DNA of 64,000 bases from an uncultured archaeon (GTDB lineage: Archaea; Thermoplasmatota; Thermoplasmata; Thermoplasmatales; Thermoplasmataceae). The position numbers were made by a program, and so were the translations under genes. Of this stretch, positions 1-64,000 are shown in pieces (the first letter of the stretch is position 1; the number at the start of each line of letters is the position of its first letter). Below the pieces are notes generated by a model. The model was not told where the DNA came from and did not search any database. It saw only the letters and a program-made list of their open reading frames with translations. Where the stretch lies: positions 64,001 through 128,000 of the forward strand of contig CP009479.1 in the NCBI GenBank assembly GCA_000965745.1. Reading direction: 5' to 3'.

Positions 1-970
1 GTGTCCCTATCAGGGCAATCATGGGGTTCGGCTGCTGAAAGAGTATCTGCACTATGCCCTGGGAGTTGATGTAACCGCTGCTGGATGTCCCTATGATGTA
101 TAGCATCTTGGGAATAGCTCCGGCGGGAGGGTTTGCAAGAGACAGTGCAACGCCCACTTTGGCCGGAAGCCAGTTCAGTGTTCCTGTGACTAGCTGCTGC
201 GATACTCCGGCCGCAATGAAGAGCGAAATACCGGATCCTATCCCGTATTTGGACACCACCTCATCCATCAGGAAGACCAGATATGAACCGAAGAACAGCT
301 GTAGGACAATTATGGATTCGGCGAGAAAATTTCCGTATCCCGGCACCAGGCCGTTGAGGTTGTTGATAAGGAGCTGGTCCGGGACAAGATAGCCGAATGC
401 CTGTGGTATTGCTTCGACGAATATCATGATGATTACCAGGAGTTTCTGGGTCCCCTGGTACATTGCCTTGTCCTTTGAGTTCTGCAGGTCTATGTTGAAA
501 ATCTTTGCACCTGCGAAAAGCTGCATGACGATGCTTGCAGTTACGATCGGCCCTATTCCCAGTGCCATCAGGGATCCCTGGGCACCTGCGAATATGGCCC
601 TGAATGATGCGAACACATCAACGCTCTGCTGTGTGTTAAGCCCGTAAATATAAACGTTTGTGAGAGCGAAGTAGAGTATAACGACGAGGGCGGTCCATAT
701 CATTTTCCACTTGAACTGGACATGGCCGGATGCCTTCTTTATGGCGGGAAGCTTGGAAGTCAGTGTTTCCAAACCGTAAAGCTTGCTTTTCTCGGGCCCG
801 ACATAACTCGCCACCAGATAAATCAGGTAGAATATCGGCGACGTCAGCAGTCCGGTCACCATGAGATGAGATACCCCAAGGTGCCCGAAGTACCAGAAGC
901 CCGTGAGCATTAATGCGAAAACTACCAGAACTGGTAGTATGACCCCTCTATTCCTGTGAATTTCCGCCAT
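1..970 (-). CDS. secY: Preprotein translocase subunit SecY (runs off the window start)
   Basis: Manual translation from ATG at 970: [18 protein letters not shown]...KLPAIKKASGHVQFKWKMIWTALVVILYFAL...ALGIGPIVTASIVMQLF; directly follows rpl15. Confidence 0.95.
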   Translation of the reverse strand, partial: MAEIHRNRGVILPVLVVFALMLTGFWYFGHLGVSHLMVTGLLTSPIFYLIYLVASYVGPEKSKLYGLETLTSKLPAIKKASGHVQFKWKMIWTALVVILYFALTNVYIYGLNTQQSVDVFASFRAIFAGAQGSLMALGIGPIVTASIVMQLFAGAKIFNIDLQNSKDKAMYQGTQKLLVIIMIFVEAIPQAFGYLVPDQLLINNLNGLVPGYGNFLAESIIVLQLFFGSYLVFLMDEVVSKYGIGSGISLFIAAGVSQQLVTGTLNWLPAKVGVALSLANPPAGAIPKMLYIIGTSSSGYINSQGIVQILFQQPNPMIALIGT

Positions 971-1388
971 TGGTTTCGACCGTGATACCGTTAGAGGAAA
1001 GCTTCTTAATGGTTTTTTCTGTGGCTTTGCCGACAACTATCCTGCTTTTTACCCTGAATTCACCTGTAGCCAGCAGTTTTGTGTAACCCGCGCTGGTAAG
1101 GTCTATTACCTTCTCCCCTTCCTTTCCTGAGACGAAGCCTTTCTGCTCGAATGCCGGATAGCACTCAGCCAGCTCTTTCAACGTGATTGGAACCTCAGGG
1201 ACAGACGGGTGATGGCTTGTAAACCCGTGGACGCCGAAGTGGTCCGGGTCGTACTTGAGCGTCCATATCCACTTGTGCTTGAGGAGGCCCGCGTTTCCTT
1301 TTCCTCCTCTCTTGCCCTTGCCTCTTCCGGATTTCATTCCACGGCCGTAATGGCCACCTCTAAGTTTCTTGGTCCTAGTTCGAACCAT
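948..1388 (-). CDS. rpl15: 50S ribosomal protein L15 (uL15)
   Basis: [11 protein letters not shown]...RGGKGNAG...FG..GF motif; operon position. Confidence 0.97.
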
Positions 1389-1866
1389 TCAGATCAACTC
1401 CCGGTAATACCATTCTCTTTATCAGCTCGTTTATTTTCTCTCCCCTGTAGCCTGAGGAACCTCCATTCTGGAATGATTTCCTGACTGCCTCATAGCCTCT
1501 CTTGGGAGGGTTGAGCCTGAACAGGGGCACGATTCCCTCGATATCCCTGTATTTGATTTTCCCTTTGATTAGTGATTTCGCGAGTTCGGAGAAGTCCTTT
1601 GAACCTGTTATCTCCTTAAGCTGCTCCTCTTCAAGCTTCTTTCTGCCTGCAAGCATTGCTCTGTGTTCCAGGACAGCTTCGAGAGTTGCCTCGTCGATTT
1701 CTCCCCAGGTAAGGTAGTCCCTTGCCCTGTTGAGCATTCCCCTGGTGACGTCGTTGTCTTCCAGAATAACCATGTGATTTATCCTGTTCAGCCTGAGAAG
1801 CTCGGCCGTCTTCTTTGCAGCCGGCTTTAATCCTGTCCTTCCCCTAATCCTTATTACTGCTAACAT
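1375..1866 (-). CDS. rpl30: 50S ribosomal protein L30 (uL30)
   Basis: MLAVIRIRG...LLRLNRINH...FRLNPPKRG; start trimmed to the second Met. Confidence 0.96.
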
Positions 1867-2509
1867 TGGCAACACTTCCCACATATATAGGTGTACTAAG
1901 CTGTATGGCCGGATTTATCTTCACTTTGGCGGTCTGGACCATGGCACTGTAGGCCGCAAGGGCGTAGTTCACTGTTGTTTTAGTGTGTCCGCTTGCAAAT
2001 CCCCACGCATCATCAATTCCAGCCATGGAAAGGATTGTCTTTGCCACGTCCCCTACTGCCCTTCCTACTCCTCTTGGGGCAGGCTTCATAGTGACAACCA
2101 CTGATCCTGATTTTCCCACTACCTGGAACGGGAGCGAGTGTGCTCTGCCGCATCCGCACTCCCAGGACCCGCAGCCTCTCCTGACTTCAATGACATGCAG
2201 CTTGGCGTTGTTGATTGCTTTCCTGATTGCGGGTGCAGCCTCCTTGGCCTTTCCCATCCCTACTCCCACGAAACCGTCACCGTTTCCGACGGCCGCAGTG
2301 ATTGAGTAGTTCATCCTTCTTCCTGAATCGGTCATCCTCTGGGCCCTCTCGACGTTTATGATCTCGTCGCTGAGTTCCGGCAACAGATAATCGACAATCT
2401 GGTATTCCCTCAGTGGAAGCTTTGTCCTGAGAGCTTCTGACATGGTTTTTATCTCGCCCGTTGCGACTAATTTTCCCAGTTGTGTCCTGGGAGTCCATTC
2501 CTCACTCAT
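1844..2509 (-). CDS. rps5: 30S ribosomal protein S5 (uS5)
   Basis: WTPRTQLG...QRMTDSGRR...[11 protein letters not shown]...PAPRGVG. Confidence 0.98.
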
Positions 2510-2994
2510 AGTGATTCCTCCAATTTGCTCTTAGCTTCTTCAATGTTAATCACGGATTTCTTGAGATGTTCTCCCTTGATTCTCGACTCATCAGGGAATA
2601 TCTTCTCATCATACGGGATCTCTATCCCTGCATCCACGAACCCCTTGAGGGCAGCAGATATTCTCCCGCCTGTGGTTATGTTGTACCTGCCTGTATCGAG
2701 TATGGCACTCCCGACGTTCTGTTTCTTTGCCTTGAGGCCGGTTGCATAGCCAACCAGGTATGATATGGGCGTGTTGTTCCCCAGTGTTTCGAGCCCAAGC
2801 TTCTTCAGGCTCCTGTCAGTTACTGTCGATATGACCCTGTCGCCTTCCGGGCTGAATGATATAACCTGTGCGCTTATTCCCCTGTGGGTTGGCCTTACAA
2901 CGAACCTTGGTGTCTCGGATGATACCATCTTTAGCCTCTTGTGATAGTTGGTCTGCCCTGATCTCCTTCTCTTTAGGACTCTCGGTGTCTTCAT
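2506..2994 (-). CDS. rpl18: 50S ribosomal protein L18 (uL18)
   Basis: RRRSGQTNYHKRLK...ILDTG...GGRISAALKGFVDAG..IP...RIKGEH. Confidence 0.96.
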   Translation of the reverse strand: MKTPRVLKRRRSGQTNYHKRLKMVSSETPRFVVRPTHRGISAQVISFSPEGDRVISTVTDRSLKKLGLETLGNNTPISYLVGYATGLKAKKQNVGSAILDTGRYNITTGGRISAALKGFVDAGIEIPYDEKIFPDESRIKGEHLKKSVINIEEAKSKLEESL

Positions 2995-3446
2995 TGTTCA
3001 CCACCCATTTCGCCAGTTGACTTAAGATGGCTCTGGAGCTGTGCCCTTGATTTTATTGAGCCGCCCTTGATTACCCTGTACATTTTCCTGTATGTCTTTG
3101 CGTCTATCTTTTCCTCGGACTTGAGTTTCCTGAGCTCGTCCCTGAGTGGCCTGATGGTCTTGATCCACCTCTGTTTCCTTGGGAATCTTGCATATTTCTT
3201 CCCCTTTATGGAACCAGGGCCTCTCCTTCTTTCCTTGGACCTCTGTCTGATCCTTTTCTTCAGCCTGTAATTTGAATTTCCTTTCTTCTGCCTGATCTGG
3301 ATAACATTTCTCCTGATGAGGTACCTGATGTCCTCCCTGGAGGCTGCCTCAGCAACTTCCTCAACGCTGTTAGTGTCTATCCAGACTCTTGAGATTCCGG
3401 ACTTGAACTCATCAGCTGCTATCCTTCGTGCTGTCTCAATCTTCAT
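2991..3446 (-). CDS. rpl19e: 50S ribosomal protein L19e
   Basis: RRIAA...SRVWID...SREDIRYLI...[15 protein letters not shown]; start at MKIETA. Confidence 0.96.
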
Positions 3447-3852
3447 TTCTGACACCTCTGTTAAGCACCCTGACACCAAGCTCATCGGCTACTTCAAGCA
3501 TATCTTCCCTTTTTCTATCCCCAACTTTGGAAGATATTCTTGCTGCCTCAAGCTTCGGGTCAAGTGCCTCAAGGTCTTTCTCGTTGAATACCAGTACTTC
3601 CTTGAAACCTGAGGGATGCAGTCCCCTGACCAATTTGGGCGTCCTGTATCCTGCATCCACCATGGGGGGCTTTTTCTTCAAGTGCTCCCTCTGCTTTGAG
3701 TGCTTTCCCCTCGGCTTTCTCCAGGAATCTCCAAGCTTCTTGTACCTGAACCATTCCTGCCTGTGGAATTCCACTCTTTTCTTTGCCTGTTCGTTCTTGA
3801 TCTTGAGGAGCCTTTTCTGTTCCTTTGAAAGATGGGGTTTGCCTATTGACAA
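3436..3852 (-). CDS. rpl32e: 50S ribosomal protein L32e
   Basis: [25 protein letters not shown]...GLHPSG. Confidence 0.97.
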
Positions 3853-3853
3853 T

Positions 3854-4399
3854 CTACTCGCCTCCCTTTAGCAGGTAGATTCCATCCTGGAATATTCTCG
3901 GATCAAATCTCCTGATCTTTGTTGCTCTCTCTATGTTTGCCGAAGTCTCACCGATCTCTCTCTTGTCTATGCCTTCAATGGTAAGCCTGTCTCCCTTGAC
4001 GTTGACTTTCGTGTTTCCGATTATGTTTGCTATCCTTGCGGACCTCTCACCGAGGAAATTTTCCACCACTACGGCGTTCCCCCTCACGGAAACCCTCATG
4101 GGAAAGTGAGTGTAATCTATCTTCATGTGGTATTCGAAACCGCTCGTAACACCGTTTATCATGCTCTTGAGCTCTGAAGTCCAGGTGCCAAGGATACCGT
4201 TGTTCCTGCGGTTCTTCTTGCTCATGGTTATTTTTATCTTGCTGCCTTCGATCGAAATTCTGAGATAGTTGTCCGGGAGATTCCTCTTTACCTCTCCCTT
4301 CGGGCCCTTAACTGTAATCACAGTACCTGCCTGATTGGCAGTAACTCCCTCAGGAATATCGATCTCTGCTGCTTCTTCCCATTTCACCACTTGTATCAC
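3854..4399 (-). CDS. rpl6: 50S ribosomal protein L6 (uL6)
   Basis: VKGPKG...YTHFPM...NFLGE...[12 protein letters not shown]. Confidence 0.97.
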
Positions 4400-4789
4400 C
4401 TAATAGACGTATGCTATGAGTCTTCCCCCGAGACCCATCTTCCTTGCTTCGATATGGCTCATCACTCCCTTCGTTGTTGAAAGGATGAGTATGCCGAAAT
4501 CCTGGGCAGGAAGATACCTGGCTTCATACTTGTCCAGGTTTGCCCTTTTCACTGGCAGCCTGGGCTTGATAACACCACAGTTGTTTATGGTGTTGCTGAG
4601 CACTATCTTGAATTTTCCGCCTCTGCTGTCGTCCATCACTTCAAAGCTCTTCAGGTAGTTGTATTCCTGCATTACCTTCAGAACCCTGCCGATGAGCCTC
4701 GCAGCCGGCTCGGTTTCAATCTCTTTTCTGCCGATCCTTGATGCGTTCTTTATCACGTTGATTATATCATTTAACGGGTCGTGTTTCAT
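4400..4789 (-). CDS. rps8: 30S ribosomal protein S8 (uS8)
   Basis: INNCGVIKPR...YLPAQDFGILILSTTKGVMSH...GGRLIAYVY. Confidence 0.98.
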   Translation of the reverse strand: MKHDPLNDIINVIKNASRIGRKEIETEPAARLIGRVLKVMQEYNYLKSFEVMDDSRGGKFKIVLSNTINNCGVIKPRLPVKRANLDKYEARYLPAQDFGILILSTTKGVMSHIEARKMGLGGRLIAYVY

Positions 4790-4798
4790 TTGTTCACC

Positions 4799-4960
4799 TC
4801 AGCTGTATTTCCTGAATCCCAGTACGGGTGCAGTATCCCTGAAACACTGCCTGCACAGGCGAAGACCGTATCTCCTGACTAGGCCTCTTTTGCGCCCGCA
4901 TCGCTGGCACCCGTCCTTGCGTCCGAATTTTTTCTTAGGTTCAAGTTTGATTTGACTCAT
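4799..4960 (-). CDS. rps14: 30S ribosomal protein S14, zinc-binding type (not in the ORF track, 53 aa)
   Basis: Manual translation [53 protein letters not shown]; lies between rpl5 and rps8. Confidence 0.97.
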
Positions 4961-4964
4961 TGAT

Positions 4965-5480
4965 TCACCTTACCACCACGAGGCCGTACTTGCTGGTCAG
5001 GAATTCCATGGCCTCCTCCCTTTTTACCCTGATTTTTGAGGGCACCTTCTTTGCGCCTATCTTCCTCTTGTGGAGCCTGAAGCCTCCTTTCCTCTTGATT
5101 ACAACTGCAACGTCCATGCCGAATATTCCGATATTTGGATCGTACTTCATTCCCTTGAAATCAGTGTAATCGGCAACTCCGAAGTATGCGTTGCCCTGCT
5201 TGTCGAATGAATAGTGGGGAACCTTGTATTCCCTTGCATACAGAGCCCTCTGGAGGAATTCCTCAGCGTCTTTTCCCCTCAGCGTTACCTTTGTGCCTAT
5301 TGTCAGGCCCTGTCTTATGTTGAAGTCTCTCACTGTCTTCTTTGAGGTAGTGGTGACAGGAGTGTGCTTGGTTAGCATCTCAAGCACCTTCGTTGCCTTT
5401 GTGAGCCTTTCGCCCGCCTGGCCTACTCCTATATTCACAACTACCTTGTCGATAGTGATCTCTTCCATTGGGTTACTCAT
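4965..5480 (-). CDS. rpl5: 50S ribosomal protein L5 (uL5)
   Basis: [19 protein letters not shown]...[11 protein letters not shown]. Confidence 0.98.
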
Positions 5481-6195
5481 AGACTGCTACACCCCCTATC
5501 TTGGGTATCTCATACGAATACTTCGCCCCGCCTACGACAAAAGCGTAATCGGTGATTGTTGAGTATCCTTCCTCGAAGTGTATCAGGTTCTTGTGCGATG
5601 ATTCCTTGATCTCGATCTTCTTGATTGTGGCAACATTGCCGGCGTGCGATCCGCCTGTGAGGAATACCTTGTTTCCCGGCTGGAGCTTCATTACTTCCTG
5701 TATCTTCTTGCCGGGGATTGTCACCAGTGCTACATCGCCGGGTTTTACTTCCTTGTTGTCAGATACCACGATCTGCCCGTCATGGAAGCTGAGCTGGATT
5801 TTCCCGCCCTTTATTGTTGACTTGTCCATCACTTTCATGAGTTTCTTGTCGGAGTTATCCTTGCTCTCCTCTCCGAGAACGAGGCCGCCTTTCCTGTCGT
5901 ACAGGACCCGGAAGCTCTTTCCAACCTGGTCTATGGTAATGAGATCCATGAAGCCTACAGGATATCTCCTGTCTTTCACTATTTTTCCATCCACCTTTAC
6001 AAGGCCGTTTACCAGGATCCTTGTGATCTCCCTTTCCTTGTCTCCTATCTTGAGATAATCCCTGAGTGCCGTGAGGAGTGCCATTGAATCCTTTCTGTTG
6101 TGTTTGCCCGGCCTCGGGCTTGCTCCCCAGAAGAAGGTCTTCCTTGGTATCTTGACGGACCTTGATATCATCAGTCTCTTTGTCTTGTTGATCAT
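5473..6195 (-). CDS. rps4e: 30S ribosomal protein S4e
   Basis: PRPGKH...LRDYL...VKVDGK...YPVGFMD...GGKIQLSFHDG...TGGSHAG. Confidence 0.97.
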   Translation of the reverse strand: MINKTKRLMISRSVKIPRKTFFWGASPRPGKHNRKDSMALLTALRDYLKIGDKEREITRILVNGLVKVDGKIVKDRRYPVGFMDLITIDQVGKSFRVLYDRKGGLVLGEESKDNSDKKLMKVMDKSTIKGGKIQLSFHDGQIVVSDNKEVKPGDVALVTIPGKKIQEVMKLQPGNKVFLTGGSHAGNVATIKKIEIKESSHKNLIHFEEGYSTITDYAFVVGGAKYSYEIPKIGGVAVYE

Positions 6196-6704
6196 TCTTT
6201 TTCCACCTCTTCTTCTGTTTCCTCTTCAGTTTCATCAGATTCTTCTTCAGGCTCTGCTTCCATTACCTCAGGTTCCTCTCCTTCCCCGGCCTGCTCTTCC
6301 ACCGGTTCTTCAGGTGTCTCGGCTTCCGCCTCCCCCTCTTCTGCCTCTTCGGCAGGTTCAGGCTCCGGCTCAGGTTCGGGGACTTCCTCCACTACGATAT
6401 TCTTCCTGGCGGCAAGATCCTTTATCTTCTGGAGCCTCCCTGGAGACGAAAGCTCAAGCCTTGTTATTCTGAGTATATTGGAAGGCAGCAGGTATTCCTC
6501 CTGCTTGCCGTCCGATTTTGATATTGTGATTCCATCAATGGAGACTCTGGAGCTCTTGTGGTTTACCTTCATGACCTTTCCTCCTTCCCCTTTCCTGGAA
6601 CCTGTCTTGATTGTTACCACATCGCCGGATGCGATTGGAAATGACCTTATGCCGTATTTTTTCCTCAAATCCTTGCTCAATGCTACTCTTACCTTGTTTT
6701 CCAT
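6192..6704 (-). CDS. rpl24: 50S ribosomal protein L24 (uL24) with a long acidic C-terminal tail
   Basis: LSKDLRKKYGIRSFPI..GD.V....G..KG..GKV (KOW); Glu/Pro-rich tail. Confidence 0.95.
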   Translation of the reverse strand: MENKVRVALSKDLRKKYGIRSFPIASGDVVTIKTGSRKGEGGKVMKVNHKSSRVSIDGITISKSDGKQEEYLLPSNILRITRLELSSPGRLQKIKDLAARKNIVVEEVPEPEPEPEPAEEAEEGEAEAETPEEPVEEQAGEGEEPEVMEAEPEEESDETEEETEEEVEKE

Positions 6705-6716
6705 ATCCAACCGACC

Positions 6717-7115
6717 TCACACTATTGTGGAGGCTACCGAGGCAATCCTTGGCCATCTCTCTGCAGCCTCTCTTGCTACGGGGCCTTTGATTTCGGAGCC
6801 TCTTACCTCTCCTTCTGGAGTGACAAGAACTGCTGCATTGTCATCAAATTCCACCATTGTGCCGTCCGATCGCCTGTAGGGCCTTCTCTGCCTCACTACG
6901 ACCGCGTATACGACTTTGCTCCTCATTTCGGGAGTTCCCTTCTTCACGCTTGCTATGAACATGTCACCTATACCGGCGGCAGGTATTCTCCTTGCAACGC
7001 CATGGTATGCCTTCACGCCAATGAGGCTGATTATTTTCGCACCGCTGTTGTCTGCACAGGGTACCACAGCTCCAAGCGGGAGCCCTCTTTGCTGCCTTCC
7101 AGCAATGCCTTTCAT
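6717..7115 (-). CDS. rpl14: 50S ribosomal protein L14 (uL14)
   Basis: CADNSGAK...[10 protein letters not shown]...FDDNAAV...[14 protein letters not shown]. Confidence 0.98.
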
Positions 7116-7447
7116 GGGTTCACCTTTTCAACTACCACGAAGGAAACCGTCTTTGCAAGTTTCCTGCACTCTGCTATCTTGACCGTGTCGCCCGGCTTAA
7201 CCTGGATGCATTCAGGAACGTGCGCATGATACTTTGAGAAGAGCGTCAGCTTTCTCTCGTATTTTGGAAGGTACCTCTGATGGGTACGCTTTATCACTGC
7301 GCTTCCATTCATCGCGGGAGACTCGACTATTCCGCCGATGATCTGCCCCCTTATTGAAAGAGTTCCGTGAAAGGGACACTTCTGATCGTTGCATTCCTGT
7401 TCCGGAAGCTTTACATCTAATCCTATGTTTCTGGCCACCTTAATCAC
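7112..7447 (-). CDS. rps17: 30S ribosomal protein S17 (uS17)
   Basis: [10 protein letters not shown]...PKYER...[14 protein letters not shown]. Confidence 0.97.
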
Positions 7448-7748
7448 CGTTTATTATACCGTTTCTCAACATTTTCCCAATTCTTCTTCGTTCCTTGATG
7501 CGATCTTCTGGTCTGAATACCGCGTAACTTCCATTGATTGTGAATTTTTCCTCTGTTGTGGCGAGTTCGAAGACCCTGCCACTTTTGACGATCCTCTTTA
7601 CCCCGTTTTCCTTTCTGAGTTCTACAGTGTTTTTTGTTTCATTGCACAGGGTTCCGGCTATACCGTTCTCTGCCGGATTCGGTGAACTAATCACCTTCGC
7701 ATTCAATCCTATCCATTCGTGGAAATACACATTATCCTTGGTAATCAA
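7440..7748 (-). CDS. rnp1: Ribonuclease P protein component 1 (Rpp29/POP4)
   Basis: HEWIGL...G....ETKNT...RPEDR; canonical operon position. Confidence 0.92.
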   Translation of the reverse strand: MITKDNVYFHEWIGLNAKVISSPNPAENGIAGTLCNETKNTVELRKENGVKRIVKSGRVFELATTEEKFTINGSYAVFRPEDRIKERRRIGKMLRNGIINGD

Positions 7749-8048
7749 TTAAATCAGCTCTGCCCTGAATCCCATGCTTTCAAGCTGTTTCTTGACAGTA
7801 TCTCTATGGTCTCCCTGGAGTTCTATTGTTCTCCCGTCCTTTACAGTTCCACCCGAAGCAACCTTTTTCTTCAGCAGTTTGGCTATCTCGTCGATGTTCT
7901 CGCTCTTGGGGTCGATCCCCTCGATTATTGTCACATTTTTCCCGTATCTTCTTTTGTCCACGCTTATCCTCACTGCCTGAGTATCTCTTGTAAACCCTTC
8001 CCAAGGTTGCAATTCCTTGGGTATTCCTGTGAAGTTCTTATCCTTCAT
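7749..8048 (-). CDS. Translation initiation factor aIF1 (SUI1 homolog)
   Basis: DKRRYGK.VTIIEG...LKKKVASGGTVK...IELQGDHR. Confidence 0.96.
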   Translation of the reverse strand: MKDKNFTGIPKELQPWEGFTRDTQAVRISVDKRRYGKNVTIIEGIDPKSENIDEIAKLLKKKVASGGTVKDGRTIELQGDHRDTVKKQLESMGFRAELI

Positions 8049-8248
8049 TCCTTTTGATCCTCCGAACCCATAACGGTCTTTATTCTGGCTATTTGTCTCC
8101 TTATTGACTTGATTTTCCCGGGATTCGAAGGCTGGCCTCCAAGAGCCACGGTAGCCCTCTCATGGAGGAGGGATTCTCTAAGCTGATCCAGAGCCTTTTC
8201 CCTCTCTTCACTGCCCATCTGTTTCAGTTGTTTCGCTCTTAGCTCCAT
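8045..8248 (-). CDS. rpl29: 50S ribosomal protein L29 (uL29)
   Basis: LRAKQL...[20 protein letters not shown]. Confidence 0.96.
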
Positions 8249-9374
8249 TTTCCTCTACCCTACCTTCATCTTTCTTTACTTCCTCGGCCGCTTCCGGCTT
8301 TGGCTCTTCTGATTCCTTCTTTTCTGCCTTTTTCTCTGATTTCTTCTCAGTTTTTTTGGTAGTTTTCCTGGGAGCTGGTTTTTCCTTTACGGCTTCCTTT
8401 GGCTCTTCAGCTGGCTTCTCTTCCACAGGTTTTGTACCTTCCGCCTTTGCTTCAGGCTCCTTCACTTCAGGTTTTGCCTCTACTTTCTTCTCCTCAGCCT
8501 GGGGCTTTACCTCTTCAGCCTTTACTTCGGCTTCAGGTTCCTTCACTTCAGGTTTTGCCTCTACTTTCTTCGCTTCGGCTTGAGGACTTACCTTTTCCTT
8601 GGCCTTTTCAGCCTCTGGCGTGGGCTTTGCTTTTCTTTCAGCCGGCCTGGCCTGCCTTTCTTCAGGCTTCCTCGGCCTTCTTCCCCTGGCACCGGGCCTC
8701 TCTCTCTGCCCCTCAGGCTTCTTTGCCACTGCCTCTGCCTTTTGGTCCCCTTCCTGTATCAGCTGTGGGGTTGAAACTCCAAGCTTTTCAGATACGACAT
8801 AGTCGTCAGGGAGCTTGTAGTCGCTCTTGAGTATTCCTACTTTGACTCCAATCACGCCAAGCTTGAGCTTGGCAATTGAGAACCCTCTCTCCATTCCTTC
8901 CCTCGCGGGCTCTCCGGAGTACTTCACGGAACCGCTCATGAATTTCTGCATCCTTCCCCTCTCTCCTGAGAGCTTTCCGGATACTGAAATTATGACGCCT
9001 CTTGCACCGTTCTCAACGATTCTCCTCAGAGAAGTGTTTCCTGCCTTCCTGTACGCCCAGCCTTTTTCCAGTGAAAGGGCGATCTTCTTTGATACAACCT
9101 GTGGATTCAGGTCGGGATTGTCGATCTCCTTGACTTCAATCTGCGGTGATTCGATCTGGTACTTCTTTTCGAGATTCTCTGTGATCTGCTGGACCTTGGA
9201 GCCATGCCTTCCAATGACAAGGCCAGGCTTGTTTACGTGAAGTGTTATGTTGGTTCCGAATGGTGTCCTCTTCATCTCCATCCCTCCGAAACCGGCGTTC
9301 TCAGTCTCCTTTCTTATGTATTCAGAGACCAGCAGTTTCTTCACTGCCTCGTTGATAAACTTCCTCTCGTTCAT
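8208..9374 (-). CDS. rps3: 30S ribosomal protein S3 (uS3) with a ~190-aa K/E/P/A-rich C-terminal extension
   Basis: KH domain [10 protein letters not shown]; [10 protein letters not shown]; GVIGVKV; low-complexity tail. Confidence 0.97.
8449..8571. repeat. 42-bp near-perfect direct repeat (8449-8490, 8530-8571) in the rps3 tail, encoding [14 protein letters not shown] twice
   Basis: gcttcagg(c/t)tccttcacttcaggttttgcctctactttcttc occurs twice with 1 mismatch. Confidence 0.9.
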
Positions 9375-9820
9375 TCTTCTACCTCTTCAAGTACTATTTC
9401 AAGATTTATCAGGTCCTTGAAATTTGCTCCCGCTCTTCCATAGGCCTTTGGTGTGTATTTCTTAATCATTCTTCCCTTGGATGCTGCTATGTGCTTTACC
9501 ACGAGGGCATCCATGTTCAGGCTCTTGAATTCTGCATTGGCCTCTGCGTTGTCTATCAGTTCCCTGAATGCCTTTGCCGCTTTGACCGGGTACCTCCCCG
9601 GGCCCATTCCCCTTTTGTGTGAGACGGAATCGAGGTATCGGAAATAGGGGACAGGTGTCTTCTTTTCTATTACTCCGTCTATCAGATCCCTGACGCGCTC
9701 TAGCTTCTTTCCCCTGAGGAAATGGGCTATGTTGACCGCGTCCTTGAGGGATATGTCTGTCTCCTTTACCCTCGCAATGGCACTTTTTTCAGGTATTTCA
9801 GTTATTGAGTATCCTTTCAT
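9371..9820 (-). CDS. rpl22: 50S ribosomal protein L22 (uL22)
   Basis: ISLKDAV...VPY...GRYPVKAA...NAEANAE...PKAYGRA. Confidence 0.97.
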
Positions 9821-9824
9821 ATGA

Positions 9825-10280
9825 TCACTTCAGCGGCATGAACTTGGAGGACCTTGTAGCACCTACTCCCGGCCCGGAGTGCTTGACATCCTTCCTTGTA
9901 GGAGCAAATTCCCCAAGGTAGTGGCCTATCATTTCCGGCCTGATCTCAAACTTGACGTATTGATTGCCGTTGTATACCTCGAGAACTTTCCCAACGTATT
10001 TGGGAAGTATAACGAAACTCCTTACATGCGTCTTGATGTTTGCCTCTGATCCTTCCATCTTCTCTTTCAGCTTGGCCTGCTCGTAATTGAAATCCCTCGT
10101 AAGGGACCTCCTTATTCTTGCAGGTAGTATTTCCAGCAGTTTTTCAAATTCGAGCGCCTGAAGTTCTTCAATGGTAAGCCCCTTGTATCTGAACTCCTTG
10201 GATCTTCCTGCCGCTACCTTCTGTGACTTTCGTGACCTTCTCTTTATGGATTTTACAGATGCCTGCTTTTTGACCGGCAT
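9825..10280 (-). CDS. rps19: 30S ribosomal protein S19 (uS19)
   Basis: VYNG...PEMIGHYLGEFAPTRK.V.HSGPGVGATRSSKFMPLK. Confidence 0.98.
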   Translation of the reverse strand: MPVKKQASVKSIKRRSRKSQKVAAGRSKEFRYKGLTIEELQALEFEKLLEILPARIRRSLTRDFNYEQAKLKEKMEGSEANIKTHVRSFVILPKYVGKVLEVYNGNQYVKFEIRPEMIGHYLGEFAPTRKDVKHSGPGVGATRSSKFMPLK

Positions 10281-10975
10281 TAACTCTTCCTCCTCTTCTT
10301 GGGTGAAAGCCTGCCCACCTTTCTTCCGGGTGGTGTGCCTCTTCCTACCGTGCTCGGGCGGCCCACATGCTGGTGGTTACCTCCTCCATGCGGATGTTTA
10401 ACGGCATTCATTGCCACACCTCTCACGGAGTATGCTTTTTTCGCCCTGCTCTGATAATAGTGAACCTTTCTTCCTGACTTGAGTATCGGTATATCCTTCG
10501 CCCCTGTTCCTGCTATTGTCCCCATGCTTGCCTTGCAGCCTGGATGGAACTGCTTTGTCTTTCCCGACGGAAGCTTTATCGTGACGTTTACGCCATGGCT
10601 TATCACCAGTGCGCCTGTCCCTGCAGTCCTGCAGAACTTGCCTCCATCTCCGGGGATGCTCTCGATGTTGTAAACGGTTGTTCCATCAGGGATTCTTCCA
10701 AGTGGAACAGTGTTTCCCATAGTGACCTGGTCCGATTGGCCGATGTTGATTTTCTGGCCGACGTGTGCGCCGACGAATGCTATCTGGTAGTGTTTCTTTC
10801 CGGTTTCATCCTGCAGCACCAGCACGGGGGAGCTTCTCCCCGGTGACTGCCTGATGTCAACCACTGTGTATGCTCCTTCAGAAGGGTGCCTGATGTCTGC
10901 TACGTGCCTGTGGCTTGGGCTTCTGTATACTATGCCCCCTTTACCCCTTCTCTGAGCCGTTATTAATTTACCCAT
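10280..10975 (-). CDS. rpl2: 50S ribosomal protein L2 (uL2)
   Basis: MGK....QRRGKG...[22 protein letters not shown]...PPGRKVG. Confidence 0.98.
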
Positions 10976-10984
10976 TCATACACC

Positions 10985-11233
10985 TCAGAATATACCCATC
11001 CTACCTGCGACTTCGTCTGCAGAGTAGTCTTTTGTGAGTTTCACGATGGCTTTCTTTCCGTTCTTAGTAATCATGATGTTAACCTTTTCAACTTTTACGT
11101 CAAACCTTGCTTCGACTTCTTTTATGATGTCTTCTCTCCTGGCTTTTCTGTTCACCAGGAATGTGATCTTGTTTTCCTTTTCTGTCTGAAGGGTTGTTTT
11201 TTCTGTTGCGACGGGAGATATGATGATTTCCAT
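10985..11233 (-). CDS. rpl23: 50S ribosomal protein L23 (uL23)
   Basis: P..TEK...ENKITFLV...VKVEKVN...KKAIVKL. Confidence 0.97.
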   Translation of the reverse strand: MEIIISPVATEKTTLQTEKENKITFLVNRKARREDIIKEVEARFDVKVEKVNIMITKNGKKAIVKLTKDYSADEVAGRMGIF

Positions 11234-11998
11234 TTACTGTACCCCCTTGCCCACCTGCTTAAGTGCACTTTCCGTAAACACGACGAGTCTTCCTGCCTGG
11301 CCTCCGGGAGCAAGCTTCCTGATACTCAGGCTGTCCGGGGTTGCCACCTCGACACCTGGAAGGGACCTGTATGCCTTTAGCGAGTCTGCTGAAGTGCTGA
11401 CGAAGAGAATGCTTTTCGGCTGCTTGTACCTTCTTCCCCTCATAGTTCCTCTTCCAGCCCTGACTTTCTTTCCTTCCTTTGCCCTGATCAGGTCGTCAAG
11501 CAGTCCCACTGATTCAAGGAAATTTTCTACGTCCTTAGTCTTAGTGATCTTGGCAGCTGCGTCCTCAACTATAACTGGAAGGGTGATGCCTTCTGGAATC
11601 CTGTGCCCTCTCCTGGAAACTGCCTCATTTGATGCTGTCATTGCAAGGGCGCTCATTCTTGCAAGCTTCCTCTCTTTCTCGTTTATCTTCTTCGTGAGGA
11701 TTTTGGTGGTCCTTGGTGAGTGAGCGCTCTTTCCGCCCACCATTGATGCGAGTATTACACCCCTGGATGAACCTGATGTTCTTGGTATTCTCGACACGCC
11801 TCTTCCGGGCCCTGAGTTGTGGCCTACTCGCCTCATTCCTGCCCTTGGTGAGGACCCGTATGGGCTCCTGAGGGAAAGGGTAACTGCCCTGAAAGCCTTC
11901 CTGATGAGGTCTTCCCTTGGAGCAGTGTTGAACACTTCCGGAAGTTCGATCTTCTTTACCTTTTCTCCTTCAATTGAGTATAGATTTGATTTCAACAT
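11234..11998 (-). CDS. rpl4: 50S ribosomal protein L4 (uL4)
   Basis: GPGRGVSRIPR...KKINEKER...RAGRGTMRGRRY...LAPGGQAGRL. Confidence 0.97.
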   Translation of the reverse strand: MLKSNLYSIEGEKVKKIELPEVFNTAPREDLIRKAFRAVTLSLRSPYGSSPRAGMRRVGHNSGPGRGVSRIPRTSGSSRGVILASMVGGKSAHSPRTTKILTKKINEKERKLARMSALAMTASNEAVSRRGHRIPEGITLPVIVEDAAAKITKTKDVENFLESVGLLDDLIRAKEGKKVRAGRGTMRGRRYKQPKSILFVSTSADSLKAYRSLPGVEVATPDSLSIRKLAPGGQAGRLVVFTESALKQVGKGVQ

Positions 11999-12987
11999 TA
12001 ATCACCCTGCTTTGATTCCCTTGAAACATAGCTCAGTGTAAGCGAGTCCACTGAAGCAACTCTCTGCCTTGCCGGGTCTCTGAATTTGACAAGTCTCTTT
12101 GAAGGCCCCGGAACCGATCCGTGTATGAGGACGTAGTCGCTTCTGACTAGCCCGTATCCGGGGAAGCCTCCCTTGACATTGATATCATCCCCGTTGTCCT
12201 TTGGGGAATATCTTAGAACTCTCATGTTGTGGAACGTTCTCTGGTGTGTACCCATCTGGCCCGCCTGGGGCACAGTGTTTCTTACCCAGTCCGGGTGCCA
12301 TGGTCCCAGTGTTCCTATCATTCTTCTGTGCTTGCTGTTGTGTATATTCAATAGCTTTACACCGAATCTCTCGACATGGCCGGTGAAGCCTTTTCCTTTC
12401 GTGATTCCCGTGACGTCAACAAATTTTCCCTCGCCTGAAAATTCAGAGAAGCTGATTGACTTTCCAAGCTTTTCCTGGGCATACTTCAATTTTTCATCGT
12501 TTGTTGCGCCTGAGACGTTAATTTCAAAAATTTCCGGTGTTTTTGACGGAACACCCGTAACAACCTTCGGGTTTGTGCTTACTATGAGCCTTACACTGGA
12601 GAAGTCCTTCGGAACCTCCTTCTTCTTGTGTTCCTTTGCCTGTGGCTTTCTTCGTGCCAGGGACTTGTCCGGATTATCTGCCCACTGTTCATAAGCTACC
12701 TTCAGTCCTTCATAATCTTCCTTGTAGAGCCTTATGCCTACAACTGCAAGGGGAGGCACCTCTACGACTGTAACCGGAGCAACTATGCTCTGGCCTGCAG
12801 TAACGCTGGACTTCCTGTAGTCGACCATTTCAACATGGGTCATGCCTACCTTGTAACCGGCAAAGGCCTGTACCTTTGCCGGCCCTTCGGCTACCGGCCA
12901 GCTTCTTATGTCTCCCTGCATTCTCTTTGTGCGTACTCTGGGATAGTATCCTTTAGATCCTCTTCTAGGATGATGGGGCGTTGCCAT
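11998..12987 (-). CDS. rpl3: 50S ribosomal protein L3 (uL3)
   Basis: PRRGS..YYPR.R...GYKVGMTH...TKGKGF.G...PQAGQMG.HQRT...GSVPGP.KR. Confidence 0.98.
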   Translation of the reverse strand: MATPHHPRRGSKGYYPRVRTKRMQGDIRSWPVAEGPAKVQAFAGYKVGMTHVEMVDYRKSSVTAGQSIVAPVTVVEVPPLAVVGIRLYKEDYEGLKVAYEQWADNPDKSLARRKPQAKEHKKKEVPKDFSSVRLIVSTNPKVVTGVPSKTPEIFEINVSGATNDEKLKYAQEKLGKSISFSEFSGEGKFVDVTGITKGKGFTGHVERFGVKLLNIHNSKHRRMIGTLGPWHPDWVRNTVPQAGQMGTHQRTFHNMRVLRYSPKDNGDDINVKGGFPGYGLVRSDYVLIHGSVPGPSKRLVKFRDPARQRVASVDSLTLSYVSRESKQGD

Positions 12988-12993
12988 TACGTA

Positions 12994-13090
12994 TCACCTG
13001 CAAACCGTTACACCTGTTTCTGGCAATGAGAAAGACATTGCCGAACAAGGGATGCCACATTATGCATTGCCCTGAGTGTATGGTGTTGCC
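12994..13090 (-). promoter_or_regulatory. Structured 5' leader of the r-protein superoperon (candidate r-leader) ending at the SD AGGUGA
   Basis: TATA-like TTTAAATA at 13113-13120 (minus strand); three nested helices found by eye (see findings). Confidence 0.6.
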
Positions 13091-13201
13091 TGAAAAGGAT
13101 AACTTACCACTCTATTTAAAGATTTATAACTGCACTTTCCGCCGGGATAGGCGGTACGATGGAATATTGGATATCCCTCTGATTGGTATGCTGGAAGGAG
13201 T

Positions 13202-14416
13202 TCATCCTTTTCCTCCCGCCGGCATAACTTCCCCTTTTTTCATGGCTGGACCTACTTTCCTTATTGTGGTCGACAAGTAGAGTATAACCGAGACGAAACC
13301 AGGGGCTGTGACCGTAGTCCATATGAGGAACGGATTCAGGGTCGCAGTTATTACTATGCCCCCGATGAGAGGGCCTATGGAGTATCCGACTGAGTTGAAC
13401 GAGTTGTAAACGCCCATGTTGGCTCCAATCCGCTTTTTGGCAGATATTCCTGACACAATTGCAGATCCGCTCGGATCGAGGAAGTCTTCACCTAATGTTA
13501 TGATTGCCTCTGAAACGATGAACTGTGGAACAGTTGAGTCGAAAGCAAATGAGAAAACTCCAATCGAGAAAAACAGTAGTCCGAGCAGGTATCCCCTTGC
13601 AACACCTATCCTCCCTATTGCCTTAGTCACAGGGTATTGCATCAGGACCACGAGGATTCCATTGGATGTGAACACCAGACCAATCTGTGCAGTCGTGAGA
13701 TTCCTTACAATTGACGCATAGTTCGGAAGAGTCACGGTGTCCTGTGCAAGCAGTATTGTGAGCAGAAGGCTTGAGAACGAGAGCATGATTATCGTCCTGT
13801 TCACTGTACGGAAACGGAATTTGCGTTGTGGTTCCTCTTCGCCTGTTTCAGTAGGATGATCTCCTACAGGCTTGAAGATCAGGGATAGTACCAGCCCTGC
13901 AAGAATCGAGAGGAATGCCGAAAGGTAAATCACGGGATAGCCGAATCCGAGTATCAGGAATCCTGCAACAGCGGGGCCTATTGCTGTTCCTACGTTCAGG
14001 GCCACTCTTGTGATCGTGAAGCCGACAACCCTGTCACGGGTCGATGTTGCGACAAGCGCACCAAATGAAGGGAAGCTTCCCCAAAGCGAGGCAGCGAGGA
14101 TCAGAAACAGGAGAGAGAAAATGACTACGTTGTGCACTGAATGTGCAACATAATAGAGACCGATGAGGGATGCGGCTCCAATTGAATACATCGTTACAAG
14201 TACAGGTTTGTGGCCTATCCTGTCTCCAAGCCTTCCTGTGTAGATCTGGAGTACGGCGCCTGAGAGGTTTGAGAGCGTAAACACAACGCCAATCAGGGTG
14301 AAATCCAACTTGAATTCTGCGTGCATAAATAATGAAGTGAATGACTCTACCGAGTACAGTGCAAAACCGAAAAACCCCAGGATAAGGGAGAGGGTGATTA
14401 TCCTTGGCAGAGCCAT
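13202..14416 (-). CDS. MFS transporter
   Basis: GRLGDRIGHK motif A; ~12 hydrophobic segments. Confidence 0.9.
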   Translation of the reverse strand: MALPRIITLSLILGFFGFALYSVESFTSLFMHAEFKLDFTLIGVVFTLSNLSGAVLQIYTGRLGDRIGHKPVLVTMYSIGAASLIGLYYVAHSVHNVVIFSLLFLILAASLWGSFPSFGALVATSTRDRVVGFTITRVALNVGTAIGPAVAGFLILGFGYPVIYLSAFLSILAGLVLSLIFKPVGDHPTETGEEEPQRKFRFRTVNRTIIMLSFSSLLLTILLAQDTVTLPNYASIVRNLTTAQIGLVFTSNGILVVLMQYPVTKAIGRIGVARGYLLGLLFFSIGVFSFAFDSTVPQFIVSEAIITLGEDFLDPSGSAIVSGISAKKRIGANMGVYNSFNSVGYSIGPLIGGIVITATLNPFLIWTTVTAPGFVSVILYLSTTIRKVGPAMKKGEVMPAGGKG

Positions 14417-14609
14417 CTACCCATATACTGTACTGCCTATTTTAGTCGATTGGCTAAACTTTCCCGATCGAGAGATCGTGTTTTGGTTTGGACTCGGTGT
14501 TTCCTGGACACCAACTGGTTGAGAATTTAAATGATTTTCTTCAATAAACATGAAATGTGTTATGAACCGACTGCAATAATTATAAATTAGTAAGGTATTT
14601 AGGGGCAGT

Positions 14610-14683
14610 GGGTCCGTAGCTTAGCCAGGTAGAGCGATGGACTCTTAATCCATAGGTCGGGGGTTCGAACCCCCTCGGACCCG
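14610..14683 (+). tRNA. tRNA-Lys (CTT)
   Basis: Acceptor stem GGGTCCG/CGGACCC; anticodon arm ATGGA-CTCTTAA-TCCAT; T-arm GGGG-TTCGAAC-CCCC. Confidence 0.97.
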
Positions 14684-14965
14684 CTTGACTCCTGCTTACT
14701 TCCGTGAACATGTTAAATTGCTGATTTATGTTGAAAATGGGGAATTATTCTATCTTTCACTTTTATCATAAGATAAACTTGAATTAACATAGGATTGTTG
14801 AAGTTGTGTTAATGGCTTAAACAAAATCAAATAAAGTGGCAAGGTAAATTTCCGATGTGACTTCAGACTGGTTCATCCAATAATCGTCAAAAATTGCTCT
14901 GACAAATTTTTGAAAGAAATTTTAGTCAAAATGAGTTAATTTCTCCATTACAATACTATTTTTGG

Positions 14966-15625
14966 ATGACAGAATTGCCTCTTTACAGAATCCTGAAGGA
15001 CCTAACCAGACAGAAGATCCTAAGGCTGATCGGGGAGAAGGGGAACGCATCATACACAGACATACTTACACATCTTAATGTCAGCACTGGCAAGCTTAAT
15101 TATCATCTAAAAGTACTGGCTCCTTTCCTTCTCAAAAGCAGCGAAGGGTATTCATTGAATGAGACAGGGGAAAATGCATATTCTGTCCTAATGAAGTTCC
15201 AAAAAGTCCAGAATGGTAATGACAAGTTTTACAGGCCCCTGCCATGGGTGCTTGTTTCTTTGTCATTAGTGTTCTTGTTGATGCCAAATATTCATGTTCA
15301 AATTGTTGGGGTGGCTGCATTGTTTATGGGAATATTTTTCTTTTACAACTCTGGTATTACAAGAATGAGAACTTGGGAACTTCTGGCTGTTTTATCCATA
15401 GCACTGGTAGCAGGGTCCTATGGTGCGCTGCCTCAGTTACTGGTGTACTGTCCAAGTAGATTCAGTTTTGGAGTGCTTTATTCACCTTTGCTACCCATTA
15501 TATATTCCACTGTTCTTTTTGCCACTTTGTTGTCAACAACCCATGGGGAATGGATGCAGAAAGAATGGCGTGCTTTTGCTGAAGACGAAGAGGCGAAAGC
15601 AGAAGCAGCCGAAAAAGCATCATGA
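14966..15625 (+). CDS. ArsR-like winged-helix regulator fused to transmembrane segments
   Basis: TRQKILRLI...SYTDI...STGKLNYHLKVL...YSL...G followed by ~4 TM helices. Confidence 0.75.
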   Translation: MTELPLYRILKDLTRQKILRLIGEKGNASYTDILTHLNVSTGKLNYHLKVLAPFLLKSSEGYSLNETGENAYSVLMKFQKVQNGNDKFYRPLPWVLVSLSLVFLLMPNIHVQIVGVAALFMGIFFFYNSGITRMRTWELLAVLSIALVAGSYGALPQLLVYCPSRFSFGVLYSPLLPIIYSTVLFATLLSTTHGEWMQKEWRAFAEDEEAKAEAAEKAS

Positions 15626-15715
15626 AACTGAACAATTTGACCTGGCAAATCAAGTTTCACCCATATCATGTTTAAATAGAATAGTTTTAAGCCAGCGGGT
15701 TTTATATACATTGCG

Positions 15716-15988
15716 ATGTATAATATTGCGGTCCTTATATCAGGGGTCTCAATTGCCGTTTCCATATTTCTCTTAATAGTAACATTCGCGACCAAAAGGC
15801 GAATAAGAGCAAAAATTCTTTCATACATAGGTGGAGTCTTCGTAGTAGTTCTTATATCAAACGTGGTGTACGTGCTTCAAACATTCTCATTATTTCCCGG
15901 CACCGGACATCAGGTGGAATTTTTTCTTGCTGTAGAGCTGATCATACTTCTGTTATTCTACGCAGGTATCGCGAGGGGAATAGGATAA
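15716..15988 (+). CDS. Small 3-TM membrane protein
   Basis: Three hydrophobic helices; stop codon abuts the start of the next gene. Confidence 0.7.
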   Translation: MYNIAVLISGVSIAVSIFLLIVTFATKRRIRAKILSYIGGVFVVVLISNVVYVLQTFSLFPGTGHQVEFFLAVELIILLLFYAGIARGIG

Positions 15989-16504
15989 GTGAGTGAACAG
16001 CTGTCCACAAGGGATTCAATAATCAACATAATTGTTGAAAACCCGGGAATTCATTTCCGGGGGATACAGAGGAGGTCAGGCCTTGCCGTCGGGCAACTTG
16101 AATATCACCTCTATCAACTCGAGAAAGACGCAAATATTTCCATCCGTGAGGACGGAAACGTGAAAAGGTACTTCCACGCAAACAGCGGGAGCTACCTGGA
16201 AAGGCAGATACTTTTTTATATCAGGAGCAACGTTGGCAGGGATGTTCTTCAGAAACTGTCTAGATCAGAGTTTATCCCTCTCCAGACTCTATTGAAGGCA
16301 AGCAAGGCAAAACAGGAGAGGAGGAAGAATATCATAGGGGATATGGAGAAAGAGGGGATAATAGAGATTTTCAAAAATCTGGGAGTGACCCAGGTGAGAT
16401 TAAAAGATAAGCCAAAACTGGTTGAACTAGCCAGGAAATATCGCGAGAGTATCCTAGGTTCGCTATCTGAGAACTTCATTTCCATCCTCGATGAGGATCT
16501 CTGA
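15989..16504 (+). CDS. Winged helix-turn-helix transcriptional regulator (archaeal double-wHTH type)
   Basis: I.ENPGIHFRGIQR...LAVGQLEYHL..LE...RYF. Confidence 0.85.
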   Translation: MSEQLSTRDSIINIIVENPGIHFRGIQRRSGLAVGQLEYHLYQLEKDANISIREDGNVKRYFHANSGSYLERQILFYIRSNVGRDVLQKLSRSEFIPLQTLLKASKAKQERRKNIIGDMEKEGIIEIFKNLGVTQVRLKDKPKLVELARKYRESILGSLSENFISILDEDL

Positions 16505-17656
16505 TCAGAAACGGCGCTTACGGTAGACTGAGTACACAGCGCTGCCTATCAGGACTGAGCCAAATGCAATCCCGGTGGATAAGGACTCAATGTTGATCAT
16601 CACATAATTGACTATCGCACCTTCGACCTTTTTCACTATCGGGTTCTTGAATATCGGAGCCCCGGAAATTCCTATGTACGGGTCCTGGTAAACGCTCTTA
16701 AGCGAAGTGCTGTTGTTAAAGGCAAAGTCGAACATAATGTAAATGCCCCCATCTGATAAGGCAACAGTTGAAGAGAGATTCTGCTTTACGCCATTCAGGT
16801 CGAAAATGCTGTTCCACCAGTAGAATGCATTGACCGTGCCATTGCCCGAGTTATTATGCCCTGTTGGTATCTGAATGCCCTGGCTGTTATCGTGGAGCTT
16901 TTTGGAATTGTCGTGTACAATACTTCCGAAATAGTACCTATCAGCACTGTTGGTTTCGTTTGAAGACTTGATCAGCTGAACAAGTTCCAGATTTCCCGGC
17001 CCTTTCACCGGATTCTGGAACGTCACTGAAATGGTTATTTCGAGCATAGAATACTGAGGAAACGAGAAATTCTGGGATTCCGCTGAGGAATTTCTTACGC
17101 TCATGTTCGAGAGCGAATAATTTAGTGCCTTCAGGTTGATAACAACATTCGCATCAGTAGTGTTATGTGTGATGCCCTCAGGAGGGCTTCCCCCGTGCGA
17201 GCCGTGAGTGGAATTCAGTGGTGGGTTACCGCTTGAGGAATTATTGCCACTCCCATTCTTTCCTTGGGCCCCTCCGTTTCCCTGTGAGTATATTGAGACA
17301 CCGGGAAGTCCCTGTGAGTTGTCAGGCAGGAACCTGACGTCGGAAGCATAGCTGTATGTTCCGTTGTTGCCGGTGGTAAAATTCCACTTTTCATGGTTGA
17401 AGGTGGCCACGTATGAGCCATTGGGTGTTTTGAGAATGAGGCCTATATAAGAGAGGTTGTAATAGACACCACCCGACATGTTCAGCGTAATGCTGGGAAA
17501 AGGTTGAGCCTCAACATGAGATGTCTGGTCTTCAGCAGCGGCAACCCCCGAAGAAAAAGCCATCAACATTACCGCTGCTACCAGCGCCGCCGGGAGTATC
17601 TTCACCAAAAAACAATCATTGAATACATAAAACATTATTGGTACATATTCAGGCAA
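16505..17656 (-). CDS. Secreted, C-terminally membrane-anchored hypothetical protein
   Basis: Signal peptide-like N-terminus, Asn/Ser-rich with many NxS/T sequons, C-terminal TM plus RKRRF; start uncertain (probably ~17605). Confidence 0.75.
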   Translation of the reverse strand: MPEYVPIMFYVFNDCFLVKILPAALVAAVMLMAFSSGVAAAEDQTSHVEAQPFPSITLNMSGGVYYNLSYIGLILKTPNGSYVATFNHEKWNFTTGNNGTYSYASDVRFLPDNSQGLPGVSIYSQGNGGAQGKNGSGNNSSSGNPPLNSTHGSHGGSPPEGITHNTTDANVVINLKALNYSLSNMSVRNSSAESQNFSFPQYSMLEITISVTFQNPVKGPGNLELVQLIKSSNETNSADRYYFGSIVHDNSKKLHDNSQGIQIPTGHNNSGNGTVNAFYWWNSIFDLNGVKQNLSSTVALSDGGIYIMFDFAFNNSTSLKSVYQDPYIGISGAPIFKNPIVKKVEGAIVNYVMINIESLSTGIAFGSVLIGSAVYSVYRKRRF

Positions 17657-17909
17657 AAGTTACGTTGAACCTTTTAAATTAGGCATCCGAGGATTCATCG
17701 CTTCTTGGAGTCTGGAGATCTGGTCACCCAGCATTGTCTATGTTACAAGCTATAATGTGAAGAAAGTCAGCATTGTGGTTGACCGCCATGAAACCCCTCC
17801 GTACGCGTATTAGGCTCCACATTCTCCCCTGGCTTGAGGCGGATAGAAAACTGGAAAGATATGATCAGGATCAGTAACTGCGAACTGTGCTGAGAAATAA
17901 TTGCGGGAA

Positions 17910-18317
17910 TCAGGCCATATCAGGGGAAGAATGAAGTAAAATGTTCCCGGTAGAAGATGCTTTGTAGCTGACATCATTGGCTACGCCTCTTATCAGGTTA
18001 GCCCTTTCAGGACCGAAGAGGTCAAGAAGTTCCTTGTCTGTAAACATGGAAAGAGCTTTCAACAGCCTTGAATGTGTTTTTCTAACAGCCGAACTGAATA
18101 CGACTTCTTCAGGAGACACTGAGATTCCCTCTGACCACACATCCGTGACCCTTAGGGCAAGAGAGAGCCAACTCTTGAAGTGCTGAAGGTCCTCGGGCTG
18201 CAACAATGAATCCGGAGTGTCAGGATCAATTTTTTCCACCTTTTCCTTGCCACGAGGTTTTTTTGTAAGGCCCTTTATCCAGTCTTCTATTATTCCAACG
18301 AAGATTTGTCCTTCCAT
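17910..18317 (-). CDS. Hypothetical protein, copy A of an unrecognised three-member family
   Basis: Aligns with 53688-54062 and 52685-53068. Confidence 0.75.
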   Translation of the reverse strand: MEGQIFVGIIEDWIKGLTKKPRGKEKVEKIDPDTPDSLLQPEDLQHFKSWLSLALRVTDVWSEGISVSPEEVVFSSAVRKTHSRLLKALSMFTDKELLDLFGPERANLIRGVANDVSYKASSTGNILLHSSPDMA

Positions 18318-18497
18318 TAACTGTGTTACATGTAAACTATACTATACGTTTATGGTACAAGTTTGGACAATTTGCTTGGATATGCCTTAAAATAGGTTAT
18401 TATTACATTTTAAGAATTATTTTATTCTTATGGACACACTGCCTGACAGGAATTTCCCGTTTCAAAAAAGTGCGTTCTCAAATAAGATCAGCCTCCC

Positions 18498-19160
18498 TCA
18501 CCTCTTGCCCTCAAGATGCACAACTTTTTTTCCCCTCTTGTCCCAAGAAGGCTTTTCCACCAACACCACTCTTATCGGGACATAGCGTGCAATGATGGCT
18601 AAAATCAGGTAAAACAAGAACCAGATTACCACATCATACGCCAATTTCATCGCCTCGAGTGAATAGCCCCCAGTGGACGGCGAATAAAAGTTATCAAAGA
18701 AACTGAATCCAAAGATCAGATAATGATACGGAGCACCCATCCCCACAATAGCCGTGCTTCCATGGGAGTTAAGGAAGATGTTGGACACCACCGACAAAGT
18801 AGCCGCTGTGAATATACCCGAAAATGCTATGGATAATGCAGCAAGCCCCTTCAGGCTCAACCTTCTTGAGAGCCTTGCCATCCAAACAACTGTTGTTATC
18901 CCTGCGAGCCAGAAAATTGTTTCAGTGAGGTACAGCTGCACTTTGTACCAGGCATCTGGCATTAACGGGTAAAGGAAGCGCATAAAAGGATGAGCAAGAT
19001 AGAAATAATATTCAAAAACAAGAGTCAGATTGTCGAGGAAAGTTATAATAGCTGCAGCTGCCAATGAAAAGACGACTATAGCCAATCTCGGATGAGAATG
19101 GATAAATGATCTAAGAACCATTTGTGTTTGATTTGTTTTTTGGACGCCCATATGGATCAT
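18498..19160 (-). CDS. Hypothetical membrane protein (~4 TM)
   Basis: Hydrophobic segments; ATGA overlap with the upstream HNH gene. Confidence 0.65.
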   Translation of the reverse strand: MIHMGVQKTNQTQMVLRSFIHSHPRLAIVVFSLAAAAIITFLDNLTLVFEYYFYLAHPFMRFLYPLMPDAWYKVQLYLTETIFWLAGITTVVWMARLSRRLSLKGLAALSIAFSGIFTAATLSVVSNIFLNSHGSTAIVGMGAPYHYLIFGFSFFDNFYSPSTGGYSLEAMKLAYDVVIWFLFYLILAIIARYVPIRVVLVEKPSWDKRGKKVVHLEGKR

Positions 19161-19654
19161 TTCCTCTTGGCAGGTATGAAAGGCTTAAGATCTGTTACAT
19201 TATTTGCCAGATTATCCAGAGAATCTCGCATCTTATGCCAGTCATAGCTGTATTTGAGATAGATCCCAATGGGAATTCTTGGTAGCGAACTTTCGTCCCT
19301 TCCAAGAATGTTTATCCACCAGTCTACAAGATCATTATCCTTCTTTGACGAATTGCAGTGTTTGCAGGATCTAACGACGTTCTGCATGCGGTCTGGACCG
19401 TCATAGTTTCTCGGAATAACATGATCGTTACTGTCTGCTTGCCCGCCGCAATATACGCATTCGGGGGTTGTTCGCATCTGAACCCTTATCTCACCATCCC
19501 GATCTGCCATGTGGATTTTCCCAGCCTTCAGGAGATTATATCTTTGAATTATGAACCCCCATTGGTCCATTTTTCCAGCTGCTCGTGCGATAACCAACCA
19601 TGCATAATAGTAGTATATAACGTCCGATATCGTTTTCACATTCCTGGGAGGCAT
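19157..19654 (-). CDS. HNH endonuclease
   Basis: CVYCG...DHVIP...G....NVVRSCKHCNSSK. Confidence 0.9.
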   Translation of the reverse strand: MPPRNVKTISDVIYYYYAWLVIARAAGKMDQWGFIIQRYNLLKAGKIHMADRDGEIRVQMRTTPECVYCGGQADSNDHVIPRNYDGPDRMQNVVRSCKHCNSSKKDNDLVDWWINILGRDESSLPRIPIGIYLKYSYDWHKMRDSLDNLANNVTDLKPFIPAKRK

Positions 19655-19820
19655 TACATATCGTCACAATAAAGTAAACATAGTAAATATAAATTTTTCT
19701 AAATGGAAATCGAGGTACCATAGAAAGAGGTTCATTGACGGTTGGATGACCGCACAGAAGAACTATATGACAGATAATGACAAAATTATTACTTGTTCAT
19801 GTATGCTATCAAGTATCTGA

Positions 19821-22800
19821 ATGTTAAGGCCAGGTATATATGAACAGATCATTAACAGGATACTGCAACGGGAGTTGCACTCTTCAAATGGTCTAGTAAA
19901 GCACAAAGAGGCCATAGAAAAAGACGAATCATCACGTATTCTATCCAGATACCTGGCAGAGATTTTAGAACGCGTCTTGGTCAGAATAAGAGATGAAAAA
20001 GAAGGTGTTTTCAAGCAGGTAGATTTGGTGAATAAACTGGTCGAGCTTATTGGGAATGAAATTCCTGAAACCTCCTCTGATCCGTTATTCATAGATACGC
20101 CCTTAGAAAAGCTTCTCGCGTTATTTGATTCCTCGAATAATGGGTCACAATTTGGTCCAGAGTATAGCCACCGAAGGCCTGAGACTTCTATATCGCAAAC
20201 TTCATTGTTTACATCCTCCGAAGACGAGCCTAACATGGTTGATGAGCTGAGGAGTGAGATACTCTCTTCCGACAGAATAGATATGCTAGTCTCGTTCATC
20301 AAATGGAGTGGAATGAGGCTCCTTGTGGAACAACTGAAAACCTTTACTGAGAATGGGGGACGACTTAGAGTAATTACGACTTCGTACTTGGGAGCAACGG
20401 ATTCAAAGGCCATTGAAGAGCTAACCAAACTGAACAACACCGAGATAAAAATCTCCTACGATACAAAAAGGACAAGGCTGCACGCAAAGGCCTACATTTT
20501 CCAAAGGAATACGGGATTTTCGACCGCGTATGTGGGATCGTCTAACCTATCCAATATTGCTATTTCCAGTGGGCTTGAATGGAACGTGAAGATTGCTTCT
20601 AAGGAACTTCCTGACACCATGAGCAAGATTAATGCGACTTTCGATAGTTACTGGAATTCTAACGAGTTTGAGACCTATAGGATCGAGGAAAAGGGTCGTC
20701 TAATTGAGGCGCTTAATTTCGAGAATACCAAGGGAAAGAGAGATAGTTTCCCATATCTCTTTGATATAAGGCCATATCCGTTTCAACAAGAAATACTAGA
20801 TAAATTGGAGGCTGAAAGAACCGTTCTAAACAAAAAAAAGAATCTGATAGTAGCTGCGACTGGGACTGGGAAGACTGTCATTTCTGCATTCGACTACAAA
20901 CGCTTCTGCGTTGAGAACCGTGGTAAACCGAACAGATTACTCTTCATAGCCCATAGGGAAGAGATACTGAAACAGAGCATCGTCACGTTTAGAGGAGTGT
21001 TGAAAGATTACAATTTTGGAGACCTTTCTGTAGGAAACTATAAGGCAAACGGATGGGACCATCTTTTTGTCTCAATTCAAACATTTAACTCCCAAAGAAT
21101 TGATGAGAAGACAACACCAGATCACTATGATTTTATTGTGATTGATGAGTTCCATCATGCTGCCGCAAAATCGTACAAGAAACTTATATCATACTATAAC
21201 CCAAAAGTGTTGCTTGGTCTTACGGCAACTCCCGAAAGAAGTGATGGAATAAGCGTTACAAGGTACTTTGAGGACAGAATATCAGCGGAAATAAGACTGC
21301 ATGAGGCGATAGACAGGAAACTGCTTTCCCCCTTCCAGTACTTTGGTGTAACTGACTCAGTTGACCTGAAGGATGTTACCTGGAAACGTGAGGGTTACGA
21401 TGAGGCAGAGTTGACAAAGCTGTACGCCCTCGACCAGAGTGTTGCGCAAAAGCGTGCTTCGCAAATTGTCGCATCCCTACACAAGTATCTTACCGACCTG
21501 GAATCAGTAAAAGGGTTGGGATTCTGCGTTTCTGTAAAACACGCAGAGTTCATGGCTAACTTCTTCAACAGTATAGGTGTTGAATCAATCTTCCTTACGG
21601 GTGAGTCCCCCGAAGATGAGAGAAAAGCAGCCAAGAAGAAAGTCGTTGAAGGAGAAATCAAATTCATCTTTGTTGTTGATATCTATAACGAAGGGGTGGA
21701 TATACCTGAGATAAATACCATCCTTTTCTTGAGGCCAACACAGAGCCTTACTGTTTTTCTTCAGCAGCTTGGAAGGGGTTTACGCCTAGCAGAAGGTAAG
21801 GAGTGTCTAACAGTCTTAGACTTCGTTGGGCAGGCGAACAAAAAATATGACTTTGAGGAAAAATTTGCGGCTCTTGTATCCAAGTCGAACAGAAGTATTC
21901 AGAAACAGGTGAAAGACGGATTTACGCATCTTCCAAGAGGAAGCTATATCCAACTTGAACGTAAAGCGAAGGAATACATCTTGGACAACATCAGAAGATC
22001 ATTTGGTGTGAAGTCGGGTCTTGTATCAAGAATAGCAAGTTTTGAGGAAGATACAGGGCTAGAGCTAACCCTTGAAAACTTCCTGATTCATTACCACCTG
22101 GAACCACTGGACATCTACTCGAAGGGCTCTTTTTCAAGGCTTTGCGTTGACGCCAAGATTATGGAAGATTTTAACGATCCTGAAGAATCGACCATTGCCA
22201 AAGCCCTTCAGCGTGTATCGGCCATAGATTCAAGGAGGTGGATCCGGTTCATGGTCGAGTCACTCAGAAAACTTGAGGAGATTAATTCATCCGATCTTTC
22301 CAACGAAGAGAATAGAATGTTGTCCATGTTTCACTATACTATTTGGCAAAGACCGCTCTTAGAGAGTGGTTTCACCAACCTAAAAGAAAGCATGTTGAGG
22401 CTTAAGCGATGTGGACCCTTATTCGAGGAAATAATTGAGCTCTTAGAATACAATCTTACCAGAATAGATTTCCTGGATGAGCCTGTAGACTTAGGGTTTG
22501 ACTGTCCACTCGACTTGCATTGCAGTTATACTAGAGATCAGATACTCATTGCCATGGACTACATGAAACCCGGGACAATTAGAGAGGGGGTGAAATTCTT
22601 CCCCGATAAGATGTTGGATTTACTATTCATAACGCTTAACAAATCCGACAAAGACTATTCACCTACAACGATGTACAATGATTACTCAATAAACAACAAA
22701 TTGTTCCACTGGCAAAGTCAAAGCACGACTTCAGAAACCTCTGAAACCGGGCAACGTTACATTAATCATGTTGAAATGGGTTCGAAAGTTCTATTGTTCG

Positions 22801-22970
22801 TCAGGGAATACAAAAGAACATCGGCGGGAGGAGGAGCTCCATACACATTCTTGGGATTAGGGAACTATGTAAAGCATGAGGGCAGTAATCCCATGAACAT
22901 CGTTTGGGAGCTTGAAAGACCAATCCCAGCAAAATACGTCAAGAAGACGAACAAGCTGTATGCCGTCTAA
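19821..22970 (+). CDS. PLD nuclease / SF2 helicase / DUF3427 protein (SauUSI-like type IV restriction enzyme)
   Basis: PLD HAKAY...GSSNLS; Walker A ATGTGKT; DEFHH; TAT; QQLGRGLR; C-terminal YNDY...FHWQSQS. Confidence 0.9.
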   Translation: MLRPGIYEQIINRILQRELHSSNGLVKHKEAIEKDESSRILSRYLAEILERVLVRIRDEKEGVFKQVDLVNKLVELIGNEIPETSSDPLFIDTPLEKLLALFDSSNNGSQFGPEYSHRRPETSISQTSLFTSSEDEPNMVDELRSEILSSDRIDMLVSFIKWSGMRLLVEQLKTFTENGGRLRVITTSYLGATDSKAIEELTKLNNTEIKISYDTKRTRLHAKAYIFQRNTGFSTAYVGSSNLSNIAISSGLEWNVKIASKELPDTMSKINATFDSYWNSNEFETYRIEEKGRLIEALNFENTKGKRDSFPYLFDIRPYPFQQEILDKLEAERTVLNKKKNLIVAATGTGKTVISAFDYKRFCVENRGKPNRLLFIAHREEILKQSIVTFRGVLKDYNFGDLSVGNYKANGWDHLFVSIQTFNSQRIDEKTTPDHYDFIVIDEFHHAAAKSYKKLISYYNPKVLLGLTATPERSDGISVTRYFEDRISAEIRLHEAIDRKLLSPFQYFGVTDSVDLKDVTWKREGYDEAELTKLYALDQSVAQKRASQIVASLHKYLTDLESVKGLGFCVSVKHAEFMANFFNSIGVESIFLTGESPEDERKAAKKKVVEGEIKFIFVVDIYNEGVDIPEINTILFLRPTQSLTVFLQQLGRGLRLAEGKECLTVLDFVGQANKKYDFEEKFAALVSKSNRSIQKQVKDGFTHLPRGSYIQLERKAKEYILDNIRRSFGVKSGLVSRIASFEEDTGLELTLENFLIHYHLEPLDIYSKGSFSRLCVDAKIMEDFNDPEESTIAKALQRVSAIDSRRWIRFMVESLRKLEEINSSDLSNEENRMLSMFHYTIWQRPLLESGFTNLKESMLRLKRCGPLFEEIIELLEYNLTRIDFLDEPVDLGFDCPLDLHCSYTRDQILIAMDYMKPGTIREGVKFFPDKMLDLLFITLNKSDKDYSPTTMYNDYSINNKLFHWQSQSTTSETSETGQRYINHVEMGSKVLLFVREYKRTSAGGGAPYTFLGLGNYVKHEGSNPMNIVWELERPIPAKYVKKTNKLYAV

Positions 22971-23063
22971 TGGAGTTATTAGGGAACACCTAGTAAGAGC
23001 CCATTAGTTGCATTAGAGTTTTCACACCGGCAATAATATAAATTCCCCGGATAATAACTCAAT

Positions 23064-23417
23064 GTGACTACTTGTGGCAAAGGACACAGTAACTGGGGGA
23101 CCTGGGTATCTTCAGATGGTAGTGAGCATAGATATTGTAAAACTTGCAGGCAACTAAGGGCTAGATCTTACAACAGCAGGAAGAAGAATGCTGCCGGAAG
23201 TCACACAAGGAAAGAGTTTTTTGATAAGCTGAGTACGTACGAAAGGTGCCCCGGGTGCAATAGGAGGTGGGAGGATATTCCACCATCAAAAGGCCCCGCT
23301 GGTTACAAAATTACTGAGGATCATATCAAACCCCTAATCGATGGTGGGAAGGATTCAATAGATAACATTCAACCTCTATGTTACCAGTGCAACTTTAAAA
23401 AGGGACACTCCAACTGA
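23064..23417 (+). CDS. Small HNH endonuclease with an N-terminal Cys/His zinc motif
   Basis: CPGC...DHIKPL..GG.DSIDNIQPLCYQCNFKKG; N-terminal C..GH...CKTC. Confidence 0.85.
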   Translation: MTTCGKGHSNWGTWVSSDGSEHRYCKTCRQLRARSYNSRKKNAAGSHTRKEFFDKLSTYERCPGCNRRWEDIPPSKGPAGYKITEDHIKPLIDGGKDSIDNIQPLCYQCNFKKGHSN

Positions 23418-23484
23418 TTTCAATAGTTTTCTTTCTAATCTAAGAGTGCAAAAATGTACAGATCTTGACAAAATATCCCGTGGA

Positions 23485-25373
23485 CTAGATATCCTCTTTT
23501 CTCATGATTCTTGTCTTGAAAAACCTCTCAGTGTCTTTATCCATGAAGTAAACAAAGCAGCCCTCTATACCCCTTGAAAGCAAGACTCTGTAGGTGTTCT
23601 TTACGAATTGGGTGAAACGGTCTTTTGGCTTGTTTTGCTTCGCTTCCCAGGAGTTATCGGGATGCCCTTCCCATGATTGAGAATCAAGATTGTAAACCAG
23701 ATCCTTTCCGAATATCACTCCAACATAATCGAACTCGAAACCCTGCGCGGTATAGACGCAACCCACCTGGTTCATGCCTCCGGGGTCATTCGCCCACAGG
23801 TTTGAAACCGGTATGCCCTTTGCAAGTTTCTTACTGCCTGGTTTAGCATTCCAGGGTCGTTTATAGTCCCCTATAACAACATCATCAACAAGAGTTCCAT
23901 CTTCCCTGGGATTTGACCAAGGCCAGCAGAAACCCGCAACCATCCTTCCTTTCTTGCCTTCTTCCAGTTTCTCTCTGATTGCCTCTTCCACGGCTTCCGG
24001 GGATTCCATGATACTGAAATCGAAATCCTCTTCTCCCGTCCACATGACATTGGCGTTCCGTTCTATTCCCAAGGTGTTGTTTATCCAGTTTACAAAGGCA
24101 TCGGAGCCCTTGCATCTGAATTGTGTTTCGAGCTCATAAGTGTATACGTTGCATCCATTGTTTCTTGCGTGCTCTTCAATATACTGGGTCGAACCAACCT
24201 CCTGAGGCCTTATGACCTGCCTGTCATCGACGAAGAACACCAGAACCTTGGCGGCCCTCTGATCATATGGTCAATTATCGGAGTGTCAGACCTGTATTTC
24301 TTGGGTGTGAATCTGCTCATATCCTTGTGCCACAATCTATGGGCCTCATCTGCTATCAGAACATCGACCACATTGGCCTCCTCCGCCCTCACATAGTCAT
24401 TGAAGAATCTCAGCTGCGAAGTAGTTCGCTTCCCGAGAATTTCCCTCAGAGTCGAAGTGAACGCCCTCGATCCGGTTGCATAGTGTGTGTTGTATTTCAT
24501 TGAAGAAAGGTCTGCCATCAAGTTGATTGCTATGACAGATTTTCCTGTTCCAGGGCCTCCTTTCACGATTATAACGGTCTTTTTCCCGTTTGAAAAGCCT
24601 TCTCTGGCAGATGAAAGAACTTTGTCGTAAACAACAAGCTGTTCGTCCAGGAGCGTGTATTCTGGATTTCCATGGATCATCCCTGCAACGTGTTCCATGA
24701 GTTGCTTGCTTGGCCTATAGCTGCTTTTTTCAATTCTCCTGAGAACTTCGATACCTTCTCCTGAATTAAGGTTCTTCACCAGGAAATCCTTCAATTTCAC
24801 TACGTCATCTTTCGTAAACATTGGGTTTTTTTCCATTACCTCGTTGAACTTTGTCGCAAAAACAGCATCATCTCGAGCGAGAGGATAGTTGTGCAGGTAT
24901 GCACACGCGTTCAACATAACCGGGTCCACTTCATCATAAAATGCTGAATGGTAGTCCCGAAGGTACGCCTTATACTGGCCAACCTGGACTGATGGGTGCA
25001 ATATATCCCTTAACCTGCCCCCTACCCATGTCTGTACTTCGTTATCACCGTCAGATTCGCTAGACTTCTCCCACTGCTTTAACTCTATTATCACGGCATT
25101 GTCCCGGGATTCAGTGTCTCTGCCGCAAACCAGGCAGTCGAGCCTCTTGGATGACATAGGGAGCTGATACTCCAGGATAATTCCATGGTCATTCAGCTTT
25201 GAATATTCAAAGAGAGAAGACAGTGCCCTCAGCGAATTTTGCCATGAGTGAACCTCTGAGTTTCCGGGGTTATATCCAAAGTAGCTGAAGAAGGCTATTT
25301 TGAGCTTGTCTGCAATCCGATTCATTGTAGTATCCAACTGGAACTGCTCCGTTGTGCCAGAATAGAGTCTCAT
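23485..25373 (-). pseudogene. DUF2075 (Schlafen group-3-like) nuclease-helicase split by a frameshift near 24255
   Basis: N-part RLD...IIELKQW, GGPGTGKS, DEAHRL; C-part QFRC.GS, AGFCWPW, YTAQGFEFDYVGV, YRVLLSRG; frames join at ATC AG(AG)G GCC GCC AAG. Confidence 0.85.
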
Positions 25374-25613
25374 TTTGATTGAAAAGATTATTCCAAATTC
25401 TGTTTATAAAATTATTCACATATAAAGAAAAGACTGCCAGAAATTGCCCCTTCACTTCCTCTCGAATTATGAATTTTATGAAGAAACTATATTAAAATAT
25501 AATAATGAAAATAGTTGGTCCCGCATACCCTGTGAATTGCCCCGTCTTGAAGCCAATTTTCAACATGGTACGCCCTTTAAAAGTTAAGCATCCTACGGAA
25601 AATCTGGAAGTTA

Positions 25614-26288
25614 TCAGCTCCGCAAGACAAACTCTGGCTTTTTGTTCAATATCAGATAAACCGTTGCAGACATCAATCCCACAACGGATATGAGGGCTGT
25701 AGCAATTCCGATCGTCCCCCATACTCCGCCAAAATAGGATGAGACGTACATAATCATGAGTGCTGCCGCCCACTGCGATATAACTGCCAGTTGTAACTTT
25801 ATGGTGAACGTCTTCCTCCTGTCAGTCAGTGAGCTATGAAGACCATCGAGAAATTCCTGGATTTCCGGTGGATTCTCTTCCCTTATCCTTGCGACACAAA
25901 GCAGGAAAGTGCATACTGCCACAAGAACCGGTTCGGGGGAAGTGATAAATTCCATTGTTCCGTTCCCTCGGGATATTGCGACGGGAGTGCTGTCACTTTC
26001 CCTCACTACACTCAATAGGCGGTACCCATCTCCATCTGTCAGCCGAAGGGCGAATCTCAGACCGTTGTATTCCAGAATTTCTCCAGAGACCTCAGCAAGC
26101 TTCTGGAGATTGAAGAGATGCCCGGTGAAAACTGCAAAAGTGTCCTTGCTGTAATGCTGGATTCTCATTTTCCTTCCTTTGACTTTCACACTGTAGAATC
26201 CAATTGAAAGGGAGAATGATCCTATTGACTCTTCATCCTGCAGGATCTTGTTCCCGGACAGCGAGATCCTCATACAAAAGAGATACAT
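25614..26288 (-). CDS. Hypothetical protein with C-terminal TM helices
   Basis: 224-aa ORF with a hydrophobic C-terminus. Confidence 0.55.
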   Translation of the reverse strand: MYLFCMRISLSGNKILQDEESIGSFSLSIGFYSVKVKGRKMRIQHYSKDTFAVFTGHLFNLQKLAEVSGEILEYNGLRFALRLTDGDGYRLLSVVRESDSTPVAISRGNGTMEFITSPEPVLVAVCTFLLCVARIREENPPEIQEFLDGLHSSLTDRRKTFTIKLQLAVISQWAAALMIMYVSSYFGGVWGTIGIATALISVVGLMSATVYLILNKKPEFVLRS

Positions 26289-26410
26289 CCTTAATGATAA
26301 AAATATTATGCACCGAATTGAGGTCTATTGCCTCTTGGCATGAAGGGAAGGAGGCCTCATTCCGAAATATTATTATGGTCGTAGATGTATCTTTATGAGA
26401 TGGTGTTGAG

Positions 26411-26893
26411 TTGGAAAATATTCTAGATGAACAGATATCCAATGCAAGAAAGGCCTCTATGAATGGTGCCGTTGTTGTCTATGACCTGACATCGGGAATT
26501 GACTTTTCAAACCCCAGGAAAACGGGAGAAGCTCTGGCAAGAGTGATTTTTGAGCAGGATGTGTCAAGATGGGTTAAAGTTGAAGGAAACAAGATCACTA
26601 TAAACCCTTCTACGAAGTTGGATATCCGCATCATGGACGACCACAACAAAGCTATAGATAAAACAATGAATGATTTCAAGAAGGACATGGAAAAAGATGA
26701 ACTCAGGGGCCACTACAGCCAGCAGATTGAAGCTGCAGCAAATTACCAGGCGGGAATTGCCTCTTACTTGTTTCTGGGGATAGGAACTTCACTCCTCCTT
26801 GAGCACATGGAAAGAAGTTCAGAGAAATCAGCATTCGTGGATGATCTCATGTACAAGCTAATGGCAAACATATCTGTCACCAGCCTGCAATAG
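26411..26893 (+). CDS. Hypothetical protein (paralog of 28473-28997)
   Basis: Shared YDLT.G.D.SNPR...EALA.V.FE.D...W motif. Confidence 0.8.
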   Translation: MENILDEQISNARKASMNGAVVVYDLTSGIDFSNPRKTGEALARVIFEQDVSRWVKVEGNKITINPSTKLDIRIMDDHNKAIDKTMNDFKKDMEKDELRGHYSQQIEAAANYQAGIASYLFLGIGTSLLLEHMERSSEKSAFVDDLMYKLMANISVTSLQ

Positions 26894-27000
26894 CATCCCA
26901 CAACAGTTATCAAGACTACAACCCTAATTTAGCCTTAGCAGTGAAGGTCTTTTCCTAAATATCTGGAGTTGGTAAGTTTTATGCATCGCAGGGCAAGAAT

Positions 27001-27813
27001 ATGGAATCAAGGAGAGACAGTGGTGTAGTCAGTTATGACGTCTTCGGGGAAGGCGATTCGACCGTCATATGCGTTCCCTCAATAGGGGACCTGAAGGAGG
27101 AGTACAGGTATCTGGTGCCAAAGCTTCGGGAATCAGGTTTCAGGGTTATCACCATGGACATTCAGGGCATGGGTGGATCCCCATCAGATTTCACTGAGTT
27201 TTCCGCCGTAGCTATAGGTTCCGACATTATCGCCCTGATCGATACTGCGTGTGGAGGCAAGCCTGCCTGGGTTGCGGGGTGTTCCCTCTCTGCATGTTCA
27301 GCAGTTTGGGCTGCTGTCGAGTCCCCGGAAAATGTGGCAGGCCTAGTCCTCATCTCTCCCGCAGTCAGGGATGAGGCAATACCGCTGGCAAACAGAATAC
27401 TTTACTGGGTCGCACTGAGGCCTCCATGGGGGCCAGGGCTATGGACAGGATTTTACAGGTCGCTCTACCGGAAGAATGAGCCCCACGACTTTGAGGTATA
27501 CCTCTCAAAGCTGAAGGAGAATCTGTCAGAAAGGGGGAGAATGCGATCTGTCCGCATAATGACATTCGCCTCGAGGGAAGAATGCACGAAGAGGCTCGAT
27601 AAGGTAAGGTGCCCGGTCATTGCAATCTACGGATCTGAAGATCCGGACTTCAAGGAGCCCGGAAAAGAGGGTGAGTGGGTCAAGAAGAAGACGGATGCGC
27701 AGGTCGAGATTTTCGAAGGTGTGGGCCATTACCCGCACATCGAAGTGCCTGATGAGGTTGCCTCAAAAATCACTTCCTATATTCATTCTCGTGATTATCC
27801 CCTATCCGGATAA
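27001..27813 (+). CDS. Alpha/beta fold hydrolase
   Basis: D..G.G.S, nucleophile elbow GCSLS, G.EDPD, GVGHYPH. Confidence 0.92.
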   Translation: MESRRDSGVVSYDVFGEGDSTVICVPSIGDLKEEYRYLVPKLRESGFRVITMDIQGMGGSPSDFTEFSAVAIGSDIIALIDTACGGKPAWVAGCSLSACSAVWAAVESPENVAGLVLISPAVRDEAIPLANRILYWVALRPPWGPGLWTGFYRSLYRKNEPHDFEVYLSKLKENLSERGRMRSVRIMTFASREECTKRLDKVRCPVIAIYGSEDPDFKEPGKEGEWVKKKTDAQVEIFEGVGHYPHIEVPDEVASKITSYIHSRDYPLSG

Positions 27814-27845
27814 TCCTTCAATTGGCTCAAAAAAGGATCATTGGC

Positions 27846-28385
27846 TTATGATAAACCCTTGGTGGAGATCTCAACTATTCTCCTCACTATCTGCTTTGAA
27901 GGCCACTTGTCCGCTATTGCATCTGCGAAATCCAGCCTGTCGAAATAGAGCCTGAGTTCCTTGACCTTGTAATCCTCATACACCAGTACCTCGGATTGCT
28001 TGGACGTTATCGCAGAACCATTCTTTGTTGTTCCATCCACTTTGAATTCCTCGAAAAATACATCGCCCTCCACCATTATAACTACAGGAGTCAACTGCAC
28101 CTTTTCGATCGCATCGAACATCCAGTTGAGCCATTTTTCCACCCCGTCTTTTCCATGGAGTGATTTGCCCAATAATTCTATCCTGCAATCGTCTGAGAAA
28201 CATGAGATTATGCTCTCAAAATCCTTCTTTTCCAATGAGTCATCAAGGAATTTTCCCATTTCCTTTATTCTTTGAGGGTCCTGAGGGCCCTTTGGCTCTT
28301 CCCCACCTGATTTGCTGTCGTTTTCAACTGTAATACTGCTCACCGATCCGTGGAGAAAGCAACCCGTATGAGTATTTGTTATCAC
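27846..28385 (-). CDS. SnoaL/NTF2-like protein (true start probably later)
   Basis: DFESI..CFSDD...G..GV..W...KVKELRLYFD. Confidence 0.8.
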   Translation of the reverse strand: MITNTHTGCFLHGSVSSITVENDSKSGGEEPKGPQDPQRIKEMGKFLDDSLEKKDFESIISCFSDDCRIELLGKSLHGKDGVEKWLNWMFDAIEKVQLTPVVIMVEGDVFFEEFKVDGTTKNGSAITSKQSEVLVYEDYKVKELRLYFDRLDFADAIADKWPSKQIVRRIVEISTKGLS

Positions 28386-28472
28386 GCATGTACTGACTGT
28401 TCATGCAAGTCCGATGGCCGTCCGTAGTGTTGACGGCAAGAATAAAGGGCATTCCCTCATTGAAGATCATTA

Positions 28473-28997
28473 CTATAGGGGGAGATTCTTCCAGTCCATC
28501 AGATCCTTGTCGTTAAGAGATCTGATCTCCAGTTTTTCCAGTATGTCAAGGAACAGGTCATCCCGAATGTAGTCAGAGTACATCTTCCTGTTTGAATGCC
28601 TGAAAAACAGGTTGTTTACAGTGCTTGCAACAATGCCTGCCTTCAGTTTTGATGCATTGTCTGCAGTGTCTTTAATCTGCTGGGAAAATGCAGGGTAAAT
28701 CTCCTCCTTCTGAAGGTCTTCAAGAAAATCGTCAACGGTCTCCTCGATCCTTTTTCCGTGGTCCTCAGCCAGCACCACCCTGACTTTGTAGGTCGGGTTG
28801 AAATCCACATGATCCCCTGAGGCAGTGAACCACTTCTCTGCGTCTTCCTCGAAAAACACTGTAGCCAGTGCTTCTGCAACGTTTCTTGGGTTGGACAGAT
28901 CCACACCCTCTGTCAGATCATATGTTACAAGCGATTCATCCTGTGATACCTTCCTTGATTTCTTGATGGCTTCAACGAGCCTTTCATCTGTGGACAT
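28473..28997 (-). CDS. Hypothetical protein (paralog of 26411-26893)
   Basis: Full-length alignment with its paralog; start at MSTDERL. Confidence 0.8.
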   Translation of the reverse strand: MSTDERLVEAIKKSRKVSQDESLVTYDLTEGVDLSNPRNVAEALATVFFEEDAEKWFTASGDHVDFNPTYKVRVVLAEDHGKRIEETVDDFLEDLQKEEIYPAFSQQIKDTADNASKLKAGIVASTVNNLFFRHSNRKMYSDYIRDDLFLDILEKLEIRSLNDKDLMDWKNLPL

Positions 28998-29149
28998 ACA
29001 ATGAAGAGCCTGAAAACGATATAAATACTTATCGTATCTCAAGAATGCCCCGCCCCTCACCCTTGAGCCTTTTAGTTCTCTTCCCCAAGAATATTGTTTA
29101 TATGGTGCGAATCATGTTGCCATAGATTGACGGATAAACAAGAACTTTT

Positions 29150-29362
29150 TTTGTTGTTCAGAAGCACAAGGCAACTGCCATTCATTACGACTTCAGGCTT
29201 TAAGTTGGATGTTGAGAAGGGAGTGCGCAAGGAGATCACGGACATATCGGAGGCCCATAAGGTTACATCCAGGAGCCTCGAAGAAGGGAATCTGAAATTC
29301 CGGCTCTAAGGGAGGAAGCTGCAGGGATCATTCGCGCTCGTCAGGACGAAGGGCATGGGGGT
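29150..29362 (+). pseudogene. Remnant of a LigD-type DNA 3'-phosphoesterase (PE domain)
   Basis: FVVQKHKATAIHYDFRL* and LEEGNLKFRL*GRKLQGSFALVRT; two TAA stops, middle part missing. Confidence 0.8.
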
Positions 29363-29483
29363 CCTTTCAGGAGATTGCCAATGAAACCGATATCTGAGCC
29401 ATTTTTGATTCGGAAAATTTCGAAGAATTGGCGAAATACATACGGGGATAAATTTATCTTAACCCGTCGCGGTCAGTGTCTAG

Positions 29484-29999
29484 ATGGAGGTCCACGGAGG
29501 CATAGACTGTGCAGCAAGAGTCGGCCGCGACGATGGACAGTCCCTGTACCATCTCATTCTTACAGAGGATTCCATCATTATCGCAAAAGTCCTGGTCAGG
29601 AAGGAGGAATTAAAGAAGGTCGAGGACCGGATCAGGACGAAAACGACTAGCGTGGTCACCTGGTCCGCAAATGCCATGGCGAAAGCAGTGCAGATGGAAT
29701 TCTTTGAAGAAGCATGGGACAGGGGAAGGAAGATAGAGAAGGATCTCGAGGCCTACATGGAATCACGGCCTGATGAAATTGAAGTCCTTGATTATTCAAG
29801 AATATCAAGGGTCGACCTGTCAAAGGGAACCATGTTTGGGCCGCCATTTCTTAAGTTCATACTCCTGAACAAGGAGATAAGGTTCAACCTCGTACACAAC
29901 ATATTCGAAAAGGCCGGAAAACTGGATGACAACGTCTACCTATATTACCTTAAGAGTCTCAAAAAGGCATTTGGAAACAAGTTGAAGATCAAAGTGTGA
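29484..29999 (+). CDS. Hypothetical protein
   Basis: 171-aa ORF with a TATA-like element upstream; its 3' end is duplicated at ~40085. Confidence 0.7.
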   Translation: MEVHGGIDCAARVGRDDGQSLYHLILTEDSIIIAKVLVRKEELKKVEDRIRTKTTSVVTWSANAMAKAVQMEFFEEAWDRGRKIEKDLEAYMESRPDEIEVLDYSRISRVDLSKGTMFGPPFLKFILLNKEIRFNLVHNIFEKAGKLDDNVYLYYLKSLKKAFGNKLKIKV

Positions 30000-30197
30000 A
30001 CTGTTGCAGCCCGCTTATTGCTGTTTCACCATAAAACACTGATGAGCACGGCGAATTGCCCGGTATTACATGGTTCAGCATATAATCATTATTTTTCTAA
30101 AACATCAGCATGATAAACATCATGGATCCTTACCATGAATGGCTGATCCAGGGATTCAGCAAAAGTTTATAGGTTGATTTCCCGTAGATATTATTCG

Positions 30198-32069
30198 ATG
30201 CTAAAACCCGAGAACCTTGCTGACAATATGACGGGTGAAGTTGCTTTTCTGCTGGGAAATGAGGCAGTTGCCAGAGGGCTTGTTGAGTCCGGAGTGAGAG
30301 TGGCCACAACCTATCCCGGCACCCCCTCCAGTGAAGTTGGCGATACAATTGCCAGGTTTGCCAGGAAAAGCGGAATCTACTTTCAGTATTCTGTAAACGA
30401 GAAAGTTGCCTACGAAATAGCGTATGCAGCATCCCTGTCTGGAAAGAGGTCGTTCACCTTCATGAAAGTGGTAGGTATGAATGTGGCCGCCGACTCCCTG
30501 ATGACTTCAGCCTACACCGGAGTTGAAGCGGGCCTCGTGATCATGACGGCGGATGACCCCTCAATGTTTTCGTCCCAGAATGAGCAGGATAACAGGCATT
30601 TTTCAGACCTGGCGCACATTCCACTGATTGAGCCTTCCAGCCCGCAGGAGGCAAAAGACTTCCTGAAACACGCCTTTGAGTTGAGTGAGGCTGAAAAACT
30701 GCCGGTTCTGTTCAGGACCACAACTCGGGTGAGCCACCAGAGAGCCCCGGTCACGTTCGGGGATGTCGCCAGTGGATCGGGTAAATCAACGTTCAAGCGC
30801 AATATTCCCCAATACCTCCCATTCCAGCCGTACTCTTCCAGGATGAAGAATGAACTCATGGAGAAAATGGCGAGAATTTCAAGATTTTCAGATGAGACTG
30901 TTCTCAACCAGCTCGAAAGGAAAGGGTCGGGAAAAACAGGCGTTATAGTTTCAGGTGCAGCTTATGGCCCCCTTATAGACGTTGTTAATGAGCATGATCT
31001 GGACGTATCAATCCTGAAACTCGGCTTGGTGAACCCGCTGCCGGAAAAACTCGTTCTGGAATTCCTTGGGAACCATAAGGAAGTGGTTGTTGTTGAAGAG
31101 CTTGACCCATTCGTTGAGACCAAAATACGGTCTCTTGCACAGATGAATGGCATCACAACCTCAATTACCGGAAAACTCGACGGAGTGTTTCCTTCAAGCT
31201 TCGAGTATACCCAGAACGTAATTGCGGGGTCGCTTTCAAAGATTCTCCCCGTGGACGCCGAACATGTCGATGCGAAACCGCATACAGAGATTCCTTCCCG
31301 CCCACCCGTTATGTGCCCGGGCTGTCCGCACAGGGGGACATATTATGCAGTAAAGAGGGCAGTAGGAATGTCAAAGATCGAGAACGTGATCTATCCCTCC
31401 GATATAGGATGCTACTCTCTGGGTGTGTTTGAGCCATTTGAAATGTCGGATGTTCTGCTCAGCATGGGTTCTTCAATCGGCACTGCACAGGGGTTCGCCC
31501 TCTCGGCCGGACAGACGGTAATTTCTTTCATCGGAGACTCCACATTTTTCCATGCAGGAATGCCGTCGCTGGTGAATGCTGTTCACAACGGGGCAAAAAT
31601 GATACTGGTGATCCTTGACAATGCAGTGACTGCAATGACAGGGCAGCAGCCCAATCCCGGGTCTTCCATGGGCAGTCTCGGGGATCCTGCCCCGTATGCA
31701 AGGATCGAAGATCTGGTGGCTTCAGCGGGAGTGGAGAAGATAAGCATCGTGGACCCGTTTGACATAAAGTCCACCATGAGAGCGGTTACCGAGGGGTTGC
31801 ATTTTGACGGGTTGTCCGTCATAATAGCCAGGAGGGAGTGTGCAATTTATGCGGACCAGAAAAAGAAGAAGATTGCGCCACTTGTTCCGTATTATGTTGA
31901 TAAGGACAAGTGCACATCATGCAGAAACTGTGTTGAGAAATTCTCATGCCCGGCCATATCCGTGGATTCTGGAACCGTGAGCATTGACCCGAAGCTCTGC
32001 GACGGTTGCGGCTTATGTTCTGAAATATACGTTTGCCCGTTCAGGGCAATAAAAAGTGTGGAGGCCTGA
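30198..32069 (+). CDS. iorA: Indolepyruvate:ferredoxin oxidoreductase alpha subunit
   Basis: LLGNEAVARG, YPGTPSSE, DDPSMFSSQNEQDNR, RPPVMCPGCPHR, GDSTFFHAG, C-terminal 2x[4Fe-4S]. Confidence 0.95.
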   Translation: MLKPENLADNMTGEVAFLLGNEAVARGLVESGVRVATTYPGTPSSEVGDTIARFARKSGIYFQYSVNEKVAYEIAYAASLSGKRSFTFMKVVGMNVAADSLMTSAYTGVEAGLVIMTADDPSMFSSQNEQDNRHFSDLAHIPLIEPSSPQEAKDFLKHAFELSEAEKLPVLFRTTTRVSHQRAPVTFGDVASGSGKSTFKRNIPQYLPFQPYSSRMKNELMEKMARISRFSDETVLNQLERKGSGKTGVIVSGAAYGPLIDVVNEHDLDVSILKLGLVNPLPEKLVLEFLGNHKEVVVVEELDPFVETKIRSLAQMNGITTSITGKLDGVFPSSFEYTQNVIAGSLSKILPVDAEHVDAKPHTEIPSRPPVMCPGCPHRGTYYAVKRAVGMSKIENVIYPSDIGCYSLGVFEPFEMSDVLLSMGSSIGTAQGFALSAGQTVISFIGDSTFFHAGMPSLVNAVHNGAKMILVILDNAVTAMTGQQPNPGSSMGSLGDPAPYARIEDLVASAGVEKISIVDPFDIKSTMRAVTEGLHFDGLSVIIARRECAIYADQKKKKIAPLVPYYVDKDKCTSCRNCVEKFSCPAISVDSGTVSIDPKLCDGCGLCSEIYVCPFRAIKSVEA

Positions 32070-32074
32070 TTTAA

Positions 32075-32659
32075 GTGATAGTGAACCTGAAAATATGCGG
32101 CGTGGGAGGGCAGGGCGTGATAACCACCGGCATAATTGCATCGGAAGCGGGAATTTCCAGGGGTCTGAATGTGGTCATGTCCGAAATACATGGTCTTGCA
32201 CAGAGAGGGGGCGCTGTCTCGGTAGATATCAGATTCGGAGATGCACTGGGGTCGATGATTCCCGAAAATAGATGCGACATTCTCGTTGCACTTGAACCCG
32301 TTGAAGCCTTGAGAAATGTTTCCAGGATTAAGGAAGGTGGACTGGCATTGATAGGTGCGGAAAGGATTCCCCCGATATCGCTGGGAATCTCGGGGAAAGA
32401 ATATCCGGATGTTGAAAGCGTGTTGAAGGAAAATTATCCCGGTATGCGATACTTGATGGTGAACTCGGATGAGATCGCCAAACAGGCTGGCAATCCCAGG
32501 ACTTCCAATACTGTCATTCTCGGAGCTGCGATCGCAACAGGAGTATTGCCTGTTGATCTGCAGGACGTCATGAGAGCTCTTGACAGCAGGTTCACCGGAG
32601 AGATGCTTGAATCAAACAAAAAAGCGCTAGGCCTTGGGGCCAAACTCGTCACGGTTTAG
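32075..32659 (+). CDS. iorB: Indolepyruvate:ferredoxin oxidoreductase beta subunit
   Basis: GVGGQGV...SEIHGLAQRGGAV...EP.EALR. Confidence 0.95.
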   Translation: MIVNLKICGVGGQGVITTGIIASEAGISRGLNVVMSEIHGLAQRGGAVSVDIRFGDALGSMIPENRCDILVALEPVEALRNVSRIKEGGLALIGAERIPPISLGISGKEYPDVESVLKENYPGMRYLMVNSDEIAKQAGNPRTSNTVILGAAIATGVLPVDLQDVMRALDSRFTGEMLESNKKALGLGAKLVTV

Positions 32660-32718
32660 ATCCGGGCCGTAACTCATGATGATAATACAGGGCAGCCAGG
32701 TCGGCACCCGAAAAAGGG

Positions 32719-33867
32719 TCAGGGAGAGAGGGTGTTCATGTATTCCTCAAACCGGTCCAGGCCCTCTTCCAGCGTCTCAAGGTTTCCTGAGAACGATATC
32801 CTGACATGTTTCTCTCCGCGGTCCCCGAATGCCACACCAGGCAGCACCGCAACGCTCTTTTTTTCAAGGAGATTATTGGCCAGCTCGCTTGATCCGATGT
32901 TCTTCTCATATCTTGGAAACGCATAGAAAGCGCCTTCAACCGGACTGCTGATTATGCCGTCAATTTCGTTGAGCCGTTTCTCGACGAAATCACGTTTTTC
33001 CCTGAACTCACCCTGGAATTTTCTTATGAACCCGTCGCCGTTCCGGAGAGCATAAGCGGAAGCCTTCTGCACGAACGGAGGATAACAGGAGAAACTGTGA
33101 TCCATTACTTTTGCCATATTGTTCACTATCGATTCCGCGGCGATAGTATAACCTGCCCTCCAGCCGGTCATGGAATAGCTCTTGGACAGTGTGAAAATGC
33201 TGATGACCCTGTCTGGAGCATCCTCCATGGATCCCACAGAGACATGTTTCTTTTCATACACGAGGTCCTCGTAGGCCTCATCGCTTATGATACTCAGGTC
33301 ATGCTCCACCGCCAGTTCAAGTATTTCTTTGAGAACATTTCTGTCCGCAACCCTTCCGGTCGGATTTGATGGTGTATTCAGGAATATCGCAGTTGTTTTG
33401 TCGCTAATACCGTCTTCTATCATTGAAACGTCCAGAGAATTGTCATCAGAAAGATGGTAGGGCACTGGATCGAAACCCGCAAGCCTGGCGGGATTTGTGT
33501 AGAAGTATCCCGGGTCTGGTACCAGTACCTCTCCCTTCCTGTTTCCAAGCGCAAGAAGCGTTGTGTATATGGCATGCCTTGAACTCATGAATATTGCATT
33601 TCTCAACTCCGCGTTAATTGAATTTTGCCGGGATACCTTGCCGATTATTGCATCCCTGACATCATCTGTCCCGAGTGAGGAAGTGTAGTGCGTGTCCCCG
33701 TTGAACATATCCTCACTTGCAATGTCCATAATCTCCCTGGGGGTGTCGTATAACGGTTCCCCGATTGCCAGGGAGAAGATCTTTTCCCCCCTTGCGAGTC
33801 TTTCCAGCACTGTCCTTATAACGCCAAAAGAAGTGGAAGCTTCAATGTCCCCTACCCACATAAACAA
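32719..33867 (-). CDS. PLP-dependent aminotransferase, class I/II
   Basis: NTPSNPTG, SDEAY, SKSYSMTGWRAG, GAFY. Confidence 0.95.
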   Translation of the reverse strand: MFMWVGDIEASTSFGVIRTVLERLARGEKIFSLAIGEPLYDTPREIMDIASEDMFNGDTHYTSSLGTDDVRDAIIGKVSRQNSINAELRNAIFMSSRHAIYTTLLALGNRKGEVLVPDPGYFYTNPARLAGFDPVPYHLSDDNSLDVSMIEDGISDKTTAIFLNTPSNPTGRVADRNVLKEILELAVEHDLSIISDEAYEDLVYEKKHVSVGSMEDAPDRVISIFTLSKSYSMTGWRAGYTIAAESIVNNMAKVMDHSFSCYPPFVQKASAYALRNGDGFIRKFQGEFREKRDFVEKRLNEIDGIISSPVEGAFYAFPRYEKNIGSSELANNLLEKKSVAVLPGVAFGDRGEKHVRISFSGNLETLEEGLDRFEEYMNTLSP

Positions 33868-33968
33868 AGCAATGCCGAGTGAGCTTTTAAACGTAGTGTG
33901 ACATTAATAAACCGGTTTAGAAAAGATCCATGGTCTAACCCGGAATCATGGGATCAGCAGCCTGGTTT

Positions 33969-35615
33969 TCAGTCAAGCTTTCCCACTATCTCTTTTGCCC
34001 TCTCCATGGCTGTGCCCGGAATTGTAGGTGTCGCAAGTGCTTTCCTGTCAGCCTTTATGGTGATCTTTTTCCCGCCAGTCACTATATCATCGCCGGGCCT
34101 GGTCCTGGTGGCCACAGCCCATCCCACCTCTGTTTCGTCCGCGATGTCCGTATGCCAGGGGACTACGACATTTACAGTTGCATTCTCAACGGGGGCGTGT
34201 GAAATGACTACCGATGACCCTTTGAGCATTATAGTCCTGATATCACCCTCTATGCTGTCTGACACTTTCCCGGTGTACTCATCAGAGATCAGGATGATCT
34301 TGTCGTTTGTTCCACTCTCACGGATGACAGGATCGGAACTGATGATGTAGTTGTCGCGAATCAGAATGCTGGAGAATCTATTGGCGGAGAGGCTGTAAGC
34401 AATGTTTACCAGCGCCTCAATAAGAGTAAGGCCCGACCGGCCCCTTGTTACGGACACAATTTTTGCCCAGAGCGGGTCCAGGGCCATGAGTGAAAGACCG
34501 AGCTGTTTTTCAATACCTGATCTCGCATTCCCTATTTGCGCGAGGGCGAGAAACCTGGCAGCGTAAGTGGGCCACTCCACGCTGTAATTGAACCCTTTTG
34601 GCAGGGAATTCCGGAGCGTGTCCATAATTACCGACGACCTGGGAATGGAGAATAGGTTGACATGCTCGTGTGAATTTGAGGGCTGAATATCGTAAAATAT
34701 AGGGTCATGGCGCCTCATGACGGACTTGACCTTTGCGAGATTTCTTGTTGAGTCCATTCCAAGATAGCCGGTGTACTCTGCAAATGGCCCTTCGTCATAC
34801 ACCTCCCCTTCTGCCAGCTCCGCCTCCAGGACAATTTCTGCGTTTGCAGGAACCTGGAGGGAATTTTTTACTCCGCGTGTGAAGCTCGTGCTTATGACCC
34901 TTGCAGCTTTGGCGTATTCATTGTCTGTAAATGAGGCAGCAAGGATGTAAAGGGCCGGATGTGCACCGATTATTACTGAAATCTGCAGTTTTTCCCCAGA
35001 TTCGGTGGCATCATTCACCGACTTCCAGAAGTGCCCATGGCTGCCTACATCAAATGCATATGTATTCCTGTCTATGAGCTGCATCCTGGAATAGCTGAGA
35101 TTGTAAATGCCACTTTCCCTGTCCCTCGTGACGGCAAGACCTGACGTTATGTACCTTCCTTTGTTTGTTCTTGAACCATCCTCGACGTAATGCCATGGGG
35201 CAGGTATGTCCAGGATGTTGACATCCTTTCCAGTGTGTACAATTTCCTTCACAGGAGCACGGGAAACGAGGGATGCATCGGGCAGGAGGTCGTTCCCGTT
35301 CACGATGCCATGCCATTTTTCGAGCACGGATTCCATGGTGCCTGAGCCAGCAGCCAGGGCCATACGGTTTCTGCTTCCGAGTACATTAGTGACAATTCTG
35401 TAATCGGGAAATCCCCTTATGTTATTGAACAGTATTACCGGGTTCCTCTTCTCCAGAGCCCGGTAGACAGCGGTGGTTTCAAAGAGAATTTCAATCTCTT
35501 CATCCACCTCCTGAATGTCCCTCCCATCAGGTTCCCGTACAGTTTTTAGAAAATCTCTCATTGAACAGCCTAATCCCCGGGACTCGTCAGATTCCGCCAA
35601 TAACTTCGCCTCCAT
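33969..35615 (-). CDS. UbiD-family (prFMN-dependent) decarboxylase
   Basis: YITSG...N.SYSRMQ...VPANAEIVLE...EGPFAEYTGY. Confidence 0.9.
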   Translation of the reverse strand: MEAKLLAESDESRGLGCSMRDFLKTVREPDGRDIQEVDEEIEILFETTAVYRALEKRNPVILFNNIRGFPDYRIVTNVLGSRNRMALAAGSGTMESVLEKWHGIVNGNDLLPDASLVSRAPVKEIVHTGKDVNILDIPAPWHYVEDGSRTNKGRYITSGLAVTRDRESGIYNLSYSRMQLIDRNTYAFDVGSHGHFWKSVNDATESGEKLQISVIIGAHPALYILAASFTDNEYAKAARVISTSFTRGVKNSLQVPANAEIVLEAELAEGEVYDEGPFAEYTGYLGMDSTRNLAKVKSVMRRHDPIFYDIQPSNSHEHVNLFSIPRSSVIMDTLRNSLPKGFNYSVEWPTYAARFLALAQIGNARSGIEKQLGLSLMALDPLWAKIVSVTRGRSGLTLIEALVNIAYSLSANRFSSILIRDNYIISSDPVIRESGTNDKIILISDEYTGKVSDSIEGDIRTIMLKGSSVVISHAPVENATVNVVVPWHTDIADETEVGWAVATRTRPGDDIVTGGKKITIKADRKALATPTIPGTAMERAKEIVGKLD

Positions 35616-35784
35616 TTTACAATGTATTCTACACCCGTTGATCTACAATAAAGGTTGCTGGAAGTCTGGGGAAGTGTGGGCGGCACTTAATGCTGCACCA
35701 TTGCCTGTCACCCGCATTCCCGTTCTGCAGTAAATGAGCCGCCGGAATTTTCCGCCATTCATTGCTCCGTTCACCCGTTCCGTC

Positions 35785-37089
35785 TCAGTAATTCACGCTC
35801 ATCCTCGATGTTTCCTTTGAAATTATGAAGGCGATCAGGGTGACTATTGTTCCGGCAAGAACCAGAAATGTCGGTGCAAGGTTATAGTGGGTCGAGTAGA
35901 TGAGAAATGTAGCTATGAAGGGCGTGGTGCCACCGAAGATTGCAGTTGACAGCTGGTAATCCAGGGACATGCCTGTGTACCTTACCTTTGCAGGGTACAT
36001 TTCCGACAGCATCGTGACGAACGGTCCGGTCTGGAGGGCAATACACCCGTAAAATATGATCTGCGCAATGAGTATGAGGATTGCATTTCCCGTCGACACC
36101 ATCACGAAATACGGGTAGATGAATACAGCTATGAGGACTGCACCTGCTATCATAATTGGCTTTCTTCCTACCCGGTCTGAAGCTGCACCTGCCCCGATAT
36201 TGATCAATGCACCGGCTGCCAGTCCGCCCAGCAACGTGTAGATTATCGTCGTAAATGGTACCTTCACTATGCTGCTGAGGTATGAGATTATGAAGACGCT
36301 TCCCGCATACTCAGCGATAGTTGAGCTGATAAGGAAACCGAGGCCGAGGAGGACAATTTTCCAGTACTTCCTCAATGTCAGGAGGAGAGGAACCTTTTCT
36401 CCTTTCGAAGGGTTTTCAACTATCTTCTTGAATATCTCAGACTCCCTTATTTTTAGCCTTATCACGAGACCAACCACAGCTATGAGCACTCCTATGAAAT
36501 ATAGTATGCGCCAGCCGTAGACTGAAAACGCTGAACCTGTAAGATTCTCCATCAGGAGAACCATGCTTAGGGCGAAAAGAGGCCCGATATTGGACATCTG
36601 GGCTATGGAGACATAAAGTCCCCTGTGTCTGGGTGGTGCCGTCTCTGCAGTAAGAGTGATTGCTCCACCGTATTCCCCGCCTACAGAGAAACCCTGTACC
36701 AGCCTGAGGATCGTGAGAAGCACAGGTGCAAGAACCCCGATTTGCGCGTATGTCGGCAGAAGTCCTGTCAGCAGGGAGGCGATGCCCATTATGCCGATTG
36801 TGAAAATCAGCGTGTAACGCCTTCCTATTCTATCGCCAAGGTGCCCGAACACGATTCCACCGATAGGTCTTGCTGCAAACCCTATGGCGAACACGGCAAA
36901 TGTCAGAAGCAGTGAGATTAGGAAGGTGTTTGAGGGAAAGAACAACTTCGCAAGGACCGAAGACACGAACCCGTATATCAGGAAGTCGTAGAACTCGAGT
37001 ATCACCCCAAACCCTGAAGCAACTGATGTTTTCAGTGCGGTGCGGTGAGAGAACTCCGGCCCCGATGTATCCGTGTTAGCATTTTCCAT
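35785..37089 (-). CDS. MFS transporter, metabolite:H+ symporter (MHS) family
   Basis: LEFYDF..YG, ARPIGG.VFGHLGDRIGRR, RLVQGFSVGGEYGGA, GGTTP. Confidence 0.93.
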   Translation of the reverse strand: MENANTDTSGPEFSHRTALKTSVASGFGVILEFYDFLIYGFVSSVLAKLFFPSNTFLISLLLTFAVFAIGFAARPIGGIVFGHLGDRIGRRYTLIFTIGIMGIASLLTGLLPTYAQIGVLAPVLLTILRLVQGFSVGGEYGGAITLTAETAPPRHRGLYVSIAQMSNIGPLFALSMVLLMENLTGSAFSVYGWRILYFIGVLIAVVGLVIRLKIRESEIFKKIVENPSKGEKVPLLLTLRKYWKIVLLGLGFLISSTIAEYAGSVFIISYLSSIVKVPFTTIIYTLLGGLAAGALINIGAGAASDRVGRKPIMIAGAVLIAVFIYPYFVMVSTGNAILILIAQIIFYGCIALQTGPFVTMLSEMYPAKVRYTGMSLDYQLSTAIFGGTTPFIATFLIYSTHYNLAPTFLVLAGTIVTLIAFIISKETSRMSVNY

Positions 37090-37248
37090 GCCGGAAATAT
37101 ATATGTGTTTATATTTAAATGTATGTAAGCCTCTAACTATAAAATATGATGAATAAACCAGTACGGAGAAATGCCCCAGTGACCATGTGGAGAATTATGT
37201 CCGGCCGTAGACCGAAGTTTCACTTGAATGGGTTTGGGCCCGGGATAA

Positions 37249-38709
37249 TCAGGGCTTGATGTTGTGGTTTACCCTGAAGAAGTTGTCTGGATCATACTTC
37301 CTCTTTATTTCAGACAACCTGCCGGAATTCTTGCCGTATGCTGCGCTGATTTCCAGTTTATCGTTGTCTCCGGGCTGAAAATTTATGTAACCTGTTTCCT
37401 CTTTTTCCGGGTAGAGATCCCTTATCTTTTTCTTCAGGCCCCTGCCCCAGCCTATCTGCTGCCTGTCATTTTCTTTGCCGCTCCAGCCCAGATCAATGAC
37501 AATCATGTACTGGTTGTCCCTCGCTGCATATGCAGTTTCCGATGATTCAACCCTGCTGATGGCCCCGCCGGTATGCCATATTCCCGTAACCCCGACCTCG
37601 TCCAGATCCACTTTGGAATATTCCTCAACCATCAGTTCCAGCAGTTCATCTTTCAATTCCTGGACCATTATCCCGGTTGAGTAATACCTGATCCCATTCG
37701 GTACTGTATTGTCGGTATAGGTCTGAATATCCACATAGCTCCGTGGGCCGCTTGAATCGTACAGGGACGTTCCAAGGTGTCTCAGAAATTCCATTTCCTC
37801 CTTTCCCTTTTTCACGGGGCCTGCATGCACTGCCCTCATGACTACTACCCTCTCCCCTCTCATTTCCATAGGGTAGAACCTTGTATCGGGTATCTTTGCC
37901 AGCTGAAACTCGGCGGATACATCATCAGAGACCTCATCTGCCAGAAACTTTCTTCCGCGTTTAAGGACCCCGATGCCTTCGGAAAGGGGGTAGGCCGTGT
38001 AGACCTGATAGAGCATGGGGCCGACACTGTGCAGCTTGTATTCGAACTCGGTGACAATTCCAAAATTGCCTCCCCCGCCTTTGACCGCCCAAAGCAGGTC
38101 CTGGTTCTGAGTTTCATCTGCATGGGTCACGCTGCCGTCGGCTTTGACCAGTTCCACTGACAACAAATTGTCTATTGTCAGCCCATATTTCCTTCTGAGA
38201 TGCCCGTAGCCGCCACCAAGAGTGAGTCCGGCAATTCCGGTCTTGGATACAACTCCAAAAGGAGTTGCGAGGCCGTATAACTGGGTCAGCCTGTCGACAT
38301 CTTCCAGGAGTGCCCCTCCCTGGGCTTTGACAGACATTTTCTCCTGGTTTACACTTACCTTGTTCATGTAGGTCAAATCGATCGTGAGTCCTCCGTCACA
38401 CAACGAGTTTCCGGCAACATGATGCCCCCCTGACCTTACGGATGTAAGCAGCCCGTGTCTTCGTGCAAGCTTTACCGCTTTTGCGACGTCTGCCGTTTCC
38501 TTGCAATATGCAATGGCTGCAGGCTTCTTCTGAAACATTCCGTTCCATATCCTCACTGAGCTTTCATATTCCTGTGATCCCGGAAAGAACAAGCTGCCTT
38601 TCATGGATTGGGAGGCTTCCCGAAGTTCTGTTCCACTGATCTTAACGTTGCCGCCGGATAATGTTACAAAATCAGTTTCTAAAAAAGGGGGGCCTGCTGC
38701 ACGATTCAT
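37249..38709 (-). CDS. FAD-binding oxidoreductase (berberine-bridge / 6-hydroxynicotine oxidase-like)
   Basis: VRSGGH (covalent-FAD His), GLTLGGGYG, GGGGNFGIVT, YINF...KRKYDPDNFF. Confidence 0.93.
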   Translation of the reverse strand: MNRAAGPPFLETDFVTLSGGNVKISGTELREASQSMKGSLFFPGSQEYESSVRIWNGMFQKKPAAIAYCKETADVAKAVKLARRHGLLTSVRSGGHHVAGNSLCDGGLTIDLTYMNKVSVNQEKMSVKAQGGALLEDVDRLTQLYGLATPFGVVSKTGIAGLTLGGGYGHLRRKYGLTIDNLLSVELVKADGSVTHADETQNQDLLWAVKGGGGNFGIVTEFEYKLHSVGPMLYQVYTAYPLSEGIGVLKRGRKFLADEVSDDVSAEFQLAKIPDTRFYPMEMRGERVVVMRAVHAGPVKKGKEEMEFLRHLGTSLYDSSGPRSYVDIQTYTDNTVPNGIRYYSTGIMVQELKDELLELMVEEYSKVDLDEVGVTGIWHTGGAISRVESSETAYAARDNQYMIVIDLGWSGKENDRQQIGWGRGLKKKIRDLYPEKEETGYINFQPGDNDKLEISAAYGKNSGRLSEIKRKYDPDNFFRVNHNIKP

Positions 38710-38925
38710 TGAAGCACTTCATACAATTCCAGATATATGCTTTTTTCCCTTACGATACATTGTCGCTTCACAATGGAATTATATCAATTCTATTGGAATT
38801 CTATTCCCAATTTCTGTAAGTGGCAGAGAAGGAATCGGGTTTGAACGCAGCTTGAAACCGCCAAATATGTACATCCTCCCTATACGGCACCTAGTTGGAA
38901 AAAATGGGAAATAGGTTAAGGAATA

Positions 38926-39927
38926 TTACCGGCTCTTAAAGTAAGATATGACTTCCTTTCCTATTCTTTCGATCGATTCCACAGGGTTTTCCCCGAATGG
39001 CCCGCCGATAGATATGCTTGTTGCCCCCTTCTTCAGGAGGACCTCGATTCTCTTTATGCAGTCCTCCGTAGTTCCGTAGACGGCCAGATCAAGCATCTTG
39101 TCTGGAACCGCTTTTGCAGCACCTTCGTAGTCCCTCTTCCCAAGGAATTCGGCAATTGCCCTGACCTCATCTCTTGTTACCCCGACCATCGAGACCATTT
39201 CTTCCTCCAGGTACGGGATGAAATATGCGATGATCCTTTTCAGGGACATCTTGTCCACATTACCCTCAGGGGAATGATATATCCATATAAGGCCAACATA
39301 ATCAAAATCGTCATTTTCCCTGCCGGCACGCTTCATGCCTTCCTTTATGTATTTCATCGGGTAATCGAACGACTCCGGCGGAGTAGCCATCGGCAGGCTG
39401 CCATCTCCAATCTCACCGGAAAGTTCGAACATTTCCTTCCCGATCCCCGGAACATAGATAGGAATTTTACGCCTTAGAGGCTTGAATCTCATGTATGCTT
39501 CATTAGACCAGTGAAATACCTTTCCGTTATACTCCATAATTTTTCCGTCGAGAAGCCCCCGGACGAGTTCCACGGATTCCCTTGTGAGGTCCAGAAGGTT
39601 CTGGTGCAGGCCTATCCAGTCATTGAACATTGTTTCAGTGTGTGAGCCGAGAGCCACAACTGCACGCCCTCTTGAAAAATCATCCAACTGTGTTGCAAAC
39701 GTAGCAATCTCAGACGGATCAATGGTGTACGGCTTGATATTGAAGCCTATAGATATCTTGTTTGTGACAGAAGCTACCGCGACTGAACTTACCCAGGAAT
39801 TGGGCTGGAATGGATCATGCGCAAACCAGCATGCATCAAACCCGTTCTTTTCAGCTGAAGAGCCAAGTTTCTGCAGCATCTCTACATTTCCAAGTGTTCC
39901 AAGAAGTCGTATGCCAAATTTTACCAT
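38926..39927 (-). CDS. LLM-class (luciferase-like / Mer-like) flavin-dependent oxidoreductase
   Basis: AE..GFD..W...LD..S.GR...LG...IPIY...GEIGDG. Confidence 0.88.
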   Translation of the reverse strand: MVKFGIRLLGTLGNVEMLQKLGSSAEKNGFDACWFAHDPFQPNSWVSSVAVASVTNKISIGFNIKPYTIDPSEIATFATQLDDFSRGRAVVALGSHTETMFNDWIGLHQNLLDLTRESVELVRGLLDGKIMEYNGKVFHWSNEAYMRFKPLRRKIPIYVPGIGKEMFELSGEIGDGSLPMATPPESFDYPMKYIKEGMKRAGRENDDFDYVGLIWIYHSPEGNVDKMSLKRIIAYFIPYLEEEMVSMVGVTRDEVRAIAEFLGKRDYEGAAKAVPDKMLDLAVYGTTEDCIKRIEVLLKKGATSISIGGPFGENPVESIERIGKEVISYFKSR

Positions 39928-40080
39928 AATTTCCCCACCGGTTGAAGCATGCACCCCACGGTATTTAAAATTAGTTTTGGTAATGTGGAGCAGGTTCGCT
40001 TTTCAAGCACTTTACCGGAAATGTGGTTATCTCAGAAAGATGCCTTACGTCTTGAAAAGTTCTTGTAAATAAGGAAATGC

Positions 40081-40130
40081 CTGAAGACCCAAAAAAGGCA
40101 TTTGGAAATAAGTTGAAGATCAAGGTATAG
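40081..40130 (+). repeat. Degenerate copy of the 3' end of CDS 29484-29999
   Basis: aaaaaggcatttggaaa(c/t)aagttgaagatcaa(a/g)gt, encoding KKAFGNKLKIKV* at both sites. Confidence 0.8.
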
Positions 40131-40247
40131 GGATCCAACAGCAAGTTTATCGTTTTTGAGAAATTCGAATGCTTTTTTGAACACACCATGGTCTCCTCTT
40201 GGCAACCGGATACAAAAAACGATTATCATTCAAGTGCATTGCATTTC

Positions 40248-41339
40248 ATGAATTTAGAAGACAGCACAGCGCTCCAGTTCGATACACCTTACATGGTTAT
40301 TGATTTCAACCAGTCACTGAAGAACATGAAGAAAGTGCAGAGCTTCGCAGACCAGCACGGTAAAACCCTGAGACCCCATTCGAAAACCCACAAGATCCCC
40401 CTGTTTTCCAAGCGCCAGATTTCCCTCGGCGCCGTAGGAGTGTGTGTCCAGAAGGTGAGTGAGGCAGAGGTGATGTTTGATGGAGGCGTAGAAGACATCC
40501 TGATCAGCAATGAAGTTGTCACAGGGATAAAGACCGACAGGATAGCTGATCTCGCGTCACGCGGATGCAGAATAAAAGTTGCCGTGGACAGCGAAGTGGG
40601 CATGAGCAGCCTGAATGAGTCAGCCAGAGAAGTTGGGAAGGAGATTGATGTCATAATAGATGTTGACCTTGGAATGGACAGGTGCGGCATTCTTCCGGAT
40701 GATTTTCCCGGTTTCCTGAAAAAATCATCAGGTTACAGCAACCTGACCGTATACGGCATAATGGCTTACGACGGAAACGTGGCAGATGAATCCCGGAGCG
40801 AAAGGAGCAGGAAAGTGGCTTCAGAAGTTGAAACTCTCACGAAACTGTGCAAGGACTATGAGCGAATTAATGGTGAGCCTCAGACTGTCAGTGTCGGTGC
40901 CACATCAACATACGACCTGTGGGCGGAGTATGACATTATAACAGAGCTGCAGCCCGGTACATACGTGTACTACGACAGAAGAACGACCGAGTATGGGGCG
41001 TCAACCATGGACGAGATCGCAATGGGAGTTGTAGGGACTGTAATGAGCAAGACCCACTCAAATCACGCGGTTATTGATGCGGGATACAAGTCCACGTCCA
41101 TAGATAATGGCAGGTACCCCATCCTGATTATGCCATCCGGAGATACAGCCCCCGTAACTTCCATGTCCGAAGAACACACTGTCTGCTCTGATGCGAATCA
41201 GCTGAAAATAGGGGACAGGGTCCTGCTATTGCCTTCCCATGCCTGCACGACTACAGATCAATGGGATAAAGCGGCTATTTTCGGATTGAATGAAAAACCT
41301 GGAACTATTGAAATTAAGGGCAGGGGTATGAGAGAGTGA
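40248..41339 (+). CDS. DSD1 / D-threonine aldolase-like PLP enzyme (alanine racemase fold)
   Basis: DTP, LRPHSKTHK, QKVSEAE, RCG, ELQPG.YVYYD, DAG.K, SEEH, P.HAC. Confidence 0.9.
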   Translation: MNLEDSTALQFDTPYMVIDFNQSLKNMKKVQSFADQHGKTLRPHSKTHKIPLFSKRQISLGAVGVCVQKVSEAEVMFDGGVEDILISNEVVTGIKTDRIADLASRGCRIKVAVDSEVGMSSLNESAREVGKEIDVIIDVDLGMDRCGILPDDFPGFLKKSSGYSNLTVYGIMAYDGNVADESRSERSRKVASEVETLTKLCKDYERINGEPQTVSVGATSTYDLWAEYDIITELQPGTYVYYDRRTTEYGASTMDEIAMGVVGTVMSKTHSNHAVIDAGYKSTSIDNGRYPILIMPSGDTAPVTSMSEEHTVCSDANQLKIGDRVLLLPSHACTTTDQWDKAAIFGLNEKPGTIEIKGRGMRE

Positions 41340-42171
41340 TTTATTTCCCCTCTGCCTGTAAAGCTCAAGCGGGAGATATTGCATTGAGTTGTGTAACTGC
41401 ACTTGATTACGGTGCGAAGTAAAGCACTGAGTGTGGTGAAACAAGAGAATCTGGATCTGGGCCAAGACGAGGACCAAGGGTCCGTCAGGAGCGCCGGTAT
41501 TAGGAATACGGCGGTATGGGGTTACCAGGTATGTTCCAGATTGCCATCAACGCGGGAACCGCTGCCTTCCCGGACTTTCCCGCCGCATCATTTTCAACGA
41601 TCATAATGGCAGTATCACTTATTATCCATCATTCTTGCAATTCTATTCATAATTGGTTTGAGTGCGGCTTGGAACCTTATGGTCATTGGTGCAATTCTCG
41701 ATAATTATCACGGTCGGCGTAATATTCCAGGGCATAATTCTGCATTGTTGCCTTGCAAGACCCGGAGCAGGGCCTGCTTCAAGCAGCGGGGATTGAAAGG
41801 AGCAGTTGACCGGAAAGGCATCGAAACCTCATGAATTTTTAAACGGGCCCACCCGTTTCATTTTTCATTCGTTGAGTTATAATCTAGCGGCAATGAGATA
41901 ATTACTATGCAATATTGACAGGCACTTCGCACATTTTAAACTTAAAACTAAAAGCATAATGCCAGTTTCTATACAACATAGCGATAGTTTTGGCTAATTG
42001 GTGGAAGAACTAAGTTTGACCCTTTTTGTATATAAAAGGTACTCCTTACATTTGAAGTGCAATAAAGTATGGAACTTCGGCGGAACCGGAAACATAAGTA
42101 TCCTGATGCAGGTATAATAGATTTTTTATTTATAATTTTGAAAAGAAATTATTTAATAATACTTACATTTT

Positions 42172-45100
42172 ATGAGCGTGAAAAATAAAATAATTTTTTC
42201 AATTATTATTACAGCACTCATGCTCCTGTCGGGGCTGAGCCTAATCGACACGGGTCTTGTTCACAACAGCTCAGGAAACAGTGCTCAAGCTAATCCATCA
42301 GTCACAAAAACCTATACCCTGACCTTCAAGGAGACGGGGTTGGAGAATTTGTTCCCCGGCTCAATGAACTGGACTTTAGTTCTCTGGAACTATTCTGGTT
42401 ACATCTACTACTTTTCCGGTACTCATGGGACTGTGAATGTAACACCCGGAACGTACAACTATCAGGCAACTGACTATTTTGGGCAGAGTACCCCCTATTC
42501 ATCTACCTTTACTGTAAGCTCGAACATGACTTTCAATGTCAGCTTCACTTCCCCGCAAAAGTTGGTCTTCAGCGGGGCTGGCTTGAGCAGCCAGTACTCC
42601 TGGGGAGTGATTCTTAAATCATTCTACGACAATGTGTATACATCCAACAGTACAGTGAAAGGAGGTTCCAACGTAGTTTACTACGGTATTCAAAGCAGCT
42701 ACTCCTACAGCTGGTACGAAGTCAAGAACGGCGTTAACACGACGATAGGAAGTTCATCAATCCAGATAGGGGCCGGAAGCACAGACTTCACCTTCAAGTT
42801 GCCCTTGAACGTTTTCAGCAACGTTACGGTCAAGTCAGGCACCCTTCCTGCAGGCACGAAGTGGTTCTTGATCCCGGTGGATTCCACTGCTTCAACTGTC
42901 TATTCAACAGGAAGTTCGGTCAATCTCACTCTGGAAAATGGCCCACACACATATGAGTATGGCTATGTGCTTCATAACGGCCAGAATATTGACATAGCAA
43001 ATGTGACGCTTGACTCCGGGGCGGTTAGCTCTTACACGCTTAAGTTCCCGTCCCTGACGAATGTTTCCTTCAAGCCGGTTTCGGCATTTCCAGCTTACAC
43101 TTACTCATGGGGAATAATGGGGAAGTTAGCATCCTCTGGGATTACCAACACATTCAATATTTCCTCCGCCACAATTCTAGAACCTTACGCTTTGCTTCCT
43201 GACGGCGCAGTAAATGTAACTCCGTACATAGTTCAGGGCAATCTGACTGGCCCCAACGGGGGAGGGTACGGAATACTTTCCTCATCCTACAATATCAACG
43301 TTTCCAGCTCCACCGCACTGCAGCAAGTGACTATCCCCAACTACAACAAGGTTACAGTCAAGGTAAACGGGATACCTTCTGGAACATATGCCACCATTTC
43401 AGGCATTCCGGGAAAACTCTTCGCTTACTCTGCCAATGTCCTTCAGGGGCAGTCATTCAGTTTCCTTGCACCCAACGGCAAGTACGCTTTCAAGTTGAGT
43501 CTCCCTAGCTACTACTATGAGGGATTCCAGTTCAATGTCACAGCAGGGGGAAGTTCGCAGACGACGAGCCTTGCATTGTACAATATCACTTTCCCCGCTC
43601 CTTACACATACACGACATTCTCTGTTGATGTGTTCGGTTATGAGCCCTATGATATTGTGTCCAGCGGAACTTCCACGCCAGGCCAACCCTTCTTCGTGTA
43701 CCTTCCAAACGGCACATACTCATACTATGACGTTGTGCAGTCTGCGGGACCTAGTGGCCTTTTTGTGCCAGATTCTGGCACGTTCAAGGTAGCAGGTTCC
43801 TCTGCCACGGTGAAACAGAATTTTCCATCCAAGTTCTACAATGTGACTGTAAAGGCCAACAACCTGCCGTCCTCGGCGAAGTGGAGTGCGTTCTTATCCT
43901 CAAGCACAAGCAACATTGAAGGAGTAACGAATACTACGTCGGGCGCAGCGTCGTGGGTATGGCTCCCCGCGGGACAGTATTACTTAAGCGTACAGTCCGC
44001 CCAGAATTCGACACAGTACTTCATGTCCAACTACAGCCTGGTCACGGTGAGTTCTTCTGGATCAAACATATTTGACCTGAATCTCACACCGAATTCCTAC
44101 ATCACCTTCTCGGAATCCGGCCTTCCGTCCGGAGCTTCCTGGTCTGTGACCTTCAACGGGAAAACCTACACCTCGAGTGCTTCAAACATAGTAACTTCGG
44201 TAGACATGGGATTCCTGACAGGGTCTTATCCCTTTGAAATCGGCAGCATCAACGGGTATTCATCAAATCCGGGATCAGGATACGTTAACCTGTCTGCAAA
44301 CTACTACCAGTCGAATTTTGAAGTGCCGGTTATCTTCACCCCGAACGGGCTTCCCGGCCAGCATGTGAGCATGAACACCTACACGCTGTCTGACCAGAAG
44401 CTCCAGACAGGCTCCTACTTCAGCACAAACCAGAAGGTTTCAGGCAATGCAATAGCATTTGACAGCGGAAGGGGAAATGTCTACATAGGGGAAACAAACC
44501 ACGGCGTTGCCGGGATAGCTGTCCTCAATTCCTCGACCTACGCCTTGAAGGATAACATTACCCTTCAGCAGGGAGGGAAGATACTCAGCATGGTTGTGGA
44601 CCAGTCCACCGGTTATCTCTACGCATCATACAGCTACAAATACTATTACCACATAGTTTCAGTGAATCTTGACACCTTTTCAGTGACGCTTACAACCGGA
44701 AATTTCGACTCTCCCGTCAGCCTGCTTGTTGATCCCGCAAACGGAGTTCTCTATGCGGCTGGCCAGAGGAACATCTATGCCCTTAACCCGTCATCTCTGG
44801 CAGTTGAGTCTGCCATACCGGTTCAGAATGATTTGTACAACAATTATTACTCGGCCTACAACCCTGAGCCTCTGTGGCTTGAGTACTCCAAAGCTACCGG
44901 GATGATTTACGCGACAGGGTACACCTTCAACAGCATACTGGAAATAAACCCGGCAACAAACACCATAGTGGGGAATTACAGTTTCGGTCCTGTGCCAAAT
45001 AGCTTTGAATACATTGGAGGCTCCCTCATTGACAGCGCCAACGGAAACATATACCTCGAGGTCACAAACACAGGTACATCCTACTCCCTTAGTTCACATC

Positions 45101-46287
45101 TTGAGGTGTTCAACCCGTCCACTGGCAAGTTCCTTGCGCCACTGTCCATACCAAACGGGACCAACTTCATGCTTGCCCAGAATCCGGCAAACGGAAACCT
45201 CATTGTGCCAATTGACAGATACCTTGTTCTTGGCTTTGCTTTCAGCGACCTTGCTGTGGGGACTCTGGCTGAGGTAAATGTCACAACAGGATCGGTTTAC
45301 AATAGCTTCCAGACTGGCCCAGACACGTACCAGGCAGCAGTAAACCCCAAAAATGGAGATGTGCTGGTTTCAAACATGGGTTCCGATGCCATAAACGTGA
45401 TATCGGCAGCTTCGGCTTACGGATATCTTAACGGGACCGTCTCGAACAAGGGTGCGACAGTAACAGTAGACGGCCTTTCCGTGCCATTGATAAACGGTGC
45501 ATTCAATGTTTCCCTTGCACCCGGGACGTATTTTGTTACCGTAAACGCCAACGGGTCAACCCCCGTGTTCAAGGAAGTGACGATAAAAGCTTACTCCACC
45601 ACGACTGTTGACATCCAGATGGCGCAGTCCACAACCTACAAGGTCTATGGCTATGTTACTCCCGGAACTGCTGCTGTTACACTCAACGGAATAAGCGCGG
45701 CAGTAAGCAAAACGGGTTACTTCACTGTGTATGCCTCCAGTGGCACCTACACGCTTTCAGCATACCTGAACGGATATTTCCCGTTCTCTGAAAACATCAA
45801 GGTTGCATCGAATGAGGAAGTGAACATCTCACTGGCAAGGGAGCCTGTACCCACAAGCGTTCTTGCCAGCACGAACGTGACTTCAGATGGGTTCAACGTC
45901 ACAGTATCCAACCTGACTGAGACTTCAAAGAACATATCTCTGGATTTCACTTCAACAGGAAACGGAACCATTACCATAGCAGTGCCGTACTCCGACCTGA
46001 AGAACCTGAACCTTTCTGAAATCCTTCACAGCAGGGTTTACATCGGTGGAACGCAGTACAGCAACTTCACGATAACAGTGAGTTCCAATTTCACGGTGAT
46101 CCTGACAGTGAAGGGGCTGGCTGGAGATCCGCACCTCGTGTGGTCTTTCTCATCAGCGCCCGTAATAGTGCCGCCACCATTGAAGGCCCCTGGCAATAGC
46201 ATGCTGATTTACGCAGGAATTGCGGCAGGAATCATCATAGTGATCGCAGGGGTAGGATACTGGTTCACGAGAAGGAAGAAACAGTAA
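42172..46287 (+). CDS. Large secreted surface protein (thermopsin-like Ig repeats, beta-propeller, PEGA-like domains, C-terminal TM anchor)
   Basis: Signal peptide; F.ESGLPSG..W.V repeats; YVTN-like blades; TM plus RRKKQ. Confidence 0.85.
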   Translation: MSVKNKIIFSIIITALMLLSGLSLIDTGLVHNSSGNSAQANPSVTKTYTLTFKETGLENLFPGSMNWTLVLWNYSGYIYYFSGTHGTVNVTPGTYNYQATDYFGQSTPYSSTFTVSSNMTFNVSFTSPQKLVFSGAGLSSQYSWGVILKSFYDNVYTSNSTVKGGSNVVYYGIQSSYSYSWYEVKNGVNTTIGSSSIQIGAGSTDFTFKLPLNVFSNVTVKSGTLPAGTKWFLIPVDSTASTVYSTGSSVNLTLENGPHTYEYGYVLHNGQNIDIANVTLDSGAVSSYTLKFPSLTNVSFKPVSAFPAYTYSWGIMGKLASSGITNTFNISSATILEPYALLPDGAVNVTPYIVQGNLTGPNGGGYGILSSSYNINVSSSTALQQVTIPNYNKVTVKVNGIPSGTYATISGIPGKLFAYSANVLQGQSFSFLAPNGKYAFKLSLPSYYYEGFQFNVTAGGSSQTTSLALYNITFPAPYTYTTFSVDVFGYEPYDIVSSGTSTPGQPFFVYLPNGTYSYYDVVQSAGPSGLFVPDSGTFKVAGSSATVKQNFPSKFYNVTVKANNLPSSAKWSAFLSSSTSNIEGVTNTTSGAASWVWLPAGQYYLSVQSAQNSTQYFMSNYSLVTVSSSGSNIFDLNLTPNSYITFSESGLPSGASWSVTFNGKTYTSSASNIVTSVDMGFLTGSYPFEIGSINGYSSNPGSGYVNLSANYYQSNFEVPVIFTPNGLPGQHVSMNTYTLSDQKLQTGSYFSTNQKVSGNAIAFDSGRGNVYIGETNHGVAGIAVLNSSTYALKDNITLQQGGKILSMVVDQSTGYLYASYSYKYYYHIVSVNLDTFSVTLTTGNFDSPVSLLVDPANGVLYAAGQRNIYALNPSSLAVESAIPVQNDLYNNYYSAYNPEPLWLEYSKATGMIYATGYTFNSILEINPATNTIVGNYSFGPVPNSFEYIGGSLIDSANGNIYLEVTNTGTSYSLSSHLEVFNPSTGKFLAPLSIPNGTNFMLAQNPANGNLIVPIDRYLVLGFAFSDLAVGTLAEVNVTTGSVYNSFQTGPDTYQAAVNPKNGDVLVSNMGSDAINVISAASAYGYLNGTVSNKGATVTVDGLSVPLINGAFNVSLAPGTYFVTVNANGSTPVFKEVTIKAYSTTTVDIQMAQSTTYKVYGYVTPGTAAVTLNGISAAVSKTGYFTVYASSGTYTLSAYLNGYFPFSENIKVASNEEVNISLAREPVPTSVLASTNVTSDGFNVTVSNLTETSKNISLDFTSTGNGTITIAVPYSDLKNLNLSEILHSRVYIGGTQYSNFTITVSSNFTVILTVKGLAGDPHLVWSFSSAPVIVPPPLKAPGNSMLIYAGIAAGIIIVIAGVGYWFTRRKKQ

Positions 46288-46299
46288 AGAGTTGATATT

Positions 46300-46336
46300 C
46301 GGGGCCGGCTTGTGCCCCGGCGAAATCTTTTTTTTT
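46300..46336 (+). terminator. GC hairpin plus T-tract terminator
   Basis: CGGGGC-8nt-GCCCCG followed by a 9-T run just after the stop codon. Confidence 0.6.
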
Positions 46337-46435
46337 CCGGTTGTTGCTGAATTTAGAACATGTTGCACGGTTCTGAATCCGTATGGAAATAATCTGTATA
46401 GTTCTTAGATATAACGAACAAGAGGAAAATCCAAA

Positions 46436-47347
46436 ATGCCTTCATTCAAGTGGGAAACTCTGGGATTTGCATTCATTGTCACAGTCTGGGGCTTGAACTA
46501 TCCGGTATCCCTGGCAGGCATGGGGTATTCATCCCCGATTTGGCTGGCCTTTTTCAGGGCGTTCTCAGCTTTCCTGGCCTTTTCAGTTGTCCTGTTCCTT
46601 TTCAGGACAAAGGAGAGGCTGGATACAAGGCAGAAGATCATAGCTGCACTCTGCGGAATACCGGGATCCGTGGTATTCTTCGGGTTCTGGCTTGTCGGCA
46701 TGCAGACTGTTGCTCCCGGCATAGCCAGCGTCCTGATCACTGCATATCCGCTCTGGATGCTGTTCATGTCTGTTCCCATTCTCGGGGAGCAGCCGGGCAG
46801 GATGAAAGCAGCTGCCGCACTGTCAGGCTTCTTCGGTGTTGCCCTCGCTTCAAATGTCATATTCGATCATTCCCAGAACAGTGTCCTCGCTGATGCAGAA
46901 CTGTTGATCTCAGGATTCGGCTTCGGCTTCATGAATATAGTCTTCAAGAAATACTTCAGGGGAAGGGAGATGCTCAGGGCTAACTTCTGGCAGCTTGGGG
47001 GCTCACTGTTGCCCCTGGTTGCATGGGCCCTTTTTACCGAGCCCTTCAGCGTCATCCAGTGGAATGCAGTGTTTGTCGGGTCCGTGTTGTGGATCGGCGT
47101 CCTTGGTACAGCAATAGCGTTCACCCTCTGGTTTATACTGCTTTCAAGGTACCATGCATCCTCAATGGGAGTGTACATGTTCATGATCATTGTTGTGGCC
47201 CTGGTAGCCTCTTTCTTCCTTTATGGTGAACGCATCAATGTCATTCAGCTTGTTGGCGTAGCCATCATAATAGTGTCGATATATGTTGTGAACAGGAGCG
47301 ATAAAACTGCTGCTGTGAAACGGGAAAAAGCAGGCTCTGCCCAATAG
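46436..47347 (+). CDS. EamA/DMT family transporter
   Basis: WGLN...P.WLAFFR...10 TM, duplicated EamA pattern, LYGE. Confidence 0.92.
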   Translation: MPSFKWETLGFAFIVTVWGLNYPVSLAGMGYSSPIWLAFFRAFSAFLAFSVVLFLFRTKERLDTRQKIIAALCGIPGSVVFFGFWLVGMQTVAPGIASVLITAYPLWMLFMSVPILGEQPGRMKAAAALSGFFGVALASNVIFDHSQNSVLADAELLISGFGFGFMNIVFKKYFRGREMLRANFWQLGGSLLPLVAWALFTEPFSVIQWNAVFVGSVLWIGVLGTAIAFTLWFILLSRYHASSMGVYMFMIIVVALVASFFLYGERINVIQLVGVAIIIVSIYVVNRSDKTAAVKREKAGSAQ

Positions 47348-47412
47348 TTTTCCCCGGGTTAACGACAACTTGGAAATAAAAACGTTTAAGGCTCCACCAC
47401 TATTATTGATCA

Positions 47413-50400
47413 GTGTCCAAGGCCCTGCTAAAGCAACTCTGTGGCAAACATGCCATTATCATACTTGTTATAATTATGGTCATTGTTCCCTCACTGCCGG
47501 CCTCTTTTTCAAGCCAGTCAGGAAGCGCAATTGAACAGGTGAAAGGTTCAGCAATACCAGGGAATGCCAATGGCAGCAGCATTACAAATTCCAGTTTTCA
47601 TACAGACATTCTGGGGAGCAGGATCACAGGTTATGTGGCCACGGGAAACAGTACAGTTCCCATAAACAAGAAAGTGGGGAGCCTTTCAGTCGTCATAACG
47701 TTAAAGTACCAGGACCAGGCAGGGTTGAACAGCTATCTTCAGGAGCTGCAGGACCCTTCATCCCCCTTCTATCACCATTACCTTACACACCGGGAATTTG
47801 TTCAGAGATATTCCCCTCCTGCTGAGGTTTACAATTCCCTGAACAAGTATCTCGCCTCCAGGGGATTTGATACAAAAACATATTCAGACAGGGTGTCAGT
47901 CGGAGTATCTGGGTCGGCCTCACAGTTTGACAGCCTTTTCCACACATCCATAATGAATGTGAAGAAGGGTAACAGCACATTCTACGCACCGGTGAAGCCG
48001 GTAAGCTTAGGCTGGCAGTATCATGGAGCAATATCCAATGTTGCCGGGTTGAGCGATGAGCATACGGCACAGATATCGCCTCTTTTCACCGGCCCGTCCG
48101 GTTCAGAAGTGCTTTTCGGCTCGGATCTGCAGGCTGCATACCAGCTGGACAAGCTTTACCAGGCAAGGGGGTACCCCACAAACGAGACAGTTGCAACCAT
48201 ACTCTGGTCGGGGGCATACAACGGAAGTTCTGTCGCCCCCTTCGTTCCATCGGATATTTCATATTACTTCAGCCACAACCTTCCTCCCGGGGAGCCAGAA
48301 CCTGTATTCTACGGCCTTCCTGTAGGAGGTGCGCCACTCCCTGGACCTTCGGCAAAGAACGATTCCACGCGGGCGAACTATGAGAGCACACTGGATCTGG
48401 AAATGGCCGGAAGCACGGCGCCTGGAGCCACCCTCGTGGAAGTTTACGGGCCGTCGCCAACAATGAGCTACCTTGACCAGGCTTTCGCAGAGATCCTCAA
48501 CCCGAATTACAACACTACACTCGACAACGCGCTCTCCCATGTGACTGCAATATCAAACTCATGGGGAGGAGGGGACAGCTATGATTCCTCCTGGGTACAG
48601 TATGAGCAGGAATCTGCTGCCAGGGGAATAACTGTCCTGGCATCATCGGGCGACAACGGGAACACGGGGAATCCTGCCCCTGGTTTTCCAGCGACAGTAG
48701 GGTATGACTCATACGGAACCCTGGCAGTGGGTGGAACACAGACTTCCGTCGCTGGAAACGCCTCAAATGATGGTACAGGCACCACTGGAATAGCTTCACA
48801 GTCTGTCTGGTACAATTCGCCCAGTTCGGGAGACGGTTCCCAGGGAGGCGTCAGTTCAGTATATTCCGAACCATCATGGCAGCTCAACAGCCCGGATGCA
48901 AACGGCGTCATAACAGGCAACAGCACGATCACGGGCGTTCAATCCGGGAGGGGGACTCCCGATGTTGCAGCAGTGGGGGCGAACATGTGGATGTATATGT
49001 CCACGTACTCCTACGGGACTGGTTATTACGAGTTATGGGGAACCAGTGTCGCCTCGCCGCTTGATGCGGGGCTCATAGCAACGATGGACCACTACACAGG
49101 GTCCATGGAGGGGTTCATGAACCCGCTCATATACAGCCTGGGCCAGGACCAGTTCCAGGGGCTGTACAATGGGCCGCCACCATTTTACTGGATCTACAAC
49201 GGATCGAATGGTGAATTTTCCTCCGCGCGTGGATACAACCTTGTGGACGGCTGGGGAAGCATAAATGCATACAACTTAATCCTTGCCGAGCAGAGTTTTG
49301 AAAGTGTCACCTTAACCGAGTCAGGGCTTCCTTCCGGAACCAGGTGGTACGTGAACCTGACAAACGGTCAGTCATTCTCGTCAACCAGCAATTCGATCTC
49401 ATTATCCGAGCCAAGCGGTACCTACGGCTACACCGCATCGTCGGAGAACGGGAGGCTCGTGCCTTCCTCACCCGCCGGACAGTTCAGCGTCAACGGCTCA
49501 CCGGTTTCGTTGGGTGTCACGTTCCAGGGAAGGAGCTATTCTGTTGTGTTCTCTGAAACCGGGCTTCCTCCACCTTATGAATGGTATGTAAATCTCAGCA
49601 ACGGGTTGAGCTCCGGGCCAATAAGCAGTTCTTCCTACACCGCCAGCCTTCCGAACGGAACTTATTCGTATACTGTCTCGAGCGGAAATAAAAGCTATTC
49701 CCCCGGCATATCATCAGGCAGTTTCACAGTCCAGGGCGCCGCCATGACGGTACCACCTGTATCGTTCTCTGAAGTAAGATATACATTCACTTTCAATGAG
49801 ATCAACCTTAAGCCGGGAATGACGTGGTATCTCAACGTATCAGGCCAGCATTCATCAGGACCCGTTTCGTCAACGTCATATAGCCTGAAGCTGCCCAACG
49901 GGACTTATTCATACACAGCGGCTTCAACCGACAAACGATATGTTCCTTCGCCTTCATACGGAACCGCCACGGTCAATGGCGGACCAGGCTAGCTGGCAAT
50001 ATCCTTCTCCGAACTGGACTATTACCTTAACTTCACTGAGTCAGGGCTTCCGGCAGGCACAGTATGGTACGCCAACCTGAGCGACGGCGGCACAGCAAAG
50101 GTTTCAGGTTCTTCTGCCTCTTTCAGCGAACCGAATGGAACCTATTACTACAACATATCCCGAGTACAGGGGTACGAGGCTTCCACCTACTCAGGGCGGG
50201 CAGAAATATCAGGGTCCGCAACGACGGTGCCGATAATATGGGCCGTGGCCAGGTACAATATAACATTCACAGGGCAGAACCTGCCTGCTGGTACAGAGTG
50301 GTACATCAACGTATCGGGCGCGAACCATGTTTCCTCTACATCAGGGAACATAAGCCTTGATCTTCCAAACGGCACCTACGGCTATACCTTTGCATCGGGT

Positions 50401-51069
50401 TCTCCATACTTCTCCGGTGGGAATGCAACACTGGATGTTCGTGGTTCAGGCATGACGATCCCTGTCCATTTCACACCGCTCTTCGCAGTATCAGTCAATG
50501 CGGGAGCGCTTCCCGCCGGATCGCTCTGGTACATCAACTTCACTTCTCCGGGCGGTTTTTTCAGGAATGTTTCTGGAACTTCAGGTACGCTGACAGCAAT
50601 CCTCCCGAATGGAACCTATGAATACAGTGCCTGGTATCCTGCATCTGATTCTGAGAAGACCGGCAGCGTTACAGTTGACGGCAGGAACAGCACAATATCA
50701 GCGGATTTCCACCGGACCTCAGTTATTTCCTTCAGGGAGTCGGGCCTGCCGCAGGGCACCAAATGGTCAGTAAGGTTCAATGGAACACTCAAGAGCTCAA
50801 ACGGCAGTTACCTGAATTTCACAGTCAGAGATGGAAACGGGACCTTCTCTTTTGAGGTGCCGGATGTCACCGGATACACTGTAAGCCGCCCTTCCGGTAG
50901 CATTTCCATAAACGGGACTGCCAGCAGTGCCAGTGTTGCTCTCGAATTCACAGCCATGAAAGAACCGGCCAGAGCCCCGGCCAATGCATACTACATTGCC
51001 ATTGGGGCAATGGCTGCCATAACGGTAGCATCAACCGCCGGATTCTACGCCCTGAAGCGGAGGAGATGA
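47413..51069 (+). CDS. S53 (sedolisin/kumamolisin) protease with thermopsin-like repeats and TM anchor, interrupted by one in-frame TAG at 49990-49992
   Basis: Prodomain; ESTLD, SSGDNG and GTSVASP catalytic motifs; the same frame stays open and repeat-like after the TAG up to 51069. Confidence 0.88.
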
Positions 51070-51142
51070 CGTCAGCCTCTGCAACGGGATAGGTTCCGGC
51101 AATATCAGCAACGGTTATATACAGCTAAGTGAGTGTGTAAGT

Positions 51143-52147
51143 ATGGGTCTATTTCAGAGTGTGGCCCTGAGAACACTAAAAAGGGCGGCAAGAAGAGTTT
51201 CCGGAGAGAAGGTTCCAACGATTGCAGGGCACAAGCTGCTATACACATGCAACCTCAGATGCCATATGTGCCCTTTCTGGAGGAGGCCGGACGAAAACCT
51301 CCTTTCACTTGATGAGGAGAAAAAGATGCTTTCATCCTTAGAGGAGCTGGGCGTCTCCTTTATGGGTTTCGAAGGAGGAGAGCCATTTCTGAGGAAGGAT
51401 CTCCCACAGATACTGGAATATTCACATTCACGCTTTCACACTTCGGTTGTTACCAATGGGTGGAAGCTGAAGGAAGGGCTTTCATCGGTGAAAGACAATA
51501 TCGACTACCTGTTCGTGTCCATTGACGGCATAGGAGAGACTCATGACAGGCTCAGAGGTGTAAAGGGATCATTTGCAAAAGCAATGGAGGGAGTTGAAGC
51601 GGCAAGCAATTTCATTCCTGTTTCATTAAGCAGCACAATCACCTCAGAAAACAGTGACGAGGTGGAGGATATAGTGGAGTTTGCAAAAAAAATGGATGTT
51701 TCAGTCTCGTTCCAGGTGGCCTATGACTATTCGACTGCAGAGAACATGTCGCCATCATCCCTTAAGCTAAAAGGCGCAATAACAAAACTACTGGAAATGA
51801 AGAAGGGCGGTGCCCCGATCCTTGAGTCGAAGGAGTATTTTGAGTCTGTGATAAACTCATGGTACAACGGCATCAGCTGGAAATGCAAGCCATGGCTTAC
51901 ACTGAATATCGACCCGGAAGGCCGGGTTGTCCTCCCCTGTTATGTCCTCAATGAATACACAGGATCGGGGAAGGTCTGGGAAATGGACCTGAGGAAAGCC
52001 TGGAACTCCGTCAACTGGGAGCTGTACGAATCATGCAACAAGTGTGCCCTTTCTTGTTACCTTGAGCCATCGCTCTTCAGCTGGGGAAATCCAGGGATGG
52101 TGAAGGAGAGAATAATCGACAGCGTGGTTTCGTATCTGAGGGCTTGA
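51143..52147 (+). CDS. Radical SAM/SPASM protein (PTO1314-family-like)
   Basis: CNLRCHMC, GGEP, TNG, SIDG, C-terminal Cys cluster. Confidence 0.88.
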   Translation: MGLFQSVALRTLKRAARRVSGEKVPTIAGHKLLYTCNLRCHMCPFWRRPDENLLSLDEEKKMLSSLEELGVSFMGFEGGEPFLRKDLPQILEYSHSRFHTSVVTNGWKLKEGLSSVKDNIDYLFVSIDGIGETHDRLRGVKGSFAKAMEGVEAASNFIPVSLSSTITSENSDEVEDIVEFAKKMDVSVSFQVAYDYSTAENMSPSSLKLKGAITKLLEMKKGGAPILESKEYFESVINSWYNGISWKCKPWLTLNIDPEGRVVLPCYVLNEYTGSGKVWEMDLRKAWNSVNWELYESCNKCALSCYLEPSLFSWGNPGMVKERIIDSVVSYLRA

Positions 52148-52684
52148 ACCTGCTCCTGCCCTGATTGGGCCCGGAAAGTGCCGGCCAGCTTCATCTTGGC
52201 ATGCAGGCATGAGCCTCCTGGCCATATGGAGCAAGGCTATGCCGAACAGAACTGCTCCAAAAATGTGCCCCCGCATGGATCGCAGTTAAGAGAGGTTGAA
52301 AGAAAGGAAAAGAAGGCTGAAGCTCCATCAAACACGCCTGCTGCGGCAACCAGTCTTATGATGAGGCACCTCCATCGCAGCTTCATCCTGATGGTAGGGG
52401 GGAAGAAGGAGAGATTGACCGGGACAAGGGCTCTGGAAATTATCATGAAGTGCCTGCAGTCAAGAAACACGGCAGTAAAACAGGCAGTGCTGGATGAAGG
52501 ATGCTCCTTAAGGTTTGAGTTTTGTCCAACTTGTTGGGGGCGGATTCCTGTCCTTTGTGTACAGAGGGGATTCAGGGATTATTTCTACCTGATGCCAATT
52601 GGCGCAATCTTCACATCAGCCGGTCTGCCAAACATTGATGAATGAAAGAAGAAATGAGACGGGATAATAACATGGCGGAATCCA

Positions 52685-53068
52685 TCAGTCGCATCCTGTC
52701 ACAGCAAAGTCCAGTTTTAGGTATTTTGCAAGAAACTCTTCACCGAAGATACTCCCTATTTCCTCACGGTTGAAAAGCCCCAGGATTTCATGGACAGTCA
52801 AGTCTGCAGGGCCAAACGGGGGCTTTTCATCCCTCTGGAGGGCATAGTACGAGAGATAACTCGCTGAGTCAACTTCGACATTGTCGTCCGTTATTATTTC
52901 AATCATGTTAAGAATAAGGATAAGCCACGCCTTGTATAGAGACATCAGCTTCTCTTCCTCATCAGTACCTTCATCGAGGTTTTCATCGGTTACCGAAATC
53001 AGGCCGAACCTCTCCTTTGCGTTCTCGAAATGGTCCTTTATAAGGAAGATAAACTCTTTTTCATTCAT
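52685..53068 (-). CDS. Hypothetical protein, copy C of the unrecognised family
   Basis: YKAW...PPF.P...IL.LF..EEI..IFG. Confidence 0.7.
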   Translation of the reverse strand: MNEKEFIFLIKDHFENAKERFGLISVTDENLDEGTDEEEKLMSLYKAWLILILNMIEIITDDNVEVDSASYLSYYALQRDEKPPFGPADLTVHEILGLFNREEIGSIFGEEFLAKYLKLDFAVTGCD

Positions 53069-53391
53069 TGTCTGATTCCCATACCGTATTATCTTAGTGC
53101 AAGCTGAAGGGAAACCTGCTCGATCCTGCATGGTAGAAGCTGATCGAACTTCGATGGTCAAGGGTGAATCCACCGGAGAACCTCTTCGGGATGGTCGCCA
53201 TCAGCGAAGATTGTGTTTTTGCCTGCCTGTACAGAACCTGTGAGTTGCCTGCTTTCCTCGGTCCCTTCCATGCTTCATAAATAAATCCTATATGAATTGA
53301 ACTAATGTGCATTATTGCATGATATGCCTTCGGTGCAGAAGTATAGCCTGAGGCCAGGAGGTGTTATGGCAAAGATGATAAGGGAGATTGT

Positions 53392-53559
53392 TCAGCTCAA
53401 TTTTCTGATGAGTATGTCGCCACTTTCTGACTGGTAAAAACCTATGATGTCGCCCTCGCCAGCCTCAATCCGATCCGCAATCCTTCTGGGCAGGGACATC
53501 CTAAGACTGCTGGAATTGGACACTCTGGTTGTCTCCACGAGTGTTGCATTTTCTGTCAT
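53392..53559 (-). CDS. AbrB/MazE/SpoVT-type small DNA-binding protein
   Basis: TRVS.SSSLRMSLPRRIA..I...EGD.I.F.....G.ILIRKL. Confidence 0.82.
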   Translation of the reverse strand: MTENATLVETTRVSNSSSLRMSLPRRIADRIEAGEGDIIGFYQSESGDILIRKLS

Positions 53560-53588
53560 GTTGAAGAAATCATTATTCATTATAAAAG

Positions 53589-53602
53589 TTATACTAGTAT
53601 AA
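53589..53602. promoter_or_regulatory. Perfect 14-bp palindrome TTATACTAGTATAA in the AbrB-gene promoter (candidate operator)
   Basis: Self-complementary; lies 30-43 nt upstream of the ATG, at the expected TATA/BRE position. Confidence 0.5.
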
Positions 53603-53687
53603 ATTATGGACATAATTGCATTACCTGAACAAAATCCCGCCAGATGTCCGGACCCTGTATACACAGCCGCGTAATGGCGTGATTGCA

Positions 53688-54062
53688 CTACATTGCCTCT
53701 GATTCCCTTGTGAGGTATTCACCCAGGGACGGCCCGAATATTTCCATCAGTTCCTCTTCTGTGTAGAGTTTCAGTATCTTGATTATATCGGGGTATAGTG
53801 GCTTGAATGGGGGGAGCTGTGACCGCCTGGACGCTGCATAGGCAATAACGTCCTCCGGCCTCACAGGCCTGTCCCCTATCCATATGTCCGTCGCACCAAG
53901 TGCATACTTGAACCATTCTTTAAATCTGGAAACCGTTTCTTCAGGGATGTTCATCACGTAGGATTCTACCTGGCCGGGGTTGCTCCTCCACTGGCCGTTT
54001 GCCTCTGATATCATGGAACGATACTCCGTCTCAACTATCCTGATGAAAAGAGTGCTCTCCAT
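53688..54062 (-). CDS. Hypothetical protein, copy B of the unrecognised family
   Basis: FKEW..AL..TDIW....V.PEDV...PPFKP...LYTEEELMEIFGP; start at MESTLF. Confidence 0.78.
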   Translation of the reverse strand: MESTLFIRIVETEYRSMISEANGQWRSNPGQVESYVMNIPEETVSRFKEWFKYALGATDIWIGDRPVRPEDVIAYAASRRSQLPPFKPLYPDIIKILKLYTEEELMEIFGPSLGEYLTRESEAM

Positions 54063-54231
54063 GACATCTGTGACATTATTAACTTTAATAAAATTTCTGC
54101 AATTCAATATTAAATATAATAAGTAGACTAGTTGCCATGAATGTAATGATTTCCCTGATAACCACTCAACAGTATCTTTTAGCGCCTCCGTGATGAATTG
54201 CACTCGCTGGATGGCCGTGATTCCACCCGTT

Positions 54232-54876
54232 TCAGTCCCTGAAGTGCTCTTCCGCAAAGGAGGGCATTGCCTCTTCAACCCATTCCCTTCTTACCTTGCC
54301 GTTTGTGAATACAGCAGAGAGCAAAGGGCGGTTTTCCCTGTTTATAACAGCAAAAAGGTGCGAGAGAACGAAGAGAGCCAGCATGCCGGCACCAAGAATG
54401 TGAGCTATCAGGAACATATTGCTCCCCTCAGCATCAGCTCCCGTAATTATAAGGCCGAGTCCCCCGACCCCAAGCAGTATGAGGCCTGCTACCAGGAGCA
54501 GGAATGCATACGAGGCAAGTATATTGTGCCGCCCCATGTTCTTCCTGACCCTGCCCGGAATTCCTCTGCCGAAAAAATACCTGCCAATGATGGAAAATGC
54601 TTCCTTAATCTGGACCGTTACAGGCTTGTCCAGTGGTTCAATGATTCTTATCTTGCGCCTCTTCAGTACAGCATAGCCAGCGTAGGCTATGATCACAAAC
54701 CCCCAGAGAAGGCCGATCTCCCTGTGGAGTAGAAACATGTTGAGGGAGCCTCCTCCGCCTTCATCATCAAGCCCCAGCGCACTGTATAGCAAAAAACCTG
54801 ATCCTATGATCAGAAGGATATGGAAAATCCTGAATCCTGCGCTTATCAGGGTTACACGATCATTGAACCTGTACAT
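54232..54876 (-). CDS. Di-heme cytochrome b subunit (FdnI/HyaC-like)
   Basis: 4 TM with His ligands (RIFH, LLHREIG, AH, SH); GRHN; FTNGKV..EW. Confidence 0.8.
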   Translation of the reverse strand: MYRFNDRVTLISAGFRIFHILLIIGSGFLLYSALGLDDEGGGGSLNMFLLHREIGLLWGFVIIAYAGYAVLKRRKIRIIEPLDKPVTVQIKEAFSIIGRYFFGRGIPGRVRKNMGRHNILASYAFLLLVAGLILLGVGGLGLIITGADAEGSNMFLIAHILGAGMLALFVLSHLFAVINRENRPLLSAVFTNGKVRREWVEEAMPSFAEEHFRD

Positions 54877-55274
54877 ATGGAGCCCACGTTTTGTGGCAAT
54901 AAAATTGGCCGTACTTAACCATATTGGTACATTGTGCAGCGGCATACCTTGCCTTGCACATGCCAGGCGGTTCCTGCGTTCTGATCTTCGCATTCCACAG
55001 TATGGTCGCATTCCAGTGCGTTCATTCGATATATCTACACCGAAAAGTGTACATAGAACTTAAAAAAAGTTTTAATACTCGATAAACACTATTAATGTTA
55101 GAGGTACCTGAACATCTCTAAAAATCTCCTAAGAGCAAGTTAGCCCCATGCACTCCTGAAACGTATCAGCAAATGGTCGGCACACAGATGATCTTTACTA
55201 TGAGCGGCTGGCCTCGATCCCATTTTACCGTTGCTTGACGAGAAAACCCGGTTCAGATAATTGGAGGGAACAGT

Positions 55275-55520
55275 ATGAGTATAGAGGATATTTCCGCGTT
55301 TGAGAGCAGAGAGGTTAAGATGAAGCTTTGCGAGGTATGTGTCGATACGAGAGGGCTTGATCGGGCGATAGAAGACCAGGCATGGGTTTGCAGCAAATGC
55401 AACACCCCTCTCGTTGGGGAGATCATACATCTGCAGAGGTGTTACTCACCTGATGAGTGCACATATGAACACCTTCACCACGCTTGCTACGGCCAGATGG
55501 CAACGGAAATGATTACGTGA
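55275..55520 (+). CDS. Small Cys/His-rich, putative zinc-binding protein
   Basis: CEVC, CSKC, HHAC motifs; SD GGAGG upstream. Confidence 0.65.
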   Translation: MSIEDISAFESREVKMKLCEVCVDTRGLDRAIEDQAWVCSKCNTPLVGEIIHLQRCYSPDECTYEHLHHACYGQMATEMIT

Positions 55521-55589
55521 TTTACAAAACCTTATTTTTTCTCTCATAAAAGAGCATCGGGCCGTAAATGAATTATATCAGAGAGATAA

Positions 55590-55900
55590 ATGAAAGCTTA
55601 CGTTGAGGTTATCTACCTGGCGATCAGTCTTGTGTCAACGCTTTCAATTGTTTCCGGGATAACGGCAGTGAATATTCTTTTCAACGCTGTTCTTCCACCG
55701 AAGAATTTCAGCAGTCCACCTCCTGGATTTGTCAACAATGGCTATCCTCCGGTTAATTTCACCCCGGGGGAGAATGGTATAACTCCCTTCTGGCATTTCG
55801 GGTATATGCGTGCATCGTTATCAGAGCCAGCCTGGCTGTGATAGCCGTTATTGGCTTCATGATCGTGAAGGGGGAAAGGAGCGCTGCATCATCCACATGA
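55590..55900 (+). pseudogene. Small 2-TM membrane protein, apparently frameshifted near 55790
   Basis: TM1 lies in ORF 55590-55841; a second TM (LLAFRVYACIVIRASLAVIAVIGFMIV) is in another frame. Confidence 0.4.
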
Positions 55901-56080
55901 TTTCTGGAAAACGCACATAAGCCCGGAATGGATTGGATGCGCCATTACCCGGCCATACAGCTGCAGAAGGATAGCTGATGCCTTATCGTGAGTTTCCACA
56001 GGAAAATCTATACATGCTTCCGGCAAAATCTTTAAATGTGTTCCAATGAATTCATGATTAATCCTGTCTAGCAATTTGAA

Positions 56081-56581
56081 ATGATAGTCGTAACCAGCAA
56101 TGTGTTGAAGATTTTACAGGTATATCGTGTATTCCTCGCTGCCTTGGGGCTCACGTGGGTAGCCGTAGCTATAGGGGTCATACGGTCACTCAATGTAATT
56201 CAAGCCGGCCTCAATGCCTTTCAGAACTACTATGAAGCGTTCCTGATCGTATTCCTCTTTTACCTGGTATATGCTTCATTCTACGGAGTTTACAGGCTCT
56301 CAAGGCAGATTTCGGAGTACAACACAGTGAGCACTGTAATCGTGAAGCTGCAAACTGAGACCTTCCTTGCGGTCATGATCAACGTAGGAATCTCGAGTGT
56401 GATTGTGGACCACCTTGTTGAGATGTATGGGATTCAGGTGCATGCGGTGGTTCTGATCATAATGCTGATAGCTGCCTCCAGCTTCACCAGACATCCGTTC
56501 CTGAAGAGATTTGTGAACTTCTTCAGGAGGAGGATAGTGAAGGAGTATGAAGATTACACCTTTTCACCGGAGAACAAATGA
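56081..56581 (+). CDS. Hypothetical membrane protein (4 TM)
   Basis: Hydrophobic helices and a basic C-terminal tail. Confidence 0.65.
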   Translation: MIVVTSNVLKILQVYRVFLAALGLTWVAVAIGVIRSLNVIQAGLNAFQNYYEAFLIVFLFYLVYASFYGVYRLSRQISEYNTVSTVIVKLQTETFLAVMINVGISSVIVDHLVEMYGIQVHAVVLIIMLIAASSFTRHPFLKRFVNFFRRRIVKEYEDYTFSPENK

Positions 56582-57318
56582 TCGTCCTATCCGGGCTCTG
56601 CCGGTTCACCGTACCCACGGACCTTTAACATGCCTGGTTGAGTCTTGTACCATCTGTCCAGTTCCCGTCATTCCCCTGTTTGCTATCAGGTTCCTTCCAG
56701 TGTTTCGGTGAGAAAGAAAAAATGAGAAATTGCCGGAGAATCACTGTTTTGTGTGTTCTCCTTGAATTTAGGACACCAACTTGTGGAATGAACAAATAAC
56801 ATTGTGGATTAGAACAAGTGTGATTCATGACTTCTTTGACAGACTAAGATTGTAACACGGGGGGCATTTGCCTGATTTATTTAGTCAAAGCCGTATAATA
56901 AAGGAGTCATGCTTATTTTCCTGGGTGCATTATATCGTTATGGCTCCGAAGACTTATTCTATTTGTTTTCTGGAATTAGTATGACTGTTGTCGGAGCTAT
57001 TTCCAGCATTCTTAGTGTAAGATTTGTAACGGGTAACTCTGGTTCCGCAGGCTTCTAATTGTCTTTTTACCCCGTCAAAGTTTCTTTCAATGGCAATCTG
57101 GCGGTAACTGGGATTCCTGAGATATTACTGCCCTGGTTGATAATAGGGCTGGCATTGATAGGAGTGGGCGTAATTTTCTTTTGTACGCACTTGTTAAAAC
57201 AGGCACACAATGATAAATCAGCGTGACTCTCGGCAACATATGAACATAGAAATGTGCTATAGTAAATTATAAAACACACTGAATGAGAATCAATAATTAT
57301 ACCTTTTCAAATCAGGGT

Positions 57319-57981
57319 ATGATGGAAGAAGCATTAGTGGTAGTCAATTTCAAGAATTATTCACAGTCCACCCTTGACAACTCCAGAAGAATGCTTGACA
57401 AATTCTCTAAAATCACCGTTCCACAGAACGTCAGGCTTGCGTTTGCAATCAGCCCGGTTGATCTCTGCCTTGCCGGGAAATTCCCCGATCTGAACATATT
57501 CTCACAGCACGCGGATGAGAATGACCCGGGCGCTGCAACAGGAAAGATGACAATTGAAGGACTCACTGGGCTTGGGATAAAGGGTTCCCTCCTGAACCAT
57601 TCGGAAAACAGGGTTCCGGAGAAAAAAATAGCCGCGACCATAGGCAAAGCGGGAAAATCAGGTTTCGAAATAATCTTGTGCGTCGGGAGTCCCGAAGAGG
57701 CGGAAAAATATGCCCCCCTCCGGCCATCTTATATTGCCTATGAGCCCCCGGAGCTTATTGGAGGAGACATTTCTGTCTCTACAGCCAGGCCGGAGATAAT
57801 TTCTGATGTTGTCGCAATCTGCTCTGGATACAGTGTCCCTGTTCTGGTGGGTGCGGGCATTAAAAACTGTGCTGATCTTAGAAAATCCATTGAACTCGGT
57901 GCCAGGGGAGTACTCATAGCATCAGGAATTGTCAAGTCTGAAGATCCTGTTGCCTCGTTAACTTCATTAATATCATCATAA
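57319..57981 (+). CDS. tpiA: Triosephosphate isomerase (archaeal type)
   Basis: VNFKNY, QH, LLNHSE, AYEPPELIGG, VGAGI, GVLIASG. Confidence 0.97.
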   Translation: MMEEALVVVNFKNYSQSTLDNSRRMLDKFSKITVPQNVRLAFAISPVDLCLAGKFPDLNIFSQHADENDPGAATGKMTIEGLTGLGIKGSLLNHSENRVPEKKIAATIGKAGKSGFEIILCVGSPEEAEKYAPLRPSYIAYEPPELIGGDISVSTARPEIISDVVAICSGYSVPVLVGAGIKNCADLRKSIELGARGVLIASGIVKSEDPVASLTSLISS

Positions 57982-57995
57982 TAACGCAGGGTAAA

Positions 57996-58718
57996 ATGCC
58001 AAAGAAGAAAGAAGAGCCCCTCTTCGTTGAACCAGAATTCAACGAGACAGAATTTATACGTGAAGAGAGAGAAAGAGCGAAGGCAGTGGTTGCCATATTT
58101 GTTATAGGCGCAGTCATAGGCCTTCTGTCAGGATATTTTAGTTTAATCGGGCTATGGTATTTTTCAATACTGCTCATCTTCATCTTCCTGCTTTTCCTGA
58201 GGATTATCCTCAATGCGCTAGGGATGCAGCTTCCCAAGAAAACGTCACACAAGATATTCCTTGTGGGTGAATTCATACTCACCTGGCTGATATTCTGGAT
58301 TCTCTTCCTCAACCCGCCGCTGCATGTGGTATCAGGTCCCCAGATATCCGATCTTCAGATGCAGACCTCCTCCGGATGGACAAATGTTCAGGAGCCAAAA
58401 CTGGACGTTTACAATCTGCCCGTATCGGATCACAGTGTAAGGCTCTACCTCAACTACAAGTACCCGATAACATCCGTTTCTGTCACGGAAGCTCAAGCGG
58501 GAAGTACGGCTAATGCTATCAAAGTGAATAGCAATTATGTGGGAGACCACGTGTACTTCAATATTAGCGGCAATGTTGGGCTGACAAATGTCTATGAAGT
58601 CACCGCGCATAGCGCCCAGGGGTCAAACACATATAAGTTCACGGTGAACTTCGTGGCCGCAACAAGCTCTATAGCACTTGCGGTCAATCCGAATCTTTTA
58701 AAAGCAGGTGTAGTGTAG
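57996..58718 (+). CDS. Conserved-looking membrane protein (3 TM plus an extracellular domain)
   Basis: P.FNE.EF...E.ER.K then TM helices, W...NPP; stop lies inside tRNA-Gly. Confidence 0.75.
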   Translation: MPKKKEEPLFVEPEFNETEFIREERERAKAVVAIFVIGAVIGLLSGYFSLIGLWYFSILLIFIFLLFLRIILNALGMQLPKKTSHKIFLVGEFILTWLIFWILFLNPPLHVVSGPQISDLQMQTSSGWTNVQEPKLDVYNLPVSDHSVRLYLNYKYPITSVSVTEAQAGSTANAIKVNSNYVGDHVYFNISGNVGLTNVYEVTAHSAQGSNTYKFTVNFVAATSSIALAVNPNLLKAGVV

Positions 58719-58778
58719 TCTGGTCTAGCACGAGAGCCTTCCAAGCTTTCAACCCGGGTTCGAATCCCGGCACCTGCA
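58704..58778 (+). tRNA. tRNA-Gly (TCC)
   Basis: Acceptor stem GCAGGTG/CACCTGC; anticodon loop CTTCCAA; T-arm CCGGG-TTCGAAT-CCCGG. Confidence 0.96.
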
Positions 58779-59138
58779 TTTCTTAATCTGTTTGGCTTTT
58801 TTGAACAGCAGAATATCATGCCTCTATCCAGGCTGGCTGATGAAGTTGTAAATATGGCCCCGGATGATTCTAGGGCGGATATAGCCGGGAATCTGCATTC
58901 CCAGACGATCAGAGAGATGTTCGGGGAAGGACCTTCCATTGAAGCTCTGGTGTGGGCAGGGGATCTCTAGAAGGCCTGGGATCGTGGGATCCAGGAAGCA
59001 TTCCAGGTTTCGTTACGGGGGACATATAAGCTTCCTACGCACCATTCCACGGAATGATCATCTGCTTGATGCATAAAAACAGCAATAAGTGCCAGAAGAG
59101 AAGGAAAATTAATAAACCATTCTTATTATAAAATTACT

Positions 59139-59591
59139 ATGACAGGAAAAAAATCCAATTTGGGCAACCCTCCTGATGGCCATTCTACAATTACCCCATA
59201 CCTGGTAGCGCACAGGCCCCATGACCTTATCAACTTCCTGGCTGAAGCCTTTGACGCTGTTGAAAAAGCAAGATACACGGCATCAGATGGCCGGCTTGAA
59301 TACGCAGAAATGGAGATAGGCGATTCCAAAATAATGATCAGTGAGGCAACAGCTTCAAACCCTGCTACCCCGTCAAACATAAATGTGTATGTAGAGGACG
59401 TTGATGCGGTGTTCAGTCGTGCCCTGAAAGCGGGCGGAACTTCTGAAAGTGACCCACAGGACCAGCCGCATGGGGAGAGAACTGGCGTAGTAAAGGATAG
59501 CACTGGCAATAAGTGGTTGATATCCACTCAGATAGAGAAGCTCACTGTTGATGAGATAAAGGAAAGGGTAAAGAAGGCTGAAACCGACTGA
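59139..59591 (+). CDS. VOC/glyoxalase (PhnB-like) protein
   Basis: ITPYL...AF.A.E...AE..IGDS...YVEDVDA...AL.AG...G.R...D..GN.W. Confidence 0.9.
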   Translation: MTGKKSNLGNPPDGHSTITPYLVAHRPHDLINFLAEAFDAVEKARYTASDGRLEYAEMEIGDSKIMISEATASNPATPSNINVYVEDVDAVFSRALKAGGTSESDPQDQPHGERTGVVKDSTGNKWLISTQIEKLTVDEIKERVKKAETD

Positions 59592-59741
59592 TTCCGGCTG
59601 AAAGCGTTCACTCTGCCCCGCTGGCGCTTTATCGGAGATTTATATTCCCTGTGCCTTGGTGGTTTTAGTTTCCCTGTGTATAACTAAGGGTATTATACTC
59701 AGTATACATTTTGAGAAGTCAAACAGGATTCAGGTGTTGTT

Positions 59742-61253
59742 ATGATCACGATTAATGGTGATTCCCTTACCGTAAAACAGGTGTATGATGTTGCTGTCAA
59801 CAGGGAGCAGGTTGAGCTTTCTGAAGAGGCTGTGGAGAAGATCAGAAAATCAAGGGACAGGCTGGTAGCAAAGCTGGAGGAGGGAAAACCCATCTATGGC
59901 GTTAACACAGGATTTGGAAGCCTGTTGAACGTATCAATACCCCAGGAGAAGATCATACAGCTGCAGAAGAACCTCATAAGGAGCCATTCTTCTGGAGTGG
60001 GCGAACCACTCCCCGACGAGCATGTGAGGGCCATCATGGTCGTCCGGGCCAACAACCTCTCGAAGGGATACTCCGGTGTCAGGGTTGAGCTTGTCCAGAT
60101 GGTCATCAATATGCTCAACAGAGGAATACACCCCATAGTCCCAAGATTTGGTTCTGTTGGAGCCAGCGGAGACCTGGCACCTCTCGCCCATATTGCACTC
60201 TGCATGATGGGTGAAGGGAAGGTCAAGTACAACAACAATGCAACGGAAGCGCAGGAAGTATTCACCGAACTCTCCATTGCCCCGCATGAGTTTGTAGAGA
60301 AAGAGGGCGTGGCCTTTATCAACGGAACCTCAGCGATTTCAGGGATCCTTTCGGTAGAACTGCACAGATCATACGAGATGTTCAGGAATTCAATCCTTTC
60401 TGCATCACTGTCGTTCGAAGGGCTTAAGGGAACCGACAGGGCGATCAGGGAATGGGCGATGAAGGTGAGGCCTTACAGGGGCCAGGAACTTGTTTCCAAG
60501 TCGCTGAGAGAGCTCATTAAAGACAGTGAAATCATAAGGAAATCAAGCGAACGGAAGGTGCAGGATGCATACAGCCTCAGATGCATCCCCCAGGTTTACG
60601 GGGCGGTCCTCGATACGCTCGATTATGGACGGTCTGTTCTCTCTACCGAGATAAATTCTGCAACTGACAACCCGCTGATCGGTGAGGAGGAAATAATTTC
60701 CGCAGGCAATTTCCACGGCGAGCCGGTTTCCCTGATATGTGACTTCGTTGCGATCGCATTGACAGACCTGGGCAACATCATAGAAAGAAGGATAGCGAGA
60801 ATAGTCGATGCAAGCCTGAGCGGGCTTCCGCCGTTCCTGGTTTCAAACAGCGGCTACAACTCCGGGTATATGATACCGCAATACACGGCCGCTGCATTGT
60901 GCAACAGGAACAAGACGCTTTCAATGCCTTCTACAGCAGACAACATACCCACGTCTGCAAACCAGGAGGACCATGTGAGCATGGGGGCCAACGCCGCAAT
61001 AAAACTTTCAGAGGTAGTGGCAAATCTTCAGCAGATTGTTGCCATAGAATACCTTCTCGGCGCCCAGTCACTTGAATTTGCCCTAGATTCACCTTCCCCG
61101 AATACCACCGCGATATGGAAGAAGATAAGGGAGCAGGTTCCGGCACTGGAAGAGGACAGGGCGCACTACGCGGATATTGAAAAAATTGCGGAAATGATGA
61201 GAAAGGGTGAGATCCTTTCAGAGCTCAGCTACCTGGAGAGCCTTTACTTCTAG
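59742..61253 (+). CDS. hutH: Histidine ammonia-lyase
   Basis: YGVNTGFG, RSH, GSVGASGDLAPL (MIO), QDAYSLRC.PQ, GNFHG, NQEDHVSMG. Confidence 0.96.
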   Translation: MITINGDSLTVKQVYDVAVNREQVELSEEAVEKIRKSRDRLVAKLEEGKPIYGVNTGFGSLLNVSIPQEKIIQLQKNLIRSHSSGVGEPLPDEHVRAIMVVRANNLSKGYSGVRVELVQMVINMLNRGIHPIVPRFGSVGASGDLAPLAHIALCMMGEGKVKYNNNATEAQEVFTELSIAPHEFVEKEGVAFINGTSAISGILSVELHRSYEMFRNSILSASLSFEGLKGTDRAIREWAMKVRPYRGQELVSKSLRELIKDSEIIRKSSERKVQDAYSLRCIPQVYGAVLDTLDYGRSVLSTEINSATDNPLIGEEEIISAGNFHGEPVSLICDFVAIALTDLGNIIERRIARIVDASLSGLPPFLVSNSGYNSGYMIPQYTAAALCNRNKTLSMPSTADNIPTSANQEDHVSMGANAAIKLSEVVANLQQIVAIEYLLGAQSLEFALDSPSPNTTAIWKKIREQVPALEEDRAHYADIEKIAEMMRKGEILSELSYLESLYF

Positions 61254-61298
61254 CCGGACACGACCAAATTATATATATTCATTTTAGCTGAAGGTTTA

Positions 61299-63320
61299 AT
61301 GCCAGAGACCCTTTCTAAAGCATATATAGAAGTAGAGAAGGGGGAATCCTACGCGGATGCCCTCAAGAGAAACAGGATACGCGATGCCATAGCGGTAGAA
61401 GTAGACGGCAAGCTGACAGACCTGTCCGATGTGGCAGAAACGAAAGTCGGTGCAAAGCCGGTTACCGTTGACACAAGAGAGGGTCTCACAATTCTAAGGC
61501 ACTCAGCAGCACACCTTCTGGCTAATGCCATAATGGACATTTACAAGGGGGCACTGCCAAATGCAGGCCCTCCGACTGAGGATGGCTTCTATTACGATTT
61601 CGACATGGAGCCTGTCTCCACCGATGACTTCGGAAAGATAGAGGAAAGGATGAGGGAGATAGTCAGGGAAAACAGGCCCATTGAAAAGTTGAGGCTATCG
61701 AAGGATGAACTGAAGGAACTCTTCTCAAACAATGTCTACAAGCTTGACAAGATAGACGAGAACCTCAAGGAAGGAGGGTCCTCCACGGCGTACAGGCAGG
61801 GGGACTACGTGGACTTTTGCACCGGGCCACATGTCCCGTCCACAGGCTACATAAAGAGTTACAAGCTGCTCTCACTTTCAAGCGCACATTACAAGGCTGA
61901 CGAGTCCAGGCAGAAGATGGTAAGGATATACGGAACCGCTTTTCCCAGCGAGAAACAGTTGAATCAATATCTCAGGAACAGGGAGGAGGCTGCCAGGAGG
62001 GATCACCGGAGGCTCGCCCAGGAGATGGACCTTCTTGTTCTCGATCCTGAAAGGGCTCCAGGTTTCCCGCTATACACGCCGAACGGGACCGTTATACGAA
62101 ACGAACTCATAGGCTTCATGAGGGAAATGAACACCAGGAGAGGCTGGTCTGAAGTTTCAACACCCCATGCCTACAAGACCAGCATGTGGAAGCAGTCCGG
62201 ACATTACGCAAAGTACAAGGACGACATGTACCTGTTCACCCTGGAGGACGGTGAAAGCTATGGGCTTAAGCCCATGAACTGCCCCGGCCACGTCACCATA
62301 TTCGAGAGAATGCCCCATTCCTACAGGGAGATGCCAGTTAAGTATTCAGAGGCGGGAACTGTTTACAGGTATGAAAAGTGGGGAGAGGTTTCAGGCCTTA
62401 CCAGGCCGAGGTCTTTCACCATAGATGATGGACATGCCTTCCTCAGGATTGACCAGATACTCGAGGAGATGCAGTCCATTCTGGGAATGGTGAAGGAGAC
62501 CTTCGACACCATTCTGGGTGAGTCGGAGATACTGTACGACCTTAGCCTTATTGACAGGGAGCACCCTGAGAATTACCTGCTCACCTACGTCTGCTCAAAA
62601 TGCGGCTCTACAATTGAGGCCAGGAAGGCTGCATCCAGTGGTGAGCTCAAATGCAGCAGCTGCGGCTCAAGTTCCCTGAATCCTGACTTCACCCCATGGG
62701 ACCAGGCCTCCGGCCAGCTCAAGGAAGCCCTTGACAAATCAGGGATTCAATACAGGGAGTTTCCCGGTGAGGCTGCGTTCTACGGCCCAAAGATCGACAT
62801 TCATGTGAAAGATGCCCTTGGGAGAAGCTGGCAGCTGTCAACAATCCAGCTCGACTTTTTCCTCCCCATTAACTTCAACCTCAACTACATAAACAGCGAG
62901 AGCAAGCCCGAGAGGCTGGTGATGATCCACAGGGCAATCTTCGGCAGTTATGAGAGGTTCATGGCGATACTGCTTGAACATTACGCGGGGAAGCTACCAA
63001 CCTGGATCGCACCCATGCAGGTTTATGTCATCCCGGTCAGTGAAGGGTTCAACGGGTACGCGACAAAGGTCCATGAGAGGCTCAGGGAAATGGGTATCAG
63101 GTCAGAACTGGACCTCTCGCCGGACACCATAAGCAAGAAGATCAAGCTGATCAGGAGCAAGAGGCCGGCATATATCGCGGTCCTTGGTGAGAGAGAGCAG
63201 GAAAAGGGCACAGTGACCATCAGGAACAGGAGCAACAGGCAGAACCAGTACTCGCTGGATGATCTTGTTTCAAAACTGGGAGAAGAAGTCAGGGGAAGGT
63301 CTATAGGCCAGACTCTCTGA
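61299..63320 (+). CDS. thrS: Threonine--tRNA ligase
   Basis: RHSAAHLLA, DFCTGPH, RDHR, KPMNCPGH, AFYGPKID, HRAIFGSYER. Confidence 0.98.
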   Translation: MPETLSKAYIEVEKGESYADALKRNRIRDAIAVEVDGKLTDLSDVAETKVGAKPVTVDTREGLTILRHSAAHLLANAIMDIYKGALPNAGPPTEDGFYYDFDMEPVSTDDFGKIEERMREIVRENRPIEKLRLSKDELKELFSNNVYKLDKIDENLKEGGSSTAYRQGDYVDFCTGPHVPSTGYIKSYKLLSLSSAHYKADESRQKMVRIYGTAFPSEKQLNQYLRNREEAARRDHRRLAQEMDLLVLDPERAPGFPLYTPNGTVIRNELIGFMREMNTRRGWSEVSTPHAYKTSMWKQSGHYAKYKDDMYLFTLEDGESYGLKPMNCPGHVTIFERMPHSYREMPVKYSEAGTVYRYEKWGEVSGLTRPRSFTIDDGHAFLRIDQILEEMQSILGMVKETFDTILGESEILYDLSLIDREHPENYLLTYVCSKCGSTIEARKAASSGELKCSSCGSSSLNPDFTPWDQASGQLKEALDKSGIQYREFPGEAAFYGPKIDIHVKDALGRSWQLSTIQLDFFLPINFNLNYINSESKPERLVMIHRAIFGSYERFMAILLEHYAGKLPTWIAPMQVYVIPVSEGFNGYATKVHERLREMGIRSELDLSPDTISKKIKLIRSKRPAYIAVLGEREQEKGTVTIRNRSNRQNQYSLDDLVSKLGEEVRGRSIGQTL

Positions 63321-63516
63321 TTCCTCTATTTCTTTATGTAACAGATTGCGAATTCATCGCCGTCAAAGAAAACTTCCCTGTTCGGGTGCTTCGATCTGTA
63401 CTTGTCCATTCGGACCATGACCTGCCTTATGGTCATGTCTGAATTTTTCTTTGGTTTGTAGACTATTACGGATTTAGGCAACGGGTAAATTATAAAAAGA
63501 GTGTATTTAACTCTTT

Positions 63517-64000
63517 TCAGGCAGCTTTTTCTGGAGATTCTCCCACAACTGCCTTCCCGTTTTTGTATTTCTGCACTTCCTCTATGATCTTCGGGATGGC
63601 ATCGTACAGGTCTGCTTTGATGAAATAGTCCGAAACCTTGGCGATCTCAGCCTCGGGGTCATTGTTGATTGAAACAATGTTCTCGCTGTTTATCATTCCC
63701 ACCGTGTGCTGTATCTTTCCTGATATTCCGGCCGCGATGTAGAGCTTTGCCCTGACAGTCTGGCCCGTCTGCCCGACCTGGTGCTCATAGGGTATCCATC
63801 CGAGGTCCACCACCGGCCTTGAAGCTCCAACCTCAGCATTGAGCTCGTCCGCGAGGTTTCTGATTAGCTCAAAGCCTTCCGGCTTTCCGAGCCCCAGCCC
63901 GCCAGAAACAATCTTCTTGGCTGATGTGAGGTCAAGCCTGTCCTTGGGCCTGAAGCTCAGGATTTTCCTTTTCTTCATGGCTTCGGGCACAGTGACTTTC
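63517..64000 (-). CDS. etfA: Electron transfer flavoprotein alpha subunit (C-terminal part; runs off the window end)
   Basis: VSGG.G...GASRPVVD.GW...QVGQTG..V...LYIA.GISG.IQH..G. Confidence 0.95.
   Translation of the reverse strand, partial: KVTVPEAMKKRKILSFRPKDRLDLTSAKKIVSGGLGLGKPEGFELIRNLADELNAEVGASRPVVDLGWIPYEHQVGQTGQTVRAKLYIAAGISGKIQHTVGMINSENIVSINNDPEAEIAKVSDYFIKADLYDAIPKIIEEVQKYKNGKAVVGESPEKAA

Follow-up and report, generated by a model that had tools for sequence, protein, structure and literature searches.

The window, that is, the whole 64,000-nucleotide stretch of DNA that we analysed, carries on its minus strand a ribosomal-protein superoperon that begins with rpl3. ORF layout and Pfam assignments place the end of an MFS-type transporter gene at 13202 (−). 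Beyond it lie the TATA box of the superoperon promoter (TTTAAATA; 13113–13120, −), the minus-strand sequence GGCAAC..., which begins at 13090, the Shine-Dalgarno sequence AGGUGA (12994–12999, −), which is complementary to the 16S rRNA 3′ end ...GGAUCACCUCCU, and rpl3 itself (uL3; 11998–12987, −; ATG at 12987–12985). The TATA box, the Shine-Dalgarno sequence and the start codon were read directly in the sequence and lie where an earlier annotation of this DNA, made from its letters alone and referred to here as the initial annotation, had put them. The identification of rpl3 is based on its translation and on its homologues in relatives, which are full-length, share 47–83% identity and match without an internal stop; an in-frame UGA (12996–12994) stands immediately upstream of the rpl3 ATG. 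According to Pfam assignments and ORF layout, the rest of the operon (2506–11998, −) is co-oriented and tightly packed, with the gene order L4, L23, L2, S19, L22, S3, L29, SUI1, Rpp29, S17, L14, L24, S4e, L5, S8, L6, L32e, L19e and L18. The superoperon is a 25-gene transcription unit with a polycistronic messenger of roughly 13 kb.

Some of the operon products are longer than their recognised domains. In uS3 (8208–9374, −; 388 aa) the Pfam domains cover residues 17–181 only, and the C-terminal ~200 residues form a low-complexity tail rich in K, E, P and A. The Pfam domain of uS19 (9825–10280, −; 151 aa) begins only at residue 66, and the domain match of uL24 (6192–6710, −; 172 aa) stops near residue 97, each leaving an extension outside the domain. 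Elsewhere in the window, tRNA genes are found at 14610–14683 (+) and 58704–58778 (+).

In archaea, the distance from the 3′ end of the TATA box to the start site is usually about 23 nt. Combined with the position of the rpl3 TATA box, this spacing predicts a transcription start at 13088–13091 (−), a position inferred from the TATA box rather than mapped; the literature that we searched contained no mapped start sites for these organisms. The first transcribed bases would therefore be the foot of P1, a helix of the structured element described below, and transcription would begin there rather than near the AUG. Among 75 unique upstream regions, 64 had a TATA box that deviated at no more than one position, and in 42 of these 64 its 3′ end lay 23–28 nt ahead of the first core base of P1 (28 nt in the window). 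The TATA box was also a peak of conservation (0.67, against a background of 0.3–0.45). A rough check agreed with the earlier impression that many other genes in the window are leaderless: the distance from the TATA box to the first ATG was 20–42 nt in 8 of the 13 window genes with a recognisable TATA box, compared with 125 nt for rpl3.

Structure and conservation of the element upstream of rpl3

To describe the RNA between the predicted start and rpl3, we folded the 106-nt stretch that begins at 13090 and ends with the ATG. The minimum-free-energy structure (−30.3 kcal/mol) was a three-way junction occupying 13000–13090 (−), with the same three helices, P1, P2 and P3, as had been drawn in the initial annotation. 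The folding energy by itself was within the range of chance (z = −1.58; 14 of 200 shuffled sequences folded as well). It is the comparison with relatives that settles whether the junction is real.

The 5′ strand of P1 (13075–13089, −), delimited by the fold and by pair counts, is made up of a GCAA extension (13089–13086), ACC (13084–13082), an unpaired A (A13081) and UACACU (13080–13075). Its 3′ strand (13000–13014, −), delimited by the fold and the alignment, is made up of GGUGUA (13014–13009), the unpaired A13008 and C13007, GGU (13006–13004) and a UUGC extension (13003–13000). The core of P1 can thus be written ACC-A-UACAC / GUGUA-AC-GGU. It is interrupted by an asymmetric loop, with A13081 opposite A13008 and C13007, that is flanked by invariant base pairs, and the nucleotides C, A, A and C are invariant in P1. 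The initial annotation had drawn P1 with the GCAA/UUGC extension as part of the helix; the whole helix does form in the fold of the window, but the extension was seen only there and in the closest relative (same genus; locus L002) and lies outside the core. The P2 hairpin (13048–13073, −; fold and alignment) has an (A)GGG / CCC(U) base, a CAA bulge or loop on its 5′ side (13069–13067) and a UGC/GCA upper stem, and GGGCAAUGC of P2 is nearly invariant in most families. The P3 hairpin (13015–13047, −), defined from the folds of relatives, is variable in sequence and length and has a U-rich loop. No tandem G·A k-turn signature, that is, a three-nucleotide bulge followed by sheared G·A pairs, was present in the window sequence or fold. 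With the predicted start at the foot of P1, and with AGGUGA directly abutting the 3′ side of P1, the junction takes up nearly the whole predicted 5′ untranslated region and closes at the Shine-Dalgarno sequence, as had been proposed.

We then retrieved the rpl3 loci of 40 relatives through their L3 genes; 29 of these loci had a full-length L3. A recognisable copy of the element was present between the TATA box and the ATG in all 29 of these order-level loci, and each of the 29 folded independently into the same junction. With the trimmed elements aligned by plain MAFFT, 97.2% of the P1 and P2 cells were paired, as compared with 29–39% when the 3′ partners were slid by 1–3 columns. Both-sided changes occurred in 11 of 15 pairs, and the observed covariation score was reached by none of 500 shuffles. 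In this alignment, the P2 helices (helices 2 and 3) were paired in 98–99% and had both-sided changes in 5 of 6 pairs. A 78-sequence alignment gave 96.9% paired cells. In P1, ACC/GGU was replaced in a compensatory manner by GCC/GGC, CCC/GGG or GUC/GAC, UACAC/GUGUA by GACGC/GCGUC, and the inner end carried C-G to U-A changes at several loci of the same family. The P3 region gave one hairpin, of 6 bp or more, in all 73 unique sequences (median z of −2.8 relative to shuffles), with a sequence conservation of only 0.39–0.51. These results show that the element is real, conserved and structured. Conservation and covariation in relatives, whose absence the initial annotation had counted as refuting, were thus both found.

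The conserved sequence forms an island that extends from the TATA box to the ATG: conservation was 0.3–0.45 upstream, 0.67 at the TATA box, 0.63–0.83 in P1 and P2 and 0.8–0.9 in the coding sequence, with the 3′ strand of P1 (0.83) equal to the latter. The ..ACGG.. motif was the most conserved feature across the phylum. Conserved nucleotides were located in the helices and in two internal loops (the A opposite AC in P1 and the CAA of P2), whereas the junction strands varied in length and sequence among relatives, which gives the element the look of a protein-binding leader rather than that of a small-molecule pocket. We also considered that conservation might reflect a coding sequence; this explanation was rejected in view of the in-frame UGA before the ATG, the pair-wise compensatory changes and the small insertions and deletions within the arms.

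To follow the element further, we built a covariance model of P1 and P2 (R1). In the 2.23-Mb genome from which the window is taken, R1 had exactly one match, the element itself (13002–13086, −; 64.3 bits, E 6e-15; positions 77002–77086 of contig 1). Among the sampled genomes, 96 of 151 from the class (50 of 67 genera) and 70 of 151 from the phylum Thermoplasmatota (43 of 95 genera) had one match each, and all of the matches that we checked were upstream of rpl3 on the same strand. The range of the element includes the cultured acidophiles Oxyplasma, Acidiplasma, Ferroplasma, Cuniculiplasma and Thermoplasma. Judging from the sequences, the R1 counts underestimate this range: in three families with no R1 match (f15, f23 and f24), the representatives carry variants that keep ACC-A-.AC.. 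and ..CACGGU, so that the ..ACGG.. motif is retained even in variants that the model misses. In the I-plasma group (f3), the element takes a form without the CAA bulge. The GC-rich family f17 (loci L273 and L274) had no junction element, and its TATA box was only 27–45 nt before the rpl3 ATG, for which reason the leader appears to have been lost, or never to have been present, in this family.

Relation to RF03135 and other ribosomal-protein leaders

Rfam 15, riboswitch families included, gave nothing at E ≤ 10 on window positions 12000–14000, and at gathering thresholds only two tRNAs were matched in the whole window. Nor did the literature that we searched contain a described Thermoplasmata rpl3 leader. 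Taken together, the TATA spacing, the compensatory changes and the absence of an Rfam match make it a well-supported reading of the sequence data that the rpl3 superoperon has a conserved, structured 5′ leader, and the element almost certainly belongs to the rpl3 messenger. On each of the three points that the initial annotation had named as able to overturn its proposal, the result went the other way: the predicted start lies away from the AUG, conservation is present and no Rfam family covers the element. A covariance model of the element family would fill an annotation gap in Rfam for Thermoplasmatota genomes. The claim that this is a new archaeal r-leader stands in so far as the element is absent from Rfam 15, but it has its architecture, P2 motif and gene context in common with the RF03135 candidate (PMC7247131) and so is not an entirely new kind of leader.

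RF03135, of the known elements the one closest to that of the window, is the L4-Archaeoglobi ribosomal leader candidate, located upstream of rplC-rplD-rplW-rplB (Eckert & Weinberg 2020, PMC7247131). It was rated borderline because many of its members overlap a coding region, about half of them being inside an upstream methyltransferase gene (PF02598), far from rpl3, and its 'L4' label was assigned by analogy with E. coli, the ligand being a candidate only (PMC7247131). Members so placed need not be classical leaders, and by extension the window element might be a separate gene for a small RNA, or a stable product of processing, that acts in trans and merely lies beside rpl3. We regard this as barely credible, since the element has no separate terminator, the sole TATA box is common to the element and rpl3, and its orientation and adjacency to rpl3 are invariant.

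Both RF03135 and the window element are found upstream of an rpl3-led operon, on the same strand and in one copy per genome. Both are three-way junctions of ~85 nt. An asymmetric loop with A and C interrupts P1 ~6 bp below the junction, a 5′ (U)CAA loop comes after the GGG/CCC base of P2, and the long P3 arm is variable. By contrast, the sequence of P1 differs, being CUGA...UCAG in the outer and GCG/CGC in the inner part of RF03135 and ACC-A-(U/G)AC(A/G)C / G(U/C)GU(A/C)-AC-GGU in the window element and its relatives. The position differs as well: RF03135 lies 290–430 nt from rpl3, whereas the window element lies between genes, right against the Shine-Dalgarno sequence. In haloarchaea, RF03135 lies inside an ORF of 274–282 aa (L200:247–1095 and L165:2767–3591) that ends right at rpl3, which fits the published overlap with the PF02598 methyltransferase gene.

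Neither family was recovered by the model of the other. The RF03135 model (gathering cut-off, 34.5 bits) had no match at E ≤ 10 in window positions 12000–14000 or in the whole genome of origin, and scored above the cut-off in none of 151 genomes of the window's phylum, as compared with 86 of 151 genomes of Methanocella's phylum, which served as the positive control. Conversely, R1, run with filters off, had no match on six RF03135 loci that Rfam confirms, and it matched none of the 151 genomes from Methanocella's phylum. The two families therefore have complementary phylum distributions. The single RF03135 match in the window's phylum (L149:1501–1579, −; 27.2 bits) was considered as a bridging form and set aside as a probable false positive: it is below the threshold and GC-rich, and no L3 gene lies within 1.5 kb of it. 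A pattern scan of genome contigs for RF03135 gave mostly chance matches in GC-rich bacteria, and only the archaeal loci were used.

On these comparisons, the window element looks like a phylum-specific sister variant of the RF03135 candidate leader. The two families may have diverged from a single ancient leader that predated the split of the phyla, and may share one protein ligand; to this tentative proposal we give at best about an even chance. It is nevertheless more probable than the proposal that the P1 and P2 loops form a riboswitch-like receptor binding a growth-state signal across Thermoplasmatota, with RF03135 as its Halobacteriota counterpart, which seems hardly plausible. The two forms provide a natural experiment, in which either one ligand is met by two diverged RNA solutions or there are two ligands. 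The window element also helps the case of the RF03135 candidate, as it has the same architecture and is here intergenic, at the predicted transcription start and abutting the ribosome-binding site.

The leader of the E. coli S10 operon, which encodes L3, L4, L23, L2, S19, L22, S3 and L29, is a structured feedback target that is bound by L4. Both it and the window element are structured leaders that precede an operon with these eight genes. However, the two have no similarity in sequence or structure and the window element has no Rfam match, the archaeal operon does not start with S10, and the E. coli leader acts partly by NusA-dependent termination at an intrinsic terminator, a feature that the window does not have. 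Among archaeal ribosomal-protein genes, several conserved structured 5′ leaders have been proposed or shown to be autoregulatory. They include the Methanococcus L1 mRNA site and the L7Ae k-turn leader, as well as the candidates S15-Halobacteria, S15-Methanomicrobia and eL15-Euryarchaeota (PMC7247131). The S15, eL15, L1 and L7Ae leaders all differ from the window element in gene and fold, and none of them matches the window.

Proposed function of the rpl3 leader

The window element is best read as a variant, absent from the database, of an archaeal class of rpl3-operon leaders, and we consider its most likely function, with moderate confidence, to be that of a cis-acting r-leader regulated by a ribosomal protein encoded in the operon. 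To our knowledge, archaea have so far yielded very few cis-regulatory RNAs, none of them with demonstrated control over the main ribosomal-protein operon. With its compensatory changes, single copy and fixed position, the element is a strongly supported, phylum-spanning example.

Under such regulation, transcription would start about 23 nt past the TATA box, the first bases forming the foot of P1, and the leader would fold into a three-way junction that leaves almost nothing of the 5′ untranslated region outside it. A ribosomal protein encoded in the operon and present in excess over rRNA would then bind to the irregularities of P1 and P2. Candidate ligands are L4, by bacterial precedent, and L3, by gene position, and the evidence presented here does not discriminate between them. 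In the predicted fold of the free RNA, the ribosome-binding site is open, and the leader offers the Shine-Dalgarno sequence only 3–4 complementary nt for an alternative pairing. Since P1 in Thermoplasmataceae ends 1–6 nt before the Shine-Dalgarno sequence (GGUGA) and 12–19 nt before the ATG, the bound protein together with the locked P1 would prevent the small subunit from reaching the rpl3 start, and the repression would pass down the operon through translational coupling.

Direct occlusion of the ribosome-binding site cannot be a general mechanism, however, because in other orders of the class 33–105 nt, with additional predicted hairpins, separate the element from the ATG, and RF03135 lies 290–430 nt away. 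This variable and sometimes long distance would fit a mechanism that is independent of the start codon, such as one in which the element, standing at the beginning of a transcription unit of 25 genes, influences the elongating polymerase or brings in a factor and thereby affects processivity or attenuation over the operon. In E. coli, L4 acts partly by attenuation, which also speaks for a transcription-level element. Even so, we find this very unlikely, given that no U-tract or terminator-like feature follows the element in the window sequence and that in Thermoplasmataceae the element sits right next to the Shine-Dalgarno sequence.

The predicted start at the very foot of P1, which would leave the 5′ end base-paired, and the great length of the operon are also what would be expected of a 5′-terminal stabiliser, a helix that shields the ~13-kb messenger from 5′-to-3′ exonucleases without any feedback by a ribosomal protein. 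A stabiliser of this kind, however, needs neither invariant internal-loop nucleotides, nor base pairs kept throughout the phylum, nor a three-way junction of fixed geometry, and the family whose TATA box is 27–45 nt from the rpl3 ATG has no element there at all. As the sole function, stabilisation is therefore unlikely. It could coexist with regulation, and by burying the 5′ end P1 may protect the long messenger from degradation as well.

Resemblance to the rRNA site of the ligand is common, but not universal, among ribosomal-protein leaders. Searched with filters off against the 5S, 16S and 23S rRNAs of the same genome, R1 gave noise only. A scan of these rRNAs for a C-A / AC-G loop with flanking helices returned non-native pairings only, and neither the H18–H20 junction, which we take to be the bacterial L4 site, nor the H94–H97 region had any likeness to the element. 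Two sets of motif matches were not convincing as mimics. GUGACGG and CAUAC do occur at either end of 5S helix I, but their strand order is reversed and the helix there is uninterrupted; GGGCAA occurs once each in 23S and 16S rRNA, which is about the chance expectation. The rRNA genes themselves are single-copy and do not form a contiguous operon: on contig 1, the 5S gene (44954–45075, −) is ~310 kb from the 23S gene (355487–358406, +), and the 16S gene (367220–368689, +) lies ~9 kb downstream of the latter.

That these searches found no rRNA mimic would also be consistent with a riboswitch-like sensor, in which a small molecule, an ion or another growth-state factor of non-ribosomal nature sets the output of the operon, and the two conserved internal loops, being on neighbouring arms, could together make a composite pocket. 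The P1 of known riboswitches, which serves as the switching helix, usually varies. Here, on the contrary, P1, including its base pairs, is the most conserved part of the element, and the junction strands, with neither sequence nor length conserved, provide no conserved pocket at the junction. The element is, in addition, tied to a single operon per genome, and no riboswitch family of Rfam matches it. A riboswitch-like sensor thus appears highly improbable, and regulation by an operon-encoded ribosomal protein remains the preferred reading.

The spacing between the junction and the start codon was nearly constant in one group of loci from another order of the class (L050, L054–L057 and L060), at 81–82 nt from the junction to the ATG. 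In these loci, the spacer contains extra predicted hairpins followed by a GAGGGA-type ribosome-binding site, and on the basis of these predicted folds the hairpins may constitute a second leader module in those lineages.
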